A DNA stretch of 32,000 bases from NCBI GenBank assembly GCA_030167145.1, contig CP126532.1:4560001-4592000 (forward strand). Direction: 5' to 3'. Every line of letters starts with the position of its first letter. The first letter of the stretch is position 1. The stretch comes from Ktedonobacterales bacterium (GTDB lineage: Bacteria > Chloroflexota > Ktedonobacteria > Ktedonobacterales > JADMIN01). Positions 1 to 32,000 of this stretch are shown here, in pieces. The notes under the pieces were generated by a model. It saw nothing but the letters and a program-made list of their open reading frames with translations, had not been told where the DNA came from and made no database searches. The translations under genes were made by a program, and so were the position numbers.

Positions 1-983
1 CCCGCGATAGGGTGTACGGCGACCTCGCCATCTTCAACGCGAACCAGCAATTCAGGCGATGCGCCCACCACGGCAAAGTCATCAAGCGCAAGATAGAACA
101 TGTACGGCGACGGATTGATCGAACGCAGCGCGCGATAGATCGCGAAGGGATGCGCACTGGTAGGCCGCGCGACCCGCCGCGACGGCACCACCTGGAAGCA
201 GTCGCCCGCGCTGATGTAGTCCTTGATGCGCGCAACGGCGGAAGTGTACCAGCCCGCGTCATCGGCGGCAGGCGCATCAGCGCCACTGGCGACGGCAACC
301 CCGCGCCGATGTTTGGCCGTCCCGACCGGGAAGGGACGGCGTGGCACCGGCCCGGCGAGCCGCCGCGCCATCGCATCGAGCCGCGCGTGCGCCGCATCAC
401 GAGCGCGCTGCTCATCGCCATCCGTTGCGGTCAGATCGGCATAGGTGAGCAATTGCGCGGTATGACGCACATGATCGAAAATCAGCAGGGTGTCGCTGAA
501 GCAGAAAACGGCCTCCGGCAGCCCCAGCGGGTCGCTAGCGGGAATCGGCGCGGACGGTTCGAAGCGTGCGGCAGCCTCATAGGCGAGGTAGCCCACCGCG
601 CCGCCAGAGAAGCGCGGCAGCCCCGGCACACGCGCGACGGGACGGCGCTCCAACTCGGCGCGCACGGCTTCGAGCGGATCGGCGCAGGGGACGCGCTCAA
701 CTGTGTCCGCACGTTCACCCGCCAGCCAATGATACTCTGCTATGCCGTCGCGCACGCGCAGCACCAGGTAGGGGTCCGTGCCAGCGAATGAGTAGCGCGC
801 CAGCCGTTCGCCACCCTCCACACTTTCAAGCAAATAGCTATAGCGACCACGTGCAAGCTTGAGAAAGGCTGACACGGGCGTTTCCAGGTCGGCGGGAATC
901 TCGCGCCACACCGGCACGAGCGCCCCACGGCGCTCATCTGCGGTGAGCGGAACCGTTTCGTTGCCTCGTGCTGGTGCGGTCAT
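1..983 (-). CDS. trpE: anthranilate synthase component I, N-terminal ~327 aa (3' end runs off the left window edge)
   Basis: My own translation of the minus strand from the ATG at 983-981. It is absent from the ORF track because no stop lies in the window. Sequence: MTAPARGNETVPLTADERRGALVPVWREIPADLETPVSAFLKLARGRYSYLLESVEGGERLARYSFAG...DCFQVVPSRR...INPSPYMFYL...GASPELLVRVEDGEV, typical TrpE motifs. AGGAG lies 7 nt upstream of the ATG. Confidence 0.85.
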   Translation of the reverse strand, partial: MTAPARGNETVPLTADERRGALVPVWREIPADLETPVSAFLKLARGRYSYLLESVEGGERLARYSFAGTDPYLVLRVRDGIAEYHWLAGERADTVERVPCADPLEAVRAELERRPVARVPGLPRFSGGAVGYLAYEAAARFEPSAPIPASDPLGLPEAVFCFSDTLLIFDHVRHTAQLLTYADLTATDGDEQRARDAAHARLDAMARRLAGPVPRRPFPVGTAKHRRGVAVASGADAPAADDAGWYTSAVARIKDYISAGDCFQVVPSRRVARPTSAHPFAIYRALRSINPSPYMFYLALDDFAVVGASPELLVRVEDGEVAVHPIA

Positions 984-1035
984 GTAGATACTCCTAACTT
1001 GGCTCTCGGTAGCGGAAGGTACGGATGGCAAGCCG

Positions 1036-2079
1036 TTACAGCAAGCCAACCCGTTCTTTGGCGAGCTTCAGCATTGCCTCCGCGCGCGGACGCACCTGCT
1101 CCGCGCCCTGCGCCAGCAGGCGGTCGAGTTCGGCGGGATCGGCGGTGATCTCCGTATAGCGCTGCTGTACCGGCTCCAGCGTGGCGACGACAAGGTCGGC
1201 CAGAGCGGCCTTGAACTCTTTGTAGCCCTTGCCCGCAAACTCCGCCTCGATCTGCTCGCGCGTCTCGCCGCCGAGCGCCTGATAGATCGTCAGCAGGTTG
1301 AAGATACCTGGACGATTCTCGTCGAAGACGATGGTGCGCTCAGAATCGGTGGTGGCGCGGGCGATCTTCTTGCGAATCGCCGTGGGCGGATCAACTAAGC
1401 TGATATACGACGCTTCGGCGCCGCTCTTGCTCATCTTCTTCGCTGGATCGTCGAGCGCCATGATCCGTGCGCCGACCTCGCGGATGCGCGCCTTCGGCTC
1501 TACGAACGTCTCGCCGAAACGGAAGTTGAACGTATTGGCGATATCGCGCGTCAGCTCGACATGCTGCACCTGATCGTCGCCGACCGGGACCACATCGGTC
1601 TGATAGAGCAGAATGTCCGCGGCCATTAGCACGGGATAGACGTAGAGACCGGCGCTGACGGACTCACGATCTTCGCCCGCTTTGACCTTGAACTGGGTCA
1701 TGCGGTTCAGCCAACCGGTTGGCGTCACGCAGTTGAGAATCCACGCCAGTTCCGCGTGCGCGGAGACGTGCGACTGCACGAAGAGCACGCTGCGCTTGGG
1801 GTCAATGCCGCTGGCGAAGAGCAGCGCGGCGAGTTGGCGGGTATTGGCGCGCAGTTCCGCTGGATCCTGCGGCACGGTGATGGCGTGCAGGTCTACGACG
1901 CAGAAGATGTTGTCATAGATGTCCTGCTCGGCGACCCAGTTGCGAATTGCCCCAATATAGTTGCCCAGCGTCGGCGTGCCCGATGGCGCAATGCCGGAAA
2001 AGACGCGCTCGCGGCGCGGCTCCGCAGCCTGCTTGGCCGTGGCGGGTTTGGCCCGCGATGCTTTGGTTGGCGCAGTCAT
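1036..2079 (-). CDS. trpS: tryptophan--tRNA ligase
   Basis: ORF 1036..2199 trimmed to the internal ATG at 2079 (MTAPTKASR...), which is preceded by GAAGGGAGAG. Class I aaRS motifs: PSGTPTLGNYIGA (HIGH-like) and KKMSKS. The ORF-track N-terminal extension overlaps the T-box terminator. Confidence 0.9.
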   Translation of the reverse strand: MTAPTKASRAKPATAKQAAEPRRERVFSGIAPSGTPTLGNYIGAIRNWVAEQDIYDNIFCVVDLHAITVPQDPAELRANTRQLAALLFASGIDPKRSVLFVQSHVSAHAELAWILNCVTPTGWLNRMTQFKVKAGEDRESVSAGLYVYPVLMAADILLYQTDVVPVGDDQVQHVELTRDIANTFNFRFGETFVEPKARIREVGARIMALDDPAKKMSKSGAEASYISLVDPPTAIRKKIARATTDSERTIVFDENRPGIFNLLTIYQALGGETREQIEAEFAGKGYKEFKAALADLVVATLEPVQQRYTEITADPAELDRLLAQGAEQVRPRAEAMLKLAKERVGLL

Positions 2080-2106
2080 GTCACTCTCCCTTCTGAAGAA
2101 ACAAGG

Positions 2107-2395
2107 CAAACAAAAACGCCGCTCATCCGCGAGGGACGAGAGGCGTTGAACCTTCGTGGTACCACCCTGATTCGAGCCAGCGCCGCAAAAACGCGCCATG
2201 CTCCTCCATACGCACGGGCCACTGGTGGCCGATGCGCGGCCTCGCTAACGGGAGGCGCCCGGCAAACCCTACAACGCGAACGGCGTTGCTCAGGTCGCGG
2301 CTCCCAGGGCCATTCCGCGATGCTCCAGCGCCGGCTTGCACCCTTCCGGCTCGCTGTGGCTGTGGCGAATGCGCGTACTTGTCCTGGTCAAAGCC
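2107..2395 (-). promoter_or_regulatory. T-box riboswitch leader, Trp specifier (UGG)
   Basis: Read on the minus strand. K-turn: GGC-UUU-GA (2395-2388) opposite GA-GCC (2303-2299). Specifier loop: ACAAGUA on the 5' side and GAA-UGG-C on the 3' side (UGG = 2312-2310). Distal part: GA bulge plus loop AAGGGUGCAAG. T-box sequence: AAUCAGGGUGGUACCACG (2172-2155). Terminator: AACGCCUCUCGUCC/GGAUGAGCGGCGUU (2147-2115) followed by UUUGUUUG. Confidence 0.85.
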
Positions 2396-2438
2396 AGTGA
2401 TTCACACCTGTTTCACAGGTGAACTGTGCTACGATGGC

Positions 2439-2468
2439 AGTATAGCCAGGAAGATTGGATGGTGTCAA
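2439..2468 (-). promoter_or_regulatory. sigma-70-type promoter for the T-box/trpS transcript
   Basis: Minus strand: TTGACA (2468-2463), 18-nt spacer, TATACT (2444-2439). Confidence 0.5.
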
Positions 2469-2642
2469 GGGCCGGGAACAAAGCGGAAGATGATTCATGG
2501 CAAACATTCTGCAAACCATCTCGACTCGGCACCTGCCCAAAAGACCCACGACACCTATCCACATGCGCCACTCTCTGATATGCTTGAGGCACGCACAATG
2601 CGTATGTTTGCGTAGTGCTTCGTAACATGATGAGCACGACAG

Positions 2643-3470
2643 ATGACGCTGGGCAGTGGCGGAGAAGGTATCTCACCTATGGGATCGCAGTATCAGCAGA
2701 TTGGGGTTGCTTCTGTGAGCGGCGCAACGCTCGGAGGTCCACTGACCACGCGCGGGCTTTCGGTGGTACTGCCCGCATACAATGAAGAGGCCGTCATCGC
2801 GCGCACCGTGACGCGCTGCGTTGAGACGCTCGCAGTGCTTGCGCCAGATTTTGAAGTGATCGTGGTGGATGATGGCTCGCGCGACCGTACTGGCGAGATC
2901 GCCGACCAGCTTGCCGCAAGCAATCCACATGTGCGGGTCATTCACAACCGACCCAATCGCGGGTATGGTGGCGCCCTGATGGCGGGGTTCGATGCCGCAT
3001 CTAAAGAGCTATCGTTCTTCATGGATGCCGATGGCCAGTTCGACATCCACGATATTGCCCTGCTGCTGCCGCTGCGCGAGCAGGGCTATCGTGCGGTATT
3101 GGGCTATCGCAAGCAGCGCAATGATCCATTCTTCCGGCTGGTGAATGCGTGGGGCTGGAATCTGCTGGTTTCGCTGCTCTTTGGCCTGCGCGTGCATGAC
3201 GTAGACTGCGCGTTCAAGCTCTTCGATACTGACTTAGTGCGCATCTGCGACATCCATGCCGAAGGCGCGATGGTCAACACCGAGATGCTGGTGAAGTTGA
3301 AGAAGCTTGGCGTGAAGTTCGTGGAAGTGCCGGTGCGCCACTATCCACGCGAACATGGCAGCGCGACTGGGGCCAATCTCAAAGTTATCCTGCATGCCTT
3401 CCGCGAGCTGCTGCGCTTGAATGGCAAAATACGACGCTGGAAGGTCAAGCTGCCCAGCGTCGCGAACTAA
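2643..3470 (+). CDS. family 2 glycosyltransferase (polyprenol-phosphate sugar synthase-like)
   Basis: GT2 signatures: VVLPAYNEE, VVDDGSRD and the DXD-like FMDADGQ. The start is uncertain. ATG 2679 (MGSQYQQ...) sits downstream of GGAGAAGG and may be the true start. Confidence 0.85.
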   Translation: MTLGSGGEGISPMGSQYQQIGVASVSGATLGGPLTTRGLSVVLPAYNEEAVIARTVTRCVETLAVLAPDFEVIVVDDGSRDRTGEIADQLAASNPHVRVIHNRPNRGYGGALMAGFDAASKELSFFMDADGQFDIHDIALLLPLREQGYRAVLGYRKQRNDPFFRLVNAWGWNLLVSLLFGLRVHDVDCAFKLFDTDLVRICDIHAEGAMVNTEMLVKLKKLGVKFVEVPVRHYPREHGSATGANLKVILHAFRELLRLNGKIRRWKVKLPSVAN

Positions 3471-3474
3471 CCGG

Positions 3475-3729
3475 CTACGGCGTGCCGAGTGTGTCGCGCT
3501 CGACAACACGAATCTGGCTCGCGCGCAGCGTGGCGAGCACTAGCGCGTCCTGCGATGCGGAATCAACAAACTCCACATCATAGAGCGGGGGATCCTGCGG
3601 GCGGCGATGCACCACCATCCCCTGCATGCCCGTACTCAGGCTCGCGGGAGCTTCTTTGTGGACACGCCACGATGGCTCGACCGCGACATCTTCCAGGAGT
3701 TCGACCAGGTCCATCTCTTCCGGCTCCAT
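3475..3729 (-). CDS. small DUF4926-like protein
   Basis: C-terminal ...PLYDVEFVDSASQDALVLATLRASQIRVVER resembles my memory of DUF4926. The ORF runs to GTG 3759. ATG 3729 has GAGGGGGA 9 nt upstream, and ATG 3738 is an alternative start. Confidence 0.55.
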   Translation of the reverse strand: MEPEEMDLVELLEDVAVEPSWRVHKEAPASLSTGMQGMVVHRRPQDPPLYDVEFVDSASQDALVLATLRASQIRVVERDTLGTP

Positions 3730-3902
3730 GCGTCTCATTCCCCCTCTATGCTCTGCCACTCTCTGGTTGCCTCGCCGATTGTATCACACGTGCCTCACGA
3801 ATAGACGCCCGTGCTGACCTTCGCTATTGTACACCGCCGCGCCTGTGGGCGCACGCCCGAAATGTCGGGGTATTTGGGTAGCAATAGCGCCGTGATATAC
3901 GC

Positions 3903-3931
3903 TTGATTTCTTGTGTGAAATGCGCTATCAT
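3903..3931 (+). promoter_or_regulatory. candidate sigma-70 promoter for the 4014 gene
   Basis: TTGATT (3903-3908), 17-nt spacer, TATCAT (3926-3931). Confidence 0.4.
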
Positions 3932-4013
3932 TGACTGTTGGTGCCCAGGCGCCGATAGCAGCGAACACAGGAGTTTGCTCGCCTGGCACACTACTGGAGG
4001 TACGGTCAGTTCT

Positions 4014-4307
4014 ATGGGCAAGTACAGCTACGAGGGCATTTTGCGCGCTGTTGGCCGGGTGCTTGACGAGGCTGAAGCAAAGCGCTTCGCCATTTCTGAC
4101 AGTGACGACGGCCTCAGAGTTGAGACCTTCGACGAGCAAGGTGAGCGCCAGCTTGATGTGAAACTAGGACTTGGCGACCTGGCACAGATCGTAGATGTCG
4201 TTGGCGCAATCGGCGATGAGCCACATTTTGAGCATTCCTACGCGCACGACGAGGGCACGCTTCATAGCTTCCTCCGACGGCGTGAGGTGGTGGGAGCAAC
4301 CCGCTAA
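4014..4307 (+). CDS. hypothetical small acidic protein (97 aa)
   Basis: ORF 3903..4307 trimmed to ATG 4014 (MGKYSYEGILRAVGRVLDEAEAKRF...), with GGAGG at 3996-4000. A strong hairpin follows it. I recognise no family. Confidence 0.5.
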   Translation: MGKYSYEGILRAVGRVLDEAEAKRFAISDSDDGLRVETFDEQGERQLDVKLGLGDLAQIVDVVGAIGDEPHFEHSYAHDEGTLHSFLRRREVVGATR

Positions 4308-4348
4308 ATCTGATTTCGCGAGGAGTCAGAACCAATAGACCGTTGCGC

Positions 4349-4392
4349 GAAAGAACTGGTACATTCCATTGTACTGGTTCTTTCTTTGTACG
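4349..4392 (+). terminator. intrinsic terminator after the 4014 gene
   Basis: 15-bp stem GAAAGAACUGGUACA (4349-4363) / UGUACUGGUUCUUUC (4370-4384), including two G.U pairs. The loop is UUCCAU, and the T-rich run UUUGU follows. Confidence 0.6.
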
Positions 4393-4536
4393 TGCCGGTG
4401 CATCACCATGGTAGCTGACGTACTGCCTTTCCGGGGGCATCCATTGCCCGAATGGGGATACAATGCGTATACTGCGCACAGTATGTCGTGAAGACACCAG
4501 GGCATTGCGTATTGGCGTATGCGCCGCAATGTCCCT

Positions 4537-4565
4537 GATGCCGCACGGACGGCGTTTTTTTGTTT
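4537..4565 (+). terminator. terminator-like hairpin inside the alaS leader (possible attenuator)
   Basis: Stem GAUGCCG (4537-4543) / CGGCGUU (4550-4556), loop CACGGA, followed by T-rich UUUUUGUUUU. It lies 40 nt upstream of the alaS ATG and downstream of the candidate promoter TTGCCC-18-TATACT (4444-4473). Confidence 0.45.
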
Positions 4566-4604
4566 TATCTGTAGCACTCGCTATCCTGTGATGAGGACGA
4601 AGAC

Positions 4605-7304
<2,700 letters not shown>

Positions 7305-7319
7305 CGCCAGCCTATACTG

Positions 7320-7348
7320 CCCCCTCGCTCCTGTGTGGAGCGAGGGGG
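7320..7348. terminator. bidirectional hairpin between convergent alaS and the anti-sigma gene
   Basis: Perfect 12-bp stem CCCCCTCGCTCC (7320-7331) / GGAGCGAGGGGG (7337-7348), loop TGTGT, with T-rich sequence after it on the plus strand. Confidence 0.7.
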
Positions 7349-7368
7349 TCTTCATTTCGTGGGACTAT

Positions 7369-9084
7369 TCACTCAAATCGCTGGATCGTGTAGGTTGGGC
7401 TGCTAGTTTCGATGGTGTTCGCGACGGTCAGCGTCACCACGCGCTTCGGCCCGTCCGTCACGTAAAGGTTCACCACGCTCAGCCCTGGCTCCTCCGTTGT
7501 CGGGCCGGTGAGGTGCAGCCAGCTACTCGTGCCAGCCTTCCAGGTGTAACAACTTACCGTTATCTGCTGCGCGGATGGGAAGCCAGGCGTTGGAGTCGCC
7601 TGCCCACTGCCGGGTGTCGCTGGCGCCGCATTCGCCATCTGGAAGACCACCACCAGCGAGCCGTCGTAGAGCGCCGTGGCGCTTATCTGCACTGGCTCCG
7701 CTCCCGCTGGCAGCCCCTTCATTGGGGCTTGCACCCATGTCGTGCCGCCATCCGTGCTCGCATAGATGCCTGTAATCGGACCCTCATTCGGAACGCCGAC
7801 AATCGCGTACAGCACCACATCGGTTGGGTCGCCGCCAGGATTCACCGCTTTGAGTGTCACCCACGCCTGATTCAGTGGCGGCTGGAATGTGCCGACCTTT
7901 GCCCAGTGTGCGCCCGCGTCATCGCTGCGCCAGAGCTGCAAGTCTTTGGAGTCGAGGTTCTGACACTGCGCCGACGTGCGTGCGAAGAGCGTCGCCCCCA
8001 CTGGCGTAGCGGTATAGTCGCAGATGTGCAGACCCTGGCTCATCAGTGGCTTATCGGCAACCTGCCACGTCTTGCCGCGATTCGTCGTGCTGATAATGCG
8101 AATATCCATCGTGGGCTGCGTATCTGTGCCGCCGTTCTGCATCGCCGCGTACAGCCTGCTGCCCTGCGCCTGCAAGCGGGTGGCATCGTAGAACGCCACA
8201 CTGCCATTCGGAAAGAGCGTGCCCGCGACGGGCAGGCGGGTCTGCGTCCAGTGGTCGCCACCATCCACACTGACATACTGCGTCGGGCAGAACGTGCCCT
8301 TCTGGCCCATGCTCGGAGCGTGGCAGGCATTCGGGTCGCCCGGCTGATATTCGAGTGCGAGTTCGAGGAAGACATTTTCCGCGTCCGCCGGATTGACCGC
8401 CAGCGTCAGGCCACCCACGAATGTGTTGGGCGGCGTGGGAACCGTGAAATCATGCGCGAGGTCGCGCCACGTCGCGCCGCCATCATCGCTGCGTCGCAAC
8501 ACTGGACCCTGCCCATTGTCGGCGTATTCGTACAACGTATTCGCGTCGCTTGGCGCCGCCACCGGAATCCCTGGCTGATTCTGAATCGTCGTCCGCAAAG
8601 GGAGCACGACAACTGGCCCAGATGTGGATGGGCTAGGCGTGCTGCCCGGTGTGTCTGATACGGTAGGTGTGCCAGTGCCTTTCGCCGTCGAGCTTTGCCC
8701 GCGCAGCATCGCCAGCACGCCCACCAGCAACGCGACCACCACCACCGCCGCCGTAATCGCGAAGAGCGCCCCGAGACGGCTGCGCCGATAGCGCGGCCTG
8801 CGCCCACCGTCTGGTCCGCGCGGTTGTGCATCCGTTCGCTGGGTTTGCAGTGTCTTGATAAAGCTGGCTTGTGGGTCATCCATAGAGGTATCCCTTTGAT
8901 GTTGTGGATTGGCTGGATTGGCCTGAAGCGCCGCGCGCAATTGCTGATTCAAGCGCGTAGCTGGGGGGACTCGTTGCTGCCAGTTCGCGCCATCGGCAAA
9001 CAGATCGCGCTGGATGCCGTCCAACTCCTGTGGCAATGGCTCCAGCCCATCGCCCAGCAGCATGTCATGTGGTTGGTCAGACAT
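7369..9084 (-). CDS. single-pass membrane protein with extracytoplasmic BNR/Asp-box beta-propeller (putative anti-sigma factor)
   Basis: ATG 9084 is preceded by AAGGAG and overlaps the sigma stop codon (ATGTCTGA). One TM segment: LGALFAITAAVVVVALLVGVLAML. A Pro/Thr/Ser linker follows. Five SxDxGxTW-like Asp-boxes are present: SDDGGATW, SVDGGDHW, TNRGKTW, SDDAGAHW, STDGGTTW. Confidence 0.7.
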   Translation of the reverse strand: MSDQPHDMLLGDGLEPLPQELDGIQRDLFADGANWQQRVPPATRLNQQLRAALQANPANPQHQRDTSMDDPQASFIKTLQTQRTDAQPRGPDGGRRPRYRRSRLGALFAITAAVVVVALLVGVLAMLRGQSSTAKGTGTPTVSDTPGSTPSPSTSGPVVVLPLRTTIQNQPGIPVAAPSDANTLYEYADNGQGPVLRRSDDGGATWRDLAHDFTVPTPPNTFVGGLTLAVNPADAENVFLELALEYQPGDPNACHAPSMGQKGTFCPTQYVSVDGGDHWTQTRLPVAGTLFPNGSVAFYDATRLQAQGSRLYAAMQNGGTDTQPTMDIRIISTTNRGKTWQVADKPLMSQGLHICDYTATPVGATLFARTSAQCQNLDSKDLQLWRSDDAGAHWAKVGTFQPPLNQAWVTLKAVNPGGDPTDVVLYAIVGVPNEGPITGIYASTDGGTTWVQAPMKGLPAGAEPVQISATALYDGSLVVVFQMANAAPATPGSGQATPTPGFPSAQQITVSCYTWKAGTSSWLHLTGPTTEEPGLSVVNLYVTDGPKRVVTLTVANTIETSSPTYTIQRFE

Positions 9085-9628
9085 GTGCGTCTCCTTCATG
9101 CGGGCGCATGGCGCTCAGATGCCCCGAATCGCGTAGGCGTTGGCGCAGCAGATACAGCGCGCGGCGCAGGCGCGTGCGTATCGTCGCGGGCGGCTTGCCC
9201 AGCGCCATGCCGATTTCCGTCGCGTCCATGCCAGCGTAATAGCGCAGCACGACGATCAGGCGCTGCTCTGTTTCCAGTTCGTTGATCGCCTGGCGTAGGT
9301 CGAGCGTAGCGGCGTAGCTCGTCGTGCCGGGGTCGGCGTCAAGCGTTGCCAGCAGTTCCCCCGTCTCATCGGTCAGCGGTTGCTGCATCCGGCGCTGTGT
9401 GCCCAGCCGGTCGCGGTGCCACTGGCGACAGACATTCACGCCAATTTGCAGCAACCAGGGCCGTAGCGCATTCGGATCGCGCAGGTTGGCGCGTGCCTGC
9501 CACGCGCGCAGCACCGCTTCTTGCGCGGCGTCTTCCGCGTCGTCGAAACCCACGAGCGCCGAGGTCACTTTCAGCAGCAGACCAGTGTGCTGCTCAACGA
9601 GCGTAATAAACTGGTCGCGGTCGGTCAC
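9077..9628 (-). CDS. ECF-type sigma-70 family RNA polymerase sigma factor
   Basis: GTG start at 9628 with GGAG/GAAGG upstream. Region 2-like DAEDAAQEAVLRAWQ. Region 4 HTH: VVLRYYAGMDATEIGMALGKPPATIRTRLRRAL. Confidence 0.9.
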   Translation of the reverse strand: MTDRDQFITLVEQHTGLLLKVTSALVGFDDAEDAAQEAVLRAWQARANLRDPNALRPWLLQIGVNVCRQWHRDRLGTQRRMQQPLTDETGELLATLDADPGTTSYAATLDLRQAINELETEQRLIVVLRYYAGMDATEIGMALGKPPATIRTRLRRALYLLRQRLRDSGHLSAMRPHEGDAHV

Positions 9629-10014
9629 AGGAATCGCCTTCTACTCCTCATGCCGTCCCTGGCCATCGAGACGATTGTGGCGCACGGTGGCGCACGGTCG
9701 GCATCTCGCGCTGCTCTGCATGGCATCGGTATACCCTTTCTAACGAAGAGGAGGCGCCGCGCTCCTCTGGTCAGTACGCTCCTCCGGTCGCCAAGTACGA
9801 TGCGTTGGAATCGCGAAGTGTTTGCGTGCGCCGAGAATTTGTATACCGATGGACCGGTACTTTTGTATGAAAATTGAGCGTGAATGGCGCGTCAAAGAGT
9901 AGAGAAGAGTGAGCGGCGAGCGGCCTCGACATGGGGAAGAGGCCGTCTCACTTCTCACGCGGCGGTGGCGCACCCAAAGCCAAAGGGAGCCGCCTGGAAC
10001 TGGAGCCACCCGGA

Positions 10015-10620
10015 ATGGCGCACATCCTTCATCTCGCCAGCACATCACGATTGCCCGCGATTCAGGCCGACCTGGCGCGCATTCGCGCTCAGCAAGTGGC
10101 GCTGGTTTTTCCGCTGCACACTCACCCGCTGATCGCCGAACACGACACATTGCACGCCTTGCGCGCGTTCTGCGAGGCGCTCGATAAAGATGTCGCCATC
10201 ATCGGCGGCGACGACGCGCTGCGGGCGCTGGCCGTCGCGGTGGGCTTTGTCGCGGCCACCTCGCTCGATGCCTGGGCGGCGCAGGAGCAGAGCGGCTCTA
10301 CTCCGCCTCCGGGCAGCCTCGCCGCGTGGATCGAAGCGGATGCCACCTATGTCGCCTCGCAGCGTATGGCTGCTGAGTATCAGCCGTCCAGCGATGAGCC
10401 GCCCGCATATGTGTTGGAATTGTTGCGCGCCGAAGGCACCTATACCGGCCCACGCGACGATCCCGCACAGTCGTCGCCCGTGCGGCGTTCGCACGCCGCC
10501 ACCAGGCCGCTCTCGCGCTATGCGTCCGCAGACGACTCTATCGCCGCCGCCATCCGCGCGAGTTTCGGCGGATGGATGCCGCCTTCTGGCGCGGACCCAA
10601 CTGATTCGGGACCGCTGTAG
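10015..10620 (+). CDS. hypothetical protein
   Basis: ORF 9931..10620 trimmed to ATG 10015 (MAHILHLASTSRLPAIQ...), with GGAG upstream. High GC3. No recognised family. The C-terminal half is low-complexity. Confidence 0.5.
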   Translation: MAHILHLASTSRLPAIQADLARIRAQQVALVFPLHTHPLIAEHDTLHALRAFCEALDKDVAIIGGDDALRALAVAVGFVAATSLDAWAAQEQSGSTPPPGSLAAWIEADATYVASQRMAAEYQPSSDEPPAYVLELLRAEGTYTGPRDDPAQSSPVRRSHAATRPLSRYASADDSIAAAIRASFGGWMPPSGADPTDSGPL

Positions 10621-10628
10621 CCGCCGCT

Positions 10629-11615
10629 TCACTCGGAATCTGTCTTCTGCGCGCCGCACCTGTACAGTGTGACGATCTCTTCCGCCGTGCGCGCTACCAT
10701 CTCGCGTAGCGCCAGCGGCTCAACCACCTCGACCAGCCCGCCCAGGCTCAGCACATACTCGCAGGCATTGTGTTCTTCCTCGAACATCATCGCCACCCGA
10801 ATCCAGCCGTCGTCATCGGGTGGATCTTCGCGCTTGATGCGCGCATAGCCGCCACCCGCACGCAGGCGCGGCAGCGCACTGGGAGCCGCGCGCAGCGTCG
10901 CGGGATAGCGCGGCAGGTTCGCCTTGAACTGGCGCGAAGATGCTTCCCAGTACGCCGCGAGATCGAAGCCAGCGGGGCGTAAGGACGGCTCATCGCTGAC
11001 GAGCACCTCGCGCATGCGCGAGACGCGATACGTGCGCGGTTCTCCCTCCACTGCCGCCACCAGATACCAGAGGCTGCCCTTCGCCACCAACCCCAGCGGG
11101 TCCACTACGCGCTCCGAAGCGGTGCCATCGCCACGCGCATAACACAGGCGCAGCTTGCGTTCGCGCCATACCGCATCTTGCAGCAGTGGCAGCAACGGCA
11201 CAGCCTCCTCGGATTGTCGCCAGCCAGCGGCGTCCACATAGATGCGCTGGCGCGCGTCTTCCGCATCGCGCCGGTGCATCGCGGGCAGCGCCGCCAGCAG
11301 CTTGATCAGCGCCCCCTCCGCCGCCTGACGCAGCCCCAGATCACTCAACAACCGCGACGGCCTGGTGAGAAATAAGGTCTGGATCTCCGCTTCGTTCAGT
11401 CCGGTCAGGTTTGTCGTGTAGGTCTCCAGCAGCCGCCAGCCACCGCCCACGCCGCGCTCAGCCATCACCGGCACGCCCGACATACCCAGCGCCGCCATGT
11501 CGCGGTGGATGGTCCGCTCCGACACCTCCAGCCGCCGCGCCAGTTCACCCGCCGTCATCCGCCGGTGAACCTGCAATAACAGCAGTATCGAGAGCAACCG
11601 ATCCGCGCGCATCAT
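10629..11615 (-). CDS. YafY-family HTH/WYL-domain transcriptional regulator
   Basis: N-terminal HTH: MMRADRLLSILLLLQVHRRMTAGELARRLEVSERTIHRDMAAL. WYL core: KGSLWYLVA. The ORF-track start at 11693 was trimmed to the tandem ATGs at 11615/11612. Confidence 0.85.
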   Translation of the reverse strand: MMRADRLLSILLLLQVHRRMTAGELARRLEVSERTIHRDMAALGMSGVPVMAERGVGGGWRLLETYTTNLTGLNEAEIQTLFLTRPSRLLSDLGLRQAAEGALIKLLAALPAMHRRDAEDARQRIYVDAAGWRQSEEAVPLLPLLQDAVWRERKLRLCYARGDGTASERVVDPLGLVAKGSLWYLVAAVEGEPRTYRVSRMREVLVSDEPSLRPAGFDLAAYWEASSRQFKANLPRYPATLRAAPSALPRLRAGGGYARIKREDPPDDDGWIRVAMMFEEEHNACEYVLSLGGLVEVVEPLALREMVARTAEEIVTLYRCGAQKTDSE

Positions 11616-11767
11616 CGCCTCGTTTCTCTCACATATTCCCATTCGCCCCGTCAATATGCGCAGTATACGCAGTTTACGTGCGAAATATGCCAATACATGT
11701 CATGAAGCGACCGCTAGACTACGACCATCAGCGCCAGCGCGCTGAATGACCCTAGAAGGAGGCAGAC

Positions 11768-12619
11768 ATGCGATACGGCCTGACGTTGCCCAACGCGGGT
11801 AGCAATGGCGACGCCCACACACTCGCCGAACTGGCCACTCTTGCGGAAGACGCGGGCTGGGATGGCGTCTTTCTCGAAGACTACATCGTGCATCACAGCG
11901 CCCCAGATGCCCCAACCTATGATCCCTGGTTGGCGCTGGCGGCAATAGCCTGCAACACCACACGCATCCGTATCGGCACGTCGGTAACGCCGCTAACGCG
12001 GCGGCGGCCCTGGAAGCTCGCCCGCGAGACCGTCACCCTGGATCACCTCTCCAATGGCCGCGTAATCCTGGGTGTGGGGTTGGGCGACCTGGGCGACGCC
12101 GGTTTCGCCCAGGTGGGCGAGCCAACCGATAACCGCCAGCGCGCCCGCATCCTCGACGAAGCCCTCACCGTGCTGACGGGATTGTGGAGCGGCGAGCCGT
12201 TCGCCTTCAGCGGGGAGCATTTTCAAGTAGACCATGTGACGCTGCTACCTCGACCCGTCCAGCAGCCGCGCATTCCGATCTGGGTCGGCGGCAACTGGCC
12301 GCACAAGGGCGTGATGCGCCGGGCCGCGCGCTGGGATGGCTTTGCCGGAGGCAAAGAGCACGCGCCAGAGGAAGATTGGCATCTCACAGCAGCCGAAATC
12401 CGCGAAGTGAAAACCTGCATCGCCAGCCAGCGCACCACCCCCGCGCCGTTTGACATCGTGCTCGGCGGCGCTGAACGCAGCCCCGATTGGGAGCACGACC
12501 GCGCACTGATTCGCTCGGCAGCCGAATCCGGAGCGACGTGGTGGATGGAATATGTGCCGGTGGGCGAGCTAGTATACATCCGCGACTGCATCGCGCGTGG
12601 CCCGTTGCGCATTGGCTGA
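11768..12619 (+). CDS. luciferase-like (LLM class, probably F420-dependent) oxidoreductase
   Basis: MRYGLTLPN..., GRVILGVGLG and RIPIWVGG are typical of the LLM family. GAAGGAGG lies upstream of the ATG. Confidence 0.85.
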   Translation: MRYGLTLPNAGSNGDAHTLAELATLAEDAGWDGVFLEDYIVHHSAPDAPTYDPWLALAAIACNTTRIRIGTSVTPLTRRRPWKLARETVTLDHLSNGRVILGVGLGDLGDAGFAQVGEPTDNRQRARILDEALTVLTGLWSGEPFAFSGEHFQVDHVTLLPRPVQQPRIPIWVGGNWPHKGVMRRAARWDGFAGGKEHAPEEDWHLTAAEIREVKTCIASQRTTPAPFDIVLGGAERSPDWEHDRALIRSAAESGATWWMEYVPVGELVYIRDCIARGPLRIG

Positions 12620-12739
12620 GCAGCGCCAACGTGCTTCCGACATTACGGATTATCCATCGCCTTCACATCCGCCTTGTGCCACCAAGCGCCTGATGTTATG
12701 ATGCGCCCTGTGACTTTCACTATTCTGGGGTGCAAAGGT

Positions 12740-14488
12740 ATGCCATATCGCCTCGGCCAGAGGCTCATCGCGCGCAGATATCCGCTGCTGGCCGCCGCGC
12801 TGATTCTCACCGCCGTCACATTGCGCGTCGCGCTGCTGCGCGCGGGATGGCCGGGAACCGATAGCGACGACTCCACCATGGGGCTGATGGCCAAGCACAT
12901 CCTCACCCGTGGCGAGCGCCCGATCTTCTTCTACGGGCAAGCGTACATGGGCACAATAGAGGCCTACCTCGGCGCGCTGATGTTCGCGGTGTTTGGTGTC
13001 TCCGTCTTCGCGCTGAAATGCGGCCTCGTCATCCTATACGCCGCATTCCTGGGCATCATGTATGTGCTGCTGTCGCGGCTTTTTAACCGCGCCTGGGCGC
13101 TCGTTGGGCTGGCGCTGCTCAGTCTTGGCGCGGATGACATGCTGTATCATCAGCTTGAGGCGTATGGCGGCTATCTCGAAACCCTCTGCTTCGGCTCATT
13201 GATGATCGTGGTGGCGGTCTGGCTGGCGCGCACCGATGGCGACCTCAAGCACGCACGGCGGCGTCTCTGGGCGTTCGGCGCGTGGGGCCTGGCGGCGGGC
13301 CTCGGCATCTGGAGCGACCCGCTCATCATGCCGTTCGTGATCCTCTCGGCACTGTTGCTCGTCCTCACCTGCTGGCGGACGGTCCGCAGCAGGCTGGCGC
13401 TCGTCGCACTTCTTGGCCTGCTGCTCGGCGTCTCCCCTTGGGTCGTCTACGCCGCCACCTCGCCCTCGCTTGACGCCGCCAGGAGCTTTTTGCAGCGCGC
13501 CCCCGATCCCCAACCATCACAATCTTCGCCTCAGCAGCCGGGCACGCGCGTCACCGTGACCACGCCTCCCCAACCATCTCCCGGCGAGATCGCTATCAAT
13601 CGCGTACTGGGAACTGTGCTGATCGCCATCCCCAACAACACCGGCGCGACCACCCTCTGCCCGCTGGCGGTGGACGAAGCCTGGCCGCCGCAACACTGGA
13701 CCACTCCACGCATCCAGGGTTGCATGCTATTTCGCGGTGTCTGGGGCGGCGCATTCCTGCTGCTGCTGGCGCTGGCGCTCGCGTTGGAACTGCGGACATT
13801 CTGGGCGCTGTGGCGCAAGCCGCCCGCCATGTGGTCGCCTGATATGCGCTTGCGCGCCGCGCGCAGCGGTGGGCGGCTTGTAGCTCTTGCCGCGCCTGGG
13901 TGTACCATCCTGCTTTTTGCGCTCAGTTCCGCGTCTTCCTATACACCGTGGCAGTATTCGCGCTACCTCATCAGCCTCTTGATCGCGCTACCCGTGCTCG
14001 TCGCGACGCTCTGGCGCCATGCGCCGCCGCTCTCCCTCAAGCGCTGGCGGTGGCGGCGCAGCGCACGCCTCGCTGTCGCGGCAGTGACGGCATTCCTGCT
14101 GATTGTGCTGGCACTGGGCGCGGTCGGAGCGTTCCGCAGCGTGGATGCTGAGCGGCTAGCCACCCGCCAGCAGCACGACCTGATTCAGCGGCTGCTCCTG
14201 CAAGGCGATACGCGCGTCTATTCCGACTACTGGACCTGCCTCCGCATGATCTTCGAGAGCAACGAGCAGATCATCTGCGGCGTGCTGACCCCACAACTCA
14301 CCCACGCGCCCAGCCGCTACCCGCCATACGACGCGCTGATGGGCGCTGCGCCGCACCCCGCCTATGTTTTCCCATTGCACACGCCACAGGCGCGCGGCTT
14401 CCCCGCACTGGCGGCGCGAAACGGCTGGCGCATAGAGTCAAGCGCCGTTGACGGCCAATACATCATCTTTCACGTGCTGCCTACTTGA
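12740..14488 (+). CDS. polytopic membrane GT-C glycosyltransferase (ArnT/PMT, GT39-like)
   Basis: Many TM helices. The first-loop acidic motif PGTDSDDSTMGLMAKHI is typical of GT-C enzymes. The start was trimmed to ATG 12740 (MPYRLGQ...). The 3' end overlaps the convergent gene by 8 nt. Confidence 0.75.
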   Translation: MPYRLGQRLIARRYPLLAAALILTAVTLRVALLRAGWPGTDSDDSTMGLMAKHILTRGERPIFFYGQAYMGTIEAYLGALMFAVFGVSVFALKCGLVILYAAFLGIMYVLLSRLFNRAWALVGLALLSLGADDMLYHQLEAYGGYLETLCFGSLMIVVAVWLARTDGDLKHARRRLWAFGAWGLAAGLGIWSDPLIMPFVILSALLLVLTCWRTVRSRLALVALLGLLLGVSPWVVYAATSPSLDAARSFLQRAPDPQPSQSSPQQPGTRVTVTTPPQPSPGEIAINRVLGTVLIAIPNNTGATTLCPLAVDEAWPPQHWTTPRIQGCMLFRGVWGGAFLLLLALALALELRTFWALWRKPPAMWSPDMRLRAARSGGRLVALAAPGCTILLFALSSASSYTPWQYSRYLISLLIALPVLVATLWRHAPPLSLKRWRWRRSARLAVAAVTAFLLIVLALGAVGAFRSVDAERLATRQQHDLIQRLLLQGDTRVYSDYWTCLRMIFESNEQIICGVLTPQLTHAPSRYPPYDALMGAAPHPAYVFPLHTPQARGFPALAARNGWRIESSAVDGQYIIFHVLPT

Positions 14489-15158
14489 GACCTGCGCTCA
14501 GCCAGCGCGGCGGCGGGTCAAGATGTGCGATGCCGTTGAAGATATGCAGCATGCCCGTAGAGGGTCCGCTGGCGGTGATGCGCCAGTCGAGCACACACAG
14601 GCTGGCGGGGTCGAGCCACATCCGCTGCGCGCCCGCCAGTGGCAGCGCCAGCGCGGCGCAGATCAGCGCCTTCACCGGCCCGACATGACTGACCAGTGCA
14701 ATCGTCTCGCCAGGATGTTGCGCCGCCAGCCGGTCTACACAGGCGATGGTGCGGTCGCGCACCTGCGCCAGGCTCTCTCCGCCAGTCGGAGCCACCTCCG
14801 CGCTGCGCTCCCATGCGGCCAACGTCTCAGGGTCCAGCGCCAGCACCTCAGCGCGCGTGTGGTTCTCCCACGCGCCAAAGTCCTGCTCGCGTAGCTCCGG
14901 CTCCGGCTGAATCGCAAGCCCCAGCGCCGCGCCGATGGCCGCTGCCGTGAACTGCGCGCGTTGCAGCGGGCTGCTGTAGACCGCGCTGACGGCGAACGGG
15001 CTGAGCGCGGCGGCGATCTGGCGCGCCTGCTCCTGGCCGCGCTCGGTCAGTGGCGCATCGGTAACGCCCAGGTAGCGCAGTTCGCGGTTGCCGCTGGCCT
15101 CGCCATGGCGCACGAGCACCAGCCGCGTGATGGATGTGTGTTGCGGCGCGGCGCTCAC
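14481..15158 (-). CDS. histidine phosphatase family protein (phosphoglycerate mutase/CobC-like)
   Basis: RHG motif LVLVRHGEASGN and the second His motif LVSHVGPV. The GTG start overlaps the upstream stop codon (GTGA). Confidence 0.85.
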   Translation of the reverse strand: MSAAPQHTSITRLVLVRHGEASGNRELRYLGVTDAPLTERGQEQARQIAAALSPFAVSAVYSSPLQRAQFTAAAIGAALGLAIQPEPELREQDFGAWENHTRAEVLALDPETLAAWERSAEVAPTGGESLAQVRDRTIACVDRLAAQHPGETIALVSHVGPVKALICAALALPLAGAQRMWLDPASLCVLDWRITASGPSTGMLHIFNGIAHLDPPPRWLSAGLK

Positions 15159-16159
15159 GACGACGCCCCCAGATCAATCGGCAGCGTGCGGTGAATAATC
15201 CGGCTCCCCATACCCAGGCTCCACGAGCCGAAATCGGCTTCGGGTAAGCGGTGCAGCGCCAGGATGGCCGCGCCCACCTCTGGCGGATGCACTGGATCAC
15301 GCACGACCGCACGCGGCGCGGCCTGGCTTATCAACCGGGTGAATGGCTCCGTCACCCACGGCGTCGCCTTGAAGACACTGCCAACCGTGGCGACAGGAAA
15401 CTCGGTGCCCGCCATACCGAGCGCACGGATGATCGCGATGGCTTGCTGCGCAAGGTCGCTCCCCGCGCCTGCGAGAATGTCGCGTGCGGTGACATCGCCC
15501 GCATTCGCGGCCTCGCTCACGCGGGCAGCGAATCCCGACATCTCCACCTTGCCGAACTCTGTGCTATCTACCAGTCGCCGCATCCCTTCGGCGTCCGCGA
15601 CGCTGTAGTGCCGTCCCATCTCGCGCGTGAGCAGAGTTGGCGCGGCGCGGCCATCCAGCGCACGCATCGCCGCGCGGATCGCGCTGCGCCCGATGTCGTA
15701 CGCGCTGCCACTGTCGCCCAGCACGTAATCCCAGCCGTCGGTGCGCCAGAATTCGCCGCGCGCATTCATACCCAGCGCCGTCGAGCCGGTGCCCGCAATC
15801 ACCACCAGCCCCGCCCCCACTTCGGTCGCACCCGCCCACGCGCCCACCACATCGTTCTCGAATATCGCCGGACCCGTATAGCCAAGCGCCTGCACCGCCG
15901 CGCGTGGCACCGGCAGATCCAGGTCGGTATCCAGCCCCGCCAGGCACAGGCAGAGCGCGGCAACTTCGTCGAGCCGCACGCCTGCGATGACTAGCGCGGC
16001 GCTCACGGCGCTGGCGATGTTCGCGGCGGCGGCTTCCGCACCCACGGAGCGCGAGTTGGCAGGCCCGCTGGTCGCGCCACCCACGACGCGCACGTCTTCG
16101 CTGACCACCACCGCCGTGGTCTTGGTGCCGCCGCCGTCTACGCCAACAACGAACCGCAT
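15155..16159 (-). CDS. BadF/BadG/BcrA/BcrD-type ATPase (N-acetylglucosamine kinase-like)
   Basis: N-terminal phosphate-1 motif MRFVVGVDGGGTKTT, and GTGS in the middle of the protein. Confidence 0.8.
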   Translation of the reverse strand: MRFVVGVDGGGTKTTAVVVSEDVRVVGGATSGPANSRSVGAEAAAANIASAVSAALVIAGVRLDEVAALCLCLAGLDTDLDLPVPRAAVQALGYTGPAIFENDVVGAWAGATEVGAGLVVIAGTGSTALGMNARGEFWRTDGWDYVLGDSGSAYDIGRSAIRAAMRALDGRAAPTLLTREMGRHYSVADAEGMRRLVDSTEFGKVEMSGFAARVSEAANAGDVTARDILAGAGSDLAQQAIAIIRALGMAGTEFPVATVGSVFKATPWVTEPFTRLISQAAPRAVVRDPVHPPEVGAAILALHRLPEADFGSWSLGMGSRIIHRTLPIDLGASS

Positions 16160-16174
16160 AGTGTTCCTCCGTCT

Positions 16175-17062
16175 TCAGCGCATATCCGCGAACGCTTCGC
16201 TCACCACAGCTTCAACTTCAGCGTCGCCGAAGCGAGGGCCAGCATCCAGAGTATTGTCGGCTCTAGACGTTTCGAGCCAGAGCAGATATTCATGGTTGCC
16301 ATCGCGCCCGGTAATCGGCGAGGCGACCACCCCTCGTGGCCGCAACGTCGCCGACGGCGCATGCTGCGCGGCCTGGGCCAGCCATGCCAGCAGGTCGCGC
16401 AGCACGCGACGATGCACCGCCGGATCGGCGATCACTCCCGCGCCCCGACTCACTTCGGCGCGCCCTGCCTCGAACTGCGGCTTCACCAGCGCCACAATCC
16501 AACTCCCTGGCGCGAGCAGCGCCGCCACCGGCGGCAGCACCAGGCGCAGTGAGATAAACGATACGTCTATCACCGCGCATGTGGCCGTTTCTGGCAGTTC
16601 CGTCACGTGGCGGATATTGGTGCGGTCCATCACCACCACCCGCGGATCGGTTTGCAGCGACCAGGCAAGCTGGCCACGTCCTACGTCAATCGCGTAGACG
16701 CGCGCTGCACCCCGGCGCAGCAGCACATCCGTGAAGCCGCCCGTAGACGCCCCCACATCCAGGCAAACGCAGCTAGTAGGGTCGAGCGCAAAGGCATCGA
16801 GCGCCCGTTCCAGCTTCAAGCCGCCGCGGCTCACGAAGCGTAGCTCCGCCGCTGGCCCGACGATCTCGCAAACAGCGTCGCGCGGAACCATCGTGCCTGC
16901 CTTGCTGACGATGCGGCCATCCACCCGCGCCTCGCCAGCCATAATCAGCGCTCGCGCTCGCTCGCGCGATGGCGCCAGCCCGTGTTCCACGAGCAGCACA
17001 TCCAGCCGTTCGCGGGTCGCGCGCGTTTGCCCGCGTGCGGGTTTGCCAGAGTCGTCGCTCAT
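16175..17062 (-). CDS. tlyA: TlyA-family rRNA (cytidine-2'-O)-methyltransferase
   Basis: S4 domain [33 protein letters not shown] plus the FtsJ-like SAM motif [16 protein letters not shown]. Confidence 0.9.
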
Positions 17063-17135
17063 CTTGCTTTGCCTATATCGTTCTCACCCGTTCGCGCTCA
17101 GTGTAGCACGTCCTTTGCCGCGCATGAATTCGTGG

Positions 17136-17465
17136 TTAGCGGGGGACACGCGCAAACCAGGCATCGCTTTCCATGAGCAGGGTAACATCGCCCTCAACCT
17201 GATACCATCCACCCTGATACGCAAGCAGTGGGTCCTGCTCATACGCGAGCAGGCGCATCCAGAGGTCGAAGTCGCTCGTCACGATAGCGCTGGGCGCGGG
17301 GTGTGCTCCTATCGCGGTCGTGATCGTCCCATCACCGATGATCGCATGGCACACGCCGCACTGGCTGCCGGTGAAGACGTATTGCAGCACGGCATGCGTG
17401 CGCTGGCACTTTTCTGGAACGAACGTTGCCTCCATCGAGCGCAAATAGCTCTCTATCGTGATCAC
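17136..17465 (-). CDS. SCP2 sterol-binding-domain-like small protein
   Basis: ORF 17136..17600 trimmed to GTG 17465, preceded by GGAGGAG. The track start would overlap lysA. SCP2-like C-terminus: DFDLWMRLLAYEQDPLLAYQGGWYQVEGDVTLLMES. Confidence 0.55.
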   Translation of the reverse strand: MITIESYLRSMEATFVPEKCQRTHAVLQYVFTGSQCGVCHAIIGDGTITTAIGAHPAPSAIVTSDFDLWMRLLAYEQDPLLAYQGGWYQVEGDVTLLMESDAWFARVPR

Positions 17466-17532
17466 CCCTGCTCCTCCCCCAAGGCCACACAGCCTCCGAT
17501 GAATATTCGGAAACGCTGTTGATACTATACCG

Positions 17533-18882
17533 CTATGATTGCTCCAGTCGCAGCAGGTCATCCAGTGTCTCGCGCCGCCGCGCCAATCGCGCCTGCCCAT
17601 CGCGCACCCACACCACCGCCGGGCGCGGCACGAGATTATAGTTGCTCGCCATCGGCAGATGATATGCGCCGCTTACGGGAATCGCGAGTAGTTCGCCCGG
17701 CGCGGCCACAGGCAGTTCCGCCGCCTCCACCAGCACATCCCCCGATTCACAATACCGCCCGACGATACGCACTGTCTCTGCGGCGGGCGCGCGCATGCGC
17801 TCGGCCAGCACAGCCGTGTAACGCACGCCGTAAAGCGCCGGACGTGGATTCTCGCCCATGCCGCCATCCACAGCCACAAAGGTTGTGCCACCAGGGACAG
17901 CCTTACGGGGACCGACTGTATAAAGCGCGACGCCCGCCCGCGCCACTATCGCTCGCCCCGGCTCGACAATCAGCCGTGGCGAAGCGAGCCGGTGGCGCTC
18001 GATCGCTGCATGCAGCGCATCCGTCACCGCTTCGGCGTACTCGTCAATCGTGGGCGCTATCTTATCCGACGCATAGGCGACACCCAACCCACCGCCGGGG
18101 CTTAGCTCACGGATGTTCGCGCCATGTTCATCGCGCAGACGCGCGGCAAAAGCACACAGAAACGTCACCACCTCCGCCGCCGGGCGCATATCAAAGAGTT
18201 GCGAGCCAACGTGGGCGTGCAGCCCCGCGAGATCGAGCCAGGGCGAGGCAATGGCACGCGCCGCCGCTTCGTCCGCTACGCCGCTGGCTACATCCAACCC
18301 GAACTTCGAGTCGGCATGGCCGGTTTGGGTGTAGGCGTGGGTCTCCGTCGGCACATCCGGGCAGAGGCGCAGCCAGATCGCCGCTGGGCGACCTTGTTCC
18401 CGCGCCAGCGCCTCTACGCGCGCCAGCTCGTCCAGGCTGTCCACCACGATGCGCCCGATGCCAGCGTCCAGCGCGGCGGCTAGCTCGGCATCGGGCTTGA
18501 AGTTGCCATGCAGGTGGATGCGCGCCGCCGGATAGCCGCTCGCCAGCGCAACACCAAACTCGCCTGCCGAAACGGTGTCCAGCTCCAGCCCTTCTTCGGC
18601 CAGCAGCGCGCAGAGCGCGGGCGCGAGATACGCCTTGCCCGCATAGGCGATGGCGCTCTCTGGCCAGCGCTGCGCGAACGCGCGGCGAAAGCTCTGGCAT
18701 TGCCCACGCAGTGTCGCTTCATCGAAGACGTAAAGCGGCGTGCCGTATTCGTGCGCCGGCGCCGACGCATCAATCCCCGCCAGCCGCAGCCGCCCGTTCG
18801 CGTCCACCGTCGCTGTATCCGGCCAGAGCTGCGCATGCGCGGGCAGCGTCTTGCGTTGCAGATCGGCAATGAAGTCTGACAT
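17533..18882 (-). CDS. lysA: diaminopimelate decarboxylase
   Basis: Trimmed to ATG 18882 (MSDFIADLQRK...), with GAAGGGGAA upstream. Motifs: YAGKAY (PLP Lys), HAHVGSQ, PGGGLGV, YCESGD. Confidence 0.92.
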   Translation of the reverse strand: MSDFIADLQRKTLPAHAQLWPDTATVDANGRLRLAGIDASAPAHEYGTPLYVFDEATLRGQCQSFRRAFAQRWPESAIAYAGKAYLAPALCALLAEEGLELDTVSAGEFGVALASGYPAARIHLHGNFKPDAELAAALDAGIGRIVVDSLDELARVEALAREQGRPAAIWLRLCPDVPTETHAYTQTGHADSKFGLDVASGVADEAAARAIASPWLDLAGLHAHVGSQLFDMRPAAEVVTFLCAFAARLRDEHGANIRELSPGGGLGVAYASDKIAPTIDEYAEAVTDALHAAIERHRLASPRLIVEPGRAIVARAGVALYTVGPRKAVPGGTTFVAVDGGMGENPRPALYGVRYTAVLAERMRAPAAETVRIVGRYCESGDVLVEAAELPVAAPGELLAIPVSGAYHLPMASNYNLVPRPAVVWVRDGQARLARRRETLDDLLRLEQS

Positions 18883-18974
18883 GACCAGTTTCCCCTTCGT
18901 GTGCGCGGGCATGATACCATAGGCAAGGGCCGATTGGCATCGTCGCGATGCGAGCGAAGGAGCGATAACCTCAT

Positions 18975-19547
18975 ATGAGCGCGAATATCTGGCAGGGGCA
19001 CCGTGTCCGCTTGCGTGGTGTTGAGCCGGGAGACTGGGAGGTCCATTTCGAGTGGGACCAGGACAGCGAGATGCAACGCCGCCTAGGTGTTGTCCATGTG
19101 CCACGCTCGCGTGAAGGTACGCGGCGCTGGGCGGAGCAGGAGGCGACCCGCACAGGTGAAGATGACACCTACCAATGGGAGATCGAAGCCCTTGCGAGCG
19201 GCGAGCACGTGGGCGGCATCGGCACGCACCTCTGCGACCGCCGTGCGGGGACCTTTCGCCATGGGTTGGCCATTCGCGAGGAGCACCAGCGCAAAGGCTA
19301 TGCGTCGGAGGCCATCCTACTCGTCTGTCGCTACTACTTCGATGAGTTGCGCTATCAGAAAGTGACGACGACAGTCTATAGCTTCAACGAGCCATCAATT
19401 CGGCTGCACGAGCGGCTGGGATTCCAGCTTGAGGGCAGGCTGCGCCGTATGATCTATACGCACGGGCAGCATTATGACGCCTTGTTCTACGGCATGACGG
19501 TGGAAGAGTTTCGCGAACGGCATGCCACCGCGCTGCCAGAGGCATGA
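18975..19547 (+). CDS. GNAT family N-acetyltransferase (RimJ/RimL-like)
   Basis: Acetyl-CoA motif HQRKGYASEA and the C-terminal SIRLHERLGF. GAAGGAG lies upstream. Confidence 0.85.
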   Translation: MSANIWQGHRVRLRGVEPGDWEVHFEWDQDSEMQRRLGVVHVPRSREGTRRWAEQEATRTGEDDTYQWEIEALASGEHVGGIGTHLCDRRAGTFRHGLAIREEHQRKGYASEAILLVCRYYFDELRYQKVTTTVYSFNEPSIRLHERLGFQLEGRLRRMIYTHGQHYDALFYGMTVEEFRERHATALPEA

Positions 19548-19569
19548 CGGGCAATCGAGGTATACACCA

Positions 19570-20010
19570 GTGAGCGATGAGAGGAAAGCGCTGATTCTGC
19601 GCACGGATGGCGCTTCGCGCGGCAATCCGGGGCACGCTGCCGCTGGTGTCGTGATCCAGCGCGAAGACGGCGAATTGCTCGCGCGTGGTAAAACATACCT
19701 GGGCATCATGACCAATAACCAGGCGGAATATCGCGCGCTGATTCTCGGCCTGCGCGCCGTTGCTCGTTATTTTCCGTCAATCGTGTACGTGTATATGGAT
19801 AGCGAGTTGGTGACACGGCAAATGACGGGGCAATACCGGGTGAAGGACGAGGCACTTCGTCTGCTCTATGAAGAGGCCCGCGAACTGGCCCGCAAGTTGC
19901 CAAAGGTGACATTCGAGCACGTGCTGCGCGGAAAGAATGCCCTGGCCGATGCGCTGGCCAACGAGGCGCTGGACGAACGCGCGAAACAGCAGCACGAGGC
20001 ACGCGGATGA
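19570..20010 (+). CDS. rnhA: ribonuclease HI family protein
   Basis: Trimmed to GTG 19570 (VSDERKALILRTDGASRGNPG...). DEDD residues sit in TDGASRGNPG, NNQAEY, MDSELV and NALADALAN. Confidence 0.8.
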   Translation: MSDERKALILRTDGASRGNPGHAAAGVVIQREDGELLARGKTYLGIMTNNQAEYRALILGLRAVARYFPSIVYVYMDSELVTRQMTGQYRVKDEALRLLYEEARELARKLPKVTFEHVLRGKNALADALANEALDERAKQQHEARG

Positions 20011-20029
20011 GCGAGGCGGAGGAAGCGCG

Positions 20030-21154
20030 ATGAAGGCCAGTACGCCCGACCAGCAGGCACAGCCGCCCCGCTGGCCGCTCCCCGGCGCGGAGAAGCTTCG
20101 CCATGCCGTGCGTTCGCGCCCCACGCTCCGTCTCTGGCTGCGCCGCGTCGCCGTCACCCTGCTGGCACTGATCGTGCTGCTCACCGGCGTGATCGGCATC
20201 GCCTACTGGCGGCTGAGCGCAACCGTCACCCAGTATGCGGGCAACCATTTCAATCAGGGACACAACGGTGTCTGGCTGGAGCACGCCTGGGCGGGACAGC
20301 CACACACCGACACCGAGTACAACGCCCTGGCCGCGCGGCTGAAAGCCGAGCAGATTACCTACGTCTACGCGCATGTTGGCCCGCTCGATAGCGACGGCAC
20401 GATCCCCGACGACCGCGCGCCCAATGCCGCCGCGCTCGCCGCCGCGCTACATGCGCGCATGCCAGGCGTGCGCGTGCTCGCCTGGATCGGGCAACTCGAA
20501 CGCGCCAGCGGCTATCCCGCCGATGAGACGGTAGACCTCGAAGACTCTTCGGTCCGCACCAGCATCGCCAAGACCGCTGCACACTTCGTCACCGACCTCG
20601 GTTATGACGGCGTGCATTACGATATCGAACCCATCGTCAACAACAATCCGCGCTTCCTCGATCTGCTCGACGAGACGCGCGCGCAGCTTCCGCCGGGCGC
20701 GATCATCTCACTCTCCGGCCAGAAGTGGGCGCCCAACGCCACCCTCGCCACCATGCTGCATAACATGGGCAAAGCCGACGCCTGGTGGACGAGCTACTAT
20801 TACGCCGCCGTCGCCAAGCACTGCGACCAGATCGTTGCGCTGGTCTACAATACCGCCATGCCCACGGCCACGACCTATCAACTCGCCGTCAAGCAGGAGA
20901 CCGCGAACATTCTCTCCGCCGTCCGCAGCGCCACCAACCCGCCGCAGGTGCTGATTGGGCTGCCTACCTACCCCGGAAACGACTTCTGGTTCCACGACAC
21001 CGCCGAAAACATGCGCACCGGCCTCAGTGGCGTCATCGCTGGCCTCAACAGCGACCGCGACACATCCCCCTTCACCGGCGTCGCCATCTACCGCTACGCC
21101 CTCACCTCCGATGACGACTGGAACACCTACGACAAGTTGTGGCTGGGGAAATAG
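20030..21154 (+). CDS. membrane-anchored TIM-barrel glycoside-hydrolase-like protein (GH18-like motif)
   Basis: Trimmed to ATG 20030 with GGAGGA upstream. N-terminal TM: VAVTLLALIVLLTGVIGIAYW. YDGVHYDIEP at 20603-20629 resembles the GH18 motif DGxDxDxE. Confidence 0.55.
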   Translation: MKASTPDQQAQPPRWPLPGAEKLRHAVRSRPTLRLWLRRVAVTLLALIVLLTGVIGIAYWRLSATVTQYAGNHFNQGHNGVWLEHAWAGQPHTDTEYNALAARLKAEQITYVYAHVGPLDSDGTIPDDRAPNAAALAAALHARMPGVRVLAWIGQLERASGYPADETVDLEDSSVRTSIAKTAAHFVTDLGYDGVHYDIEPIVNNNPRFLDLLDETRAQLPPGAIISLSGQKWAPNATLATMLHNMGKADAWWTSYYYAAVAKHCDQIVALVYNTAMPTATTYQLAVKQETANILSAVRSATNPPQVLIGLPTYPGNDFWFHDTAENMRTGLSGVIAGLNSDRDTSPFTGVAIYRYALTSDDDWNTYDKLWLGK

Positions 21155-21158
21155 AAAA

Positions 21159-21596
21159 CTACACCCCAATATCCTCATTCCACAGCGCCGGTCTCGCGGC
21201 GATGAACTCCCGCATTAGCCGGATGCAGTCCTCGTTATCCAGGATCACCAGATCCACACCGCGCGAGCGCACGTAGTCTTCCGGCCCCTGGAACGTCTGA
21301 TTCTCGCCGATGACAATTCTCGGAATCTTGTAGAGCAGCGCCGTGCCACTGCACATATCACAGGGCGAGAGCGTCGAATACAGCGTCGCGCGGCTATAGT
21401 CCGCCGCCGTCAGGCGGCCCGCGTTCTCCAGGCAATCCATCTCCGCGTGCAGGATGGCGCTGCGCTGCTGCACGCGCCGGTTGTGCCCGCGCCCAACGAT
21501 GCGCCCGTCAATCACCAGTACCGAGCCGATGGGGATGCCGCCCTCGTCCCACCCAGCCCACGCCTCCTCAAACGCCGCACGCATGAATTCGTCCAT
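21159..21596 (-). CDS. Fcy1-type (CDA-fold) cytosine deaminase
   Basis: Trimmed to ATG 21596 with GGGAGGGGAG upstream. It resembles yeast Fcy1 along its length, as I recall that sequence: GGIPIGSVL, GRGHNRRVQ, zinc motifs HAE and PCDMC, TLYSTLSPCDMCSGA, C-terminal RPALWNEDIGV. Confidence 0.85.
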   Translation of the reverse strand: MDEFMRAAFEEAWAGWDEGGIPIGSVLVIDGRIVGRGHNRRVQQRSAILHAEMDCLENAGRLTAADYSRATLYSTLSPCDMCSGTALLYKIPRIVIGENQTFQGPEDYVRSRGVDLVILDNEDCIRLMREFIAARPALWNEDIGV

Positions 21597-21722
21597 TTGC
21601 TCTCCCCTCCCGCCTGCGACGGAGGCCACCACATCGCGATGTGATGGCCCTAACGTCTCTTGTTCCCCAGCGTAGGGGCGCACGGCGTGCGCCCGTTGCC
21701 TCTCTTACACGATACCAGCGCG

Positions 21723-23111
21723 CTACCGCTTGTAGCGCGACATCTCCCACCGCCGCAGGATGAAGTACAGCACACCAGAAGCGATGATCGCCAGCGGGAA
21801 GCCAATGTCAGCCCCCCCAAGCGCCTTCGACAGCGGTCCAACAAAGAGTTGCTGGCTCATACCCAATACCGCCGCCCCGAGGCCAACGACCATCGAGACG
21901 ATGGCTGCGATACCGACTGGCAATTTGCTCGCTGTCTCGTAGTCCTCTGCCGGATACTGACCCTTGCGGAACCAGTTTTCGACCAGGAAGATCGTGACAT
22001 ACGCGCCCAGCCAATAGGCGATCAGCAGTAGGAAGTTGTCCAGGTTCTGGCTGAAGTTCTTCTGGAACCAGTAGAGAGCGAGCGCAACGTAGATCACCGC
22101 GCCTACAATCGTCAGAATCCAGCGCTTGATGCGTAGGCCGAGCACCTGCGTCGAGAGCGCGAAGCTGTAGTCATTCGGCACGTTGTTCGCGATGGTGCTG
22201 AACGCCAGCAGCACGATAACGATGCCAGCAATCGTTCCAGTACCAAGCGCATTCGTGAGCAATGGGCCGGGAGCGCCACCTGCCAACGCCGCACCGCCCT
22301 TAATGCTGGTCAATAGCACACCTAGTGTTTCGAGCAAAATGCAAGGAATCGTGACGCCCAGGAAGGCGTACAAGAAGACCTTACCGGCAGGCGTATTCAC
22401 CGGCTGACGGCGTGTGTAATCCGCTGCATACGACGACCAGCCGATAGCATATCCAAAAATTGCGCCGCCGAAGCTGGCCACGCCCACGAAGATTGCGAGT
22501 GGTGTCGCAAGCGAGGATGCTGAAAGGCTGCCGATGTCAAAATGCGGCGCGGCAACAAAGAACACGTAGCCGAACAGCAGGAGCATTGGTATCCACGCAA
22601 TGCGCTCATACCGATGCACAATGAAGTAGCCGAAGACGCTTACCGCTGTGGTGATAGTGGCCAGAAAGATCAACGCGGCCCACTCAGGGATCTTCCCACC
22701 GCTCCACGATACCAGGAGGCTCGCGCCGATGGTCGCATTTACCGCGCTCCAGCCGATACACGCTAGCGCGTTAAAAATTGCTGGCAGCTTCGCCCCTTGC
22801 AGACCGAAGGAAAATCGCGTCAGTGGCATCTGCGCCAGTCCGGTCTTCGGCCCCAGTGTGCTCAGGTAGGCCACTGGTAGCACACCAAGGATGTTGAACG
22901 CGACAATGACGATGAACGAACCCCAAAAGCCGAGGCTAAAGAAAATGTTGATTGCTCCAAGTGCCACCGTGGCGACGACCGCATTCGCGGACCACCACAG
23001 CCACATGGTGTCGAGCAGTTGCGTGTGCGCGCGATCATTTTCGGCGACACGCTCGATGCCCGTCACTTCAAAGCCAGCTTGCTGCGGCTTTTCTGTGCTG
23101 ACCGTTGCCAT
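21723..23111 (-). CDS. codB: NCS1-family purine-cytosine permease (CodB/Fcy2-like)
   Basis: Trimmed to ATG 23111 (MATVSTEKPQQAGFEVTGIERVAENDRAH...). About 12 hydrophobic segments. The N-terminal IE.V.E..R motif is typical of cytosine permeases. Confidence 0.85.
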   Translation of the reverse strand: MATVSTEKPQQAGFEVTGIERVAENDRAHTQLLDTMWLWWSANAVVATVALGAINIFFSLGFWGSFIVIVAFNILGVLPVAYLSTLGPKTGLAQMPLTRFSFGLQGAKLPAIFNALACIGWSAVNATIGASLLVSWSGGKIPEWAALIFLATITTAVSVFGYFIVHRYERIAWIPMLLLFGYVFFVAAPHFDIGSLSASSLATPLAIFVGVASFGGAIFGYAIGWSSYAADYTRRQPVNTPAGKVFLYAFLGVTIPCILLETLGVLLTSIKGGAALAGGAPGPLLTNALGTGTIAGIVIVLLAFSTIANNVPNDYSFALSTQVLGLRIKRWILTIVGAVIYVALALYWFQKNFSQNLDNFLLLIAYWLGAYVTIFLVENWFRKGQYPAEDYETASKLPVGIAAIVSMVVGLGAAVLGMSQQLFVGPLSKALGGADIGFPLAIIASGVLYFILRRWEMSRYKR

Positions 23112-23204
23112 GTGAAGAGTTCTCGCTTTCCTGGCCCGCTGCGCGAGCCACTGAGACGAATAAGACCACGGTTGCCTGTTGCGTTCGACGCGACACATTC
23201 CGGC

Positions 23205-23222
23205 CCGACCGACCGACCGACC
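23205..23222. repeat. tetranucleotide microsatellite (CCGA)4.5
   Basis: ccga ccga ccga ccga cc, read directly. It lies about 95-110 nt upstream of the permease ATG, in the 5' leader. Confidence 0.9.
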
Positions 23223-23461
23223 ATCACGTTGCTAGCACGGCTTGCGGGTTCTCCAGGCCCGCAATGTGTACGCATTCGCATCCGTCATAGGTCGCGTTGT
23301 TCTCGGGGTAGCTGCGCCATGCCATTGCCATGGCCCAAAGCGGCGCGATAGGGGCGGAGATAAGCGAGAGGAGTGCGCGTCTGGCGCATACCATGAGGCG
23401 TGCCCCCCTGTGGGAGATGCATGCACCAGGCGCGGATTGCCGTGTGTGGGCGCCACCAGCC

Positions 23462-23529
23462 GGAAGATAAGAAAAAGAATGCCCGGTTGGCAGGCCCTCA
23501 CAACCGAGTCGTGAACCTACCATCCGGGC
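23462..23529 (-). terminator. intrinsic terminator, expression platform of the ykkC-like element
   Basis: Minus strand: GCCCGGAUGGUAGG (23529-23516) pairs with CCUGCCAACCGGGC (23494-23481), with one A.A mismatch and one G.U pair. An inner UCAC/GUGA helix is present. AUUCUUUUUCUUAUCUU (23480-23464) follows. The 5' arm overlaps the conserved aptamer block AAAAGCCCGG. Confidence 0.7.
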
Positions 23530-23716
23530 TTTTGTCCCCGTGGTGTAACGCTCGCGCCGCCGCGATACTACGCCCAACCGTGCGTCAGACGATTTATCAA
23601 GCGGAGCCAGAGCGCCTGCGTCGCTCGGTCCTGGCCCTCCCAGCATGTACCCCCGCGTGCTACTATATCAGCGCACGCCCTGCTGGAGTATGCCGGAGGC
23701 GGAACCCTAGACGCAC
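23516..23716 (-). ncRNA. ykkC-class (guanidine-I family) riboswitch-like aptamer, variant with expanded helices
   Basis: Minus-strand blocks occur in the canonical order. (1) GCGUC-UAGGGUUCCG (23714-23700), an exact CUAGGGUUCCG. (2) GGACCGAGCG-ACGC (23631-23618), versus consensus GGUCCGAGAG. (3) ACACCACGGGGACAAAAGCCCGGAUGG (23546-23520), versus ACACGGnGGGAnAAAAGCCCGGGAGA. The flanks GCGUC and GACGC form P1. Long hairpins are inserted at the P1b and P2 positions. Confidence 0.7.
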
Positions 23717-23836
23717 TTCAGCTCGTAGTCGGGCAATTTACGGTCGCCTGGTAGAAACATCCGGGCCATATCCCCGGACCTATACGAGTGCCGTTCGCGA
23801 ACGAACATACAAACATCCGAACATACGAACACCCGT

Positions 23837-23866
23837 ACTCTACCATTCACACAAGATACCCGTCAA
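23837..23866 (-). promoter_or_regulatory. candidate promoter for the riboswitch/permease transcript
   Basis: Minus strand: TTGACG (23866-23861), 18-nt spacer ending in TGg (extended -10), TAGAGT (23842-23837). Confidence 0.45.
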
Positions 23867-23896
23867 GGCTTGCCCGTTTTGGGGGAGGGACCACGC

Positions 23897-24403
23897 ATGG
23901 TTACGGTTGGCATCCTCACCATCAGCACCAAAGGCGCAGCCGGCCAGCGCGAAGACACCTCCGGCGACGCCATCCGCGAACTCGTGACCGCTCCGCCGCT
24001 CGCGGCGGTCATCCATGAGCGCGCTATCGTCCCCGACGACCGCGCCGCCATTGAAGCCACCCTGCGCCACTGGTCCGATGACCTGCGGCTCAATCTCGTG
24101 CTTACCACCGGCGGCACCGGCCTCAGCCCGACCGACATCACCCCCGAAGCGACACTTGCCGTCGTCGAGCGGCTCGTGCCAGGGCTGGCCGAAGCGATGC
24201 GTCTGGAAAGCCTGCGCCACACGCCGATGGCTATGCTCACCCGCGCCGTCGCGGGCTGCCGTGGCGCGACACTCATCATCAACCTGCCCGGAAGCCCTAA
24301 AGGCGTGCGCGAGTGCCTCGGCGCGATTCTGCCCGCCCTGCCCCATGCCGTAGACATCCTCACCGCCCGCGTAACCGACCATGGCCAGCCGCCGCATGCC
24401 TGA
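23897..24403 (+). CDS. mogA: MogA/MoaB-family molybdenum cofactor biosynthesis protein
   Basis: Trimmed to ATG 23897 (MVTVGILTISTKG...), with GGGGGAGGGA upstream. Motifs: LVLTTGGTGLSPTD and INLPGSPKG. Confidence 0.85.
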   Translation: MVTVGILTISTKGAAGQREDTSGDAIRELVTAPPLAAVIHERAIVPDDRAAIEATLRHWSDDLRLNLVLTTGGTGLSPTDITPEATLAVVERLVPGLAEAMRLESLRHTPMAMLTRAVAGCRGATLIINLPGSPKGVRECLGAILPALPHAVDILTARVTDHGQPPHA

Positions 24404-24562
24404 GTCACGCGCAATTCGGCACGCGCCTTGCGGCTGGGCAATCACCGCAAGCGTGCCATTAAGCCGCCATGCATGTGGCGAGATGGGCATGATATTCGCT
24501 GTTAAGATAGAAACATGGCAACACGTAGCGCACTACCTAGTCGAGACCGGAGGATGGACACG

Positions 24563-25564
24563 ATGAGCGATGCAACGCGGCGCGGACTGGCCGGCTGGCA
24601 GATAGCGACGCTTTCAGTGGCCGCGGGCGCGGGCGCGCTCGCCCTCGCCAACAAGCTCGCCGATCTCGGCGTCGGCCAGCCCAGCGACACCCTCGACGGC
24701 GAACGCGGACGCTACGCCTGGACCATCGGCGACATCAGCTACACCGTCAAGGGGCAGGGCGAGCCGCTGGTGCTCGTCCATGGCGTCTACGCGGGCGCGT
24801 CGTCATATGAGTATCGCCGCGTCTTCGATACGCTCGCCCAGAACTACCGCGTCTACGCCTTCGACCTGCTCGGCTTCGGCCTCTCAGATCGCCCGCCCGT
24901 CGTCTACACCCCCATCCTCTATGAAGAGTTGATCCAGGATTTCGTGCGTCAGGTCGTCGGTGGAGCGGATAACCCCGTCGCCGTCATCGCCTCGTCGCTT
25001 GGCGCCGCCTTCACCATCCGCGCCGCCGCCGAGCGTCCGGGCCTCTTCTCGCGCTTCGTCTTCGTCAACCCCAGCGGCATGGACGGCCCGGCAGCTACTG
25101 GCGCCCCAGTCCTGCGCGCGCTCGCCCTGCGGGTGTTGCGCTCACCACTGCTCGGCCAAGGGATCTATAACGCCGTCGTTTCGCGGCCTAGCCTGCGCTA
25201 CTTCCTGAAGTCGCAAACATACACCGATCCCGCGCTGGTCAGCGACGACATGCTCGACCACTACTACACCACCGCACACCAGCCCGGCGCTCGTTTCGCC
25301 CCCGCCAGCTTCATCTCCGGCACGCTGAATACTCCCGTCGCCGCCGTCTATCCACTACTCAAGCGCCCCATTCTGCTCTGCTGGGGCAAAGACGCCCGCT
25401 TCACCCCGCTTGAAAATGCCAGCGCCTACCGCCAGGCCAACGCCCGCACCGAGTTGCGTGTCTTCGATTGCGGTGGCCTCCCCCAGGATGAGTTGCCCAC
25501 CGAGTTCACTCGCGAAGTCACCGGCTGGCTGCACACTACCCGCGCCTCCGCTTCACGCGGCTAG
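24563..25564 (+). CDS. alpha/beta-fold hydrolase
   Basis: Trimmed to ATG 24563 with GGAGG 9 nt upstream. An N-terminal TM or signal-like segment is present. Oxyanion-region LVLVHGV and nucleophile elbow IASSLGA. Confidence 0.8.
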   Translation: MSDATRRGLAGWQIATLSVAAGAGALALANKLADLGVGQPSDTLDGERGRYAWTIGDISYTVKGQGEPLVLVHGVYAGASSYEYRRVFDTLAQNYRVYAFDLLGFGLSDRPPVVYTPILYEELIQDFVRQVVGGADNPVAVIASSLGAAFTIRAAAERPGLFSRFVFVNPSGMDGPAATGAPVLRALALRVLRSPLLGQGIYNAVVSRPSLRYFLKSQTYTDPALVSDDMLDHYYTTAHQPGARFAPASFISGTLNTPVAAVYPLLKRPILLCWGKDARFTPLENASAYRQANARTELRVFDCGGLPQDELPTEFTREVTGWLHTTRASASRG

Positions 25565-25597
25565 CGGCCCAGTGCACCATCGCACTACGATAGCGCG

Positions 25598-26515
25598 CTA
25601 CGCGTCCCACTCGCTTTCGTGCTGCTCCATGAGATCATGTAGCGGCGCAAGCGGGTAGGTGGCGTATGGCGGCCAGGTTTCCGCTGGAGAGGCGCCAAGC
25701 AAGCCATGCGCGACCGCATCGGCATCTTTGCCCAGCAGCGTATCGCCACGCGCATAATTCTCAATATAGTTGGCGACATGCCGCGCCGCGCCCGGTATCC
25801 CCTTGTAGCTGGGGAAGTAGTTCACGTCAATCACCACCGGGCCTTGTGCGCTCTTGATCACATCCAGGCCATACAGGCCCAGCCCAAAAATATGCCCACA
25901 CCGTAGCGCGATACTGCGTATTTCAGCGCTCACCGGCGTAGCGACGCGCGTCACCCCATCGGGCTTGCGGAGACCGAAGACCTCGTCTCCTACCACATAG
26001 ATTTTCAGTTCATCACCGGCAATGTACTCCTGTACAAGCATCGGCTGTGCAGGTGGCGGCAGCGCCGACAGTTCGTGATGATGGCGAATGACCTGTACGC
26101 CGATTCCGCGCCCCCCGATGTACGGCTTGATTACCAGCGGATGTAACTCAAGAAGTGTGTGCAATAACCTGGTATTGACCGTCACCCAGTACGGCGGCGA
26201 TGGCACACCCGCCTCGCGCAGGCTATGCGCCGCCGCGATTTTATCCTGCACCGCCAGGCAGGAGCGATATGGATTCAGAATCAGCGCACCCTGGCGGTGT
26301 AAGATGCTCGCTACACTCAACCAGAGCGACGTATGCGACTTCAGAATGTAGAGATCGTGCTCCACGCGCAGATGGTCGGGATCCAGCACAGCTTCGTCGC
26401 CGATGCCAATCTCCACCTCATAGCCGCGCTGTCGCAGTAGGTCGAATACTTCGACGAGCGCCGGATTCGGCGACGGCATGCCCCGCGTAATGGCAAGCAT
26501 CCAATACAATTTCAT
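25598..26515 (-). CDS. RimK-like ATP-grasp ligase
   Basis: ATP-grasp layout: ...LVIKPYIGGRGIGV..., LVQEYI.GDELKIYVVG, YGLDVI....GPVVIDVNYFP. GAGGG lies 7 nt upstream of the ATG. Confidence 0.8.
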   Translation of the reverse strand: MKLYWMLAITRGMPSPNPALVEVFDLLRQRGYEVEIGIGDEAVLDPDHLRVEHDLYILKSHTSLWLSVASILHRQGALILNPYRSCLAVQDKIAAAHSLREAGVPSPPYWVTVNTRLLHTLLELHPLVIKPYIGGRGIGVQVIRHHHELSALPPPAQPMLVQEYIAGDELKIYVVGDEVFGLRKPDGVTRVATPVSAEIRSIALRCGHIFGLGLYGLDVIKSAQGPVVIDVNYFPSYKGIPGAARHVANYIENYARGDTLLGKDADAVAHGLLGASPAETWPPYATYPLAPLHDLMEQHESEWDA

Positions 26516-26592
26516 TTCGTTGCCCTCACTGCCGCCCCACTCCTGGGCAGGCTCTATCGTGTCGCATGTTCCTTCGCGGTGTCCGTGGTGCG

Positions 26593-28437
26593 CTACGCAA
26601 CGTGCTCACCACCATGTTGTTTTTGCCACAAATGCGTATACAGTCCGTCCTGGCGTAACAATTGGTCATGGGTACCCTCTTCGATCACACGGCCACCGTC
26701 GAGCACATAAACACGGTCCGCTCGCTGAATTGTCGAGAGCCGGTGCGTCACCGCAACCACCGTGCGATGCTGCGCCAGCCGTTCGAGCGTCGCGGTAATC
26801 GCCGCTTCGGTGCGCGCGTCCAGATCATTGGTCGGCTCGTCCACGAGCAAGATTGCCGGGTTGCGAAGGATCGCCCGCGCGATAGAGATACGCTGCCGCT
26901 GCCCGCCCGAAAGCATGCCGCCCATCTCGCCAGCCGGGGTATCGTAGCCTAACGGCAGCGCGAGAATCGCATCATGAATCTCCGCCGCTTTGGTCGCCGC
27001 CTCGATCTCTTCGTTGGTGGCGTCCAGCTTGCTCAGCCGGATATTTTCGCGGATGGTCGTGTTGAACAGGAAGGTCTCTTGAAGCACCGCCGCCATCTGC
27101 GCGTGCAGCGAATCCTGAGTTACGGCGCGCACATCCTGCCCATCTACCATCACTGCGCCCGCCGTGGGATCATAAAAGCGCGCGAGCAGACTCAGAAGTG
27201 TTGATTTGCCCGCGCCGGTCGGCCCGACAAATGCCACATACCGGCCCGCCGGAATCTCCACCGTGATGTCCCGCAACACCGGATGCTGGTTGTCGTAGCT
27301 GAAGCTCACATCCGCGAAGCGGATAGATTCAGCCAGCCTCGGCAGCGCCGTCGCGTCTGGCGCATCGGCCACCTCTACCGGCTCGGCAAGTAGCTCATCT
27401 ATCCGCTGTATGCCGCCGCCAGCCGCGATCACGCTTGGCATCACCTTCTTGCTCAGGCTATACGCATCTCCCGTCACATCTATCAGCAGCAGAATGAAGG
27501 CGACCAGCGTGCCAATCGTCATCACCCCATTGAATGCCAGCACTGCTCCCAGGCCAATCACCAGCAGCGAGGCCAGACGCACGCCCAGGCTCGATGTCGT
27601 GCCGACGAGCGAACTGAGGAAGGTCGCCTTCACGGTGCGCTTGAAAAGATCGCCAAGTTGATTCCCCAGCCGCCCCAGCATCGTCCGTTGCAGGCCAAAG
27701 ACCTTGACGATTTCTTGCGCCTGCGCGTTCTCCTGCACGCCACTCGCCAGCGCCGCCTGCTCGCGCTTCAGCCGGAAGAACGCCCGTGACGCGCGCGGTG
27801 CGAGCAGCGCTGGACCAATCGTCACCAGTGGCGTCGCCAGCACCACGATCAGCGCCAGCCGCCACTGCAAAATGAAGAGCGTCGGCACGTTGATCAGCAG
27901 GCCAATTAACGCCAGATTCCCATCAGTGAACCGAACGGTCAGCCCTTTATCAATTTCCGACAGGTCGCTGGTGAAGCGGGCAACAATATCGCCCGAGTGC
28001 GCGCGGTCGTAGTAGTTCATTGAGAGCCGCTGCATGTGCGTGAACATTTGGCCGCGCAGATCATTCAGGATGTGCGCCCCCACACGCGCCACCAGATAAT
28101 CGCCCAGGATCGTCGCGCCAGCGGCAATCAGATAGGCTACGGTCAGTTGGCCGAGAATCTCAGCCAGCAGCGCTCCATTCCGCGCTATCAACACTTGATC
28201 GGTTATGCGACCGATGCTCAGGTCATAGAACGTGCTGAATAGCTCTTGCAGCGTCATCAGCACCAGCACCACTACGCCGGTCTTCCAGTACGGCCGCCAG
28301 AAGATGAGGCCGCGTTTCAGCACCGCACGAATCGTCATCGCCGTGATACGTTTCTCAGGCAAAGTGGCCAGACGTTGTCCATCAACCTCCGCGACCGATG
28401 GCGAAGAATGGGAGGGAGTCGCGAGCTGAGTTGCCAT
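26593..28437 (-). CDS. ABC exporter, fused permease/ATPase (MsbA/MdlB-like)
   Basis: Trimmed to ATG 28437 with GAGG 5 nt upstream. Six N-terminal TM segments. Walker A GPTGAGKST, signature LSGGQRQR, Walker B ILLVDEPT. Confidence 0.85.
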   Translation of the reverse strand: MATQLATPSHSSPSVAEVDGQRLATLPEKRITAMTIRAVLKRGLIFWRPYWKTGVVVLVLMTLQELFSTFYDLSIGRITDQVLIARNGALLAEILGQLTVAYLIAAGATILGDYLVARVGAHILNDLRGQMFTHMQRLSMNYYDRAHSGDIVARFTSDLSEIDKGLTVRFTDGNLALIGLLINVPTLFILQWRLALIVVLATPLVTIGPALLAPRASRAFFRLKREQAALASGVQENAQAQEIVKVFGLQRTMLGRLGNQLGDLFKRTVKATFLSSLVGTTSSLGVRLASLLVIGLGAVLAFNGVMTIGTLVAFILLLIDVTGDAYSLSKKVMPSVIAAGGGIQRIDELLAEPVEVADAPDATALPRLAESIRFADVSFSYDNQHPVLRDITVEIPAGRYVAFVGPTGAGKSTLLSLLARFYDPTAGAVMVDGQDVRAVTQDSLHAQMAAVLQETFLFNTTIRENIRLSKLDATNEEIEAATKAAEIHDAILALPLGYDTPAGEMGGMLSGGQRQRISIARAILRNPAILLVDEPTNDLDARTEAAITATLERLAQHRTVVAVTHRLSTIQRADRVYVLDGGRVIEEGTHDQLLRQDGLYTHLWQKQHGGEHVA

Positions 28438-29309
28438 ACAGACCTCACAGTGGGGCGCAGGCTCCGCCGTCTTGTCGAAATACAGGCGATTCGCCAGATG
28501 AGTGAACCGCCTACCAACGACTTGGTACTCGAATCTACATGACATTCGGGTGGTGCGAGGAGAACCACCCATCTACGGCGCGAACACTCAGCGCAGGAAA
28601 CCAATGCGCCGCGATTCTGGCGATGCATTTCTTATTCTTGCCCCGAAGCTGAGTTGCGCCACAATCCTTGCGCCGGTGTATCCGCTAGCTTGGCCGATTT
28701 CGCGGATATACATCTTCATACGCGACGATGCTACGCTCAACCGCTGGCACCGAGGCAGAGACATCTGCGAGCAACGTACCAGCACTATACGAGCACAACA
28801 CTCGGCTAGCTCGGTTTATCGGGGTACATCAGGAGAACAGTCTACACCACGAATCCTACACCAGGCACGTATGGGCAGAGCGGTATGTACAGGGTATCTC
28901 TCGGAGCATCCTTCTCCGGCGGTGGCCATCCAATGAACGGTAGCAGCACATGCGCTTCCCAGACCGCTGTCTAAGAACCGAACATGCGCGGAATGGACAC
29001 AAAGATTGTTAACATGTCATTAACATAAAATGTGATGCAATGCAAGTGCATCAAGTCGCCATCCATCGGGCTATCTGCCGCTTCATCATACCTAAGCCGT
29101 TCAGCCTACTTCAGCATTTCAGCCTTTTCACGCTCTGCCATCGCATGGCACGGCAAAACACTGTAAGTAGAAATGCTTATCCGTTGAGGCCACGTCTTAT
29201 GCTCTGCTCTTGTGCTCTGCCTGCTTCGCCTCACACGCTATACCTGTGCTATGCTGAACGGCAAAGACCCGCATCCACCCGCCACCAGCGGAGAAGCCAG
29301 GAGCATACC

Positions 29310-30479
29310 GTGCAGTTGTCAGACCGCCTGCAAAGTCTTCCACCCTACCACTTCGCCGAATATGCCCGCAAGATCGCCGAGAAGCGCGCCGCAGGCGTAG
29401 ATGTCATCAGCCTCTCGATGGGCGATCCCGACCTTCCTACCCCACCGGAAGTGCTTGATGCCCTGGCCGAAGCCGCGCGCCAGCAAGTGAACCAGCGCTA
29501 CCCCGAATACGCTGGCATGCCCGAACTACGCGCCGCCTTCGCCGCGTGGTTTGCCCAGCGCTTCGGCGTGGAACTCGATCCTGCTCGCGAAACGTTGCCG
29601 CTGATCGGCTCGAAAGAGGGCCTGGCGCACCTGCCCATGGCGGTTATCAATCCTGGCGATGTCGCGTTGATGCCCGACCCGCAGTACCCTGTGTATGGCA
29701 CTGCTGTCGCGCTGGCGGGCGGTGTCAGCTATGACCTCCCGCTGGATCACGAACGCGACTGGCTGCCCAACCTGGCCGCCATCCCGACGGATGTGGCGGC
29801 GCGTGCGCGCACACTCTGGCTCAACTATCCCAACAATCCTACCGGCGGCACGGCGACGCTCGCCTTCTATGAAGAGGCCGTCCACTTCGCTCGCCAGCAC
29901 GATATCCTCATCATCAATGACATGGCCTATTCCGAGGTTGCCTACGACGGCTACCGTCCGCCGAGCATCCTCGAAGTGCCGGGCGCAAAAGATGTCGCGG
30001 TCGAACTCTACTCCTTCTCCAAGGCGTACAATATGGCGGGCTTCCGTATCGGCATGTTCGTCGGCAACGCCAGCATCGTCGAAGGCATGACTCGCCTCAA
30101 GAGCAACATTGATACTGGCATTTTTCGCCCGATCCAGGTTGCCGCCATCCGTGCGCTGGCGCTGCCAGAGAGCTGGATCGCCGAGCGCAACGCCATCTAC
30201 CAGCGCCGCCGTGACCGCATCGTCGCCGCCTGCCATCAGGCGGGCATGGCCGCGCCGCTGCCCAAAGCCGGCCTCTACGTCTGGCCGCGCATCCCCGCTG
30301 GCCGCGTCTCCACCCAGTTCGCACTCGACCTGCTCGACTCCACCGGTGTCGCCGTCACTCCCGGCAGCAACTTCGGCCCAGGCGGAGAAGGCTACGTCCG
30401 CATCTCGCTCACCGTACCCGACGCCCGCATTGACGACGCCGTCGCGCGCATCGCAGGCGCCGTCGCGTCCCTAGCGTGA
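29310..30479 (+). CDS. dapL: class I/II aminotransferase, LL-diaminopimelate aminotransferase-like
   Basis: Trimmed to GTG 29310 with AGGAG 6 nt upstream. N-terminus: LSDRLQSLPPYHFAEYARKIAEKRAAGVDVISLSMGDPDLPTP. PLP-Lys motif SFSKAYNMAGFRIG. The ORF-track N-terminal 90 aa look non-coding. Confidence 0.8.
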   Translation: MQLSDRLQSLPPYHFAEYARKIAEKRAAGVDVISLSMGDPDLPTPPEVLDALAEAARQQVNQRYPEYAGMPELRAAFAAWFAQRFGVELDPARETLPLIGSKEGLAHLPMAVINPGDVALMPDPQYPVYGTAVALAGGVSYDLPLDHERDWLPNLAAIPTDVAARARTLWLNYPNNPTGGTATLAFYEEAVHFARQHDILIINDMAYSEVAYDGYRPPSILEVPGAKDVAVELYSFSKAYNMAGFRIGMFVGNASIVEGMTRLKSNIDTGIFRPIQVAAIRALALPESWIAERNAIYQRRRDRIVAACHQAGMAAPLPKAGLYVWPRIPAGRVSTQFALDLLDSTGVAVTPGSNFGPGGEGYVRISLTVPDARIDDAVARIAGAVASLA

Positions 30480-30497
30480 CGCTCCCACTCCAATAGC

Positions 30498-30546
30498 AAT
30501 CCCGTTCGACCACACTACCGGCAAGGCGCCATGGTCGAACGGGATT
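30498..30546. terminator. hairpin between the convergent aminotransferase and leuS genes
   Basis: Perfect 14-bp stem AATCCCGTTCGACC (30498-30511) / GGTCGAACGGGATT (30533-30546). The loop is large (21 nt) and there is no strong T-tract, so terminator function is uncertain. Confidence 0.5.
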
Positions 30547-30560
30547 TCGCATCTATCCTG

Positions 30561-32000
30561 TTACGCTGTCACGATATTCACCAGACGTTCTGGCACATAG
30601 ATTACCTGCCGTATTGGCGCATCCCCTATCGCCCGTCGCGCCTTCTCGGCGTCGCGCGCCATCTGTGTCACCTCCGCCTCAGTGGCTTCCGCCGCCACTT
30701 CGACGCGGTCGCGCATCCGCCCATTCACCTGCACGATGATCGTCAGCGTCTCCGCACGCAGCGCACTCGCGTCCACCTCTGGCCAGCGCTGCGTGTGGAT
30801 CGAACTTCTATGCCCCAGCCGGTGCCACAGTTCGTCCGTCACGAATGGCGCGAACGGCGCCAGCAGCAGCAGCAGCGTCTCGCTCTCTGCGCGTGTCACT
30901 TGCTCCGCCCGCTCCAGCCCGTTCAGATATTTCATCAGCGCCGCGATTGCCGTGTTGTACTTCAGCGCCTCGGTATCCACCGTCACACGCTGGATCGTCG
31001 CATGTTGTATCCGCCGCGCCTCGCCGGTGGGCGCGTGCTTTGGCGCCGTTGCCGCGTGCGCCGTCACCAACTGCCACACGCGATCCAGGAAGCGCGTCAC
31101 CCCGCCCAGCCCGCGGTCAGTGAAGTCGCCGCCACTCTCATACGGCCCCATGAACATCAGATACGTGCGGAAAGCGTCTGCCCCGTGCTGCGCGATGTAG
31201 CCGTCCGGCGAGATATACGTCTCCGGGCGGCTCTTGCTGATCTTCATGCCATTCACCGTCATCATCCCGTTCGCCCGGAAGCGTGGGAATGGCTCCGCGA
31301 AGTCCAGATAGCCCAGATCATGCAGCGCCATAGTGATGAAGCGCACATACAACAGGTGCAGCACACTATGCTCAGCACCGCCAACATACATCTTTGCCGG
31401 CAGCCACTTCCGCGTCAGTTCCGGGTTCCACGGCTCCCGCTCATCGTCGCTCGATGGGTAGCGCAGGAAATACCACGCTGAATCCAGGAAGTTGTCGCTC
31501 ACATCCGTCTCGCGCCGCGCGGCCTTCCCGCAGATCGGGCACGTCGTATTGACGAACTCTCCGTCGGCGGCCAGCGGCGAAATACCTGTTCCCGTCGGGC
31601 GGTAGTCCTCCACATACGGCAGCACCACCGGCAACTGGTCCTCCGGCACGGGCACCGCGCCGTGGTCGGGACAATAGATAATCGGGATCGGCGGACCCCA
31701 ATACCGCTGGCGGCTAATCAGCCAGTCGCGCAGATGATATTTCACGCTGCGCACGCCGATGCCTCGCGCCTCCATCTCCGCCGCGATGGCCTCGCTCGCC
31801 TCCGCTGATGTCTGGCCCGTGTATGCGCCAGAGTTCACCAGCACCCCCACATCTGTAAACGCCTCCTGCGCCTCGTCACCAGCCATCTCGGCATCGTCGC
31901 TCACGCTAGCGGACCGCACCACCTGGCGCACCGGCAGCCCCATCGCCCGCGCGAATGCCCAGTCGCGCGCATCGTGCGCGGGCACCGCCATGATTGCTCC
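30561..32000 (-). CDS. leuS: leucine--tRNA ligase, C-terminal ~479 aa (5' end beyond the right window edge)
   Basis: The reading frame is open to position 32000. AVPAHDARDWAFA, the KMSKS-like GMKISKS, and a C-terminal anticodon-binding region typical of LeuRS. Confidence 0.95.
   Translation of the reverse strand, partial: GAIMAVPAHDARDWAFARAMGLPVRQVVRSASVSDDAEMAGDEAQEAFTDVGVLVNSGAYTGQTSAEASEAIAAEMEARGIGVRSVKYHLRDWLISRQRYWGPPIPIIYCPDHGAVPVPEDQLPVVLPYVEDYRPTGTGISPLAADGEFVNTTCPICGKAARRETDVSDNFLDSAWYFLRYPSSDDEREPWNPELTRKWLPAKMYVGGAEHSVLHLLYVRFITMALHDLGYLDFAEPFPRFRANGMMTVNGMKISKSRPETYISPDGYIAQHGADAFRTYLMFMGPYESGGDFTDRGLGGVTRFLDRVWQLVTAHAATAPKHAPTGEARRIQHATIQRVTVDTEALKYNTAIAALMKYLNGLERAEQVTRAESETLLLLLAPFAPFVTDELWHRLGHRSSIHTQRWPEVDASALRAETLTIIVQVNGRMRDRVEVAAEATEAEVTQMARDAEKARRAIGDAPIRQVIYVPERLVNIVTA

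Follow-up and report, generated by a model that had tools for sequence, protein, structure and literature searches.

The tandem guanine-PRPP riboswitch is a known class, reported from Firmicutes (PMC5912903). In the tandem upstream of codA in B. megaterium, a guanine aptamer precedes a PRPP aptamer whose 3' strand serves as the 5' arm of the one terminator, helix P0 overlaps the guanine P1 stem, and a cytosine deaminase gene lies downstream; IMPLY behaviour was shown experimentally on this RNA (Sherlock et al., 2018, eLife 7:e33908; PMC5912903). In the published model, P0 and guanine P1 are mutually exclusive (PMC6031431). The T. mathranii PRPP aptamer (PDB 6CK5) contains helices P0, P1, P1a, P2 and P3, and contacts PRPP or metal through A5, G6, G48, C49, C77, C78, G96 and A103-G105 (Knappenberger et al., 2018; PMC6031431). 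Among ykkC-type aptamers, subtype 2 is marked by a pyrimidine at position 49 in place of the A of guanidine-I. Position 96 is a G conserved to more than 97% in subtype 2b, and in ppGpp aptamers it is absent or not G; the G96A change switches specificity about 40,000-fold (PMC6031431). Purine 101 contacts the alpha-phosphate in the crystal structure and is weakly conserved. Published tandems associate with de novo purine synthesis genes or with cytosine deaminase (codA).

The window analysed here, a stretch of 32,000 nucleotides, comes from a Ktedonobacteria-like host (Chloroflexota). A permease gene and a cytosine-deaminase gene form an operon there, and the 5' leader of this operon very probably holds a tandem guanine-PRPP riboswitch whose two aptamers share one terminator (Table 1). 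A guanine aptamer lies upstream of a ykkC-type aptamer, and this pairing identifies the element as the known tandem; the two P1 stems are separated by 6 nt (23721-23716), where the published range is 5-7 nt. Membership in the class is shown at the level of sequence and structure, and conservation, covariation, competing helices and gene context are shown as well. A preliminary description of this DNA had proposed an uncharacterised ykkC variant with a deviant core. Its placement of the RNA in subtype 2, outside the guanidine class, has held up, as have an additional closing helix (P0) and the terminator-coupled ON element; the uncharacterised variant has not, since the positions it flagged fit the published subtype 2b (PRPP) consensus. 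Judged by its sequence, the flagged RNA is no new kind of sensor: the two-sensor riboswitch has been described before, and the RNA corresponds to its PRPP-sensing half.

Table 1. Features of the tandem riboswitch leader and the regulated genes in the window.
Feature	Positions	Strand	Details and basis
Promoter-like site	23837..23866	-	TTGACG, 18-nt spacer, TAGAGT, TG ahead of the -10 hexamer; consensus match only
Guanine aptamer	23722..23788	-	P1 5' strand CUCGUA 23788-23783; P1 3' strand UACGAG 23727-23722
P0, 5' strand	23717..23725	-	CGAG-C-UGAA (CGAGCUGAA); duplex prediction -7.3 kcal/mol
PRPP-type (ykkC subtype 2b) aptamer	23503..23719	-	Linker GAAG, P1, P1a, P1b, P2, P3, 3' tail; model R1 and RF00442
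Expanded P1b hairpin, three helical segments	23634..23700	-	Minimum-free-energy folds; 69 nt between P1a strands
GGACCGAGCG block	23622..23631	-	G48 at 23624, C49 at 23623 (subtype-2 marker pyrimidine); invariant in relatives
Expanded P2, imperfect unbranched hairpin, 68 nt	23548..23615	-	Minimum-free-energy folds
P3 and pocket strand	23516..23547	-	UACACC-AC-GGGGACAAAAGCCC-GGA-UGG-UAGG; C77/C78 at 23543/23542, G96 at 23524, A103-G105 at 23518-23516
Intrinsic terminator	23464..23529	-	5' arm GCCCGGAUGGUAGG 23529-23516; 3' arm CCUGCCAACCGGGC 23494-23481; U-rich tract 23480-23464
P0, 3' strand	23505..23515	-	UUCA-CGA-CUCG (UUCACGACUCG); predicted pairing with P0 5' strand
NCS1-family nucleobase (cytosine/purine) permease, 491 aa, first regulated gene	21723..23198	-	Pfam PF02133, E 2e-33
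Yeast FCY1-type (CDA-fold) cytosine deaminase, 174 aa, second regulated gene	21159..21683	-	PDB 1ysb and others, E 2.5e-45

The locus shares with the codA tandem its aptamer order, PRPP blocks and tails, the single terminator with the PRPP 3' strand as 5' arm, the overlap of P0 with guanine P1, and the downstream cytosine deaminase gene. It differs from that tandem in its host (the published set being described as limited to Firmicutes), in a GC content of about 63%, in the size of P1b and P2 and hence of the aptamer (about 217 nt), in the absence of purine 101, in the NCS1 permease that precedes the deaminase, and in a long structured 5' UTR after the terminator (PMC5912903).

Rfam Purine (RF00167) matches the minus strand at 23807-23706, scoring 74.5 bits where the gathering score is 37. 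The segments UAUA, GUUUCUAC and GACUAC are canonical in length and identity, and U22, U47, U51 and C74 (xpt numbering) are the canonical residues. There are no J2-3 or J3-1 insertions, which places the aptamer in guanine-I. Variant purine-aptamer classes require junction insertions or U51G (PMC9295807), neither of which is present in the window's guanine aptamer. This aptamer had been overlooked in the preliminary description, which began the element at 23760; the true start lies near 23788, or else at the promoter-like site (23866-23837), one such site being found by consensus scan against 0.2 expected in shuffles. The segment CUACCA (23754-23749), read earlier as a free distal 5' strand that closes the ykkC-type aptamer, belongs to J2/3-P3 (GUUUCUACCAGG) of the guanine aptamer. 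The CUACCA/UGGUAG helix was dropped for this reason; the proposal of a closing helix had the wrong 5' strand, and P0 pairs CGAGCUGAA with UUCACGACUCG.

The PRPP-type aptamer was located with R1, a covariance model for which 17 tandem PRPP aptamers from Firmicutes, out of the 127 published sequences, were transcribed by hand from supplementary file 3 of PMC5912903. Against the 32 kb window, R1 gave a single match, spanning the full model, at 23719-23503 with 60.4 bits and an E-value of about 1e-14, E-values of this model being rough because of its short calibration; scores at other loci were 40-108 bits. RF00442 (Guanidine-I) also aligned over its full length, with 46.3 bits (E 3.4e-7) under a gathering score of 63; both matches exceed what chance would give. 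The ykkC fold is present with P1, P1a/P1b, P2, P3 and the blocks CUAGGGUUCC, GnCCRAGYG, ACACC and GGGAnAAAARCCC. Of the hallmark blocks listed earlier on the minus strand, CUAGGGUUCCG at 23710-23700, GGACCGAGCG and ACACCACGGGGACAAAAGCCCGG at 23546-23524 all lie where they had been placed. The complementary flanks GCGUC/GACGC were likewise correct, the complete P1 being UGCGUC (23715-23710) with GACGCA (23622-23617).

The published consensus sequences YACACC-R-R-AGGGAYAAAARCCCRGRnGGRnAGGUUYCRCUY and GnCCRAGYGRURCRR are both fitted by the window, and this accounts for each supposed departure in the core. The A-to-C change in GAGAG is the published pyrimidine-49 marker of subtype 2 (PMC6031431), here the C of GAGCG, invariant in relatives. 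The tail GGAUGG is compatible with RGRnGG of the 2b consensus, within a full tail RGRnGG-(R)nAGG, and the U-to-A change (GGACC) falls at a variable position of GnCC. The G at position 96, in GCCC-G-G-A, is invariant in all relatives. Both tails are in place, GAAG at 23719-23716 (A5/G6) and UAGG at 23519-23516 (A103-G105), and every PRPP or metal contact of the T. mathranii aptamer listed above, as well as each of its helices, is also found in the window (PMC6031431). Differences from 6CK5 are the missing A101, a small internal loop in P0, and much longer peripheral helices. Most clade members, like the window, lack purine 101, and a one-nucleotide deletion at 101 is seen once in the published alignment; GGGGA, which the window has in place of the commoner AGGGA, also occurs there.

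The P1b and P2 hairpins are peripheral helix extensions of variable length, not an altered core. The three-segment P1b described earlier was recovered in the minimum-free-energy fold too; across 50 distinct relatives P1b is 14-103 nt long and nearly always one hairpin. The P2 insert, described earlier as branched and about 75 nt long, folds as a single hairpin of 68 nt, and the branched form was dropped. It is the longest P2 in the sample (relatives range over 10-68 nt), and compensatory changes were found in six of six basal P2 pairs across relatives. Long P1b and P2 inserts occur already in the published alignment.

The 5' strand of P0 includes CGAG, the 3' half of guanine P1, which makes P0 and guanine P1 mutually exclusive. 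A P0 helix is predicted for almost every relative; it carries compensatory changes and shifts in step with the 3' strand of guanine P1 (CGAG/CUCG, CGG/CCG, GAGGAAA/UUUCUUC); in the window it is interrupted by a 1x3 internal loop. The terminator arms and U-rich tract were confirmed as first described (Table 1). The 5' arm of the terminator consists of the PRPP aptamer's P3 3' strand together with that aptamer's ligand-contacting tail, and the two terminator arms covary in relatives (GGUAGG with CCUACC, GGCAGG with CCUGCC). The terminator forms in the minimum-free-energy fold, and a consensus scan picks up its distal part only. The window's U tract is interrupted (AUUCUUUUUCUU), and in some relatives (L006, L015) no such tract stands out clearly. 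Across the clade, then, something other than pure intrinsic termination may contribute to the read-out. With guanine P1 and terminator formed, the predicted fold energy is -143.8 kcal/mol, versus -132.8 kcal/mol with P0 and P3 enforced.

We infer ligand binding and the switching outcome at this tandem by analogy with the published class. Binding of PRPP would lock P3 and P0 (CGAG.UGAA with UUCA...CUCG), sequestering the 5' arm of the terminator and stripping four of the six guanine P1 pairs, and the PRPP-bound state would be read through despite guanine. With guanine bound and PRPP low, guanine P1 would form and P0 would be lost; the 3' strand of the PRPP aptamer would then pair with the downstream arm and transcription would stop. 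The expected output, taken from the published class, is OFF solely at high guanine with low PRPP and ON otherwise, which is an IMPLY gate. GAAG, ACACC and GGAUGGUAGG are the segments that PRPP would be expected to protect.

Both aptamers are present at 7 of 13 orthologous permease loci in Ktedonobacterales/Chloroflexia MAGs, and tandems account for 37 of 47 metagenome matches; in Ktedonobacterales/Chloroflexia genomes, as in soil metagenomes, such tandems are common. The ykkC blocks are invariant in the seven related genomes, and the core helices covary across 50 distinct relatives. Core cells are paired in 95% of cases, and compensatory change is seen at 12 of 20 pairs (slid controls, 25-46%). 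Pocket nucleotides are invariant in the window and about 50 distinct relatives while helices carry compensatory changes, a signature of selection on fold and pocket. The library searched contained no paper about PRPP riboswitches from Chloroflexi or Ktedonobacter, and the published alignments contain no Ktedonobacter or Thermogemmatispora accession prefixes.

The permease matches the NCBIfam ncs1 subfamily below the cut-off, and its orthologues at 63-72% identity sit behind the same tandem riboswitch; relatives at this level of identity are also the basis for placing the host taxonomically. The deaminase match spans nearly the full length, with conservation of the zinc motifs HAE and PCDMC, of GHN and of W..EDIG at the C-terminus; at 12 related loci, too, this gene comes after the permease, with 80-86% identity. 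Its CDA-fold FCY1 type presumably differs from the codA type. Tandems of the clade also precede Xan_ur permeases, PurC, PurL and PNP. The window's gene context, a cytosine-type permease with a cytosine deaminase, agrees with the published codA association.

Between the terminator and the start codon lie about 265 nt with more conserved structure, for which a sensitive Rfam scan returned no match. A conserved box right after the U tract (23463-23453) resembles the terminator 5' arm, and downstream of it a conserved hairpin (23433-23381) holds an SD-like sequence and an AUG. A small upstream ORF from a conserved AUG (23394) was considered and rejected; neither its sequence nor its length (41-107 aa) is kept across relatives, and it therefore probably does not encode a protein. 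Taken together, the loss of purine 101, the clade-conserved long P1b and P2, the terminator-mimicking box and the SD/AUG hairpin could mean that the Ktedonobacteria-type tandem has changed its ligand preference, or that a third layer of control acts after termination on translation or stability of the read-through mRNA, beyond a simple two-input transcriptional gate. We regard this as unlikely.

An uncharacterised ykkC variant, whose ligand would be none of guanidine, PRPP, ppGpp and NDPs, would be suggested by the low RF00442 score, an aptamer of about 200 nt and not about 100, the missing purine 101, GGGGA instead of AGGGA, and a phylum outside the reported range of the class. It is nevertheless very unlikely. 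A compact, canonical-looking tandem (L050) also falls under the RF00442 threshold, at 57.1 bits, and a sub-threshold score is thus expected for subtype 2b; the long inserts, GGGGA and the deletion at 101 are all in the published alignment, each "deviant" position agrees with the 2b consensus, the strand proposed for the closing helix belongs to the guanine aptamer, and both the architecture and the theme of the genes agree with the validated codA case. It also seems highly improbable that the guanine aptamer alone works, with the ykkC-like part a decayed relic acting as spacer or antiterminator in a guanine OFF switch. Points in its favour are a decayed copy without P3 at one related locus (L001), the lack of any riboswitch before several orthologous permeases, and the large inserts, which might suggest relaxed constraint; against this, the pocket stays invariant while helices change compensatorily, and the inserts remain stable single hairpins.

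Least probable of all is a ppGpp (2a) or guanidine-I (subtype 1) riboswitch behind the guanine riboswitch, although these share the overall fold and RF00442 is the only Rfam family that aligns. Guanidine-I has the blocks CUAGGGUUCCG, CCGAG and AAAAGCCC in common with the window, but at pocket position 23623 the window has C where A (A46) is expected, its P0-forming 5' and 3' tails, which guanidine-I does not require, are conserved, its score is under the Rfam gathering score, and Pfam and NCBIfam annotation yielded no guanidine-related genes near the locus. The ppGpp riboswitch is closer, with a very similar consensus, the pyrimidine at 49, conserved tails and ON-switch logic (PMC6003355). Assignment to 2b over 2a rests on G96, architecture and gene context: ppGpp aptamers are without G96, whereas the window and all relatives keep it, and the window's aptamer shares a platform with the guanine aptamer to which it is joined and is followed by nucleobase-salvage genes, not amino-acid metabolism.

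We conclude that the tempting reading of a "deviant ykkC core" is corrected to simply the PRPP subtype of the tandem. Rfam 15 has no PRPP family, even with the canonical tandem L050 as query, and RF00442 is sub-threshold, so Rfam annotation reports the purine aptamer only. New here are the phylum and this oversight of the tandem's PRPP half by Rfam annotation. Understanding of how the class works is unchanged by the Chloroflexota copy. A class described as confined to Firmicutes is now seen in Ktedonobacterales/Chloroflexia, where the genes under its control are mostly those for nucleobase permeases and for a cytosine deaminase of FCY1 type, indicating that the known pattern in which purine represses cytosine salvage and PRPP overrides the repression also holds in Chloroflexota, with a CDA-fold FCY1-type enzyme.

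The ykkC-like part of the leader belongs to the tandem guanine-PRPP riboswitch class. R1, a covariance model built on the published helices from 17 tandem PRPP aptamers transcribed from supplementary file 3 of Sherlock et al. 2018 (PMC5912903), gave a single match in the window, at 23719-23503 (60.4 bits, with a rough E-value of about 1e-14), and the whole model was covered. The three blocks reported in the preliminary description, CUAGGGUUCCG (23710-23700), GGACCGAGCG (23631-23622) and ACACCACGGGGACAAAAGCCCGG (23546-23524), are all present on the minus strand. The "deviant core" on which that description based an uncharacterised variant is the published PRPP (2b) signature, consisting of C49, G96 and the fit to the consensus. 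A conserved A in guanidine-I aptamers is replaced by a pyrimidine (C49) in subtypes 2a and 2b, and sorting by position 49 alone splits the gene contexts (Knappenberger et al., PMC6031431); this position is C here, at 23623. Position 96 is G, at 23524. G96 occurs in >97% of PRPP aptamers, ppGpp aptamers do not have G, and the G96A change shifts specificity about 40,000-fold (PMC6031431).

The published tandem consensus is GnCCRAGYGRURCRR ... YACACC-R-R-AGGGAYAAAARCCCRGRnGGRnAGGUUYCRCUY (PMC5912903), and the window reads GACCGAGCGACGCAG ... UACACC-A-C-GGGGACAAAAGCCCGGAUGG-UAGGUUCAC. It deviates from the consensus at three points only: the second R is a pyrimidine (C in the window, U in related loci L002, L006 and L011), AGGGA is replaced by GGGGA, and purine 101, which is weakly conserved, is missing; in the published alignment three sequences have GGGGA and one has the purine 101 deletion. 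All residues reported to contact PRPP or metals (A5, G6, G48, C49, C77, C78, G96 and A103-G105) are in the window.

A sensitive Rfam scan aligned Guanidine-I (RF00442) end to end over 23721-23519 (E 3.4e-7, two insertions, 54 and 56 nt long) at 46.3 bits, short of its gathering score of 63; no other Rfam family fitted the ykkC-like part in that scan. A compact metagenome tandem, L050 (L050:5101-5300), scored 83 bits with Purine (RF00167) and 57.1 bits with Guanidine-I, again below 63, and no PRPP-specific family appeared for it in Rfam 15. A sub-threshold RF00442 score is thus normal for a subtype 2b aptamer in Rfam 15 and does not point to a new variant. Rfam 15 apparently lacks families for PRPP and other ykkC subtype 2 aptamers, so standard annotation calls such leaders plain purine riboswitches.

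The preliminary description also pointed to expanded helices. The minimum-free-energy fold of 23795-23464 (-143.8 kcal/mol, z = -2.5) contains P1, the three-segment P1b hairpin, a long P2 hairpin and the terminator; the P2 insert, described as branched and ~75 nt, folds as an unbranched 68 nt. The published alignment already includes aptamers with long insertions in P1b and P2, some of them >100 nt. Among the relatives P1b spans 14-103 nt and P2 10-68 nt, each almost always as one hairpin, and total aptamer length is 106-226 nt, compared with 217 nt in the window; six other loci (four distinct sequences) equal or exceed the window's length.

Directly upstream lies a guanine aptamer that the preliminary description overlooked. 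This Purine match (23807-23706, 74.5 bits, gathering score 37) is the sole Rfam match at gathering score across the 32 kb window. U22, U47, U51 and C74 are canonical, and the junction insertions that define xanthine-II and guanine-II variants are absent from this aptamer. The distal 5' segment CUACCA (23754-23749), previously proposed to form an add-on closing helix, falls in this aptamer's J2/3-P3 stretch, GUUUCUACCAGG, and cannot serve as the 5' strand of such a helix. In two related guanine aptamers (L010:2457-2558 and L011:2367-2468), C22 and G52 replace U22 and A52, compensating substitutions at a tertiary Watson-Crick pair in the binding core; U51 and C74 are unaltered.

Features of the leader and downstream genes (window coordinates)
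Feature	Coordinates	Strand	Details
Guanine aptamer P1	23788-23783 with 23727-23722	minus	CUCGUA with UACGAG
PRPP aptamer P1	23715-23710 with 23622-23617	minus	UGCGUC with GACGCA
P0	23725-23717 with 23515-23505	minus	CGAG-C-UGAA with UUCA-CGA-CUCG
Terminator arms	23529-23516 with 23494-23481	minus	
U tract	23480-23464	minus	AUUCUUUUUCUUAUCUU
Post-terminator box	23463-23453	minus	CCGGCUGGUGG
Gene 1, NCS1 nucleobase permease	21723-23198		PF02133; NCBIfam ncs1 subfamily
Gene 2, cytosine deaminase	21159-21683		Yeast cytosine deaminase structures, E 2.5e-45, nearly full length

Both aptamers are present with conserved pocket residues, and there are three mutually exclusive, covarying helices: guanine P1, P0 with P3, and the terminator. 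The two P1 stems are 6 nt apart (23721-23716), and published tandems have 5-7 nt (PMC5912903). The CGAG of P0 is also the 3' half of guanine P1, so that these helices exclude each other, as Knappenberger et al. (PMC6031431) proposed for the T. mathranii tandem. The terminator arms and U tract of the preliminary description were borne out. Because the 5' arm is composed of the P3 3' strand, the S-turn and the UAGG tail, the terminator cannot coexist with the PRPP-bound aptamer either. Enforcing P0 with P3 gave -132.8 kcal/mol versus -143.8 for guanine P1 with the terminator, a cost of about 11 kcal/mol that ligand binding, tertiary contacts and co-transcriptional kinetics would need to offset.

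The terminator arms covary (GGUAGG/CCUACC, GGCAGG/CCUGCC, with G-U pairs in the window), and the outer half of P0 covaries with the 3' strand of guanine P1, both in relatives (CGAG/CUCG, CGG/CCG, GAGGAAA/UUUCUUC) and in published rows, e.g., GAAUGAAA/UUUCAUUC and GGGGAAAA/UUUUCUCU. A sub-group (L005, L006, L007, L010, L011 and L015) has a different hairpin, CUCGGCC.../...GGCCG, and L006 and L015 are without a clear U tract.

Ktedonobacterales belongs to Chloroflexota, and the window has a GC content of about 63%. In the species-representative genome set, relatives of the permease (63-72% identity) come almost entirely from Ktedonobacterales or Chloroflexia MAGs. Seven of 13 loci have a Purine match upstream of the permease, and 2b blocks are in register in all seven. 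An exact-pattern scan with ACACCNNGGGGAN{1,2}AAAAGCCCGGANGG found 47 metagenome contigs; all 47 match R1, and in 37 a purine aptamer lies immediately upstream. In 50 distinct sequences, the five core helices have 95% of their cells paired, and 12 of 20 core pairs show two-sided changes; controls with slid partners gave 25-46%. These figures come from an alignment that was fitted to the model and is biased toward that structure. The Ktedonobacterales MAG JANWHL010000093.1 has a decayed copy before the orthologous permease (L001:2740-2866, 70% identity); P1, P1a and P1b can still be made out (R1, 23.5 bits), the ACACC...AAAAGCCC part of P3 is gone, and no Purine match reaches the gathering score there. 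At four loci (L004, L008, L009 and L012) the permease lacks a riboswitch altogether.

Both genes lie on the minus strand. The deaminase has conserved zinc and catalytic motifs (HAE, PCDMC, GHN and W..EDIG), and 12 related loci carry it (80-86% identity) behind the permease. Cytosine deaminase (codA) is a common 2b association, and the tandem was validated experimentally on B. megaterium codA (Sherlock et al., PMC5912903). Elsewhere within the clade, aptamers of this type lie in front of NCS2-family permeases, a PNP-family phosphorylase, PurC, PurL, an NMT1-like protein and a histidine-phosphatase-family protein. Three high-GC metagenome PRPP-type aptamers precede genes outside the published associations: L052:8475-8583 and L027:33-147, where a guanine aptamer was not detected, lie upstream of histidine-phosphatase-family (His_Phos_1) proteins, and L021:2553-2702, a tandem, lies upstream of an NMT1/THI5-like protein. 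On the other side of the leader, a putative 216-aa ORF (23840-24490, minus strand) matches nothing in Pfam or NCBIfam; its end, at 23840, falls within the leader's promoter-like site.

A conserved box directly 3' of the U tract is complementary to the terminator 3' arm (23482-23494; duplex -15.8 kcal/mol, z -2.3), and 18 of 43 distinct relatives (e.g., L028, L031 and L038) have the same complementarity at z < -2 with compensatory changes. The U tract would occupy the loop of this predicted pairing, which could form solely in read-through RNA. Further downstream, a conserved stretch (23373-23433, minus strand) without an Rfam match reads CGCCUGGUG ... AUCCUC/GGAGGA (UCUCCC/GGGGGG in the window), 8-9 nt, AUGG ... 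CCAG, and places an SD-like sequence and AUG within a weakly supported predicted hairpin (RNAalifold -9.7 kcal/mol, little covariation). Neither the length nor the sequence of the 56-aa ORF that starts at this AUG (23394-23224) is conserved among relatives. The box and the SD/AUG stretch cannot influence the termination decision; they might act on read-through transcripts, and an extra control layer built on them is possible at low probability.

The tandem class was described as Firmicutes only (PMC5912903), and our literature search found no paper linking it to Chloroflexi. The novelty is modest: the probable host phylum (Chloroflexota, judging by the permease's relatives), the combination of two long peripheral helices in one aptamer, and an NCS1 permease paired with an FCY1-type deaminase. 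In practical terms, the second, PRPP-type aptamer escapes Rfam. By analogy with published experiments, guanine would promote termination, and PRPP would block termination and override guanine, so that expression would be off only at high guanine and low PRPP. Imported cytosine would be deaminated to uracil, whose use as UMP requires PRPP, and cytosine import would be pointless while purine salvage drains PRPP.
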